From: Mobula hypostoma
Taxonomy: Eukaryota
Direction: 5' to 3'
DNA: 64,000 nucleotides
Assembly (NCBI RefSeq): GCF_963921235.1
Contig: NC_086107.1
Location: 102,984,001-103,048,000, forward strand
In this document: piece after piece, positions 1 through 64,000 of the stretch
Numbering within the stretch: the first letter of the stretch is position 1
Layout of the letters: the number at the start of each line of letters is the position of its first letter
Notes under the pieces: model-generated
What the model was told of the DNA's origin: nothing
The model's input: the letters and a program-made list of their open reading frames with translations, nothing else
Database searches by the model: none
Position numbers and translations under genes: made by a program

Positions 1-2903
1 GCAGTTCAATCACACATGCCCTTTTGGAGGCCGTGCCAAATGAATTTTAGGGCAACCTGTTTTTGTGAGGCCTTTCAGCCCAGATGCGAGAGGCCACGTA
101 CGGAGTTGAAAACAGACCGTTTCCAGGTTGTGGACATGATGAGGTGAGAGCGACTGGTTGAGACATCATATAGGAGAGAAACCCCAGCTTCCCTGAACTT
201 AATGTCAGCCAACCGCAGGCCCGTAACTACGGTTTGGCAAGCCTGGACTTCTGGGTCAGTAGCTTGGTTGCCTGCATAGTCAATCCCTGCATGTATGGCC
301 TCCATGGCTGGCTGTGAGAGGTAATCGGCCACAGATTATTTTTCCCTTTGATATATTGTATATCCGTTGTGAACTAGGTTATGTAGGCCAGGTGGCGGTG
401 CTGCTATGAAGACCAAAGTTCTGATAATTTGGCTATTGCGTGCACGAGAGGTCTGTGTCCAACAAACGCTGCAAAATGGCCACTCTAGAGGAAAATGAAA
501 GTGGCGGACAGCCAGATAGGGATCGAGAAGCTCACAATCAAACGTGCTGTACTTCCTTTTTGGGGGGTACAGAGCAGCCGGCTGAAGGCGGCGAGGGGCT
601 GCCACGCACCTCTGACCAACTGTTTGTGCACAGAACCCACAGCACAGTCTGAGGCATCAGTAGTAATGGCTACGGATGTGTTGGGGAGTGGGAGCGCCAG
701 TAGGGTCCTGTTAGAAAGAGCTTGTTTAGTATCACCGAATGCCTTGGTCGTATCCACTGATCGGTCAAGCACTTCATTAGAGGCATTGCCTTTAAGTGCA
801 CTCTACAGTGGAAGCATAAGTTGAGCAGCTTGCAGAATGAAGCTTTAGTAGAAATTTATCACACCCAAAAATTCCTGTAGTTTTTTTTTGTAGTGAGGGG
901 CGGTGGACATCCATAATAGCAGCTAATTTTGCTGAGAGGGGTTTCACACCTTCTGCAGAGATGCAATGGCCGAGAAAGTCAATGGTTGATAATCAAACTG
1001 GCACTTAAGAGTTAATAATCAACCCGTGTTGGCTTAAGTGCCCGAGAAGTCTGAGATGTGTTTGGATTTGGATGCACTGGCGACAAGTATGTTATCCGGG
1101 TAAACAAAAATAAAATCTAAGTCTTTTTAATACAGAATCCATCAGCTATTAGAAAGTCAGTGCTGCCTTTTTCAGTCCAAATGACATGCACAAAAACTCA
1201 AAAGGGCCAAATGGGGTTATCACAGCTGTTTTGGGAATATCCTCCAAGCACACATGGTAGCCCCTAATTAGATCGACTTTAGAAAAAATTAACTTTTTGG
1301 CTAAACGTGCTGAAAAGTCTTGTATGTGAGGGACCAGGCAATGATCAGAGGTGGTGGCCTTGTTAAGGCATCAGTAATCATATGGGCAGCAACCACCATC
1401 GGACCTAGGGACTGTATGGAGCAGTGGAGCCAAGGGGCTATTCGACTGGCATACAATGCTGAGTCTTTCCACGATGGCAAACTCAGCCTTCTCAGTTGCC
1501 AGCTTTGCTGGGTCCAATCTACGCACATGGGCATGGACCGGCGGGCCAATTGTGGGAATGTGGCGCTCAACCCCATGTTTTGTGATTGTAGTGGAGAATG
1601 TGGGCTTGGTGAGGTTTGGGAATTCACCCAGCAGCTGAGTAAACTCACATGCGGTGGTGCACGTGCTTGACAGCGTCGTTGTGAGGAACTTGCTGGGTGG
1701 GGGAGCAGGGTAACAACCCTGACCTTGACACCCACAGCCGACAGTTCTTAAGATCGAATCCTTGGGCACAGAGGACACCTTCAACAAGCAGAGTTCTAGC
1801 CACTTCAGCCAAGACAAAATTCCATGTGTAATGTCACCCTCTCAAGCAGCATCACCCATCGTGTCCAGCAAGGCTGAATCTTGTTTCCATTGGCAGCACA
1901 CTCAGTTGAGTACTTGTGTCACTCAGGAAATGTCACCCTGAAAGGGTAGCTGTAATAAACAATGGGCGGCCCTGGCAGCTGGAACCCACAGTGTTCACAG
2001 ACCTCTGATGTCCCAATGTGCTGGCACTGTCAAAGCTGCAAGGCGGTCGTCACTTCCTAGTGTTCATACCAAAGCGAGCATGGTTAAAACACGGGCCCAG
2101 CGTAGTCTGATTTGCAGCTGTGGGTGTCCTTATGTTGGGGGCCTTGCTGGATGGACTTATTGAGGTGGAGAAAGGAGGAGAAATTATGCACCGCTGCCTA
2201 GCTGAATGTAGACCATCAGCCATTTTAGCAATCTCCTGATAGTCCATCACAGGTGCATTAGCGAAGGCTATGCAAACTTGATCAAGCTTTTAATGCATGA
2301 AGAGTTCTTTTAAAAATAAAACAAAGATGGTGATTTCCCAGAAGAGACAGCACGTGGTCCATTAGCTCTGAAGGCCTAGCAACACCAAGACCGGGTAAAG
2401 AGATCAACTGTTTGGTGCGCTCAGACTCTAACAGTCCAAAGGTCTGTAAAAGGCAAAGCAAATTTTCAGCAATTGGTATTTATCGCTTTCAGGCAGGTGT
2501 TCAAGCAGACTACCATTGCTGAGTGACACTACCACACAGTAGGTGGTCATTTCTCGCTGAGCAAATGGCCCTCACCTTGTACAAACCAAGCAACAGCATT
2601 TTGCTCCCAAAACTCCAGCAGTTTCAAAGCGACTGCATTGGCCGACATGTTGAATGACTCTGGAAATGTCCTACATCACTGGGGTCACCAATGTAGGTTT
2701 ACGCAAATAAACTGATGTGAGGCATATTATGCTTAATGAAACCAGTAACACATTTCGTTCACTCCAAAATCTAAACACAAAAATGCGCAAAAAATCTTTA
2801 CGTAGTAACATCATCACATCAGACCAGCCTCTTAAAGTGAAACCCCAACTTAATGTCGGTGGTTGTGAATTATGTACATTTCTCCCAATTATGTTAATTC
2901 ACA
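1..2903 (-). mobile_element. Decayed Gypsy/Ty3 LTR retrotransposon (5' LTR, PBS, gag, pol fragments; runs off the window start)
   Basis: Minus-strand pieces: gag start MSANAVALKL at ATG 2648-2646; RT N-terminus (RRLDPAKLATEKAEF...SNSPLAPLLHTV); degenerate RT catalytic motif DFIFVYPDNILV (~1085-1120); RNase H TTDASDCAVG...WQPLAAFSR and KRKYSTFDCELL; integrase-proximal VFNSVRGLSHLG. Many frameshifts. The outer LTR boundary (~2903) is approximate. Confidence 0.85.
2674..2690 (-). other. Primer-binding site (tRNA-Trp-like) of the Gypsy element
   Basis: Minus strand reads ...AAACCTACA-T-TGGTGACCCCAGTGATG. This is the LTR 3' end CA, one base, then TGGTGACCCC, matching the start of the tRNA-Trp PBS (TGGTGACCCCGACGTGAT), just upstream of the gag ATG. 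Confidence 0.7.
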
Positions 2904-3080
2904 TTGATGGAGAGAGAAAATATCCCAGTTAAGTTTAAAAAAAAAGTCCACTTCTGTGTACACACTGCTCTGCTCCACAGACTGACCAATTTGTACCTTG
3001 GAGACCTGTAACATTGAATCAGGTTCACGTGTCTGGCAAGTGAGACAGAAAACACTGACCACAAATAAGTATATTAATCA

Positions 3081-3086
3081 TTTATT
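3081..3086 (-). terminator. Putative PHF5A polyadenylation signal (AATAAA)
   Basis: TTTATT on the plus strand about 90 nt downstream of the PHF5A stop, followed on the minus strand by GT/T-rich sequence (TGTGGTCAGTGTTTTCTGTC). Confidence 0.55.
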
Positions 3087-3174
3087 TACAAACAGTAAAA
3101 ATTCGACCAAATATTCATGTTTCCCAAGGTACAGAAGCTACAAACGTGAAAGATTCCTTCCAGTCATTCCGGGA

Positions 3175-3264
3175 TCACCTCTTCTTAAAGCCGTACTTTT
3201 TCCTTTCGTAGAACAGATCAGTTTTTGAGCTGCCAAGATTAACAATTTTTGGACATCCATCTCT
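3175..3264 (-). CDS. PHF5A: PHF5A coding exon 4 (terminal): RDGCPKIVNLGSSKTDLFYERKKYGFKKR*
   Basis: Acceptor ...TTTTTGTCTCCTAG|AGA GAT GGA. The 90 nt encode the invariant PHF5A/SF3b14b C-terminus and end in TGA. Confidence 0.97.
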   Translation of the reverse strand, partial: RDGCPKIVNLGSSKTDLFYERKKYGFKKR

Positions 3265-3809
3265 CTAGGAGACAAAAAGAAGAGGATAAAACTGAGCAAG
3301 TCACTGTCAGTATGTAAATAGGGTCCCAATATGGAGATCTAATCACCAGTCTGTGCTGCAACAGATCGAGCAGTTAGATAGAAATTAAGAATTCTATCTA
3401 ATCACTGTGTTTTAGAATATCTTATGAGATCAGCACCAGTTCCAAATATCCTCAACCTTGTCCCTTCAGTGAAGCTAGGGTGAAGATACTCGGAACTGAG
3501 TGCTGATCTTATTAGATATTTTAAAACAGGATGATTAGATAGCTCTCTTAATTTCTCATTCAACAAACAATCAGCTGGAGGAACTTTGTAGGCTGAGCAC
3601 CAGCTGTGTGTGAGGGAGTGGGGAGGTGGGTTGTAAGGGACTGTCAGTGTTTGGGTTGAAAGCCTGCACTGGGGTCCTGACATAAAGTGAATTGTTGAAA
3701 TTTGATCCCACCCCCCACCCACCTCCAGTCCCAGATGCTGCTCGACCCACTGAGTCTTTCCAGTAGATCATTATTTGCTCCCGATTCCAACACCTGGAGT
3801 CTATATTTT

Positions 3810-4075
3810 TAAAGATTATTTATTTATACAATGCAGAACAGGCCCTTCCAGCCCTTGGAGCCCCGCTACCCAGAAACCCCAATTTAATCTGAGCCTAATC
3901 ATGACACAATATCTAATGACCAATAAAACTACCAACTGGTATGTCTTTGGACTGTGGGAGGCACTGGAGCACCCATAGTGGTCACAGAGAGAATGTATGG
4001 GGAGCGGCACGAATTCAGCCTGGGTCGCCTGCACTGTAAAGCATTGTGCTAATCATTACACTACTGTGTCGCCCC
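3810..4075 (-). mobile_element. tRNA-derived SINE (V-SINE/HE1-like)
   Basis: Minus strand has a tRNA-like head GGGGCGACACAGTAGTGTAATGATTAGCACAATGCTTTACAG, the core GGGTGCTCCAGTGCCTCCCACAGTCCAAAGAC and an AATAAAT tail. Related copies occur elsewhere in the window. Confidence 0.7.
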
Positions 4076-4235
4076 AAGTTGTTTCTCTTAATTTCTAATT
4101 AGTGGGTTCTGAATTCGCCTGGAGAGTGAACACATCTAAAATGGAAAAGAGAGATGGGTACAAGCTACCGATATCCTCTGGCCACGTTGCATTGCTTGGT
4201 GGGTAAATGACACTGGGCTGGTTAGTGCCCATATA

Positions 4236-4625
4236 CAGTACCATGCAAAAGTCTTAGGCACATGTAAACAAATTATGTAAAGCAAAGATGCTTTCTAAAA
4301 CAATGAAAAGTTTCTAAATACCAAAAAAAAACTATAAAGCGCAGTAAACAGCACAAAAACTAAATTAAATCAATATTCCGTGTGATTTCCTTTGGCCTTT
4401 AAAACAGCATCAATTCTCTTAGGTACACTGTCAAGGAGTTTTACAAGATAAGTGGTTGGTAATTTGTTCCAAGTATCTTGGAGAACTTGCCATGGTTCTG
4501 TTGCAGACTTTGGGTATCTCGCCTGCTTTTGCTTATCCAAGTAATCCCGGACAGTTGAGATCAGGGCTCAGTACTATCTGAAACCACAAAAAATCTAGAG
4601 TGCCTAAGACCTTTGCACATTACTG
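4236..4625. mobile_element. Non-autonomous Tc1/mariner-type element (MITE)
   Basis: Imperfect TIRs CAGTACCATGCAAAAGTCTTAGGCAC / GTGCCTAAGACCTTTGCACATTACTG, flanked by TA on both sides (4234-4235, 4626-4627). Confidence 0.85.
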
Positions 4626-4720
4626 TAACTGCACCTTTGTATATGTTGTTCTTGAGCGCTGTTGACTCATTGTGACCCAATGGATAGAGTAGTTGTCAAT
4701 AGGGTTCTCATGGCAAGATG

Positions 4721-7700
4721 TAGAAACATAGAAAATAGGTGCAGGAGTAGGCCATTCGGCCCTTCGAGCCTGCACCGCCATTTATTATGATCATGCCTGA
4801 TCATCCAACTCAGAACCCTGCACCAGCCTTCCCTCCATACCCCCTGATCCCCGTAGCCACAAGGGCCATATCTAACTCCCTCTTAAATATAGCCAATGAA
4901 CTGGCCTCAACTGTTTCCTGTGGCAGAGAATTCCACAGATTCACCACTCTCTGTCTGAAGAAGTTTTTCCTAATCTCAGTCCTAAAAGGCTTCCCCTTTA
5001 TCCTCAAACTGTGACCCCTCGTTCTGGACTTCCCCAACATCGGGAACAATCTTCCTGCATCTAGCCTGTCCAATCCCTTCAGGATTTTATACGTTTCAAT
5101 CAGATCCCCCCTCAATCTTCTAAATTCCAACGAGTATAAGCCCAGTTCATCCAGTCTTTCTTCATATGAAAGTCCTGCCATCCCAGGAATCAATCTGGTG
5201 AACCTTCTTTGTACTCCCTCTATGGCAAAGATGTCTTTCCTCAGATTAGGGGACCAAAACTGCACACAATACTCCAGGTGTGGTCTCACCAAGGCCTTGT
5301 ACAACTGCAGTCGTACCTCCCTGCTCCTGTACTCGAATCCTCTCGCTATAAATGCCAGCATACCATTCGCCTTTTTCACCGCCTGCTGTACCTGCATGCC
5401 CACTTTCAATGACTGGTGTATAATGACACCCAGGTCTCGTTGCACCTCCCCTTTTCCTAATCGGCCACCATTCAGATAATAATCTGTTTTCCTATTTTTG
5501 CCACCAAAGTGGATAACTTCACATTTATCCACATTAAATTGCATCTGCCATGAATTTGCCCACTCACCCAACCTATCCAAGTCACTCTGCATCCTCTTAG
5601 CATCCTCCTCACAGCTAACACTGCCTCCCAGCTTCGTGTCATCCGCAAACTTGGAGATGCTGCATTTAATTCCCTCATCCAAGTCATTAATATATATTGT
5701 AAACGACTGGGGTCCCAGCACTGAGCCTTGTGGTACCCCACTAGTCACCACCTGCCATTCTGAAAAGGTTCCGTTTATTCCCACTCTTTGCTTCCTGTCT
5801 GCTAACCAATTCTCTATCCACATCAATACCTCACCCCCAATATTTAAGTTTGCACACTAATCTCCTGTGTGGGACCTTGTCAAAAGCCTTTTGAAAATCC
5901 AAATACACCACATCCACTGGTTCTCCCCTATCCACTCTGCTAATTACATCCTCAAGAAATTCTGAGATTCGTCAGACATGATTTTCCTTTCACAAATCCA
6001 TGCTGACTTTGTCTGATGATTTCACTGCTTTCCAAATGTGCTGTTATCACATCCTTGATAACTGACTCCAGCAGTTTCTCCACCACCGACGTTAGGCTAA
6101 CCGGTCTATAATTCCCCGGTTTCTCTCTCCCTCCTTTTTCTAATCCTCAGGAACTAGTCCAGAATCTAACGAGTTTTGAAAAATTATCACTAATGCATCC
6201 ACTATTTCTTGGGCTACTTCCTTAAGCACTCTGGGATGCAGACCATCTGGCCCTGGGGATTTATCTGCCTTCAATCCCTTCAATTTACCTAACACCACTT
6301 CCCTACTAACATGTATTTCGCTCAGTTCCTCCATCTCACTGGACCCTCTGTCCCCTACTATTTCTGGAAGATTATTTATGTCCTCCTTAGTGAAGACAGA
6401 ACCAAAGTAATTATTCAATTGGTCTGCCATGTCCTTGTTCCCCATAATCAATTCACCTGTTTCTGTCTGTAGGGGACCTACATTTGTCTTTACCAGTCTT
6501 TTCCTTTTTACATATCTATAAAAGCTTTTACAGTCAGTTTTTATGTTCCCTGCCAGTTTTCTCTCATAATCTTTTTTCCCCTTCTTAATTAAGCCCTTTG
6601 TCCTCCTCTGCTGAACTCTGAATTTCTCCCAGTCCTCAGGTGAGCCACTTTTTCTGGCCAATTTGTATGCTTCTTCTTTGGAATTGATACTATCCCTAAT
6701 TTCTCTTGTCAGCCACGGGTGCACTACCTTCCTTGATTTATTCTTTTGCCAAACTGGGATGAACAATTGTTGTAGTTCATCCATGCAATCTTTAAATGCT
6801 TGCCATTGCATATCCACCGTCAATCCTTTAAGTGTCATTTGCCAGTCTATCTTAGCTAATTCACGTCTCATACCTTCAAAGTTACCCCTCTTTAAGTTCA
6901 GAACCTTTGTTTCTGAATTAACTATGTCACTCTCCATCTTAATGAAGAATTCCACCATATTATGGTCACTCTTACCCAAGGGGCCTCTCACGACAAGATT
7001 GCTAATTAACCCTTCCTCATTGCTCAAAACCCAGTCCAGAATAGCCTGCTCTCCAGTTGGTTCCTTGACATGTTGGTTCAAAAAACCATCCCGCATACAT
7101 TCCAAGAAATCCACTTCCTCAGCACCTTTACCAATTTGGTTAACCCAATCTACGTGTAGATTGAAGTCACCCATTATAACTGCTGTTCCTTTATTGCACA
7201 CATTTCTAATTTCCTGTTTAATACCATCTCCGACCTCACTACTACTGTTAGGTGGCCTGTACACAACTCCCACCAGCGTTTTCTGCCCCTTAGTGTTACG
7301 CAGCTCTACCCATATCGATTCCACATCTTTCTGGCTTATGTCCTTCCTTTCTATTGCGTTAATCTCCTCTTTAACCAGCAACGCCACCCCACCTCCTTTT
7401 CTTTCATGTCTATCCCTCCTGAAAATTGAATATCCCTGAATGTTGAGCTCCCATCCTTGGTCACCCTGGAGCCATGTCTCTGTGATCCCAACTATATCAT
7501 AATCATTAATAACAATCTGAACTTTCAATTCATCCACCTTATTATGATTGCTCCTTGCATTGACACACAAAGCCTTCAGGCGCTCTTTTACAACTCTCTT
7601 AGCCCTTATACAATTATGTTGAAAAGTGGCCCTTTTTAATGCTTGCCCTGGATTTGTCGGCCTGCCACTTTTACTTTTCTCCTTACTACCTTTTGCTTCT

Positions 7701-7864
7701 ACCCTGACTTTACACCCCTCTGTCTCTCCCCCTGTTGTGAACTAACCTCCTCTCGCCTAGCCTCTTTAATTTGATTCCCACCCCCCAACCATTCTAGTTT
7801 AAAGTCACCTCAGTCGCCCTCGCTAATCTCCCTGCCAGGATATTGGTCCCCGTAGGATTCAAGT
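4721..7864 (-). mobile_element. CR1 LINE, 5'-truncated: ORF1 C-terminus, ORF2 APE endonuclease and RT (disrupted)
   Basis: ORF 6140-7570 has endonuclease motifs (GITETWL, VYRPP, MGDFN, SDHN). ORF 4810-5826 has RT motifs (SGVPQGSVLGP, KFADDTKL, LVRPHLEYCVQFW). The ORF1 esterase tail LNPTGTNILAGRLARATEVTLN* is at ~7794-7864, and a TTTCTATG-type 3' tail is at ~4721. A stop and deletions lie between the two ORF pieces. Confidence 0.95.
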
Positions 7865-8275
7865 AGTAGATATGGAAGTAGATTGCCAGGCCTTTCTTCT
7901 GCGCAGATATGCTGCTGTCCAGGTCGGGACCATCCGCCTTGGAGTCCAGTGCCATTGTCACTACACTGCCAGCTGGCCCACCTTAGTATATACCAATTCC
8001 CTTATGAAGAGGGAAAATTATACTTTCAAAAGATGAGTAACACATACAAAATGCGAGAGGTAAGAATACATTTCAAATTTTGTGTTCATTAGAATGCACA
8101 ACTGGACTGTTCATTCAATTAGCTCCTCAAATTAAGTTCATTTTGGATTGGTACTATATGAAAACGACATTTTTGTCTGCACACCTCAGTAGATTCTACT
8201 TGCTACTGAAGAACTAGATCACAATGCTCTTAACAAATTTCATTAATTTCAGGTGAAAATTCTCTGCAAACTTAC

Positions 8276-8442
8276 ATCCTTTTCCTGGATTGTGCATTCT
8301 TTGCAGTAATAGGCATCAGAAACTCCTGGGCCACCACAGATTACACATCGTCCCTGGTAGGACCCATAATTACATTCATCACAGATACGCACCAGCGTGC
8401 ATGGTCTGACATATGAGTCACAGATCACACATTTACCATCAC
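8276..8442 (-). CDS. PHF5A: PHF5A coding exon 3: (C)[55 protein letters not shown]
   Basis: Acceptor CTTTTTCTTTTAG|GT and donor GAT|GTAAG. The 167 nt encode the invariant zinc-knot core of PHF5A/Rds3. Confidence 0.98.
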
Positions 8443-9672
8443 CTAAAAGAAAAAGCAATGAAACAGAGGTAGGATATTTCAAAAACATTCATAAGTGACG
8501 GTTAAGTTTTATGAACAATTAAACTAAAGGAAAAGTAAAAAGCTTCAGACACCAATAATACTGAGCCGCTCAAGCAACCCCTATGGACAGAAAATCAGTG
8601 AATGAACTTCCATCATGACATCAGACACAGTAGACAGTAGAAGTTTGGAATTTCTGTATTATTGACGATAATTTGGGGAGGAGACTAAGCGTTTGTTTGA
8701 AGACTAGAATTGCTGCTCGTTGAGTAACACTGGATAGTACAATAATATCAGACAGGTGAGAGGTTTTGCCCAAGTTTACTTTATTGAGGCTAGATGATGA
8801 GAAACTGGTCAACTAGTTGAAGATTTGGAGAAGTGGTGGGAAGGGGCGGTGCAGGGAAAGGATGGTTTCAGTCCCAGTTGTCTGAAACAAAGGCCGAGCA
8901 ATGAGATTAGAATAACTTCATCCAATTTTTTACCTTCTGCCCATAAGAAATAGGAGCAGGAGCTCCTCTAAGATCTACCAAAAAAAAACCTACCTCTTTG
9001 ACCGAACTTTTAATCACTCACTCTATTTCCACAGTTAGCCAGGTGTCAAATTTCCCGGAAGCAGTCAAGAAATTAATTCCAAGATTGAATTTTATTTTAG
9101 GATTGGGGAAAGGGTAGGAGTAGTGGGTGGAAGAATGCGTTGGACCTAATATTGCTACTGCGTTTAATTTGCTGAACCTGTCTCATTTAAAGCAGTCTGC
9201 TTTCATAGATGGATTTAGAACCACCCTGAAAACCAATAACTGAGTAATAAGTGATAAAGGCTGAAAAAAAAAGTAGATAAATTTCCAACTTATAGCAACT
9301 CCTACTACAAATAGGAAGATAAAATGAATGATTGGTGTTGGAAAATGCCAAGCGCCAAATCATAAAAGACTGGGAGTAGATATTAAATGCCATATCCAGT
9401 GATAGTTGACGAGGTGCCATCACACCACAGTGCACAGGTGCCTTGGGGGAAGCCGGGGCAATTCTATAATAGGATGATGAACAGAAACAAAGTTTGCCTT
9501 CTGCCATTGCTGTGTTGTGCTCAATTGTTGCTTCATTGCTATTCTACCTTCACAGAGCATTTTGCTAAGTGCATTACAGGGCAGCAGAACGGATACCCAA
9601 TTCCAAAAAAGCAAACTTGAACAAGGATAAAGCGGGGGCTAGGAAGCTTCATGTTCCTCATCATCATTAAGG

Positions 9673-9985
9673 CGGGTGGGTAGCATAGTGGTTAGCGCAT
9701 TGCTTTACAGCACTAGCTGTAAGATTGGGCTTGATTCCTGCTGCTGTCTGCAAGTTTGTACATTCTCCCCAAGACTGCGTGGGCTTCCTCTGGGTGCTCT
9801 GGTTTCCTCCCACATTCCAAAGGTGTACAGGTTAAGGTTATTAAGTTGCGGGCAGGCTATGTTGGCACTGGAGGTGTGGCAACACCTGAGGGCTGCCTAG
9901 AAAGCCTTGCTGATTTAAACTGAAGCAAATTATACATTTTACTGCAGGTTTCAATGTACTTGTGACAAATAAAGCTAATCCTTAA
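9673..9985 (+). mobile_element. tRNA-derived V-SINE-like element
   Basis: Head TAGCATAGTGGTTAGCGCATTGC, core GTTTGTACATTCTCCCC...GGGTGCTCTGGTTTCCTCCCACATTCCAAAG, and tail GTGACAAATAAAGC shared with the 60900-61170 copy. Confidence 0.75.
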
Positions 9986-11730
9986 TTTTTAATCACAAGG
10001 TCACTCTGACAGCGAAACCATCACTCAGCCTTGGCAGTTACAGCTATTTTGCTCTTCTGGACTTTTACACTTTTAGGGATAATGGATTAAGTTGTCCCAA
10101 CACAATAGTTAGGGACAGACTGCATCTTTACAGCTTTTATTTCACATTAGGAACTATTTCAGCTCCTAATGTGAAAAGGCTCCTAAAATTTGGCCAGACG
10201 ACCTGAAATCACTAATGGAAATTTCAACAAAGCAACTTGGGAAATTACAAGATGAACAACAAAGCAATAAATATTGCTAAGCTGCTAATACTAATGCATT
10301 TAAGCTGCTTGGTGAAAAGGTCATTACTAGCAAAAGTAACAAGCATATTAAAAGGAATGGTATAAAACTTTTTGGCAGCTCAGCCTGAATCTATGAAGCA
10401 AACAACACATTAAAATTTTATTTTGTGATACAAACGTTTGTATTTCAAATAGAGATAATTAATCGGACTCCACAACAGCTGACTGCCCCGTCGAGTGTTT
10501 CCCATCTTTGTGTGCTTAGAGATTTCCTGTCTCCGCTGCTTTGAAAACACTCTTAAGGTTGGTTCTAAGATTCTATATATATTTTTAAAACTCAACCCTT
10601 TAAAAAAAACTGGAAAATATGTGTTTTCATTCGATTACACTCCTTCATTTAGTCAACATGAGCCTTAAACAAAACCTCCTTTATATTTTCTTTCATTCAT
10701 CTTGAAGTCCAAGGTACACTTCTACAATGCTCTTTAATAAAATGCCTCACTATAGAAGGCCATCGTTTCACGCTTATTCAATTCAATTAAAAGAAATCTT
10801 AAATGATGTTTTTTTAATAACTCGAAGATGTCTCAAAGCACTCTTCAGTGAATGAAGTACTTCTCTAAGCATGGTTAATATTGGGAGTTTAAGCAAAAAT
10901 AACCAGTATTAGGGCTTATTTTGTACGGCCTGAAATGATGTGTTATTAAATGCGAATGAACGCTTTCCAGGTTCATTGAATGGTTCATGTTTGTTCATAA
11001 CTGGAAAATAAAATGTTTAAAACCAGAGGCAATCATCTTAAACAAATATATTACAACTGCTTTTGCTACCTTTTCTCAGTAATCCTCTTCCCTTCTCCTT
11101 CCCTCAAGTAAATATTCATTTTGATTTTACTGCCAAGACCATTCAAGGAGCACATTCCAACAGCAGGAATTTAAGAGAATACAAATCTACACATTAAAGT
11201 TGGATACAATGCACCAGTTCTTTTCTCAGGAGCCCAAACCTACAACTCTTTAGGGCCTTATGTTTTTAAGCCAGCCTCAATTTATGGGCTCTTAAAAACC
11301 CCAATGTTAACCACCACTTGAACCCAGTTTTATTTCATTCTCTACAAACTTGTCACCTTCCTGATTCCAGTGTCTTACCCTTCCCCCAACAGTTGCTTTG
11401 TTGTATTGAGAGTAACAGTCACTGGGCGTTGGGTGCAGAGTGACAGTTGGCATGTCTTTTCCAGTCTCTCACCTGCCTGATTGGACTACTGGTGCCGGGT
11501 TTTGCTTCAGGCTGAGTGCGTGCAAGCTGTACAATCATGCAAGAGCAGAAATGCCAAATGAACAGAAAAAAACAGCTTTTGGGTGACATATCTCTCCCTT
11601 TTAGGATATTCTGAAGTAAATCGCAGTCAATGAAATGCCATTGAAATATGATTAGTGTAATACAGACCAGTAAACAAGGGAATCCATTTCCATATGTCAA
11701 AGTTCCATATACAAGTGAAATAAATTACCA

Positions 11731-11835
11731 CCAGCAACACACACACAAAATGCTGGAGGAACTCAGCAGGTCAGGCAGCATCTATGGAAAAGAATAAACA
11801 GTGATGTTTCAGGCCAAGACCCTTCATCAGGCCTG
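11731..11835 (-). mobile_element. ~105-bp Penelope-derived mini-element with hammerhead ribozyme motif
   Basis: Minus strand CTGATGA-A-GGGT-CTTG-GCCT-GAAAC-ATC (~11803-11830). Flanked by ATAAATTACCA (11720-11730) and ATAAATTATCA (11836-11846). Homologous to the Penelope ends at 50034 and 60530. Confidence 0.7.
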
Positions 11836-11867
11836 ATAAATTATCAATTTTTTTTGATCATATTGAG

Positions 11868-12182
11868 TTAGAAGGCATCCGTTAGTCTTGTGAGACCATG
11901 GATCTGCACCTGGAAAGTCTTCACTCTCCAGGGCGCAGGCCTGGGCAAGGTTGTATGGAAGACAGGCAGTTGCCCATGCTACAAGTCTCCCCTCTCCACG
12001 ACACCAATGTTGTCCTAGGGAAGGGCATTAGGACCCATACAGCTTGGCACCAGTGTCATTGCAGAGCAATGTGTGATTAAGTGCCTTGGTCAAGGACACA
12101 ACACGTTGCCTCGGGTGGGGCTCGAACTCATGACCTTCAGGTCACTAGTCCAATGCCTTAACCACTTGGCCACGTGCCCACA
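11868..12182 (-). mobile_element. tRNA-headed SINE
   Basis: Minus-strand head GGGCACGTGGCCAAGTGGTTAAGGC...GTTCGAGCCCC (A and B boxes) followed by GTGTCCTTGACCAAGGCACTTAA. The same head occurs at 36302. Confidence 0.7.
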
Positions 12183-14954
12183 CTCATATTGAGTAATGTG
12201 ATCAAAATGGTCACATTTTGGTCATATTATTCTTTCTTTTTGTATTTGCACTGTTTGTTGTCTTTTGCATACTGGTTGAATGCCCAAGTTGGTGCAGTCT
12301 TTCACTGATTCTATTATGGATTTATTGAGTATGCCCGCAAAATGAATCTGTGGTGACATATATGTACTTTGATAATAAATGTACTATGAGCTTAAAGAAT
12401 GAATCTTTCAGAAATGCCTCTGAGTAATGTTATAAGATCTTTCATGTTAAAAGGAGACGTATTAATGTAGGACATTTCACAGTCACTTCAGGACATCCCA
12501 AATTTCTTTACAAGATAAATACTAACCCATCTAATGAAGGAACCACGTAGCCAGTTTATACACTGCAAGATTCTGCACGTCGTAGGACAAATGCCAATGT
12601 GAATACCATGAATAACTTCCTTCGCTCGTCTTCCAGGTAGTGCCGTGGGATGTCTGGCATCCACAAGACAGCAAGCAGGGCCTTGGATCAGGACGTCATC
12701 TAAAAGATGCTATTTCTGACAGTGTTGTAGTCCCTCAATATAATGTTAGAGAGATGATGAGGATTTTTGTGCTCATTTTAGAGCTCGAATCCTCACTATG
12801 ACTGGATCAGCTTATTTCCTGCTGATCCATGGCAAGAAATCATCGGAGAGGCAGAGGAGATCTTTAACATCTCCGCCTCACACAATGCAGCATTGTTAAG
12901 GATATCAGCAATGATCGTCAGGCTTGGTTTTATGTTTCCATATTCTGGATTGGATTCTCCATCGCTGGACAAGTAGATGGATGGTGAAAGGAAGCAGATG
13001 TTTGCTGGTGATTCTCTATGTGGTGAATTCTCAATCTCACCTGTGCTACCAGTGTATGGTATTGATTGCATGCCTTAAGTACTAACAGGGTGGAGAAAAA
13101 GAATCAAAGCCAGACTAAGATATTTCTGAGTAGCACAGGCCTTGTAGTAAACTATCTGCTGATCTTGCTTCCCTGAAAGTAAAATAATGTATGTTAACAA
13201 AGATCAAACTAAGTAATAAGAGTTTCCCGACATTCTGCAAGTTGGCTGGGCAGCACTTTTGAAACTTTGATTAAAAAACACATTACCTCTTCAACAAAGA
13301 GGAGTGAAATTTTCCATTACTTCATTCCAAGGATTTCCGCTCCTAGCAGAACTTTGTTCTTTCCATCACCACTGCTGCTGTACAAACACATCACTTCGGA
13401 ACTCAGGGGTATATCTATACAACAGAAGGGCCTGCTTGCTTTTATGCTAATATTCCATTCAAAATGAACAAGCAGCATTTCAAGGGCATATTTACACAGA
13501 AATAGTGACAGGCCAGTTTGCTTTCACGCTTGTATCCCACAAAGAGGGAACATTTCTACTGTGAAGGTACTTATTTCTCAAGTATTCCAGACCAAAGCAC
13601 ATCTGTAATACCTTGATCAGAACATTCTGCCAAAGTGGTGCTCCCTGCCTTTGTGTCAAACTGCTTACAATTTTTTTTAAACCTCAAAGCCTCTTTCGTT
13701 AGCTTTATGTCCCTGTACTTATTTTGCCCACCTTCTGTGTACTCACAATTTTCAGACTTCCTTCATTGCCTTGTACAAGCCTGTTTTCCCTCTCCCTGCT
13801 GATTGTGCAACTGCAGGAGGTTGCTTTTCAGAGAGAGAGATTAAACTGGGGCCCTGTATGCCTGTTCGATGAATGCAAAGATCAAATAGTACTATTCAAA
13901 GAAGTAGGGGAGTTGGATGGAATCATGGCCAACTTTCTTCCTTCAACCAAAACAAATTAAATGGTCATTCATCTGATTATGTATGTGGAACGTTGCCAAG
14001 AACAAAGTGGTTGTCACAATCATCTGCATAACAGCTCGGAAAGCAATTAACTGACTGCCATGCAGTCAGGGGCATTCTGATGACACAAGTAACACTATAC
14101 AAGTCCAATTATTTTCTTTTTTCTTTAACATAGTCAGCACTGGAGTGATCAATTTTACAGTGGGGAAGAGGATATCGGGCACAGCATCCTGATCAAAGGG
14201 AGACTTGTCAAAATGGATGGAAGCAAGTCAATAAATTAGAAAATTATGGCACTAAATTGCGATAAATCTCTAGGATTAGATAGTTTCTGTCCTCAAGGGT
14301 TTTAAAAGTCGTATACAAGAGACCTACAGGTGGTGGGCCTAATAAGTATTTTTTCAAAGTTCCCTTAATTTGAGAACTGCTGCATTATGCTGAAGGGTAG
14401 GAAGGAAGAAAGGAAGGAAGCTGAGTTTCACTGAGTTTAAGGCTCCAGAATCAAAGATGGACTGACCAAAGACCCTAGAACTGCTTAGTTTTGAGGGCCA
14501 ATGAAGCATAAGAGAGACAGAGGGGACAAAGAAGTCAGAGAGAGACAGAGATCCATGTTTGCAGATGACACAAAATCTGGCCATATTGTATGCTGCGTGG
14601 ACAGAAGCATTAAATTGCAGAGATATTAATAGATTGAGCAACTGGGTAAAATTGTGCCAAATGGTTTTCATCTTAGGCAATGTGAGGTCATCCACTTTGG
14701 ACCAAATAGGAAAAAACACAGGACCGTGAAATGTTGAAAAGCCAGAAGCAGTAGTGACCCAGAGGGAATTGAGAACTTATGTACATAAATTATTAATATA
14801 TCACAGACAGAAAATAAGTAGACTAATGGAATGTTGGCCTTTACATATAGAGGTTTAAACTTAAAGTAATGCTACGGCTATTGAAAGTCCGAGCTAGATC
14901 CCATCTGCAGTACCATGAACAGCTCTGGATACTGTGCAAATGGATCTTTAACTT

Positions 14955-15785
14955 CCTCTTCAGGAGACCACAGTCAGTGCAGATTGTAAATAACATCTCC
15001 TCACCCTCAACACAAGTGCATCACAAGGAAACATGCTTAGCCCACTGCTCTACTCCATCTACACACGATTGTGTAGCTAGGCATAGCTCAAATGCCATCT
15101 ATAAATATACCAATGACACTATTGTTGTTGGCGGAATCTCAGATGGCAACGAGGCAGTGTACAGGAGAGAGGTAGACCAACTGGGTGTGTCGCAGCAACA
15201 ACCGTGCACTCAACGTCAGCAAGGAAATGATTGCGGACTTGGGAGGCAAAGTCGGAAGAACACACAGCAAACCTCATTGAAGGGTCGGTGGTAGACAGCT
15301 TCAAGTTCCTGGGTGTTAACATCTCAGCTACCCTGTGCATTGATGTAATCACAAAGAAGCCATGCTACACTTCATTAGTAGTTTGAGGAGATTTGGTACA
15401 TCACTAAAGACTCCAATGTGCAGGATTGAAAGAGGCTGTGGAGGCTCCATCAAGGGCACAAACATCCCCACCAGCGAGGGCTTCTTCAAACTGTGGTGCT
15501 TCAAAAAGGTGGCATCCATTAGGGACCCTTATTATCCAGGTCATATGCTCATCTCATTACTACCATTAAGGAGAGGTATAGGACCCTAAAGGTTCATACT
15601 CAACAGTCCAGGAACAGCTCCTTCCCATCCGAACAGTCCATGAATGCTACCTTGCCATTTCTCTTTCGCACTATTTATTTACTTATTCTTTGTAACTTAT
15701 AATGATTTTTATGTCTTACACTGTATTGCTGGTACAAAAGAACAAACTTCACAACTTAAGTCAGTAATAACAAACCTGATTCTGA
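14955..15785 (+). mobile_element. Rex1/Babar-like non-LTR retrotransposon 3' fragment (preceded by a decayed CR1 piece at ~14250-14930)
   Basis: THDCVARHSSNAIYKYTNDTIVVGGISDGNEAVYRREV and DPYYPGHMLISLLP motifs. The preceding segment has MFADDTKS-like CR1 RT remnants. Confidence 0.7.
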
Positions 15786-16479
15786 ATGCACAAAAGTGAA
15801 TCTTTTGCATAAGGGACCGCTGCAAAGAGAGAAGAGCTTTGAGCTTGACCACTAGAACAAGACTTGGCAGAAAGCAGGAGAAAACACAGACACCTCACAC
15901 ATCAGCAAGGATGCATGGGCTACAACTAAGAAATGGTAACAATCTTCAAAATATAGAACACTATAATCTATGGCTGTCCATGACTGCTTAAAAATGGCAA
16001 CTGCTCAGACAAAAAGAGAAAATTGCAATGGACGAAGTTTAAAGATGAATTTCCCAGACTAATTTGCAACAGCTGAAATGGAAAATGCCATCAACTACAT
16101 GGAGGTCACAGTGTTCAACAGCCCATGCACTGAACAGAAAAGGAAAATTATGGCAATAGAGCCATAGAGTTCAAAAGCATTAAGTATTAAAGGAGGCTTT
16201 TCAGCCAATGGCATCTCTGCCAACTACCAAAGTGACTCATGAGCTCCATCCCATAGTCCTTTTTCTATAGGCTTACAAATCTTACTTCTTCATATAGTTA
16301 TCCAATTCCTTCCTGAAGGTCCCAATGGAATCTGTCTCCACTACAGCTACAAAATGACACTGCAGGTTCCAGCAACTTACGGTAGTCCCTTGTCCCAAGA
16401 ACAATTTTCCTCCCAATTCACAGCATTGCTAAGTGTTCTGTCATCCATAAAATTAGGAATTGTAACTCCTACCACGAAT

Positions 16480-16800
16480 TTGAATTGACTTTATTTCTTA
16501 CATCTTTCATATACGAGTAAAAATCTTTACGTTCCATCTCCATAAATCTATAATAATTTATAGTAATTTATAAAAAATAGTATTTACAACAGGCGCTTGC
16601 TTCAGCATGAATTAGTCAGTCTGATGGCCTGGTGGAAGAAGGTGTCTCAGAGCCAGTTGGTCCTGGCTTTTATGCTGCGGTACCGTTTCCCGGATGGTAG
16701 CAGCTGGAAACAGTTTGTGGTTGGGGTGACTCGGATCCCCAATGATCCTTCAGGCCCTTTTTACACACTTGTGTTTTGTAAATGTCCTGAATAGTGGGAA
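16480..16800 (-). mobile_element. Rex1/Babar-like 3' end fragment
   Basis: Minus-strand translation QLLPSGKRYRSIKARTN...TFFHQAIRLTN matches the C-terminal motif seen in the other Rex-like copies. Confidence 0.6.
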
Positions 16801-16904
16801 GTTCACTAAACTAAAGCAAAAAGAAACCCATGGCTTCTAAAATCTACCCTGGGAAATGCCGCTATTCACCTCTGACAAGTCTGAAAGATCATACACCATG
16901 ACCC

Positions 16905-19714
16905 TTAGAAACCATAGAAACTACAGCACAGAAACAGGCCTTTTGGCCCTTCTTGGCTGTGCCGAACCATTTTCTGCCTAGTCCCACTGACCTGCACACG
17001 GACCATATCCCTCCATATATCTCCCATCCATGTATCTGTCCAATTTATTCTTAAATGTTAAAAAAGAACCCGCATTTACCACCTCGTCTGGCAGCTCATT
17101 CCACACTCCCACCACTCTCTGTGTGAAGAAGCTCCCCCCCCAATGTTCCCTTTAAACTTTTCCCCTCTCACCCTTAACCCATGTCCTCTGGTTTTTTTCT
17201 CCCCTTGCCTCAGTGGTAAAAGCCTGCTTGCATTATCATCATAATCTTATATACCTCTATCAAATCTCCCCTCATTCTTCTACGCTCCAGGGAATAAAGT
17301 CCTAACCTACTCAACCTTTCTCTGTAACTGAGTTTCTCAAGTCCCGGCAACATCCTTGTGAACCTTCTCTGCACTCTTTCAACCTTATTTATATCCTTCC
17401 TGTAATTTGGTGACCAAAACTGAACACAATACTCCAGATTCGGCCTCACCAATGCCTTATACAACCTCATCATAACATTCCAGCTCTTATACTCAATACT
17501 TTGATTAATAAAGGCCAATGTACCAAAAGCTCTCTTTACAACCCTATCTACCTGTGACGCCACTTTTAGGGAATTTTGTATCTGTATTCCCAGATCCCTC
17601 TGTTCCACTGCACTCCTCAGTGCCTTACCATTAACCTGTATGTTCTACCTTGGTTTGTCCTTCCAACGTGCAATACCTCACACTTGTCTGTATTAAACTC
17701 CATCTGCCATTTTTCAGCCCATTTTTCCAGCTGGTCCAAATCCCTCTGCAGGCTCTGAAAACCTTCCTCACTGTCTACTACACCTCCAATCTTTGTATCA
17801 TCAGCAAATTTGCTGATCCAATTTACCACATTATCATCCAGATCATTGATATAGATGACAAATAACAACGGACCCAGCACTGATCCCTGTGGCACACCAC
17901 TAGTCACAGGCCTCCACTCGGAGAAGCAATTCTCCACTACCACTCTTTGCTTCTTCCATTGAGCCAATGTCTAATCCAATTTACCACCTCTCCATGTATA
18001 CCTAGCGACTGAATTTTCCTAACTAACCTCCCATGCGGGACCTTGTCAAAGGCCTTACTGAAGTCCATGTAGACAATATCCACTGCCTTCCCTTCATCCA
18101 CTTTCCTAGTAACCTCCTCGAAAACTCCAATAGATTGGTCAAACATGACCTACCACGCATAAAGCCATGTTGACTCTCCCTAATAAGTCCCTGTCTATCC
18201 AAATGCTTGTAGATTCTGTCTCTTAGTACCCCTCCAATAACTTACCTACTACCGACATTAAACTTACTGGCCTATAATTTCCCGGATTACTTTTCGATCC
18301 TTTTTTAAACAACGGAACAACATGAGCCACTCTCCAATCCTCCAGCACCTCACTTGTAGACAGCGACATTTTAAATATTTCTGCCAGGGCCCCTGCAATT
18401 TCAACACTAATCTCCTTCAAGGTCCGAGGGAACACCCTGTCAGGTCCCGGGGATTTATCCACTTTAATTTTCCTCAAGACAGCAAGGACCTCCTCCTTTT
18501 CGATCTGTACAGGTTCCATGATCTCACTACTTGTTTCCCTTAATTCCATAGACTTCATGCCAGTTTCCTTAGTAAATACAGACACAAAAAACCTATTTAA
18601 GATCTCCCCCATTTCCTTTGGTTCCGCACATAGCCGACCACTCTGATCTTCAAGAGGACCAATTTTATCCCTTACAATCCTTTTGCTCTTGATATACCTG
18701 CAAAAGCTCTTTGGATTATCCTTCACTTTGACTGCCAAGGCAACCTCATGTCTTCTTTTAGCCCTCCTGATTTCTTTCTTAAGTATTTTCTTACACTTCT
18801 TATACTCCTCAAGCACCTTATTTACTCCCTGCTTCCTATACATGTCATACAACTCCCTCTTCTTCTTTATCAGAGTTGCAATATCCCTTGAGAACCAAGG
18901 TTCCTTATTCCTATTCACTTTGCCTTTAATCCTGACAGGAATATACAACTTCTGCACTCTCAAAATTTCTCTTTTGAAGGCTTCCCACCTACCAATCACA
19001 TCCTTGCCAGAGAACAACCTATCCCAATCCATGATTTTTAGATCCTTTCTCATTTCTTCAAATTTGGCCTTCTTCCAGTTAAGAACCTTAACCCTAGGAC
19101 CAGATCTATCCTTGTCCATGATCAAGTTGAAACTAATGGTGTTATGGTCACTGGAACCAAAGTGCTCCCCTACACAGACTTCTGTCACTTGTCCTAACTT
19201 GTTTCCTAACAGGAGATCCAATATTGCATCCCCTCTAGTTGGTCCCTCTATATATTGATTTAGAAAACTTTCCTGAACACATTTTACAAACTCTAAACCA
19301 TCTAGACCCCTAACAGTATGGGAGTCCCAATCAATATATGGAAAATTAAAATCCCCTACCACCACAACTTTATGTTTCCTGCAGTTGCCTGCTATCTCTC
19401 TGCAGATTTGCTCTTCCAATTCTCGTTGACTATTGGGTGGTCTGTAACACAATCCCACTAATGTGGCCATAACTTTCCTGTTTCGCAGCTCCACCCATAA
19501 GGACCCAGTAGACAAGCCCTCTAATCTGTCCTGCCTGAGCACTGCTGTAATATTTTCCCTAACAAGCAATGCTACTCCCCCACCTTTCATTTCTCTGCCT
19601 CGATCACATCTGAAGCATCGGAACCCTGGAATATTAAGCTGCCAGTCCTGCCCCGCCTGTAGCCAGGTTTCACTAATTGCTATAACGTAGCCAGGTTTCA
19701 CTAATTGCTATAAC
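16905..19714 (-). mobile_element. CR1 LINE (second subfamily), 5'-truncated inside the endonuclease domain, frameshifted
   Basis: ORFs 18223-19701 (AISETWL, VGDFN, SDHN, PGNYRPVSL), 17937-18146 (YMDFSKAFDKVPH), 17617-17967 (SGVPQGSVLGP, FADDTKI) and 17210-17608. TTTCTATGG 3' tail at ~16905. Confidence 0.95.
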
Positions 19715-19749
19715 CTTCTGTTAAAATCAAATTCATTCACACTATTGCT

Positions 19750-20163
19750 TACTTACTACCCATTAAGCCGCTGGCATTCAGGGCAGCAATGAAAATCCTC
19801 CATCTTTGGTGATGTTCCGGGCTTCCTTCATCGTGTCAATAGCTTCCTCTCGGTTTTCACTTCTGTCAATCATGAAAGTCCCGGGTGGAGACTCAGGAAT
19901 ACCGTCGCACTCAGATGTGGAAGGATTCTTCATTGCTGTTTCCGTGACAATTTTGTTTGACCAGTCAGGGTTGTTAGCCCCGAGCTGAACCCTTGAACCT
20001 GGAGGACCAGTGAACCACTCTTAGTGTGGCCTCTACCCTTTGACCTGTTTGACTCTACCAAGAGCCAAAGCATAAAGCCCTGACTCCAGCCAACATTGCT
20101 CTCTGGGTCAATGAGGCACGCAAGCCTCCCAACGAGGACAAGATTGTGGTCCCCTTGGAGGAG
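19750..20163 (-). mobile_element. RTE-related non-autonomous element/fragment
   Basis: RTE-type 3' end (minus: CCAAAGATGGAGGATTTTCATTGCTGCCCTGAATGCCAGCGGCTTAATGGG plus a TAAG tail), also seen at 36930-37030 and 38400-38490. Confidence 0.55.
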
Positions 20164-21314
20164 CCAAATCATTAATGCCCCTTTTATTCTACATAGCTCA
20201 ACTCCACTGATAAGCCTTTATATGGCACCTTATGAAAAGTCTTCCAGAAGTACACGTAACTGCATCAGCTGCATTACTCAACAAAATATTCTATCAAATT
20301 GGTTAAATATTATCTTTCCTTAGTAAATCTGCACTGGATTCCCTGAATTAATCTATCGTCCTTTGGCTGAAGGTTTATCTCATCTGAGATCGATGTTTTT
20401 AAAAGCCATCCCATGAGAGAGACAGGGAGACGAGAGGTAAGTGACCAGTGAAAGTCTGTTTACCCAGCTTCTGGAGTAAAACATACTGTACGTTATTGCA
20501 CTTCTGAAGCAAGGCAAGAGCTCATCAGCTTCATACAACCTTCAGCTATTTGTTTCTTACTTTGCTATATGGTCAACAGTGGTACAGATTGCAGAACTGT
20601 ATCTGTCTCTGCCATTCCTTGGGGTTCATCAGATGCGTGGAGAAAGGGAGCTTGCTCTCCATATTATATGCCTAGGCTTGTGTATCTAGATGGCGAGAAC
20701 TCAACATCCATGGTCGACTCTGACTGATGGAGGCCTCACTCACTCAGTGGTGCAGATAGCAAAGCTGTTACCCTACAGTCCCAACATCCCAGGGTCAATC
20801 CTGACCTCTGATGCTACTTGGGTGGAGTCTGCACGTTCTCCTACGACGACATGGGTTTTCCCAAGGTTCTCTGCTTTTCTCCCACATCCAAATACATGCA
20901 GGTTCACATTTTAATGGAGCAGAGTAAATTGTCCCCAGTATCTCTCTATGACTATGTTGAGCTCAGTGGAAGGGACAGCTGTTGCCACTTGCTATGGAAC
21001 AGACTGTCCCAAGGAAGGTTAGTGCCTCTGCTCCTTAACCTCAACCAGTCCAGTCAAATAGATGTAATTTTATCTACATCAATGACTTGGTGACAGCATG
21101 ACAAAAAGCTACTTTGCTTGGATCGAGTACGCTGACAGCTGCACTAGGCAGACTGACTGACTGACTACCATCTGCTATTCAACTTCAACAGAATCCAAAC
21201 AAATTACAGATCACTCTTTTCCTCTCGGCAAGTGTGACGCGAATATAAAACCAAGGGTCAGATGGAAGGGCATCCATCTCAGAGGCAGCAAAACCCCAGT
21301 TTACCTCAGATACG

Positions 21315-21582
21315 GGGCAACAGGGTGGCATAGTGCCTTACAGTACCAGTGATCCCGCCGCCACCTGTAAGGAGTTTGTACGTTCTCCCTGTGACCGTGT
21401 GGGTTTCCTCCGGATGCTCTGGTTTCCTCCTACAGCCCAAAGATGCACACAGTTGGTAAGTTAATTGGTCATTGTAAATTGTCCTGTGATTGGACTAGAT
21501 TAAATCAGGGGTTGCCGGATGGCATGGCTTGAAGGGTTGGAAGGGTATATTCTGCATGGTATCTCAATCAGTCAATAAATAA
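21315..21582 (+). mobile_element. V-SINE-like element (related partial copies at 20745-20895, 21980-22105 and 32040-32235 minus)
   Basis: Core GGAGTTTGTACGTTCTCCCTGTGACCGTGTGGGTTTCCTCCGGATGCTCTGGTTTCCTCC and an AATAAATAAAT tail. Confidence 0.7.
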
Positions 21583-22689
21583 ATGAAGTTGGTGTGCACA
21601 CACTTACCTGTTTTCTCAATACAACTCTTAGAATCAGGAAAAAAAAACTCAAGAGGTTCGCAAGGCTCAAATTGGCGAGCACACCCACCTACCATTAAAA
21701 CTTCTACTTTTGCCCCACAGTACTGCAATGCGAATCATGCTTGCTTGGTAATGAGAACCCCCAATCCAGAATATTAAAAATAATCTATCTAGTGCCAGAC
21801 CAGAGTGGCAGCATGGTGGTTTGCCTTAAGCTAATTAATGTCCATGGTTCACAGATCCTCTTTGGAAATACCACCAGCAGACAAGGAGAAAATAAACGTC
21901 AGAGATTCCAAACACCTCCACATTGCTGAAGAAAAAGCCAAGCAGGAGCTCCTTCATAATAATCTAAATTGATAAGCACAACGCTTTACAGTACAGGAGA
22001 CCTGGGTTCATTTCACTCGTGATTAGGCTAGGATTAAATCAGAAGATTACTGGGCAGCTAGGCTCGAAGGGCCTGAAAGGGCTACTCTGCATTATATCTC
22101 AATAAATTAAAAAACATAAATGGGCAGCACTACTGCTGCTACTGCCTGTAATGACCTTGCGATAGGCTCGTTTTTGACGTACTCTGTGAATGTGGGTTGG
22201 GGGAGTGGACAAAGAGATGTGTCAGCCCGGATATATGAGCATCTGAGCAGCTTGCTGCAGGAACAAAGAAGAAACAGGTCACCTGGAAAGTGAGGAACTG
22301 TCTCTATCCAAGCTATATAGAAAAGGATCAACGGGATGAAATGGGGATGTGCTATTGTACCCTAGGGCTGTGACTGCAGAAAGGAGCAAGCAACATTCGC
22401 TGATTTTCAAATGTATGACGATGGGCAATGCACAGCTTGGAATTTTGCCAAGGTCACTTTGAGAGTTGTGCAATGTGCCCAACAAGATCGAGGAATAAGT
22501 GGATGGACACACGAAGGAGGGGTTCCTGAGACTTATTGGAATATCATCTCTATCACACGGATTAAATTATGGAGACCGATTAACAAACTGCAATTGAAAT
22601 GACTAATTATGATTCAAATAAAGTTGTCAAGATATAAAAGAGATCGGACAGTATTCACATGCACAGATTTTTTTTCCCTCTTTCAAGCA

Positions 22690-23005
22690 GAATTGGGCCA
22701 TTTGGCCCATTGATTCTGCTCCACTATTTCATTGTGGCTGATCCATTTTTTCCTCTCAGCCCCAATCTCCTGTCTTCTCCCCCTATCCCTTCATGCCCTA
22801 AACAATCAAAAATCTATCAAACTCTGCCGTAAATATAAGTAAAGACTTGGCCTCCACAGCCACCCGTGGCAAAGAATTTCACAGATTCACTCCTCTCTTG
22901 CTAAGGAAATCCTTCCTCATCTCCATTCTAAAAGGATGCTCCTCTATTCTGAGGTTGTGCCTTCTGGTCTTAGATTTTCCCACCACAGGAAACATCCTCT
23001 TCATA
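22690..23005 (-). mobile_element. CR1 3' end fragment
   Basis: Similar to the 3' end of the 4721 element (GGCAAAGAATTTCACAGATTCACTCCTCT; GGCCATTTGGCCCATTGA). Confidence 0.7.
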
Positions 23006-25649
23006 TCTTTATGCAGTAAATTGGTTACTTTGAGTTCTTGTTATAGATTGTCATGAAAGCAAAAGACTCCAGCCAATGGATGCTTCTGAACATTTCTCTT
23101 TCATTTTGAAGAAACAGTCATCTGACTCGGGTACCACCAGAACTCCCTTCAGATAATACAAAACAGGGATGACGGAACAGGTAAATGTGAGCACATGTGA
23201 TGACCTGCATCCAAATTTTTTCCTTTGCTTGTAAACCTGCATTTGCTGCAAGCAAATTCGAGCAGGAAACAGCTCTCAGGAAGGTTAACTGCTCTTGCGC
23301 TCATCCATAGGTTACTGCAGACCAGTTCTGCTCCATTACACACAAATTGCTGCAAAAGAAAAATTAGATCTACCATTTTTTTCCTAATTCACATAGAAAT
23401 GCTTGAGTTTTCCCTGCACCAGTCACAAGCACAACAGTTAAATATAGATAAATATGAAAATATAGATAACACTCCAGTAGATACTTAGAGGTGAATGCAG
23501 TGTGGCAGTGCCTTTTACAAAATTAATAATGACCTTGAGTTTTCAAGGCAGTACCTGCTAGCCTAAATTAATATTTTGACAGGTCAGAGGTTGCAGCTGA
23601 AGATGAGGGGGAAGCCAAAATGCCAATGGAAGATAAAACAAATGCAGAGGAACTGCTAATCTGTCATCTCACTGAGGTCAGCTCTTTCCTTTTGCTCCTA
23701 TCAAACAAAAAGCTTGTTTGTATCCTCTGCCTGGGAGATTTGTGCTTATAGCCTGGATTCCCATGGTGCACATACTCTGGTGTCAGGCAGACTAGGTGCC
23801 AACCAATGCCAAAGCTCATTTATAAAAGGAACATTTACTCAGGGACAAGTTCAATCCTTGTGGATTTGTGTTTCAAACGTGGAATGCAGCCCAGTTTTTT
23901 TCCACAAAGTCAGCCTAAGCCTCAATGGGATCTTTACAGAGAAATGGTAATCTTGCTGGCTCTGGTACAGGGAGCAGTGAATTGAGTTTTCTGTGTAGTA
24001 ATTACATGATGGAACTTAGAAAAATAAGAACATTGCCGGCTTGAATAAACTTTTGTTTGCATTCATTAAGCTCCAGCGACTTGCAATACTTCACCCAAAT
24101 GAGACATCTTGGTCCAAATTTGAATTGTTCCTCTCCCTCGCTGCTCAATAAGGAAGCTGGAACACTTACCCGCCATTAAACATTCAAATACAGAAAAGCT
24201 AAAGCAAGTTGCCAGCTTTTGATAATGCTTAAAAGGGAGGGGAGAGCTGGCAGCTGTGAAGGAAGGAAGGACAAAGTTGTACGGCGGCTTTCATATCCGC
24301 ATCATGTGCTCTGACAACTACGCAGGCAATAAATTACTTCTAAAATATGTTGACTCCTGCACTATAGGCGATTGGAGCAAGCAATTTGTTCAGAGCAAGG
24401 TTCTACAAATAGTCTCCAGATGAATGACCTGTAAATTTGTGTTTCTTTAGTGGTATTGGTTAAGGCATAAATGTGGGGCCACAGACACCAGAAGAAACCT
24501 CCTGCGATTCTGTGAACAGTGCCAAGAGATCTTTCTCAGCAATCTGTGAGGATGAATGGGATCTCTGTTCAATGTTCCACCTTACAAAAAGACAGCATTT
24601 CCTACAGTCCAGTACTCACTCAAGAATTAGCCAAGAAATATCTAAACACACAGTCCCTTTAAATATTGTGTTACATTATAAGATTAATGTAGTCTTACAT
24701 TATAAGACCACTAGGATAAAGTTAGCAAACAAGAAGTGCCCAGAATATTGATCGCCCTTTCTAAAAGAGAAAATTCATAGAATTAAAATACTTATGTTAA
24801 TGAACTGAGATGGTGGATTGTATAATAACTTGAATCATTGAAGTAATGGGGAGAGAAAATTGAAATAATCATCTAGTCTTGGCTCTCAATTTAAAAGATG
24901 ATCTATTGACTTCCACTCACTATAGGACTGGGAATTCAGCACTGGACGAGGCATCTGAAGGCAGCCAGTGCATCCCAGTTATTGCTTTCCAAACAAAAAA
25001 CTGACCTGACACAAAAGAAAATTAAACCTCGTGACAAATACCAAAACAGATTGCAATAATTTCAAACGTACAGCTAAAAAGTTCTTCAGAAATAACATCT
25101 CTGCTGTAATGACAAAACATGTTCCTTCACACAGCAAAATATGAAAAGCAGATTTAAAAAAAAAAATTTTGCTGGCGGGATAGATGCTAGACGCGGGGGT
25201 AGATAATGTGATAATTTCCTTGCTCTTCTCCAATGGCATGATAGAATCTTTTACAGACACCTAAGGAGTTGGGCATCCGATTTATCACTACATCTGAAGG
25301 ATGGGGCTTATTTATGAGGGTAACGCAAGAACAGAAACAATAGAGCTTGACGAACAGCTTCTCTATTTTGTCAACTTATGGTAGAAGCACTGGAAATGCT
25401 CTTGGTTTTTTTTAAAGCAGAAAAGAGCTGTGAAATGTGGCAACCAATATTAAAATAACATCACATTAACTGTGTAAATTTAATGCTGTTATGTGGAATT
25501 TAATAAAGTTTCAAGCTTGCTGGAAGCATTCAAACACCTTCATTTATATAACACTAATATAATGAAATATCCAAAACACTTTGCAGGAGCATAATAAGAT
25601 CAGTGAAACTGATTGGTTTAAGGCCCTTCAGGAAGGAGAGACAAAACAC

Positions 25650-27385
25650 AGAACAGTACAGATCAGGAACAGACCCTTCGGCCCAGAACGTTGTGCTGAT
25701 TGATTAAATACCCTATTTAATTTTGCTGATGACACCACTGTTGTTGGCCAAATCAAAGGTGATGACAAACTTTCTTAGAAGTTTGTGTAGATTGTGCACA
25801 GTGCACAATGGAAATAGTTTGTGCACAGTGGAAAGTATCCTAATTGATTGCACCACAACCTGGTATGGAAACACCGAAGTCCAGGAATGGAAAAGTCTAC
25901 AAAAAAAGTGGTGGATACAGCCCAGTCCATTGCAGGCAAAGTCCTCCCCACCACTGAGCACTTCTACATGGAGTGCTACCACAGGAATGCAGCATCCATC
26001 ACCAAGGCCCCCCTTCACCTAGGCCATGCTCTTTTCTCACTACTACCATTGGGCAGGAGGTATATCCCCCCAGGTTCAGGAACAGTTAGTCCCACAACCA
26101 TCAGGCGCCTGAACTGGCATGGATAGCTTAACTCACAACTCTGAACTGATTCCACAACCTACAGACTCACTCACAATTTTTTTGTAAATTCTATTCATTT
26201 CTTTATTTTCCAAGAAATGTCTGCAAGAAAATGAATCCTAAGGTAGTATATAAGTACTTTGATAATAAATTTTACTATGACTAAATTAGTAATCATATGC
26301 CTTACAAAACTTACCCTTTCTGCCTATACAATGTCCATTTCCTGCACATACACGTGTTTATCTAAGAATCTCTTGAATGCCTGTCGTATTTGCTTCCACT
26401 GCCCTTCCAGGCTATACAATCCAGCACCCACCACTCTCCATGTAAAATAATTTGCCCTTCTTTGAACTTACTCTTAAATACACTCTCTCTGGTATGTTGC
26501 ATTTCATCACTAGGAACAAAGATACTGGCTATCTACTCTGTCTATGCCTCTCATAATCTTATAAGCCTCTATCAGATCTCTCCTAAGCCTCTGCCACTCC
26601 AAAAGAAAACAACCCAAGTTAGTTCAAACTCTCCATATAGCACATGCTCTCTAATGCAGACAGCATTCTGCTAAACCTCTTCCGCACCACTTCCAAAGCC
26701 ATGACATTCTTCCTATAATGGGGTGACTAAATGCAATACTCAAGTTGTGGTCTAACTGCAAGGCTTTTGCCATTAACAGTGTACTATCCCAAACAGCAAC
26801 ACCACATTTGGCCAGGTTAAACCCCATCTGCTATTTCTTCTCCCAAATCTGCAACTGATCTACATATCACTGTATCCTCTGCCAGTCTTCTACGCCAACC
26901 ACAACATCACGAGTTTTCATCTCCCCTGCAAACTCAGTAATTTATGTTTCCATCCAAGTCATAGCAGTCCCAGTCAGGATCCCTGCAAAACACAGCTAGT
27001 CACAGAAGTCCCATTGACCACCACCCTCTGACTTCTATGGACAAGCCAATTCTGAATCCAAACGTCCGATTCACCATGGATCCCATTCATTTTAATATTC
27101 TGGACGAGTCTGCCATGAGGATCCTTGTCAAATGACTTATTAAAATTCAGTAGGCAACATCCCCAGTTTTATATTTATCAATCTCCTTCTCACCTCCTTG
27201 AAAATGTAATCAAGTTAATAAGAAACAACTTGCCCTAAACAAAGCTGTGTTGACTCTCTCTAATCAGGCCATGGTTTTCCAAATGCTCATAAACCCTATC
27301 CCTAAGAATCCTCTCCAGTAACTTCCCTACCACTGATGTGAGACTCGCCTGTCTAATTTCCAAAATTATCCCTATTTCCCTTCTT
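25650..27385 (-). mobile_element. Decayed CR1 interrupted by a Rex1-like fragment (+ strand, ~25715-26280)
   Basis: CR1 motifs QASLTSVVGKLLERILRDRVYEHLENHGLIRESQHSFV (27235-27350), with the CR1 3' end at 25650-25710. The inner piece has FADDTTVVG, VESILIDCTTTWYGN and HLGHALFSLLPLGRRY. Confidence 0.65.
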
Positions 27386-30300
27386 GAATACTGGAAAGGA
27401 GATCCAAGGAGAAAATTCCAGTCCTCAAAACCTAAATAGCATTTTAATATCAACTCAAACCATAAAAACCAGTACTTACCCATAGGGTGGTACAGGCCAA
27501 AGATGTAACAGTTGGTAGGTTGATCGGTCATTGTAAATTGTGGGATTGCTGGAAGGGCCTATTCTGTGCTGTATCTCAATAAATAATAAATATTGGTACA
27601 GACAGCATATTGTCCTTCCATTTATGCAGTATGCAGCATGAGTGCTTATCAGTTGGCTCCTCATAAATAAAACAATTGATGTCATTCAGAAGCAATATTA
27701 AACATTTCATACCTGTATACATTTCCTAATACTCTCCATTTTAAATCTGTGCCAGGACTCCGTTAGGTGAAGTTAACTCATTATGGAGTTTCTGCAGTGC
27801 TACAGTTGATCAGGACGCATCATTCCACCAACAGATAATTTCTTTTGTACATGTGGACATAAGCATTGAAAGGCACTACATAAGATTCAAGTTACAGACC
27901 CTACAACGTGAGGCATCTACCACTATTTTCTACTGTGTCATTCCAACTCTCCCTCTTCCAGACATTACAATTTTAGGGAGTGGCCCATAACACTTCTGTG
28001 GGTTAGGCACTTTGGTGGTGGGCTCCTGGCCACAGTGCTGGATCAGGCTGAAGACTGGGGCTTTTCCTCTCCCAGCCCAGCTGTCAGAGAGAGCAGAGCA
28101 GTCACTTCCTGGCCATCAATGCAGAATGTTACCTTTCTCACTTACTGAAGCTTAATGACCAACAGCTGAGGAAAAACTGCAACTGGTTTTCACTAAAAGC
28201 CGTAAGAGAACACCATTGTTAGCAAGAGTGACATATTTTAAAGGAAAAAGTGTATAACCAGCTTAATTTGTTTGCTGACTTCCATGGCCTAAAATTATTA
28301 TTATTTCTTCACAATTTGTGTCATCACATTATTTAGATAGGGTTTTAGAAACACAGAAGCAATAGTAAATTGCACTCTGGTTAGGTCACTCGTCTGAGTA
28401 CTACTGGTACCATGTAACCCAGTACTACCTGTCACATAGTCGGGTGGTCGACGACTAAACCGGCTCCCCCACCAGGCTTGCCTGGTGAGGAGGGTGGCTA
28501 GACATCCTGCAGGACGAAAAACAAGACCTGTCAAATGGCGGATGAACCCTCTTCTAGGGTCAACGGCCATCTAGCAAACACGTGCCGTGAAACGTGGAAA
28601 GGGCATCCCTCACATCAAAGCTTGGTCTGGCCATTCACTACAACAGGACTTCCCCCGGCTGTATTGGACCCCACCAAGCTACTGGATCCGGGATGGGATG
28701 TCGAGAGGGTGGGTCTGGACTTGTGCAACCCCCTACTCACCTAAAATCCATTCACGCACACGCTGTTCCTTTCTGAGGAGTGCGGTACCCCACTAACTGA
28801 CTGAAAGGAACCATCATCATCCGGGGGGAGGGGGAGGGGGAGAGAAATGCACACCTGCGTTACCTGACAACTGCACTTGGATTGAGTCCTACCTGAGATT
28901 GATTGGTGTATTAAATAAATCCAATTACAAGGCTGTAGTTACCTTTCCTATTCATGCTGACTGGATTTATAGAACACTAACTCATTAACACAAACCCAGA
29001 TGAAACATGTATACTGATAAGAGAACAGGCAGTAGAGGTGGGCAGGTTTCAGCCCTGTCCCTCCGTGATTCAATAATGTGACAACTGGCAAGACTCAGCT
29101 GTACAGAATGATCACACTTCGGTGATCTCCCAGAAGGCTGCTACCACCTGTGGAAGTGCTTTTGGCAAGAGGCAAAGACTTAGTAGTCAGATAACTATTT
29201 CAGTGAAATGCAATGGAGGACTTATCTCCAAAGACAGATGAGCATTTGTGTAGCACTATAGAGTACTTCTCAAAAACTCCTCACAGTACCATGCAGCAAA
29301 TTACTCACAAACCCAGTCACTACTACGTATGCAAAACGCAGCAATCACTGAGCAGAGAAGACTTAATAAGCAGTTAATCTGCTTTTGGCAATGTTATTGA
29401 TGGAATTTAGCCAGGATGCCAATTGAGCACATTGCTCATCCACAAACAATGGCATTGGCCAACATTTATGTCAAGAAGTGGATCAGGTCATTCAGTTTCT
29501 GTTAACACCTCACATGAAGGACAGCACCTCCAAGAGTTCAAATGAAGTACTGCAGAAAGACATACTCCGGACTGACAACCTGATTCAAAGCTTAAAAGTG
29601 CCACATCCATTCACTCAGTTTACAGCTGAGTTTGTATCGGTCATAGATAAGCACAGCCCCTGCCAAACCATTTAAACTGTCTACTCCCATCGACCTGCAC
29701 CGGGACCACAGCCTCCATTCCCCTACCACCCATGTACCACTCCAAACTTCTCTTAAATGTACCCCACTCACATCCCTGGAACCTACCTCACCACTAATCC
29801 TATCAATCTCGGACTGAATGTGATCCCCACTCATCTTAGATCATATTTGTAATGCCCCGATTCAGACTTGAAGGTCACATCTGTCCCACAGTTAGCAGCC
29901 TTTTGGTATATGTCCTGGGTGGGTTGGAGAATTAAAATCATTCATCAGCTTTAAGCTGAAGGTAAGCATTGCATTGATCGTGGACTGCATACGGAAGAGT
30001 GAACTAGAGGGAATAGCAAAAGGGGAAGGGAGATGTGCCTGGCGGTGGTACTGCCTAAAATTTGGTAGAAATTTAAAAAAGGTAATCCAGAAAGTGGGAT
30101 CTAGAAGCTGAAGGGGAACCTAATTGTTGCTCTGGTTGTGATGAGCAACAAGATCGGAAATGTGAAGTGAAACAACAGATGAAACGCCTGTTGACTAAGG
30201 TGGAGGAAAAACCAAGATGGTAAATAAAAGCTCATACCCACTGGCGGGGAAAGTATCAAACATCAGAACAGATCTGATAGTGCGAGAGAAAATGGGTGAA

Positions 30301-30954
30301 TGGAGCCCTCAAAGAAAGCAGGTAGGAGGTGCGGGCAAGGTTAAACTCCCGGTCAAGATGACACTGAGCTACAATGTCATGGCTCAGACTTGGGTTTGTG
30401 GGGATGAATTTGGAAACAGATGGGGTTGTTAGAGGTCTGGGGCAGTAATGAAAGGAGTTTGAGTCCTGATCGAAGAATTCTCTGTTGAACGCCGGTGACG
30501 CCAGAAGTCATGTGGCAGGTGCTCAGGAGACCAGCGATCCCCAGTATGGAGACTAGTCCCGGGTTGGAAGTCTGTATGAGTGGCTACGGGTATGGGTAAG
30601 AGTCACGAGGGCCGGTGAACCCCAGGCCATTGGGATCAGAGGTCCAGAAATCAAGGCACAAAGGTCAAACCTGGCAAAGTCTGAAAGTTGAAGACCAAAG
30701 GTAGGGGCCTGATGGAGTCACAAAGACTCAGGTCACTGGGGTCAAAGGTGAGTGCGAGTCTGGAAGTCAAAGCCCAAAGGCCAAACCCATGATTAAGGTC
30801 CTCAGGTGAAGTTTGAAGTTGGAGGGCTGAAGACTGCGAGTCCTAGAATCTGACAAGGACTAGAGGCCCGGAGATGGCCTGTCCTGGGGTTAGCACCCTG
30901 TCTGGGTGGGAGGGATGGGAAATCTGTTTGTCTTGCTGTTGTTGGTGAACTGCC

Positions 30955-31520
30955 AGAATCAGGTTTAATATCACCAACATATGTCGTGAAATTTGCTGTC
31001 TTTGTGGCAGCAGCACAATGCAATACATAATAATAGAGAAAAACGTGAATTATGGTATATTAAATTAAATAGTGGAAAATAAAAAGTAGTAGTGAGGTAG
31101 TGTTCATGGGTTCAATGTTCAGTCGGAAATTGCATGTTCCTGAATCGTTGAGCGTCTCCCCTCAGGTTCCTGTGCCTCATTCCTGATTGTAGCAATGAGA
31201 ACAGGGCATGTCCTGGATACTGGAGTTCCTCATGATGGATGCTGCCTTTTTGAGGCTTCACTCCTTCAAGATGTCCTGGATACTATGGACGCTAGTGCCC
31301 AAGATGGAGCTGACCAAGTTTACAACTCTCTGCAGCTTACTTCAATCCTGTGCAGTAGCTCCCTCATACCAGATGATGATTCAGCCAGTTAGAATGCTCT
31401 CCACAGTACATCTGTAGAAGTTTGACAGCGTTTTCGGTGACTTACCAAATCTCTTCAAACTCCTAATGAAATAAGCTGCCACTGTACCTTCTTTGAAGCT
31501 GCGTCAGTATGGTGTGCCCA
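30955..31520 (-). mobile_element. Rex1/Babar-like 3' fragment
   Basis: Ends in the ...ATATGTTGGTGATATTAAACCTGATTCTG 3' tail shared with the 42030-42740 copy. KAASIMRNSSIQDMP-type coding remnants. Confidence 0.65.
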
Positions 31521-32784
31521 CATCCTTTGGCCTCAATTTACAGCTGAGTATTCCATTCAAACCCCTTGAACCTACATGATTTGGACCCATATGGCCTCCC
31601 ATAGCTGTGCCTTTGATTTACAAGAATGTGGGGAGACAAAGAAAAAGTTGTTCAATGTATGAACAAGTTCAGCTAAACCTGGGAGGGTGTTCTTTCGGAG
31701 AGAGAGAGAGAGATTGGGTCTTTGTTCAAGGAAGAGATAAGGGCCCCCAGGCCATTCAGCTATAGGATAAGGTGTAGAGGGACCAGACATCCATGGTAAA
31801 GATTAGTCTATTGAGACTATCAAAATTGCGAACTAGCAAAGTGGCAGAGGGTATCAGAGATGTCACAGTGGTCCTGACAAGTGAAGAAAGAATAGAGCTA
31901 TAGAGTTACACAGATCCATCACAACAACAGGCCTCTGACCCACTGAATATCTGCCACCCATTTACACTAATTCTACATTAATCTTATTTGTTTTATTCTG
32001 TCCACATTTCCATCAACTGGTCCCAGACTCTGCCTTTCACCCACATACTGGCAGGAATTTACAGTGGCTAATTAACCTGCCAATCAGCCCCTCGTCTGGA
32101 TTTGGGAGGACACCAGAGCGGCTGGAGGCAACCCACACTGACAGAGGGAGAATGTGCAAAGTCCACACAGACAGCATCTGAGGTCAGGATCAAACCTGGG
32201 TCTCTGGTGCTGTAAGCAGCAGTTCTACAAATCTGTATCACGATCCTACCCTTAAGAGAGTCACAGTAGAAAGAAATATATTCTATGGGTTAAGAATGGG
32301 CTTTTATGATGTGTCTACACAAGCAGTCCTCTGCATGTCGATCCTGGTGAGGAGGTAGAAGTAGATGTGCATAATTGGGGAATGAGGCTGGAGGTTATGG
32401 AGAGATCTCAACAGGAATATAGGTTACTGACTGTTTAGGAGACACCAATGTTCCATGGTATAATACAACTTACCATCATCTTGATGAGGTTACCCATAAA
32501 TAGTTTATATCATTGGCTCTGGAAGCATACATACACAAAAAACCTCTTCTGTAACTTATACCAGAATGATGCCAGCCCAGAGGGTTATCAGTACTGCTTT
32601 CCTCCTTCCCATCTCTCATTTATCCTACATATCCTTCATGAGGTATGATGTTGCCCAGTATGGAAGACAGTATTCAATGGGCTTGACCAAAGCTAAAAAA
32701 AAAAAGGACAACTTCCTCCCCATTGCAACTTGAGATCATGGAAACCACTTCATTAGTCCGTAATGTGCACCTTTGCTCCACTCG

Positions 32785-33350
32785 CCACAAAGTCTGGACT
32801 TCCTCGTGGACATCCATTTCAATTCAACTTCCCATTACCATTCTGACAACGTCCATGGCTTCCTCTACTTGAAGGAGCAACACCCCAAATTCTTTCTGGG
32901 TAGCCTCTAACCTGATGGCACGAACATCAATTTCTCTAAATTCCTGTAATTACTCTCTCATCCCCTCTCTTTTCCATTCCCTATTCTGGCTCCCTTCTTA
33001 CTCCCTCTCTTCTTCTCTCCTGGCAATCACCTCCCTTTGGTGCACCTTCACCTGCTCCCTCTCCCATGGTCAACTGTCTTTTCCTTCTAGATTCCTTCGT
33101 CTTCAGCCCTTTACCCTTTCTACCCATCACCTTCAAACTTCTTTCTTTGGCCCAGTCTCACTGCTATCTTATATTCCTCCTCTTCCCCCCACCTCTTATT
33201 CTGGCTTCTTCCCCATTCCTTTCCAGTCTTTATGAAGGGTCTTGTTCCAAAATGCCCATTTCCCTCTATTGATGCTCCCTGGCCTGTTGAGTTCCTCCAG
33301 CATTGTGTGTGTGTTGCTCTAGATTTCCAGCATCTGCAGAATCTCATGTG
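32785..33350 (+). mobile_element. Old Penelope-like element 3' fragment
   Basis: Diverged homolog of 60052-60667: GIY-YIG C-terminal remnant (GGGTAGCCTCTAACCTGATGGCACGAACATC), pyrimidine tract, decayed HHR and CCAGCATCTGCAGAATC end. Confidence 0.7.
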
Positions 33351-34194
33351 TTATGATTAGTCCTTTGAATTTCACAGCAACTTTAAGGGATATATCTGCT
33401 TAAACTCCCAAATCCCTTTCTACAATCCCTCTTATCTCATAGTATAGAAACTATGTTGATTTATCACTTCTAGGGAACATTCGGTGGCCTCACAGCTGTA
33501 AAAATTTGATGCAGTTTTACCACCCACAGAATCTCTACATTAAACTTATTTGCCTTTACAACTTTTTGCTCCCATTGACATAACAGATTCCAATGCAATT
33601 TTATCCAACTGCTTAATCACAATACAAAAACTGCATCGGATGATAAGGGTTGGAGACACCCAAGTCCCATGAAATTGCAAAGTAACTAAGAATGCAGCTT
33701 CGTAGACATTTTGAAATACCGGTGATAAATAAATTATCATTGTACAGTTGTGTTTAAATTTGAAACAGTAAATAGTCCAGTCTTGGTCATTATTTTTCTC
33801 CTAAAAATGTGGGAATTTGTATATACTTCAAAAACATTAATTGTCATAAACCTAGCCAGTTACAACTTGCAAGGGAAAGAAATCATTAATCAAAGTCAGC
33901 TCTTTACAGATTCAGCTATATTATAAAAAAGGTGTAATTACAACAAGAAGCAAAATCATTGCAATAAGCAACCTTCGTAAGACTTCATTAAAATGGCTAA
34001 TCAGACACCTAATCGATGTGCTAAACATTTTGGACAGTTTTTTTCATATGCAAAACTTTAACACAGATGGTAAATTGACATCAAAATTATTTAATCTCAT
34101 TCTTTCAGTTGAAATGTATTTGATGCCAATAATATACTAATTGACAGCTTTGATATTTTTATTTTAATTGGCAGATGCTGAAGAGTATTGATGG

Positions 34195-34600
34195 CTCTGG
34201 GCCTGTATCATTGGAATTCAGAAGAACGAAGGGGTGACCTAATTGAAAGATGAAAGGTCTTGATAAAAGTGGATGTGGAGAGGAGCGGGGGAGTCTTAAG
34301 ACAAGAGGACACAGCATCAGAATAGAGGGGCATCCTTTTAGAATGGCGATGACGAGGAACTTCTTTAGCCAAGGAGCGGGGAATCATTGCCACAGGAAGC
34401 TGTATATTTTATGTATTCTTTATGTATATTTAAGGCAGAGGTTGTTAAGATTCTTGATTGGTCAGGGCATGAAGGGATACGGGGAGGAAGGCAGGAGATT
34501 GGGGCTGAGAGTGAAAATGGATCAGCCATGATAAAATGGAGCAGACTCAATGGGCCAAATGGCCTAATTCTGCTTCCATGTCTTATGGCCTTATTATAAT
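34195..34600 (+). mobile_element. CR1 3' fragment (another at ~35780-36005)
   Basis: LKTRGHSIRIEGHPFRMAMTRNFFSQ and the CR1 3' UTR (GATCAGCCATGATAAAATGG...GGCCTAATTCTGCT). Confidence 0.7.
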
Positions 34601-35718
34601 GGTTTAGGTGACTCTGACAAAGTCTTCAACCTGAAAGGTTAACTTTGTTTCTCTTCTCCAGATGGTGCCTGACCCTGAGAGTCTTCAGCATTTTCTGTTT
34701 CTGAGGAGGTTTTACCTGGAACGTAGAGGACGAAGAGGCAAAGGGAGAAGTCAGCTGGCTCCAAGTGCTATTCTGAGACATTGGGCATAACTGAGAGCAC
34801 AAAGACTGGTAGGTGGAAGAAGCTTTTGAAGACAGTGAAACAGAACAAAGCTCCAGAGTGCTGAGCGGAATGACTGCAGGCATTTGACTGCTGAAGAAAA
34901 GTAAAGGTAGATTAGTGAAATGGAAGGGAACACTTGCCCATCTGTTCAAACAAAAGGCAGCTGCAGAGGCCAGAGGATAGAAATTAGGAGGAAATTTTTA
35001 AAAGGAAAAAAGCAGAACCATGAACACAAATGAGAGAAGTAGCAATAGGACGTGGGTACTGAATTAGTTGGGAGTTTATGAAGACTCGAGTTCATTTCCC
35101 CAAAGATACAAATATCAGTATAGAGAAGGGATGGGCAGCTCAGAACTAGCAGAACACCGAAAGCTGGCACAGTGCTCAAAGGCTGCATGCTTTTTTTGTA
35201 AGCTGCAACTTGTGATCATGAGAACTTCAGACATACCACATCAGGCAGGACAAAAGTTTAAAGGTTAAATAGAGGATTAAAAACCAAGATATCAGCACAT
35301 TTCGCTCTGACAAAGGCAATTTTCCCTACAGCCATGTGATATACAAAAAGACACTGCATTTTTTTCTTAAGGGACTTAAACAAAACTTTCTGGTCATTTA
35401 CCATACCCTCTTTTATTTAAGTGCAGAGCACAACCCTTTATTCTAAATCAAACTGATCTGCTGCAGCTCAATAGTGAGTCACCAGTGAGCGTTAAAAACT
35501 TTCCAGTAGGTTTATGCCAGTTTGGGGACCTTGAACAGCGAGTTGTACCTTCTGATACTGTTGGAACTTTGCCCTCTACTAGTTTGAAAAATACTTGTAA
35601 AAACTATAAAGATCCAGTGAAACTTTACCAAGTTTTCTAATTAGGAAAAAGCATTCAAATAAGCAGTAGACTGCAAAAGAGATGGTTAGGAAAATAATCA
35701 AGACAGAAAAATACTTAC

Positions 35719-35742
35719 ATTTCTCACACAGTCGCCCAATAG
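35719..35742 (-). CDS. PHF5A: PHF5A coding exon 2, 24-nt micro-exon: (A)IGRLCEK(C)
   Basis: Acceptor TTCTTTTTGTTTTACAG|CT ATT GGG CGA CTG TGT GAG AAA T|GTAAGT. Phases join exons 1 and 3 exactly, and total CDS 52+24+167+90 = 333 nt. Confidence 0.96.
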
Positions 35743-36024
35743 CTGTAAAACAAAAAGAAACCAAGTTAGACTAAAATTGTCAGAGGGTGGCAAATCTGTG
35801 GATTTCGTTGCCACAGGAAAATATGAAGGTTAGGTCATTGGGTGTACTTAAGGCGAAAGTTGATAGATTCTTGATAAGCCAGGGCATGAAAGGTTATGGG
35901 GAGAAGGCAGGAGAATGGGGTTGAGAGGAAAATGGATCGGCCATGATGAAATGGCGGAGCAGACTCGATGGGCACATGGTTTAATTCTGCCCCTATGCTT
36001 TATGGTTAAAGATTAAAGTCTGCC

Positions 36025-36302
36025 ACGAGCCTTGTGGCCCATCAGGCCAGTGCTTATGCCGGTTTCCGTGGCGTGAAGCAACTGAGAGTACGAGGACCAC
36101 CCCCCCCCCCCCGGATAGGACACCAGTCTATCGTGAGATTAACCTCCAGCATTTTTGCGGTACCCATTCTCAGCTGGGTGGACTGGAGCATTGTGTGGTT
36201 AAATGCCGTGCTCAAGGACACACACGCTGCCCCAGCCGAGGCTCAAACCCACGACCTTCAGATTGCTAGTCCAACGCCCTAACCACTTGGCCACGTGCCA
36301 CA
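36025..36302 (-). mobile_element. tRNA-headed SINE
   Basis: Head TGGCACGTGGCCAAGTGGTTAGGGCG...GGTTTGAGCCTCGG, homologous to the 12182 head. Confidence 0.65.
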
Positions 36303-37189
36303 AATGTTTTATGGTTATTTCCCAAAAAAGATCATCTTAGTGAGCTCACTGGCTCTCCATTCAGCTTTGGAGGACCTTGACAACAGGCTGCTGTTTATCG
36401 ATTAAAGCACAGCGTTCAACACCATTATTCCCTCAATGCTAATCAACAAGCTTCAAAGCTGAACCTCTGTACCTCCCTCTGTTTTCTTATTTGGACCCTC
36501 AACTTCTTTATCAGAAGACCAGTTGGTGCAGATCGTTGAAAACATCACCTCCTAAAGATTGTGTTTGTACTTCACAAAACTCTCTTTTGCCTAACAAAAT
36601 TCCTCATTGTTACCCCGCTCAGCTGGCATGATGACAACAGAACTGCCACTCCTAAGAATCCTTTCTGATGCCTGACAAAGGCAGGCATTAGAAAAAAGGA
36701 AGCTCTTGTCACCCATTTCACTGGATATTCGCAGGGTGTTTTCTACATGGTCAGCCTGTTACATTTTAGCTGACTGCAAAAATTGTCTGACATTTCAGAA
36801 TGTATGGTTAATTTGGAATAGGATGGTCTGTGGGGATGTAAAGGAACTGAAAAGTGAATTTTAGTTTCATAAACCAGCTCGAATGAAATTGGTAGCACCT
36901 GGAAAATCAGCTGAGTCCTTGACAAAACTGAGAGGAAGCTACTGACATGATGAAGGAAGCCCTGAACATCACCAGAAAGGACGACCTTCATTGCTGCCCT
37001 AAATGCTGGTGGCGTAACAGGCAGTAAATACACTGGTTCAAATAGTGTCGAGGATAATTATTACTGTCAGCATTCTCTTCACCATTACAAAAACCATTCA
37101 TTAAATATCACATCCCAGGAAAAACCTTCATGAGAAATAGATGCTATGACTATCTAGCATTTTGAGCTGCTCTGCTTTTCACTACGATC

Positions 37190-38490
37190 ATGGCCAACCT
37201 ACCTCAGCATTCTTCCCAGTTCTGATTCTAGATCTAATTCCCTTACTGTCCAGAAATTTATCCATCTGATTTGAATGAACTCATTGACTGAACCTTAGTA
37301 TCTTCATGGGGACAGAATTCCAAAGATTCACCACTCTGAATTTTTCCCTAATCTTGGTACTCTTTATTCTCTAATTATGCTCCCTGGCCTTAAGGCTCCA
37401 GTGCCAAGGAAACATCCTCCCTGCATTTAACCTGTCAACTCCTTTAAGAATTTTCTGTATTCCAATGAGGTGTTTTCTCCTCTTCTAACCTCTAGAGAAT
37501 ACAGTGTCAGGCTACTCAATCTCTCCTCACACAGCAAAGTTGTCATCCTTGTAACCAGACTTATGAATTTTTGCAGCATTTTCTCAATGGCAAGGTCATT
37601 CTATCTTGGGTAAACTTTACACAATGTTCCACATGCATTCTCACGAAGGCCATTTATTGATGCAATCAAGGCTAACATAACATTTACCCTTCCAATTGTT
37701 GGCAGTCAGTGACTTGTATACAAGCACTACCAGATCCCTTTGAGCATCAACAATACCCAATTTTCCATAATTTAACAAATACTCCTTTTTGCTGCCATGT
37801 GCACCAAGGCTGGTGACCCTACATTTACCATAGTAAAATTTATCTGCTGTAATTTCAACCGAGTTTGTCTCTTTCCCCTTTGAAGCCTCTACGTTCTTCT
37901 CCATACTCACATCACTGTTTCGCATCATTAGCAAACTTGGAACTATGATATTTGGTTCCTCAAATTGTTGAAATGGATAGTGAATACCTTGAAGACAAAG
38001 AACCAACAAGCCTGATGCCAACTAGACACAGCCTATCAATCGGAGATTGGTCCATTCTTTGGTGTCTGTCTCATAACGATTTTCAATTCATGCTAGTATA
38101 TTAAAATCAATTCCATGTGTTCTAATCTTCTTGACTAAACATCTGGGTAGACCCTCCATATTTTCTGGCTAGGAAATATCTCCAACTTACACCTTACTCC
38201 TTCAGCGTCAAGAAGATATGATCACAATCACAAGGAAACGTTGGAGATGGATTGGGCACATGATGAGAATAGAGGCCAACTCCATCAAGACAGCACTTTA
38301 CTGGACTTCTGAAGGATGGAAGAAACATGGAAGACCAAAGGCAACTTTGCGCTGTACTGTAGAAGCAGAAATGAGGACCCTGAACCACACCTGGGGCACA
38401 ATAGAGAAGACGGCCAAAGACAGACAGAGATGGGGGACCTTCATTGCTGCCCAAAGCGCCAGTGGTGTAACAGGCAATAAGTTAGTAAGT
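37190..38490. mobile_element. Decayed CR1 (minus, ~37190-38150) abutting an RTE 3' fragment (plus, ~38150-38490)
   Basis: CR1 remnant AQRDLVVLVYKSL. RTE C-terminus RKRWRWIGHMMR...KTALYWTSEGWKKHGRPKATLRCTVEAEM...AKDRQRW. Confidence 0.7.
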
Positions 38491-40509
38491 AAACTCCTGT
38501 GTGGGAGCTTTTTGAAAATTATTGCCTCATTTTCAGACCATGGGAACTGCATATGCTGCTTTGGCAGTATTATGCAATTAGCATCAATGCCTGAAGCTGG
38601 GAATAAATCTAAACTTCTAATTTTTGATTGATACAAAATACAATGATAAATCATGGGATTATTTACTTTAGGGATCATGAAAAATTCATTCAATACTTCT
38701 AGCTTACTGTCTTTCAGACAGATCAAAACCAATATGGACATCAAATCATTTCCTACCTTGTTCCATGCTTGGAGCTAAATAAAAAATATTAAATCTAAAA
38801 CCGGAAAGCCCAATTGTCGTCACATTTGCATCTTTGTGTGTCTGTGCGGTATTTTTTTTATTTCTGCTTCATGATGTGTGCAGACATGGTTGGACAGATT
38901 GCCAACATCATTCATTTATTGACAAAAATTTTTTAAAGATAAAGGTCAAGAAGAGACTCTGGCAATAGATTTGTAAAGTTTAAAAAGGTACATTCATTTT
39001 CCAGGATCTAGGCATAATGGCTAAGGTCAGGATGTTTCGTCCATCATTAATTCCACATGCAAAAGTGGCAGTAAGCCATCTTCCAGAATTCCTTTGGTGA
39101 AGGTATTTCAACAGTTTAATCTGGTAGCGTGGTTCAGGATCTGAGCCAACCTACAAAGGAACAGCCGACTTATTTTCAAATTGGATGGGAACTCAAGGTA
39201 GTGGTATTCCCATATTCTTTTTCCTACTTGATAGTAGAGGTCAGGGGCTTGGGAGATGCTGTCATAAAAGTCTGGCTGATAGATGCACTGAATTTTGGAG
39301 ATGTTACACACTGCAAAGGGAGGCGGGGAGGAGATATATCTCTATCAAAGGAGGTGTACGACGATCCTTCCCTCTGCTAGCTTGCAGGTCATCCTTGGGC
39401 AAGGTGTAGCACCTGCTTCACCTCACCCCCACTCCCCTCCCCATCAGGGTCACATGAAGCTAAGGGAGCGGCTGATGCATATCACAAGTCCCCATTGCAA
39501 GGGGGACTCAGCAATTTTTAAATGCTATTGCGCTAGCATTGGTAAGTAGACTCTTTCTTGTTGGACACTGCTATTGCCGGACACTTACATGGTTTGAAAT
39601 GTGAAACACTTATGTATATTTCAATGTCACCAAGGTCTCATTGCACTTTAGACCTTTCCATTTGTGAATGATACTGAGTACTGGGTAATCATCCCCTTGT
39701 GATTTTGTAAATGAAAGGGCTGTAGATCACTGGGCCTAGGGCACTGCCTTGATGGACTCCTATAGTGACATCTTGGCACTGGGATGAATGCCCTCTTGAC
39801 AACCACAACCATCTTCCTTGTGGGAGGTATGACTGAGGTGACTAATGCTTACATGGTGCTCGTTCAGTGGTTTTACCAGGACACCTTGTTGCTAAATGCT
39901 TTGGTGTCAAGGGTAGTCAACTCCCATCTCACCTCAAATCCAAATCTGCAATGAGGTCTGGGGAGGAGAGGTCCTGGCAAAGCCCAAACCATGCATTAGT
40001 GCGCAAAACACAAAATGCTGGCGGGTAGTCAAGTCAGGCAACGTCCACAGAGGGAAATGGAGTCGATGTTTCTGGTCGAGAACCTTACTTGGACTGTCTG
40101 AATCCCGGATGCAGAGTTTCAACTTGAAACAATGACTGTTCTTTTCCTTTCATAGATGCTGCCTAACCTGCCAAGTTCCTCCGGTGTTTTGTGTGTTGCT
40201 CCAGATTCCAACATCTGGAGGTCCTTGTGTCTCCTAGGCATTGGTGAGCAAGTGCTACTTCATAGTAACATGACAGCATTGTTGATAATTGAGAGCAGTT
40301 TTCCATAACGATGGACCAGTGCTGTAACTGTAATAGCTTGTCCGGGATTGCAACAGGCTCTCCAGCACAGAAGAGATGTTGTTTCGACCAATAACCAAAG
40401 ATGCAACATAATAGGTTCAGCAGCCATTTATGTGTACGCTATTTCTTGAACAGATTCTGTTGCTATTTTTTTTTCTCTCAACGTTCCTTTGTCTTAAGCC
40501 ATATTTCAA

Positions 40510-40880
40510 ATACCTCCCAGTGGCCAAACATTTTAATTTCTATTTCCGTTCCAACGTGTTGGTCCATGGCCTCCTCTTGTACCGAGATGAAGCCACCCTC
40601 AGTGTGGAGGGGCAACACCTTATATTCCATCTGGGTAGCCTCCAACCCGATGGCACGAACATCCATTTCTCCTTCCGGTAAACAAATCCACCCCCCCTCT
40701 CTGACCTTTTACTTCCCCCCCTCACCCCACCCTCCAGGTTCCCTCCTCCTTCCCCTTCTCCAATGGTCCACTCTCCTCTCCTATCAGACTCCTTCTCCAG
40801 CCCCTGACCTTCCCCACCCACCTGGCTTCACCTATCACCTTCCAGCTAGTCCTACTTCCCCTCACCCCCCCCCTTTGTAT
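40510..40880 (+). mobile_element. Penelope-like element fragment (GIY-YIG C-terminus)
   Basis: LPVAKHFN...HGLLLYRDEATLSVEGQHLIFHLGSLQPDGTNIHFS, homologous to the 50034 and 60052 copies. Confidence 0.8.
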
Positions 40881-41332
40881 TCAAGATTCAAATACATTTA
40901 TTTTCAAAGAATGCATGAATTATACAACCTTGAAGTTTACTTGCTCACAGGTGGTCACAAAGCAAGAAACCTGTAAGAACCCAACTAGAGAAAAAAAAGA
41001 AAACTAAAAATAAAAGACCAACTCCTGATGCGCAAGAAAGGAAAAAAGTACAAATCATGCAAACAAACAAAGTGAACAGCAGCATTCCCAACCAAAATTG
41101 AGTCCTCAGATCTGAAGCCCAGAGTAGGCCCAAAGCCTCGCTTATCACAGCAGCCAGGGCAGTCTTCAAAGCCTCAGCACCATGGAGATGACCATAGCGG
41201 AGAACGAGTGAAATCAGATCTCGCCTCCAATCTGGGCAGGCATTTACATTGTCTAAACAGCAGATTGTACCTTGCACAGGAACACAGACACCACAGCTGT
41301 GAAAGGCTCCAGGCCCAGACCATGCTGCTCTC

Positions 41333-41565
41333 ATAAGAACACAAGAAATAGGAGCAGGAGTCAGCCATCTGGCCCATCGAGCCTGCTCTGCCATTCGATA
41401 AGATCATGGCTAATCTGGCCATGGACTCACCTCCATCCACCTTCCTTTTCCCCATAACCCTTAATCCCCCTACTATGCAAAAAACTATCCAACCTTGTCT
41501 TAAATATATTTACTGAGATGGCCTCCACTGCTTCATTGGGCAGAGAATTTCACAGATTCACCACA
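41333..41565 (-). mobile_element. CR1 3' end fragment
   Basis: ATAAGAACACAAGAAATAGGAGCAGGAGTCAGCCATC...GGCAGAGAATTTCACAGATTCACCAC. Confidence 0.7.
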
Positions 41566-42029
41566 AAAAAGTAACTACATAAGCTCTTTCAAATCAGCCT
41601 GAACCAGCATCAGAACTGAGCTCTCTGGCATCCATCCCCCTTCCTTCTCAGTGCTGAAGAAATGAATGAGGACCTCGGCCCGAAATATTGACCATCTAAT
41701 CCTCTCCATAGAATCTGCCCGACCTGCTGCGTTCCTCCAGCATTTTGTGTGCGATATTTTAAAATATTTTTACTTTTTAGAATGACTGTCGTCGGAACAT
41801 AGGAGATCATTCTGCCAATCATGTCAGTGCCAGCTCTGGGATTTCAGAATCAGGTTTATTTTGGAATCACTTTTGAGATCTCCACTTCATTTTCTTTCTC
41901 TCATATGCTCATTAACTCCTACTGACTTATCATCCACAGCCAATTTACAGCACGACTTTGAGATGGGAGAAACGTATAGCCCCTGCGGGGAACCCACACG
42001 GTCATAAGATCACGCAAACTCCAGTTCAT

Positions 42030-42740
42030 CACAAACTGACACATGCACCAATCCTCACAGAGGGATCAGAAGTGGAGAGAGTGGGCAACTTCAAGTTCCT
42101 GGGTGTCGAGATCTCTGAGGATCTAAACTGGTCTCAAAATATCGATGCAGCTATAAAGAAGGCAAGACAGCAGCTATATTTCATGAAGGGTTTGGGATTT
42201 GGTTTGTCAACTGAACCACTCGGAAACTTCTACAGATGTATTGCGGAGAGTGTTCTGATAAGCTGGAATTGGGAGCAGGGGCTACTGCAAAGAATCGAAA
42301 GTAGCTACAGAAAGTTGTAAAACTAGTCGGCTCCATCATGGGCACTAGCGTCTGTAGTATCCGAGATATCTTCAAGGAGCGGTGCCTCAGAAAGGCGGTG
42401 TCCATCGTTAAGGACCCCCATCACCCAGGACATGCCCTCTTCTCATTGTTACCGTCAGGATGGAGGTACAGAAGCCTGAAGGCACACACCCAACGATTCA
42501 GGAGCAGTTTCTTCCCCTCTGCCATCCGATTCCTAAATGGACATTGAACCCATGAGCACTATCTCGCTTTTATTATTTGTTTTGCACTATTTTTAATTTA
42601 ACTATTTAATGTACATATATACTTACAGTAATTGATTCACTTATTAGTTTTCCCCTATATTATCATGTTTTGAATTGTACTGTTGCTGCCAAGCTAACAA
42701 ATTTCATGACATATGCCGGTGATATTAAACCTGATCTGAT
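42030..42740 (+). mobile_element. Rex1/Babar-like 3' fragment
   Basis: EVERVGNFKFLGVEISEDLNWSQN...KKARQQLYF and DPHHPGHALFSLLPSGWRYRSLKAHTQRFRSSFFPSAIRFLN. Confidence 0.8.
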
Positions 42741-42771
42741 TTCATTCCGGCAGCATATTAGGTCAGGATTG

Positions 42772-44031
42772 CAGACATCCCACCTCTCCTGGAAGATCCG
42801 GGAGTCTCCTGCATATCGATAGTGGCTCCCTGACGCCCGGAAATTATATACAATATCCTGGAAATAGATTTTTTTGATAGGGAGAGGGAGCATCCTGATT
42901 GGTCTCTCTTCGTGCTAAGAGTGGTCCCCAACCACCGGGCCGTAAGGAAACAATATGATTTGGCGATATGAAATGATATGAGTCATTTGCACCTTTCCTC
43001 ATTCCCTGTCACACACTGTTGAACTTGAACGCACGCGAGGTCATTACCCACGCATCATCCATGTCAGCGTAGAAAGATCAACTCCTCACTTGTAAATGAC
43101 GGCAGGCTGAAAAGTATGTTTGACATAACATCTCTGCCGGCATTCTGGATCAAAGTCAAGGCTAAATATCCTGAGATAGCCACGGAAGCACTGAAAACGT
43201 TGCTTCCATTTCCAACATCATATCGCTGCGAAGCAGAGTTTTCTGCAATGAATGCAACGAAAACTAAACTGCGGAATAGACTGGACATAAGGAACCCCCT
43301 TCGAGTATTGCTGTCTCCCATCACCCCTCGATAGGACCGTCTTGTTGCAGGAAAACAAGCCCAGGGCTCGCACTGATTCAGCGATATTGGTGTGTTGCAA
43401 TGATTTTATATGTTCATATGGGGAAAATTTGCGGTGTACTTAATATCCAAACGTTACTTAAAATGTTATGATGCTATTGACTTATCACCTATATTCCGGT
43501 CGTGATTAACACCCCACCCAGGTCCACAAGAATATTGTCAATATTAAACCGGTTCGCAGTGCAAAAAATGTTGGGGTTGCTAAGTAGACCTATCAGTTTT
43601 CTCTGTGGACGGGCTTTACAGTCGACCTCAAAAATAATGACAGTGTTGCTCGCTACACTGTTTGCAACAGTGACTTTTCTATTGCCCATGGTGGGTTAAA
43701 ATGTAAAAGGCATATTGAGGTGAGTTTAACAGGTGTCATTACAGCAGAGCTAACGTTATTTAAACTAGCTAGCTAGCTGCTGAGGAGCTACGCTATTGAT
43801 GTCCTACGCGATGAGGCCAAACTCCCTGTAGACTTGCTTAAAGTTGTAATAGAATAAACATGATAATATAAGCACATATTTTAATGTCATATTTGCTGCA
43901 TATACCCAACTTGGTTTACAGATTAGACAAAATAACTAAATAAAGTATGACATACACCCTTGGAGGTCGACGGGGGTGGGGGGGGGGGGTGCTACCTCCC
44001 TGAAATGAGTTTTTGCAGGGTGGGATGTCTG
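42772..44031. mobile_element. Non-autonomous DNA transposon with 13-bp TIRs (hAT-like), host of a nested Charlie element
   Basis: TIRs CAGACATCCCACC (42772-42784) and GGTGGGATGTCTG (44019-44031). GGATTG lies directly on both flanks (42766-42771, 44032-44037). Confidence 0.8.
42920..43577 (+). mobile_element. hAT-Charlie/Buster internally deleted element
   Basis: Left end AGTGGTCCCCAAC and right end AAAAATGTTGGGG. hAT dimerisation domain FWIKVKAKYPEIATEALKTLLPFPTSYRCEAEFSAMNATKTKLRNRL (43116-43334). TGCTAAG is duplicated on both flanks. Confidence 0.85.
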
Positions 44032-44312
44032 GGATTGAATCTGGGTGGCTGGAGCTGCGAAGAGTGGCTTCTGCCGGCTCTAAATCTAGTAAGTGCAGGT
44101 AGTGGACGGGGGAAGTACAGCCTCAAACCAAACTATTCTGAGGCAAAAACAAGACCAGTGAGTCGGGCGGGAGGAGGAGGGACGACGATACGGCGGAACT
44201 GTCCCCGTCCCCACGTGCGCCGAGTCTGCTTTTGAAGCCGCTCCCAACTCCGAGTACGACCCCTCAGAAACTTAGGGAGGGATCCCGTCAACAGTGTCAT
44301 CCACTAACTCAC

Positions 44313-44364
44313 CAACGCCGGCCTGTTTCCGACAGAAAATTAAATCTGGGTGATGCTTCGCCAT
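44313..44364 (-). CDS. PHF5A: PHF5A coding exon 1: MAKHHPDLIFCRKQAGV(A)
   Basis: ATG GCG AAG CAT CAC CCA GAT TTA ATT TTC TGT CGG AAA CAG GCC GGC GTT G|GTGAGT, the invariant N-terminus of PHF5A (SF3b subunit). Missed by the ORF track. Confidence 0.97.
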
Positions 44365-44799
44365 CGCGACTCCAACCGCCACTCGCCGCCGGAAGCACCT
44401 TCCGTCCTTTGCACTTTGACCTCTACTCTTATAATTTATTTAAAAATTCACAGCAGATAAGAGAAATTTATAGTAAGACAATTTCCAAAAATAAAGTGAC
44501 CACAGAAAGTGATTTTTAACAGAAATACACGCTCCTAAACGTATCACTTATGGTGGAAGGACCTATTGTTGTAAGATTTTTAATAAATTTCAACTGCAGC
44601 AACGCGTTTCATTGGATGCTTGATATAGACTTTATTTAAAATAGTTAATTAAATAATGATTTTTTTTGAATTTATTTTTCATTGGGAAGAGTCCGCGATT
44701 GTAAATTGATATTTCTAATTTAGCGGCTAGGACCTGGGAGGGGTATTAAAGCGGGCGCTGTGACGTCATATCCATGCGGCATCTTTGTCAGTGAACAAA
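44365..44799. promoter_or_regulatory. Bidirectional promoter shared by PHF5A and ACO2
   Basis: Divergent ATGs are separated by 435 bp. Motifs: ETS-like CCGGAAG (44389-44395) plus inverted CTTCCG (44399-44404), inverted CCAAT boxes (44611, 44681), TATTAAA (44744-44750) and a perfect CRE TGACGTCA (44761-44768). CpG-enriched at both ends. Confidence 0.85.
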
Positions 44800-44805
44800 A
44801 TGGCG
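44777..44805 (+). promoter_or_regulatory. Iron-responsive element (IRE) in the ACO2 5' UTR, overlapping the start codon
   Basis: CAT-C(bulge, 44783)-TTTGT-CAGTGA(loop, 44789-44794)-ACAAA-ATG: a 5-bp upper stem, CAGUGN loop and unpaired C. Same position as the known vertebrate ACO2 IRE. Confidence 0.92.
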
Positions 44806-44835
44806 ACGTACATCCTGACCGCTAGCAGGCTGCAG
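44800..44835 (+). CDS. ACO2: ACO2 exon 1 (mitochondrial presequence start): MATYILTASRLQ
   Basis: AAAATGGCG start context, 36 nt, donor CAG|GTAAC. Resembles human MAPYSLLVTRLQ. Confidence 0.93.
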
Positions 44836-45669
44836 GTAACGAGCGCGGTCGAACGGCGATCGGAAAAGGCTAGGGGTAGCTGCTTGGCTGGGGGGGGAAT
44901 CAACTCACCAGAACCACCGCCCAACTGACCTGCAAAGCCCTCCGCCACCATCTCCCGCTGACCTTTTACCACAGCGGTCGGTACCGGGTCACCAGTTCCT
45001 CCAACAGCCCAGATTGGAGCTGCTGGATTTCCATGGCAACAGTTCACTAGCTCGAACTCCCGCTTCGGGATTTCGGTAATTGAGGAGGATTAAAATCGCC
45101 AAAGAAATAATAATAATAATAAAACATGTGGGAAATAGCGGATCTTATTTTACTCGTAGGAGCCAAGGTGACAGCAAGGTTACACCAGAGCAGTTCCATT
45201 CTGGTGGAGACCGCCTAAAGTACAGCCTCCAATTCGTCGCCATAACACTTTATTATCAATTGTGTTTGCGGCTTAAGGAGGCAATTTCACCCCGGCATTT
45301 CGAAAAAGTAACTAAGTAATGGACGCAATAAGATTACTAGTGTTGATCTGTTTAGATGCAAAACTGTCAACGCTTAACTATTCTTGCGTGAAAGCCCTTA
45401 ACCTGTTTTCATTATAAACTAGAGAGCGTCGTGGCTCAACCCAGCATTTAATGTTGCCCTTGAGAAGGTGAACCACCTTAGCCCGCTGCAATGCTTTTGA
45501 TAAAAATCTCCCTGTTTGCTATATGGGATGGACAATGTAGCACTGATGATATGTTTCAAAATCAGTCTGGTGTGTGACATGTAGGAGCTTTGCAGAGAAT
45601 GGTATTCCCATGTACTTGTTGCCCTTCCCTGTGAGAAAGGTCATGGGTATTGCAAACCCCTTGCAGGAT

Positions 45670-46525
45670 TCCCTGAAAATTAACTGGCAGGTTGAGTTGG
45701 TGGTGAGGAAGGCAAATGCAATGTTGGCATTGATTTCAAGAGGACTGGAATATAAAAGCAAGAGTGTAATGCTGAGGTTTTACAGGGTAATGGTGGGGAT
45801 GCACTTGAACTATTGTGAGCAGTTTTGGGACTCTGAGAAAGGACATGGAGAGTGGAGAGGATGTTTCCTATAGTAGGGGAGTCTAGGACAAGAAGGCACA
45901 GCCTCAGAATCGAGGGACTTCCATTTACAACAGGGATGAGGAATATCTTTAGCCAGAGGGCAGTGAATCTGTGGAATTCGTTGCCCCAGGTGACTGTGGA
46001 GGCCAAGTCAGGCTGTAGGTCTGTAGGTGATGATGGTGACTCTGATTGTTCTTGGCAAATTTTTCTACAGAAGTGTTTTGCCATTGCCTTTTTCTGGGCA
46101 GTGTCTTTTCAAGATGGGTGACCTCCGGCCATTATCAATGCTCTACAGAGATTACCTGCCTGGCGTTAGTGGTTGCATTAACAGACTTATGATATTCACC
46201 GGCTGCTCAAATGACCATCCAACACCTGCTCCCATGGCTTCGCGTGACCATGATCTGGCGGTCTAAGCAGGTGCTACACCTTGCCCAAGGGTGACCTGCA
46301 GGCTAGTGGTGGGAAGGAGCAGATTAGAACCCATTGGTAGAGACGTATCTCCACCCAGCCGCCTGGAGGCCAGGGCATTGGGTCTATATCAGGCAGAGGT
46401 TGGTAGGTTCTTGATTAGTCATGGTTACAGGGAGAAGGCAGGAGAACGGGGCTGAGATGGAAGTGGATCAGCCATGCGCTGACCCTGTGGTCCACATGGC
46501 CAGATTCTGCTCCTACGTCTGATGC
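45670..46525 (+). mobile_element. CR1 3' fragment interrupted by another repeat (~46010-46365)
   Basis: VVRKANAMLALISRGLEYK and ERMFPIVGESRTRRHSLRI. The inner repeat carries CACCTTGCCCAAGGGTGACCTGCAGGCTAG, also at 55150, 55350 and (minus) 39380-39410. Confidence 0.7.
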
Positions 46526-48169
46526 AAGTTAGTGCTTTGAGCCATAATGCGCCTGTGCTGGAAGGACTGACTCTTTAGGGTAATTGGTGGAGTGGTTTAT
46601 TGTTGATGCTTTCTGCAGGCACACTTATCCAGATTGCCATTAGGTTTTCCTCCTACTAACAGATTCACATGCTGGGTAGGCTTTGTGCATCGGTAAGTGA
46701 TTGAGTCATTGTAGATTATCCATCTGTGACCTTTTCTTACAGCCAAGTGTTTTCTTTACTGATCAGATCAAGTCACTAATTATTCTCTTTAACTACCTTT
46801 CTCAGGGAATTGTCTGGCTTCAGTTCTGGTGGTGATGTTGGATGACTGACATGTCATTATCAGTGTAGTGATGACATAGCAGTTAGTTACATGACCGGTA
46901 ATCCATGCCCTTGCTCGAATGATTCAGAGGCCAGAGTTAAAATCCTATCATGGCAGGAATCGAAAATCAGTTAATAATCTGGAATAGTTTATATTAAAAA
47001 GGAACTATTCATTAATAATACACACAAATAATATTGATTGTTGTTAAAATAAGCTCTTTCAGGGGTGGAAATCCTGATGTGGCCTACTGTTATTGAGTCT
47101 TAAAACTCTGAAATGGCCACTGAGTATTTTAGCACAATGTAAATAAAGTGGAGTTCCTTTTGCTAAACCGCAGTGATTAGGATTGTTCCAGTTAGTTCAA
47201 GAATCAAGTTGGTGAAGGAATGGCCCTGTACTTCCTACCTGGTGGTAGGTGTGGGAAGATGGTATGGCCCATACGGTGGGGATCTTTGACGACGGATGTT
47301 GCCTTCTTGAGGCATCACCTCCTGTAGATACTACCAATGGTAGAAAGGGTTGTATCTGTGATGTATTGGGCTGTTCACTGTTCTCTGCAGCTTCTTGTGT
47401 TCCTGCACATCTGATGCTTTCAAAAATCCACCTGTGCATGTCGGTTAGAGTGTTTGCTGACAAGCTGAACCTCCTAAGAAAGATTCTGGCGTGCCTTCCT
47501 TGTGATTGCATCGATGTGCTGCGCCCAGGACGGGTATGTTAAAGCTGCTAACTCTCTTTGCCACTCATCTCCCAATGTAGGCTGGCACGTGTGTGCCCTC
47601 CTTCCATAAACACAAGAGAATACTGCAGATGCTGGAAATCCGAGCAATGCACACAAAATGCTGGAGGAACTCAGCAAGTCAGGCAGCATCTATGGAGGAG
47701 AATAAACATTCGACGTTTTGGGCTGAGACCCTTTGGGCCTGCAACCTTGACTATTTATTCCCCTCCGTAGAGATATGGTCCATGAGCAGCAGCCTTATTG
47801 GCATCTGCACTACTGAGCTCTGGTGGAATATAGCATGTCTGAATTTAGAAACATCATTGCCGTTTATTAGATCAAGTGTGAATGTTGTGCAGTTCTTGCT
47901 GCTTCTGGCCAGGGATGGAAAGGACAATTTGCAAAGCAGAGCTCCAGGTGTAAATTAGCTTCCTTCATATGTGTCTGTTTATTTTTTTTTCTAGAAAAAC
48001 TTTAACTAATTATAAAATATTCAATCTGTGTCTTTGGTTAGATGTATTTTGATACACATTAATTTTAGGATTGTTGTTCTTTCCCTGGAGTAGAATCAGT
48101 ATTTAAATTATTTCTCTTCTGTTTTTTTCCTCTGCAACTTGATTTGTTATACAGAATAAAGAATGGTTT

Positions 48170-49020
48170 CCATGTTAAAGTGGCAGAGCATTTCAGATTG
48201 GGTGGTTAAGAAGGCTTAAGGAATGCTTGCTTTTATTATTCGAGGTATTGAGTTCAAAAGTCAAGAAGTTAGGTTGCAACCTTATAGAACTCTGGTTTGG
48301 CTATGGTAATGCATTGCATTACTGTGGGACAGCCAAAACAGTATTGTACACAGTTCTGGTCGCCCCACTATAGGAAGGATGTTGAGGCTTTGGAGAGGTG
48401 CAGAAGAGGAATCAACTCTTCTCGGGCTTCCAGCCAGGTAGAGGTATCGATTTTAACCGTCGTTTCGATGATAAACTCTGCCACCCTCCTCAGGGGTGAA
48501 TAGCAGAGTTTCCTGTTGAAATGTCAGAAAAATTGATACCTATACACAGCTGGAAGCCCAAAAAGAGTTTACTTGTTATATACGCTAGGAAAGCACTAGA
48601 TCCTTTTTCAGTGCAGAAGAGATTTACCAGGATGCTATCATGGGAGGCTGGACAAACTTGGGTTGTTTTCTTTGGAGTGGCAGAGACTGAGGGGGGATCT
48701 GATTATTAGATTATGAGAGGCATCGATAGAGTGGACAGGGAGTATCTGTTTCTCAGGGTTGAAATGTCTAATACAGGTGTACATTGAAGGTGAGAGGGGA
48801 TAGGTTCAAAGGGAATGTGAGGGGTCAGTTTTTTACTCAGAATGGTGGCTGAAATGAGCTGCCTGGTATGGTGGAAGAGACATACATTAAGGCTTTTAAG
48901 AGATTAATATGAGGAAGATAGAGGGATTCATTTTTGTGGGTTTTCAATTTACTTTTTAGCTAGTTTGGTACAACATTGTGGACCAATAGGCCTGTTCCTG
49001 TGCTGTACTCTCCTCTCTAT
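48170..49020 (+). mobile_element. CR1 3' fragment containing a 202-bp fold-back insertion
   Basis: YCTQFWSPHYRKDVEALER...VQKRFTRML, interrupted at 48409-48610. Confidence 0.75.
48409..48610. mobile_element. Fold-back mini-element with degenerate hammerhead motif (second Penelope-like family)
   Basis: 11-bp TSD GTGCAGAAGAG (48398-48408, 48611-48621). Inverted arms ~48414-48481 and ~48503-48569. Minus strand CTGAGGA-G-GGTGGCA-GAGTT-TATCATC-GAAAC-GAC. Confidence 0.65.
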
Positions 49021-50033
49021 TGTGTAAATTATGGCCTTTCATATGCTCAATATTCATTATGAGTTTCATAAATATTTTGTTGTCAAGCTCCTTGACTAAA
49101 TGCCATATTATCTCTTCAGAAACTTGGTGCATGACTGGCTTTACAGTAGAGGCAGTTGGCCATGTTACAAACTGGGCGTGAGGCTGTAAACTAATAACTG
49201 AGGTGATTCCAAGGGCAGAGAGTAATGCAAGATTTTCCTCTCCCTCTCACACACTAACTCACTGCAGTTTTATAGATCAAGAAACCTGAACAACCTGGAG
49301 GTCAAATGTACCTGTTGTAATTATGTCTCTGCCTAAACTTTGTCAAATGACTTGTCTTTTTTCCCTTCTGCCATTCAATTGAATAGAGTGTGAGAGCCTG
49401 GAATGTAAATGACAGAATAGGTCACAGCTACTTGAGAGACTCACTGGGAGTTGAACAGGGTGTTATGTGTAATTTTATATTTATATTTGATTCTCTAAAA
49501 TTTTAAAATTTTTTTAGAGCTGGGAGTACCACTTTGATTTAATTTCTTTAAAATTGGTTAAAATGTTGAAAGCAATTCAAAATTTCTGAATTTAAAGACA
49601 AAATATGGAAGCTGACTGCTCCCCACCTTATTACAAAAAGTGGCTTTGCAGGTGGTCATCAAAGCCCTTTGGTCCCAGAGGCAGTAAGTTCCCATTATTT
49701 AAAAATCTGCTTGCAGAGGATATTGTGAATATCAGCTTGCTTCTGCCTTCTGTCTGATATGACCTTGTGCCAAAGAAATGGTTCCATGGAAACTATGCCT
49801 TCTTTCCAACTCTGCCAAGGAAAGGAGAGGGATTACAATCCATCTGATATTATTCCATGTGATCCATCGATAGACTCTTTATTTACCTAATGTTGCCTTG
49901 CCTCTGTTACCTTGCCTAACTGTTAATGAGTAAGACTGGAGACTGAGACATAAGAGACTGCATGCTGTTGTCTGGAGCCAAACAATCTGCCATAGGAAGT
50001 CGGCAGGTAGAAACAAAAGGATGTTCATCAGGT

Positions 50034-51363
50034 AACACACATAAAAGTTGCTGGTGAACGCAGCAGGCCAGGCAGCATCTCTAGGAAGAGGTGCAGTCGA
50101 CGTTTCAGGCCGAGGCCCTTCATCAGGACTAACTGAAGGAAGAGTGAGTAAGGGATTTGAAAGTGGGAGGGGGAGGGGGAGATGCAAAATGATGGGAGAA
50201 GACAGGAGGGGGAGGGATGGAGCCGAGAGCTGGACAGGTGATAGGCAAAAGGGATACGAGAGGATCATGGGACAGGAGGTCCGGGAAGAAAGACAAGGTG
50301 GGGGGGGGGAAACCCAGAGGATGGGCAAGGGGTATATTCAGAGGGACAGAGAGAGAAAAAGGAGAGTGAGAGAAAGAATGTGTGCATAAAAATAAGTAAC
50401 AGATGGGGTACGAGGGGGAGGTGGGGCATTAGCGGAAGTTAGAGAAGTCGATGTTCATGCCATCAGGCTGGAGGCTACCCAGACGGAATATAAGGTGTTG
50501 TTCCTCCAACCTGAGTGTGGCTTCATCTTTACAGTAGAGGAGGCCGTGGATAGACATGTCAGAATGGGAATGGGATGTGAAATTAAAATGTGTAGCCACT
50601 GGGAGATCCTGCTTTCTCTGGCGGACAGAGCGTAGGTGTTCAGCAAAGCGGTCTCCCAGTCTGCATCAGGTCTCGCCAATATATAAAAGGTCACATCGGG
50701 AGCACCGGACGCAGTATATCACCCCAGCCGACTCACAGATGAAGTGTTGCCTCACCTGGAAGGACTGTTTGGGCCCTGAATTCCACATCCCATTCCCATT
50801 CTGACATGTCTATCCACGGCCTCCTCTACTGTAAAGATGAAGCCACACTCAGATTGGAGGAACAACACCTTATATTCCGTCTGGGTAGCCTCCAGCCTGA
50901 TGGCATGAACATCGACTTCTCTAACTTCCGCTAATGCCCACCTCCCCCTCGTACCCCATCTGTTACTTATTTTTATACACACATTCTTTCTCTCACTCTC
51001 CTTTTTCTCTCTCTGTCCCTCTGAATATACCCCTTGCCCATCCTCTGGGTTCCCCCCCCCCACCTTGTCTTTCTTCCCGGACCTCCTGTCCCATGATCCT
51101 CTCGTATCCCTTTTGCCCATCACCTGTCCAGCTCTTGGCTCCATCCCTCCCCCTCCTGTCTTCTCCTATCATTTTGGATCTCCCCCTCCCCCTCCCACTT
51201 TCAAATCTCTTACTAACTCTTCCTTCAGTTAGTCCTGACAAAGGGTCTCGGCCTGAAACGTCAACTGCACCTCTTCCTAGAGATGCTGCCTGGCCTGCTG
51301 CGTTCACCAGCAACTTTTATGTGTGTTGCTTGAATTTCCAGCATCTGCAGAATTCCTGTTGTT
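50034..51363. mobile_element. Penelope-like element in inverted (fold-back) configuration
   Basis: Near-identical ~550-bp inverted arms (50034-50584 and 50779-51327). The minus strand encodes the GIY-YIG region VIYCVRCSRCDLLYIGET*CRLGDRFAEH...LEEQHLIFRLGSLQPDGMN. 14-bp TSD GATGTTCATCAGGT (50020-50033, 51364-51377). Confidence 0.9.
50095..50130 (-). ncRNA. Minimal type-I hammerhead ribozyme motif (intact core)
   Basis: AGUC-CUGAUGA-A-GGGC-CUCG-GCCU-GAAAC-GUC-GACU: stem I AGUC/GACU, conserved CUGANGA and GAAA boxes, 4-bp stem II, palindromic ACGU stem III and GUC cleavage triplet. Confidence 0.75.
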
Positions 51364-53441
51364 GATGTTCATCAGGTTGTGAAGTGGGGTCCTGACGCAG
51401 AATGTTGATTGACTCTAGATACTGAGATCTACATTGGTGTCGGGAAGAAGGTTTATTAGAATCCTACTGTCCTTTCCTTCAGCACTTTCAATCTGGGATT
51501 GCTTGATTATGGATGTCCTGGGTAGAGGCTGCATTTATGGCTCATCGTGAGCTTCCCTAAGAAGTCTGTGGCAGTAAAAAGTCGACTGTATTTGGGCGAC
51601 ACTGGAGTCAGGCAGAATATCCAGGAATCAGGCCCTTTGGTTTTGTTCACTTATACAGTCAAGTTTTTCCGCATTTCTCCACAGCTGAGCAAATCATATT
51701 TCTTCCACGTGCCTATACTTGTTGAAAGCTCTGTTTGAATCTGTTTCTTGAAAGCAAAGTATTTAAAGGCCTCATTATTCCCTACATTCTCCTTATTCTT
51801 GGGCCCTCAGCTCCTCAGTGGAGCATCGGCCATCGATGACCTCCCATCTCCATCATCCTCTGAAGTCGATGGTATGGTTGGAGATCATCAACGCTTCTGT
51901 AATCCATCGCATCCACTGTATGGGGGACTGGCCTGTACGGCTTCACCAGAGCCCTGTTTGCTGGCTTTACCCATTTCCACCTCATGATGGGGATGTAGGG
52001 TTGGACTTACAGGGCCCATTATTCTCTACGCAAGCAGGTAAAAAGAGAATTCTTCAAATTCCACATTTTTGTTTTTTGACCATTATTTTGCTCCTATGGT
52101 CCAACAAATGCATGCTAATGTGAGCAACCTTTCTCTATTCATCCTATCCAGGCACAAAAGGGTCCTGGTGACCTCAGTCAAATCTCCCCGAGCCTTTGCT
52201 TTAAGGACATTAAGCTCAATATCTCCAACCTAACCTTGAGCAGAGACAAAAAAATTTTATTTACATAGGACATGGGTGAATGAGTTGGCATTTCATGACA
52301 GAGAGACTACATAGTTATTCCACCAACTTTTAATTTTTAGAATGAAAAAAATCAAATTCACAAACTCTCTTCTTGGATTTGAATCATTTTTCTTGTATGG
52401 TCCAGTAATCCGATAACTTTTACCTCTTGCAATAAACGTTAACAAGCCATTTGCCTTCCTAATTGTGAGGTGTATCTATTTGTTGACTGTGATTTCGTGT
52501 ACAATGTCACTCAAGTCCTCTGTAACAAAATACCTCATAAATACTGAGCTTTTCTGCTTTTTTCACTCATTTTGGAAGGTAGTAATGGCAAGTCAATAGT
52601 GGATTTATTCTCTGCTGTCTCCAGTTAGCTCTGCATATTGTTCTTGGATACTTGCCTACCATTTTTATCAAAGTTCAAAGTACATTTATTACCCAAAGTA
52701 TGTGTACATTATGCAACCTTAAGATTCTTCTTTCTATGGGAAGCCACAAAACAAAGAAACCCCAAAAGAACCCATTTAGAAAAGAAAGAAGGCTGTCAAG
52801 CACCCAATGTGCAGAGAGAAAAATAAATCATAAATAAATAATAGAAGTTATGAAATAGCATTCAGAACTGAAGTTTTACCAAAGACATGAAGCCAGGCAC
52901 TACTGCAGCCGGAGCAATTCACAGCCTCATTTCAGTGCAGAGATGAGTAAACGTTTTGGAGCAGTGATCAGAACTAGGCAGAACCTGCCCGCTTCTCACT
53001 CTTGAACCGCTATTGGGCCTGGACCCCACCACCGCAATTTGGCCCAAATTTGACCATTCCAATTAGTCCCAGGGCTTAAATCATCGGGTCATTCCTTGCT
53101 CTCGGGCATGCCTCGATTCTGCGTTGACCCCGCTTCCGCTGGCCTTGATCATGCCTCACCTCCGCCTCTGCTCGCCTCTCCACTGTTAATGGTGATAGTT
53201 ATTAATAACATGTTTAGTAGTTTTCTTTGTGATGTTTGCCACCGATAAGCAGTCTCCGGGCTTCACCAGTGTCATCTTAAACCAGAAACTATCGAGTTGT
53301 AACACATTTGATAGAACATCCATGGGACGTTCATTGCCAGGCTAGATTGCAACCTTAATCAACCACTTTCTAGACTTCGCAGTGCAATTAAAGATGCCTT
53401 TCTGAGGACTGTTCATGACGTATTGTTTTCATATGTTGCAG

Positions 53442-53581
53442 CAAGCCCTGAGCCATGGGGTCCGGAGGTACCATCTCTCCGCTGTGTGTTGGCGGGCCAA
53501 AATAGCCATGAGTCGCTTCGAGCCCAGTGAGTACGTCAATTATGAGTTGCTGCGGAAAAACGTTGACATCGTTCACAAAAG
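53442..53581 (+). CDS. ACO2: ACO2 exon 2: [46 protein letters not shown](R)
   Basis: Acceptor TTGCAG|CAA and donor AAAG|GTAAAG, 140 nt. [11 protein letters not shown] matches the start of mature aconitase (human RAKVAMSHFEP). Phases are consistent with exons 1 and 3. Confidence 0.93.
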
Positions 53582-54034
53582 GTAAAGAGGAAGTACCTTC
53601 AGATGTTTGAAGGGATTGGCTAGAATGTTAAGCTTCAGCTGTGTGGATAACATGATGTGCTCAAGATTGAGAGAGGTACTATCTAGAGCAGAAACATGGA
53701 TCTATTAGCACCAAGTGGCCTTTCCTGTGTTATAAATGATATTATGCTTCAGTAAATCACCAACACGAGAAAGTCTGCAAGTGCTGGAAGTCCAAAGCAA
53801 CCCACAGAGAATGTCACCTGACCTGCTGAGTTCCTCCAGCATTCTGTGTTTATATTTAGTATTCCAGCAGTTTTAGATGTGGGATATCAAAGCTTATTTT
53901 CCAGTGCATTCCTACACCTTCTGCCTTGTGCACTTTTCCATTTTTCAGCCATGATGAAATGGTGGAGTAGATTCGATGGGCCAAATGGCCTAATGCTACT
54001 CTTACATCTTATGGTCTTATTTGTAGCTGTATAC

Positions 54035-54119
54035 CCGGACCCCACGGCTCAGGGCTTGCTGCAATGTGTGAAAGCAATACATAATGGCTAATCCACAAAA
54101 AGGCATCTTTGATTGCACT
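54035..54119 (-). repeat. Inverted duplicate of the ACO2 intron1/exon2 junction (53381-53465)
   Basis: The reverse complement aligns without gaps to 53381-53465 with 71/85 identities by manual count. Confidence 0.9.
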
Positions 54120-54934
54120 TGTGTCCAGCCATTTGCAATGCACCCAGCCCCTGAGCTCCTGCACATCATTGAGAACGGGATCTTTCGCTGTATATTGCCT
54201 CTCCTCATTCTTCCTGCCAAAATGCGTCACCTCACGTCTCTGTGCATTAATTTTTATCTAGCAAGTGCCTGCCCATTGTAGCAGATTGAATTATTTACTA
54301 TTGCAATCTTGTCCTCAAAGCTAAGATGCGTGAAGTTCACAATTGCGCTATGTTTTGAGTCATCTGAAAATTTAGATATTGTGGCTTGCACCCTCCACCC
54401 CACCACCCACAACCAGGTCAATGCATAGAATAAGGAAGTCCAAAGACTTGGCAAAAAAGCAATAAGGCCGTGGAGAAAGACGTACTTCCCTGGGGCAAGC
54501 CAAAGTAAACATTCCAAGTCCTACCTAGCTGGGCACCTTAAGAGGTGACTGAGACATGTGCAATTCTGTGCTTTATCAATAGACACATGGAGTATAAAAG
54601 TAGGGAATTTATGAAAAAGCTTTATAAATCATGATATAGTCTTGGCTGGAGTATTGTGTTCATTTCTGATTACATAAGGCCGATGTTGGAGAGAATACTG
54701 AAAATAGCTCATGGGATGAGGAACTACAGGTACAAGGATAGATTAGCGGTGCTGGGACATATTTTTGGAGAAGCATAGGCTACAGAGAGATTTGATTAAA
54801 ATAGATAAAATAATGATGGGTCAGAACAGTCAGCAGATGTGGTGCAAGTGAGTTCTGTTGTGGCCTTTGAGGAACTGCATAAATATATGTGAAGAAGAAA
54901 AATCAAAACTATGGGAAAAGGTTAGCGGGGAGGT

Positions 54935-55428
54935 TCTTGGCAACTTTTTCTACAGGAGTGGTTTGTCATTGCCTGCTTCTGGTGGTGTCTTTACAAGACG
55001 GGTGACCCCAGCCATTATCAATACTCTTCAGAGATTGCCTGGCATCAATGGTCACATAACCAGGATTTGTGATGTGCACCAGCCGCACACACGATCATAC
55101 ACCACCTGCTCCCATGTGATGCTGATCGGGGGACTAAGCGGATGCTACACCTTGCCCAAGGGTGACCTGCAGGCTAGTGGAGGGAAGGAGAGCCTTGCAC
55201 CTCCTTTGGTAGAGACATGTCTCCACCCTGCCTCCCAAAGCATAACCAGGATTTGTGAATGCACCAGCTGCTCATATGACCATCCACCACCTGCTTCAAT
55301 GGCTTCACGTGACCCTGGTCAGGGGCGTGGGGGGCTAAGAAGGTGCTACACCTTGCCCAAGGGTGACCTGCAGGCTAGCGGAGAGGAGTGTCTTACACCT
55401 CCTTTGGTAGAGGCGTATCTCCACTCTA
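54935..55428. repeat. Interspersed repeat with tandemly duplicated terminal unit
   Basis: The unit CATAACCAGGATTTGTGA...CACCTTGCCCAAGGGTGACCTGCAGGCTAG...CCTTTGGTAGAG...TCTCCAC occurs twice (~55055-55228 and ~55241-55424). Same family as 46010-46365. Confidence 0.75.
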
Positions 55429-55762
55429 ACGCCCTGATAAACACATTACACTGTAATTTATACCCGCACGTCGCTGACAGTGTAGAGTCAACAGTTTTTG
55501 TCATGGATAAAGATCAGGCAGTTATAATGGCAGTAGATAATAACTTAATTGAAAATGCAGACTGAAAGTTAATTCTCAAACTTTGTCTTGCGTTGCTGTT
55601 TTTGCAAAATAATGAGGGATTATCTTGAGTATTGTGTGAAGATAAGATATGCAGCTATATTGTAAATACAAAACATTTTATTTCTTTCCATACAATTTTT
55701 TTTGAGATGGTTTTTCATATTTATGGCATATTTGTAACATTCGGTCTTGTCGTCTCTGTTAG

Positions 55763-56021
55763 GTTGGACAAACCCTTGACACTTTCAGAGAAGATTGTTT
55801 ATGGTCACTTAGAGGATCCTGTTAACCAAGCGATAGGTCGCGGGAAAACCTACCTGCGCCTCCGTCCTGATCGGGTGGCGATGCAAGATGCCACTGCCCA
55901 GATGGCCATGCTTCAGTTCATCAGCAGTGGCTTGTCCCGGGTAGCAGTGCCATCTACAATCCACTGTGACCACTTAATTGAGGCTCAGGTCGGCGGAGAA
56001 AAGGATCTGGCAAGAGCCAAG
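55763..56021 (+). CDS. ACO2: ACO2 exon 3
   Basis: TTAG|G TTG GAC...GCC AAG|GTACT, 259 nt. [12 protein letters not shown]...[22 protein letters not shown]...[12 protein letters not shown] are aconitase motifs. Confidence 0.97.
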
Positions 56022-56390
56022 GTACTTTATTTAGACTTTAAGGCTTTTGATGCTTTGATGAGATGCTATGTAATTGAAAAATCCTCCTCTGCCCTAAGAA
56101 CAGCCTTGGGTATTGTGCCTATTTAAAAGAATACGGCTGCTTGCTTTTCTCTCTTGTCACTACTTCATTCTGTATCTTCAATTCAACTTCTTTTTCCCAA
56201 ACTCCTTTCTCATCTCTGATTGCTGTTGCTTCTATTCGTTTTTCTCTTCCGTGAAGAATGTATGCTTAAGTGATACTCCAAAAGCACTGTAATTATTGTC
56301 ACAAGCTGGTGAACCTATAAACCTGCTTTTCTCCACCTACACTCTCCCAAAGAGGGGTTACAAAATCAAAGACCAGTTTATTGTCAAATA

Positions 56391-56916
56391 CACTCAGTGG
56401 CCACTTTACTAGTTACAGCTGTGCAGTGCTTGTAATGCAATATCTTATCAACTGATCATGTGGCAGCAACTCAATGCATAAAAGCATGTAGACATGGTCA
56501 AGAAGTTCAGTTGTAGTTCAAGCCAAACATCAAAATGGGGAAGAACTGTGATCTAAGTGACTTTGACCATGGAAAGTGCTGATCTCCTGGGATTTTCACA
56601 CACATTAGTATCTAGAGTTTACAGAGAGTGGTGCAATAAGCAAAAAACATGCAGTGTGCGGCAGTTCTGTGGGTGAAAACACCTCATTAATGAGACAGGT
56701 CAGAGGGGAATGGCCAGATTGATTCAAGCAGACAGGAAGGTGACAGTAACTCAAATAATCATGCACTACAACAGTGATGTGCAGAAGAGCATCTCTGAAC
56801 GCACGGCGCGTTGAATCTTGAAGTGGATGGGCAAAATCAGCAGAAGATCACGAACATACACTCAGTGGCCATTTTATTAAGTACAGGAGGTACCTAATAA
56901 AGTGATCGCTTGAGTG
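56391..56916 (+). mobile_element. Tc1-like internally deleted element
   Basis: TA|CACTCAGTGGCCACTTTA ... TAAAGTGATCGCTTGAGTG|TA. Transposase HTH remnant MGKNCDLSDFD...ADLLGFSHTLVSRVYREW...RGMARLIQADRK. An extra internal copy of the left TIR is at ~56860. Confidence 0.8.
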
Positions 56917-56924
56917 TACACAAT

Positions 56925-58015
56925 GTAAAACTTGCAGCAACATTCAGAGACATGTAAACATAAAATATACACAGTTTTTATAAGAAAACACAATTTGAAC
57001 AAAGACAAGTTCATTTTAATCCAAAGTGGTCATTATGTTGCTGAAATGTAGTGGTGATTTGGCGGTTGGTTCAAGAACTGAATGGTTGAAGGGAAGTAGT
57101 TGTTCTTGAACGTGGTGGTATTGGACTGCTGTACCTACTGCCCAAAGGTAGCTGTTAAAAGATGGCATGGCCCTGATGGTAGGGTGCTTTGATGAAAGAT
57201 GTTGTCTTCTTGAGTGACGGAGGATGGGAGGTGACCTGATAGAGGTGTATAAGATGATGAGAGGCATTGATAATGTGGATAGTCAGTGGCTTTTTCCCAG
57301 GGCTGAAATGGCTAGCAATAGACAATAGGTGCAGGAGTAGGCTATTCAGCCCTTCGAGCCAGCACCGCCATTCACTGTGATCATGGCTGATCATCCACAA
57401 TCCCTTTTCCTGCCTTCTCCCCATATTCCTTCACTCCGCTATCTTTAAGAGCTCTATCTAACTCTTTTTTGAAAGAATCCAGAGAATTAGCCTCCACTGC
57501 CTTCTGAGGCAGAGCATTCCACAGAACCACAACCCTCTGGGTGAAAAAGATTTTCCTCAACTCCGTTCTAAATTGTCTACCCCTTATTCTTAAACTGCTA
57601 GAAACTATTTCTAGCACGAAAAGGCACAGTTTTTAGGTGCTTGGAAGCAGGTACAGAGGAGATGTCAGGGGTAAGTTTTTTTACGCAGAGAGTGGTGAGT
57701 GTATGGAATGGGCTGCCGGTGATGGTGGGGGAGGCGGATACAGTGGGGTCTTTTAAGAGGCTCCTGGACAGGTACATGGAGCTCAGAAAAATAGAGGGCT
57801 AGGGGTAACCCTCGGTAATTTCTAAGGTAAGGACATGTTCGACACAGCTTTGTGGGCTGAAGGGCCTGTATTGTGCTGTAGGTTTTCTATGTTTCTTGAG
57901 GCAGCACCTCCTGTAGATACTACTGGTGGTGGGGAAGGACATCCCAAGATGTACTCGGCAGGGTCGCTCTCTGCAGCTTCTTGCATCCTGCACATTAGAG
58001 TTGCCGTATAACGCC
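56925..58015. mobile_element. Three-level nest: Rex1-like (minus) > CR1 3' end (plus, 57215-57892) > CR1 3' end (minus, 57318-57610)
   Basis: TTCTTGAG is duplicated at 57207-57214 and 57893-57900, and CTAGCA at 57312-57317 and 57611-57616. Host sequences rejoin across both insertions. Confidence 0.75.
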
Positions 58016-58442
58016 ATTTAATTAACTCCCCCCCCCCGCCCCGCTGTTCCTGCAATTCCTTCTCATTCTCCCTCCTCCTCCCTCCCTTTAGCTTCACACC
58101 TGCCTTTCTCCTCCCCCTTTCTCCCTTGACTGCTTGGTCTCTACGATCTTTTTTTTGAGGCTTGTCATGGGCAATGCTAATAATATTTTCCACCCCAGCC
58201 CATTTATTCCTCTTTCAAAATCCTCCAAAATTACCAGTAATGTTTGTCAATAAACTGTGAAAGGGTCACACATCTGACAAGACTAAGTGTAACTAACGGA
58301 TTAATGATTCATTTGCCTCTTTCATCACCATCTTTGTGGTTGCATTGTTTCCACCACCTGGTCAAAGGCTTGAATTGAGCATCTGATTCGCCAAAGTGGC
58401 TTGTTTTCCATTCAGATCATTAATGTAATCTTTCCTTTGTAG

Positions 58443-58535
58443 GATCTGAATGAAGAAGTTTATAATTTCTTGGCAACGGCAGCTGCGAAGTATGGGGTCG
58501 GCTTTTGGAAACCTGGTTCTGGCATCATCCATCAG
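58443..58535 (+). CDS. ACO2: ACO2 exon 4: [31 protein letters not shown]
   Basis: Acceptor CTTTGTAG|GAT and donor CAG|GTAAAG, 93 nt. PGSGIIHQ aconitase motif. Confidence 0.97.
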
Positions 58536-59129
58536 GTAAAGAATGAAATCTCATTTCCAGCTCTCACTTTGAAGTCTGCCTTCACCTCCCTGTCCCCGGG
58601 GAGCAGCACATTAATTATCAGCTACTGTTTCCTATTGCACAAGCAAACAAAGCCTAAAGGACTCAGTGAGATTCATCTTTATTTTCCACTCTTTCCGAAC
58701 ATAACCATGAGCGGAACCGATGACAAAACAAATCCCACTTTGATTGAAATGCCTCCTCCCCACTCCAAACATAAAACAGCCAGCACGACACACCAGGGCA
58801 TTGCTGACTCTTGTACACACGTAAGCTACAGGCAGCCAGCACTTGGTCCTTACTAAATGCCGTTTTATAAAAGAGCATGTAGCTGTTACAGATTGGATGT
58901 TGTCACTGCAAGGCAAGACTGAATAGAGTGCATCAAAGGCATCTTTGATCTCAGCAGGTGAAAGGTGGCATCTACTCGGCAGTGTTGTCCCTGCCATCCC
59001 CTTTATTTAACAACTTCTCATTTATTCTTGCTACCCCTGGAGGCTGCACACAGGAGTTCTACTTTGCTTTGGCCTTGTGCCTTTGCAGAGCAATACCGAC
59101 CCAACTGGCTGTTTGTACCGTCTGTCTGT

Positions 59130-59580
59130 CTGTCTAGGTACCATATCCGATGCGGACTTTGGTGACCATGGTTTTCCATATAGATCTATCCTTTGTTTTT
59201 TGGGTGACTTCCATTTCCTCGATGTGTAGCCACCTGGCTATGCTTTTGTTGCACATAAGCCGAGGTCTTCCTCTAGGTTTGCTCCCCTCAATCTTTCCAG
59301 AGAGTATGAGTTTTTCTAGTTCATCTTTCTGCATGATGAGTCCGAGGAATCTGAGTTGTCTTTCTGTTATCCTGACGAAGGGTCTCGGCCCGAAACGTCG
59401 ACTGTACCTCTTCCTAGAGATGCTGCCTGGCCTGCTGTGCTCACCAGCAACTTTGATGTGTGTTGCTTGTCTTTCTCTAATTGTTGGTATGAGTGATCGA
59501 ACTGCTTGGGCTCTTCTGAGAACTTCTTCATTTGATGTGTGTGTGGTCTATGATATTTTTAACATTCTCCTGTAGAAGAT
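59130..59580 (-). mobile_element. RTE LINE 3' fragment interrupted by an HHR mini-element
   Basis: Removing 59366-59476 restores the minus-strand frame SNEEVLRRAQAVRSLIPTIRERQ|LRFLGLIMQKDELEKLILSGKIEGSKPRGRPR. Confidence 0.85.
59366..59466 (+). mobile_element. 101-bp Penelope-derived mini-element with hammerhead core
   Basis: CTGACGA-A-GGGT-CTCG-GCCC-GAAAC-GTC-GACT (59372-59403). Perfect 10-bp TSD TTGTCTTTCT (59356-59365, 59467-59476). Confidence 0.85.
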
Positions 59581-59991
59581 TGCATCAACTTCTAGAACTC
59601 AAATTTCAGTTTACCAAACTAAACATTTCCAATTACAGCCCTATGATGGTAAAACTATTTGCTGTTAAATGTTACGGCAAGGGACCCACTCATTCCCCAG
59701 TCGAACTGTGGTGTAGTGACCAAGAATGTCAGAGTACACACCAAATACTCCACTTTGCAAGGCTCTGGGGTGCAAGTGCACAGTCTGATCAGTTTAACAT
59801 TCAACTATTTGTTTTTATTAATAGAATATTTCAGCACTTTCATCTTGTACACAATCTGTAGAGTAATCCAGAAATGACTGGCAACACCTACTGAGCTGAG
59901 TGTGACAGCTCGAGCTTGCTTTTGTTTCTATCTGGAGTGACTTCATTTTCTTATCCTTCCATGTGATCCAATTACAATCAGGACCTGGCTT

Positions 59992-60667
59992 CCACGGCCT
60001 CCTCCACTGTAAAGATGAAGCCCACGGCCTCCTCTACTGTAAAGATGAAGCATGATCTCCCAGTGGCCACACATTTTAATTCCACATCCCATTCCCATTC
60101 TGATATCCACGGCCTCCTCTACTGTAAAGATGAAGCCACACTCAGGTTGGAGGACCAACACCTTATATTCCATCTGGGTAGCCTCCAACCTGATGGCATG
60201 AATATTGACTTCTCTAACTTCCACTAATGCCCCACCTCCCCCTCGTACCCCATCCGTTATTTATTTATATACACACATTCTTTTTCTCTCTCTCCTTTTT
60301 CTCCCTCTGTCCCCCTCACTATACCCCTTGCCTATCCTCTGGGCTTCCCCCCCCTCCCCCTTTTCCTTCTCTCTGGGCCTCCTGTCCCATGATCCCCTCA
60401 TATCCCTTTTGCCAATCAACTGTCCAGCTCTTGGCTCCATCCCTCCCGCTCCTGTCTTCTCCTATCATTTCGGATCTCCCCCTCCCCCTCCCACTTTCAA
60501 ATCTCTTACTAGCTCTTCTTTCAGTTAGTCCTGACGAAGCGTCTCGGCCCAAAACGTCGACTGTACCTCTTCCTAGAGATGCTGCCTGGCCTGCTGTGTT
60601 CACCAGCAACTTTGATGTGTGTTGCTTGAATTTCCAGCATCTGCAGATTTCCTCGTGTTTGCGTTCC
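59992..60667 (+). mobile_element. Penelope-like element 3' portion (GIY-YIG tail plus terminal repeat with mutated HHR)
   Basis: DLPVATHFNSTSHSHSDIHGLLYCKDEATLRLEDQHLIFHLGSLQPDGMNIDFSNFH*. HHR at 60527-60562 with GAAA changed to AAAA. Confidence 0.88.
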
Positions 60668-61807
60668 TATTCTCCCCTCGATCCAGTGAATCTTGCCCAA
60701 GTCTTGCCTGATCTGGCTTCATTGATTTTAATATCCTGAACGGCCAAAACGTTTCATTCATGTCAGTTTTGAGATTTTGAGTGAAGCGCAGACACACTTG
60801 TGCTTCCACAGGATTCTTGGCGTCCTGAAGAGTCTGCTCAGTTTGAAGGTAATGCTCTTTAACTCTAGCCAGCGGTAGTTTGGGTTTAGAGACTGAGAAA
60901 AGCAGCACGGTAGGTAGCACAGTGGTTAGCATAAGGCTATTACGATGACAGCCATAAGGTGGGTGTTCAATGCCCACCGTAGTCTGTAAGGAGCTTGAAC
61001 GTTTTTCCATTGACCACTTCGGTCTCCTCCAGGTTCTCCCACTTCCTCCCGCGTTCCAGAGTTGTGGCCCCTGGAAGTGCGGCGACAGTTGCGGGCTGTC
61101 CCTCCTAATCCTCGCTGATTTGATTTAGCGCTAACGGCACATTTCACAATACATTTGACAAATAAAGCTCATATTTCTGATCTTTATTTTCTTCCTAATG
61201 AAATTACAAAAAAAAACTCTTGCTGAGTCATTGTTTGGGTACTGTATGCAGTTTTGGGTAGCACATTATGAAAAATATTATCTTAAACTTCAAGAATGAA
61301 GGAGGCCTACTAGGTCGATACCACAAATGAGGGCTTATGTGAGTTTATGCTAGTTGAAGAGTTAATGGAAACTATTACAATGATCCAGGGCAGTTGTAGA
61401 ATTAACGGAGAGAGTTTTTTTGGGGGGTGGGGTGGAGTCTGTACTGTTAGCTTATGGTCTGTGCGATAGATTGAGCTCACAAGAAATTGTTTTCTTGCCG
61501 TCAGTGCTTGGGACCATGATGTTTACCTGTATAGATAACCAATGATTTCATATATGTGCAGCTTGCATGAGCTACAATAGAGAAATCACAAACATGAAAA
61601 AATCTTCTGCAACTTGTGTTTCTTTGGTTTTATGGTGTTGTTCAATAGTCCACCAGGACTCTAGCTTCATGTACTAAGATACAGGAAGGTGAGCTACTCT
61701 TTTAGAAATTCTTCGCAGTCTACTCCAATAATTTGCATGAGGAGACTAAACGTATCTATGTTCCCCAATGCCGGGTCATCCAATATTTCCATCCTGTCCT
61801 TGAAATC

Positions 61808-62187
61808 TAGAGCAACACACACAAACCGCTGGAGGAACTGAGCAGTCAGGCGGTGTTTATGGATGGGAATAAACAGTCAACGTTTCAGGCCGAGACCCTT
61901 CGTCTGGACTTGGGGTGGTATGGCAGTGTAATAGTTAGCACAGTGCTTTACAGTACCAGCGACCTGGGTTCAACTCCTGCCGCTGCCTGTTAGGAGTTTG
62001 TACGTTTTCCCCATTACCATGTGGGTTTCCTCTGGGTGCTCCAGTTTCCTCCCACAATTAGTTAGTCATTGATAGGTTAATTGGTCATTGGGAATTATCC
62101 CGTGATTAGGCAAGAGTTAAATCGGGTTGCTGGCGACGTGGCATGAAGGGCCAGAAGGGCCTGTTCCGCACTGTATCTTAATTAATA
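61808..62187. mobile_element. Penelope/HHR mini-element (minus, ~61808-61910) abutting a V-SINE (plus, 61911-62187); another V-SINE at ~60900-61170
   Basis: Minus AGTC-CAGACGA-A-GGGT-CTCG-GCCT-GAAAC-GTT-GACT (61875-61910). SINE head TGGCAGTGTAATAGTTAGCACAGTGCTTTACAG...GGGTTCAACTCC and the V-core. Confidence 0.7.
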
Positions 62188-63015
62188 ACTCGATGAAAGC
62201 TGAGTGGTAGTGTAAGTTCCGAGAGGACAGAGTGGGTAATAGGGAGATCGAGTGTATGTACAGGGACTTGACAGATGGAAGCTAGTCCAGAAGAGGTGAG
62301 ATCGTGTGGGTGCTGGGGAAGAAGTAGAAAAATGGTGTATTTAACAAATGGAGTGAAATTGGGAAACGTTATTGTTCAATGGGGCCTGCATGATTTTTTA
62401 AAAAATATAAATCACTGCAAGTTAAAGAGTAGAGAAAACAAGCGATTAGAAGGCAGATTGTACATTGGCTTTTACTACAAGAGGTGTTGAGTTCAAAGGC
62501 AATGAAGTCGCACTTCACCTCAAATACCAGATACTGCTCTGGTCTTCCTAACTAAAGATATACAGTGACAAAGGTTCACCAGGTTGATTCCTGAGTGGTT
62601 CTCCTACGACTAAGCAGACTAGGCCTTATCTCTGTGGTTTAGAAAAATGTGAGGTGATCAGATTGGGGATTGACAGGATAATTGCATGTTTCCTCAAGCT
62701 GGGACATTTAAAACCAGGGCCAAAGTCTCAAAATAAGTTATTAGTCACTCAGAACTGAAATAAGAAATTTCTCCACCAGAGGATAGTGTGTTTGTGAATG
62801 CTCAGTCACTGAACATATGGAGATTGAGGGAATCAAAGGATGTGGCGTTAGAATGAGAAAGTGGAGCTAATGGGTGAAAAAAATCGATGATTTTAGTCAA
62901 TGGGAGAATAGATAGGAATATCTGAACTGTCTGTTCCTGTCTCTACATCTGATCTTTTTCTTGTTTTCTGACATAAAACCAATTAGAAGTTTTACTGAGA
63001 AGCAGCCTCCAATGA

Positions 63016-63219
<204 letters not shown>

Positions 63220-63721
63220 TGATCTGTTAAATAACGTCGTTTGAACTGAGACCTGTTGGTGCTGAAATATTTAAGCCCTCTTTGCATTTTCTTTAAAAGC
63301 ATGCAAGGGTGCTTCGGTTGTTCCGGGCACTGTGTACTATGGTTGAAACATACTCTGCTTAAGAACACTGAGTTGTGAATATGTTGTTAAAACCTGCTTT
63401 TATATCAAACCAAAACATTTCTAAGAACTTCACCGGAGGAGTTGTATTGAAACACAAGCAAATGGCAAATGGTTATTCTTTCCAGGCTTTTGGAGAACAT
63501 CAGTTTTCTGCTTTACTTGTTATATTACAGGTGATGATAATTTAGCCCATTGGGTCCATATTAGCTCCTGATTCCATCAATCATGTTCACCCTCTTTATT
63601 ACTCTATAATCCTGCGACATTCTCCCCTCCTCCCCCTCGTCTTCTTTTTTTTAAAATCTTTATGTCAGTGGGTAAGGAGATAGGCTAGGTTCTATCTCAA
63701 GTGTAATTGGATCAACTTTTC

Positions 63722-63925
63722 TTAGAACATAGAACATAGCACGAGAAACCAAGAACCCTTCAGCCCACAAAGTCACAATAAAGTAACCAAAACTAATGCT
63801 TCCTACCTACACAATGTCCTTATCCCTCCGTCGTCCTCATTTTTGTGTTCCTATCTAAACGTCTCTTAACAGCCTTTAAGGTATTTGCCTCTACAACCAT
63901 ACCAGGCATCCACTACTCTCTGAGT
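63722..63925 (-). mobile_element. CR1 3' end fragment
   Basis: TAGAACATAGAACATAG tail and CR1 3' UTR remnants (CCTCTACAACC...CCACTACTCTCTGAGT). Confidence 0.55.
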
Positions 63926-64000
63926 AGAAGATCAGGGACATTTCTTTAGTTTTGTTATTTTGATGATGTTGGTGCAAGGTGGGGGGAATGGATTAAAAGT

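Follow-up and report, generated by a model that had tools for sequence, protein, structure and literature searches.

Is a 101-bp sequence that carries the core of a hammerhead ribozyme, and that lies inside the remains of a LINE, a mobile unit in its own right or the residue of something larger? The earlier note on this DNA read it as a discrete non-coding element. We analyzed the locus within its window (the whole stretch of DNA under study, 64 kb), and we conclude that the insert is likely a dead, prematurely ended copy of a Penelope-like element (PLE) and not an independent mini-element. The insertion and its target are made up as follows.

59356..59365, plus strand: left copy of the target-site duplication (TSD), 10 bp, exact; possibly extending to 59370 as a 15-bp TSD with 2 mismatches
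59366..59466, plus strand: Penelope-like terminal fragment with a tail-less 3′ end, 101 bp; compared with long copies, it lacks one G close to the 5′ junction
59467..59476, plus strand: right TSD copy; its opening TTG is also the start of the element's tail
59115..59600, minus strand: 5′-truncated dead 3′ fragment of a LINE, RTE-like, the target of the insert; ends approximate; multi-copy depth

The sequence TTGTCTTTCT stands at both 59356-59365 and 59467-59476, and the description of a 101-bp insert (59366-59466) within a perfect 10-bp TSD is borne out. Since exact 10-mer repeats spaced 100-120 bp apart start at just 6 places in the 64-kb window, and since the LINE frame is restored by excision, the pair does not arise by chance. 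Indeed, when the insert and one TSD copy are removed, the minus strand again reads ...IRERQLRFLG..., as had been claimed. Other insertions of the family in the window have TSDs of 10-14 bp. The boundaries had also been called unambiguous; this holds for the net length but not for the exact ends, given microhomology at both junctions and a TSD that is possibly 15 bp. Six of the seven bases at 59359-59365, in the left TSD, are those of the element's upstream sequence, a match with a window frequency of 0.0026 (0.26% of positions), and the G missing at the 5′ junction belongs to helix I. The alternative fit is a TSD of 15 bp with 2 mismatches; the empty site in one contig of a LINE paralog (run X8) has the last five letters of the left TSD copy. 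Judged from the letters themselves, the 5′ joint is placed within a patch of similarity between target and element whether the TSD is 10 or 15 bp. The 3′ junction has a 3-nt match to the target, whereas the enzyme of the anole element is described as priming without homology (PMC11167929).

A stop codon lies upstream in the LINE frame on the minus strand, which makes the target a dead fragment. We take this LINE to be of the RTE type. Pfam returned one sub-threshold, unrelated match on the fragment and left the RTE label without confirmation, a homolog search with the fragment gave no matches, and the 64-kb window contains no paralog of it elsewhere. An Atlas search pointed to an "endonuclease-reverse transcriptase" cluster at 0.95, which serves as a lead only. 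Of the claimed insertion into an RTE open reading frame (ORF), then, the interruption of a LINE frame stands, but the frame is that of a dead fragment with a stop, and its assignment to RTE is without confirmation from Pfam or homologs. Together, the insert and one TSD copy amount to 111 bp (37 codons) without a stop in the frame of the LINE (59356-59476, minus strand); this is probably a coincidence, because the LINE fragment is truncated and has the upstream stop.

Sequence comparison identifies the insert as the terminal ~100 bases of a Penelope-like element that is both young and very abundant, and for which these copies are informative:

60042..60661, plus strand: long sister copy with the C-terminal end of a GIY-YIG ORF, a ~300-bp pyrimidine-rich spacer, the hammerhead and the tail
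50034..51363, unstranded: head-to-head pair of long copies with one 14-bp TSD; tail on one arm only
11731..11835, minus strand: second ~100-bp mini, beginning 5 nt upstream of the hammerhead core; belongs to an older subfamily; TSD of 11 bp with one mismatch

Penelope origin was correctly recognized in the earlier note: the insert matches the 3′ terminus of an element that codes for a GIY-YIG endonuclease. Three long copies match it (60042-60661, 50777-51363 and 50032-50778), with 3 differences in 94 bases for the copy at 60529-60622 and 7 for each of the others; blastn gives a 94% match between the insert and a long copy. The long copy at 60042 is 1.1 kb away from the insert, and its hammerhead has two core/helix mutations. 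In the minus arm of the pair at 50034-51363, Pfam detects a GIY-YIG domain that contains a stop; the match (E 2.3e-4) scores 21.9 bits, slightly short of the cut-off at 22.6. The layout of the long copies is the endonuclease C terminus, ~300 bp of pyrimidine-rich spacer, the hammerhead, ~67 nt, and an optional tail of roughly 35-38 nt. This tail is seen at 51363 and 60661; it is not in the insert, nor at 50034 and 11731. The tail end is a major site of loose contig ends in four runs (539, 416, 258 and 71+73 contigs). No reverse transcriptase (RT)-coding part of the element was recovered from the 64-kb window. In run X3, 229,384 of 29.7 million contigs match a 1.8-kb stretch, a figure to which the LINE contributes and which should not be read as a copy number. 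At the 5′ end of the long copy (59963-60051), 30 bp are duplicated in tandem and a piece of coding sequence is displaced, which suggests template slips at the 5′ junction.

The 3′ end of the insert can be read against the anole element, in which reverse transcription begins at two internal sites and these bound an optional tail of 30-40 bp (PMC11167929). Since the start sites delimit the tail in that element, the fixed 3′ end of the insert corresponds to the element's normal tail-less end. According to the same source, the dominant substrate is unprocessed RNA, the minimal RNA reaches past the RT start sites, and hammerhead mutants still insert. By analogy, a tail-less 101-mer would be without the signal needed to move again. 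Truncated tail-less PLE insertions and solo pLTRs are described in PMC3846280, PMC8557442 and PMC11167929. Like them, the insert is the terminal repeat of a GIY-YIG element with a ~10-bp TSD; absence of the 30-40-bp tail, 5′ microhomology and head-to-head pairs with a one-sided tail are shared as well. Unlike them, the insert is just ~100 bp, and the outer edge of helix I seems to be where the 5′ ends gather. The insert itself is thus ordinary, being a truncated tail-less PLE insertion or a solo terminal repeat.

We then considered the ribozyme motif, which was called by motif matching to the definition of minimal hammerheads in PMC4209133.

59367..59404, plus strand: type-I hammerhead motif of the minimal kind, with its core beginning at 59372 and GGGU/GCCC as helix II; without helix III (palindromic ACGU)

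The core parses as CUGACGA-A-GGGU-CUCG-GCCC-GAAA-CG-UC from 59372, 6 nt into the insert, and the predicted cut falls after 59399, with 34 nt of the insert before it and 67 nt downstream. This agrees with the description of an intact core about 6 nt from the start followed by ~65 nt. The insert has the conserved core, helix II and the palindromic junction without helix III, and it resembles the minimal hammerheads of metazoan PLEs in its full core, its one unpaired base before helix II, its palindromic ACGU and its location in a terminal repeat (PMC4209133). It differs in helix II, which has 4 bp versus 7-8 bp in the Schistosoma motif of that paper, and in helix I, where 4-5 bp are expected of a minimal hammerhead and the insert has 2 bp, followed by two mismatches. 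The copy at 50126 has 5 bp there, and the reduction of stem I to ~2 bp had been noted correctly. The energy of the target hammerhead fold is -0.6 kcal/mol for the insert versus -11.5 kcal/mol for the copy at 50126. The insert shows no special folding stability (z 0.39), and its minimum-energy fold is not the hammerhead. A check against hammerhead models had been proposed: no Rfam hammerhead family matched the insert, neither at the gathering score nor at E up to 10. This copy has a broken helix I and no tandem partner hammerhead, and is predicted not to cleave; in PMC4209133, single minimal hammerheads are reported without cleavage in vitro, and dimers with low cleavage. A ribozyme cut as the origin of the insert's 5′ end is ruled out, as the predicted cut is internal. 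A CTGANGA...GAAAC spacing match also occurs at 48493 (minus strand), outside the Penelope-like family.

Because the predicted cut lies 34 nt inside it, the insert is not a ribozyme-processed monomer. The same fact bears on a retrozyme origin, in which RNA excised by the hammerhead is circularized and reverse transcribed. Animal retrozymes have been proposed to stem from PLE terminal repeats (bioRxiv 10.64898/2026.07.22.740005), and like retrozymes (PMC7229834 and the same preprint) the insert is non-coding, bears a hammerhead, is related to a PLE terminal repeat and has a TSD of >4 bp. Retrozymes, however, are tandem, canonical and 150-450 bp long (PMC7229834), while the insert is a single unit of 101 bp with a minimal motif. 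TRF over 58800-61000 found no tandem array covering it. Its 3′ end is the tail-less PLE end, its ends are set by the PLE RT start site, and it has no lineage of its own in the window. With single minimal hammerheads reported as uncleaved in vitro (PMC4209133), we regard a retrozyme monomer as very improbable. Pattern scans of metagenome, genome and viral contigs returned 0 loci, with part of the scans using a pattern that fits the older subfamily only.

If the insert belonged to a discrete ~100-nt non-coding element with its own source copies, mobilized in trans by Penelope machinery, then the short copies should share a history. A recurrent size class with TSDs would suit such an element; in a rotifer, pLTR sequence was enough for trans-mobilization (PMC3846280), and putatively non-autonomous PLE derivatives are known (PMC8557442). 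The tree built on a 99-column core nevertheless groups the insert with three young long copies (support 99/99), and a single clade of the three single minis is rejected (p-AU 4e-43; 3 versus 7 rows, for 10 arms from the window). The insert diverges by 3% from a long copy and by 26-29% from the other two minis, and the starts are staggered. By analogy with the anole enzyme, which needs sequence 3′ of the RT start site (PMC11167929), the insert would also be short of a required signal. Since the minis fall into different subfamilies, short copies appear to arise repeatedly from whichever subfamily is active. A trans-mobilized unit is therefore unlikely and, in view of the minis' scattered placement, the normal tail-less 3′ end and the single-unit structure, the claim is not supported. 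Several separate mini families are possible, the sample from one window being small.

Short copies are found elsewhere in the window, including this pair:

39993..40251, unstranded: old head-to-head pair of short arms; TSD of 14 bp with two mismatches; the start of each arm is close to the 5′ edge of the hammerhead

Profiling of the terminal region yielded 15 arms in the window, and one more at 3731-3802 makes 16. When placed by eye, 7 of the 16 have their start within -10 to +5 of the hammerhead core (the insert, 11835, 61911, both arms at 40100, 47736 and 34610). A TSD supports two of these starts, inverted junctions three, and loss of homology alone two. The others comprise four long arms (-460, -494, -518 and -652), one arm that starts at about -17 to -28 and four that start further 3′ or are unplaceable; not one of the 16 starts between -28 and -460. 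The nhmmer boundaries differ from those set by eye by up to ~15 nt, and the starts of the minis, which gather at -8 to +5, are spread over several positions and made less sharp by microhomology. The excess at the edge has a binomial P of 3e-8 to 6e-4 under three smooth null models, and a cautious count of 5/12 gives 4e-6 to 5e-3; both ranges are uncorrected, with a bin picked after seeing the data and with paired arms that are not independent. More old head-to-head short pairs occur at 47607-47790, where the turn lies within the hammerhead helix II region, and at 3563-3802. The starts at 32762, 40512, 50777 and 60042 (three long arms and one ORF fragment) fall within 58 nt of each other, at -460 to -518, in the part that codes for the endonuclease C terminus; this is possibly a second preferred 5′ end or a transcription start.

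Plain random 5′ truncation would produce short copies as well, with the apparent cluster an artefact of a poorly conserved pyrimidine spacer. Most PLE insertions are 5′-truncated (bioRxiv 10.64898/2026.07.22.740005), and the spacer does vary among subfamilies. Furthermore, the pile of loose contig ends before 59370, the largest among the sites listed in all four runs (798, 632, 557 and 139 contigs), is inflated and fits a smooth background too, because it pools about 10-20 positions and older subfamilies. Starts bounded by a TSD or by an inverted junction do lie at the edge, however, the binomial P for the excess is at most 5e-3, and the upstream pyrimidine fraction is 0.42-0.62 in the 7 edge-starting arms versus 0.80-0.89 in the 4 long arms. 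We consider random truncation improbable. The ~100-bp size class is probably recurrent, and the stop zone at the 5′ edge of the hammerhead is probably real. In the literature searched, which was largely without subscription papers, we found nothing on such a gathering of 5′ ends at the edge of the hammerhead.

These data suggest that the element's own enzyme made the insert, likely in a single round of copying from the element's RNA, and that the insert is likely unable to move again. The reading that best accommodates them, to which we give slightly better than an even chance, is nicking, tail-less priming, synthesis through an uncleaved hammerhead, a premature end past helix I and sealing by microhomology. 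The GIY-YIG endonuclease would make staggered nicks, 10-15 nt apart, in the dead LINE fragment. Reverse transcription would then start at the internal tail-less site, as it does in vitro for the anole element. The cDNA would run through the uncleaved hammerhead and end a few to ~14 nt beyond helix I, the zone where copies of several subfamilies tend to end. Finally, the cDNA end would anneal to the target overhang through the 6-of-7-base match and be sealed, with one base of helix I lost or replaced. Microhomology-mediated 5′ joining is reported for a rotifer PLE (PMC3846280). Against the microhomology step, 5′ microhomology is not clear for the mini at 11731. With a 15-bp TSD, the start of the insert would fall on the AG boundary itself, which suits a model with an RNA end there better.

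Such an RNA end could be the 5′ end of the transcript. If transcripts began, or were processed, at the edge of helix I, the enzyme would prime at the 5′-proximal copy of its internal start site and reach the template's end after ~100 nt, leaving a defined solo pseudo-LTR; the size class would be discrete and yet a by-product in cis. Initiator-like motifs are present at -8 to -4 in 4/4 long copies examined, older minis begin at -4 to -5, and the 5′ ends in the window look bimodal. In the anole element, RT start sites fall within RNA of the pLTR-ORF junction (PMC11167929), and among rotifer solo pLTRs some frame unrelated DNA inside TSDs (PMC3846280). The initiator evidence is weak, however, because YYANWYY occurs at 1.2% of window positions. 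The microhomology of the insert implies cDNA to about -14, beyond the proposed end, and in the D. virilis and Chlamys elements the start site is upstream of a 5′-leader intron (PMC8557442). An alternative candidate start lies at -460 to -518, where three of the four long arms and one ORF fragment have their 5′ ends. On balance, run-off at an RNA 5′ end seems to us doubtful.

Returning to premature termination past helix I, the sequence just outside that helix offers a candidate cause.

60508..60528, plus strand: predicted splice-acceptor-like motif (branch-point-like sequence, pyrimidine tract and AG) immediately outside helix I on its 5′ side in long copies; shares bases with an initiator-like motif

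An acceptor-like motif directly precedes helix I at 51209-51233 and at 60505-60529, and a branch-like TACTAAC precedes it in one copy. The outer end of helix I, the acceptor-like motif and the initiator-like motif thus coincide at the stop edge. In D. virilis the 3′ end of an intron maps to the 5′ end of helix I (PMC4209133), and a 5′-leader intron is common to the D. virilis and Chlamys elements, with the start site upstream of it (PMC8557442). The D. virilis intron end and the 5′-leader intron of the Chlamys element make an acceptor the preferred cause of the stop zone. It is unproven, since no GT..AG joint across the spacer was found among 15 of 539 contig joints and since the young subfamily has no clear donor at the stop codon. 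In an older copy (40670-40685), a donor-like GTAA is present where the ORF stops; the young copies are without it. We rejected the idea that the minis are spliced copies, as their upstream flanks are, by eye, unlike the coding end and the same 15 of 539 joints showed no GT..AG. Snap-back of the cDNA at helix I as the cause of the stop is likewise unsupported for the insert, because the DNA folds of the young copies are weak: their last 50 nt fold with -2.9 kcal/mol and helix I unformed, as against -8.4 kcal/mol for the older mini.

Most likely, then, the stop zone reflects an acceptor-like boundary 5′ of helix I and not ribozyme cleavage, although this cause is speculative. A protein or branch-point roadblock on unspliced RNA might halt the enzyme there, or the first pyrimidine tract might allow easy annealing. 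Tentatively, and with a good deal less confidence than we have in the sequence of steps above, we propose that an RNA boundary at the outer edge of helix I, either a transcription start or a spliceosomal 3′ acceptor, fixes the ~100-bp class, with the enzyme priming internally and stopping there.

The age of the insertion can be approached through related genomes. A 1,841-nt contig of organism C (run X9) matches 58951-59085 and 59591-59989, with 59 letters between the two matches versus 505 in the window. Most simply, on this alignment, the LINE fragment and the insert arrived later; a deletion in organism C is the alternative. A check for empty orthologous sites had been suggested earlier, and it comes out in part: the insert is absent from the organism C contig, but so is the whole LINE fragment. 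The match of this contig ends where the long Penelope copy begins (59989 onward), with 330 letters remaining, which suggests that the long copy at ~60042 may also be absent in organism C. Contigs of organism B run from unique flank into the LINE fragment at both of its ends. By translation, an exon lies at about 58445-58536, upstream of the LINE/insert region; we take its product to be mitochondrial aconitase. The insert and the long copy are in sense orientation downstream of this exon, presumably in its intron.

The insert counts as a single observation on the way Penelope-like elements terminate cDNA synthesis, and PMC11167929 lists this step among those still awaiting validation. If an RNA boundary at helix I does set the short class, the minis of several subfamilies record the start or splice point of PLE RNA, and they could seed retrozyme-like derivatives. 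If the stop zone holds genome-wide, this abundant family would let the functional 5′ boundary of the RNA be mapped from DNA alone, and whether minimal hammerheads have any role in integration would become testable too.
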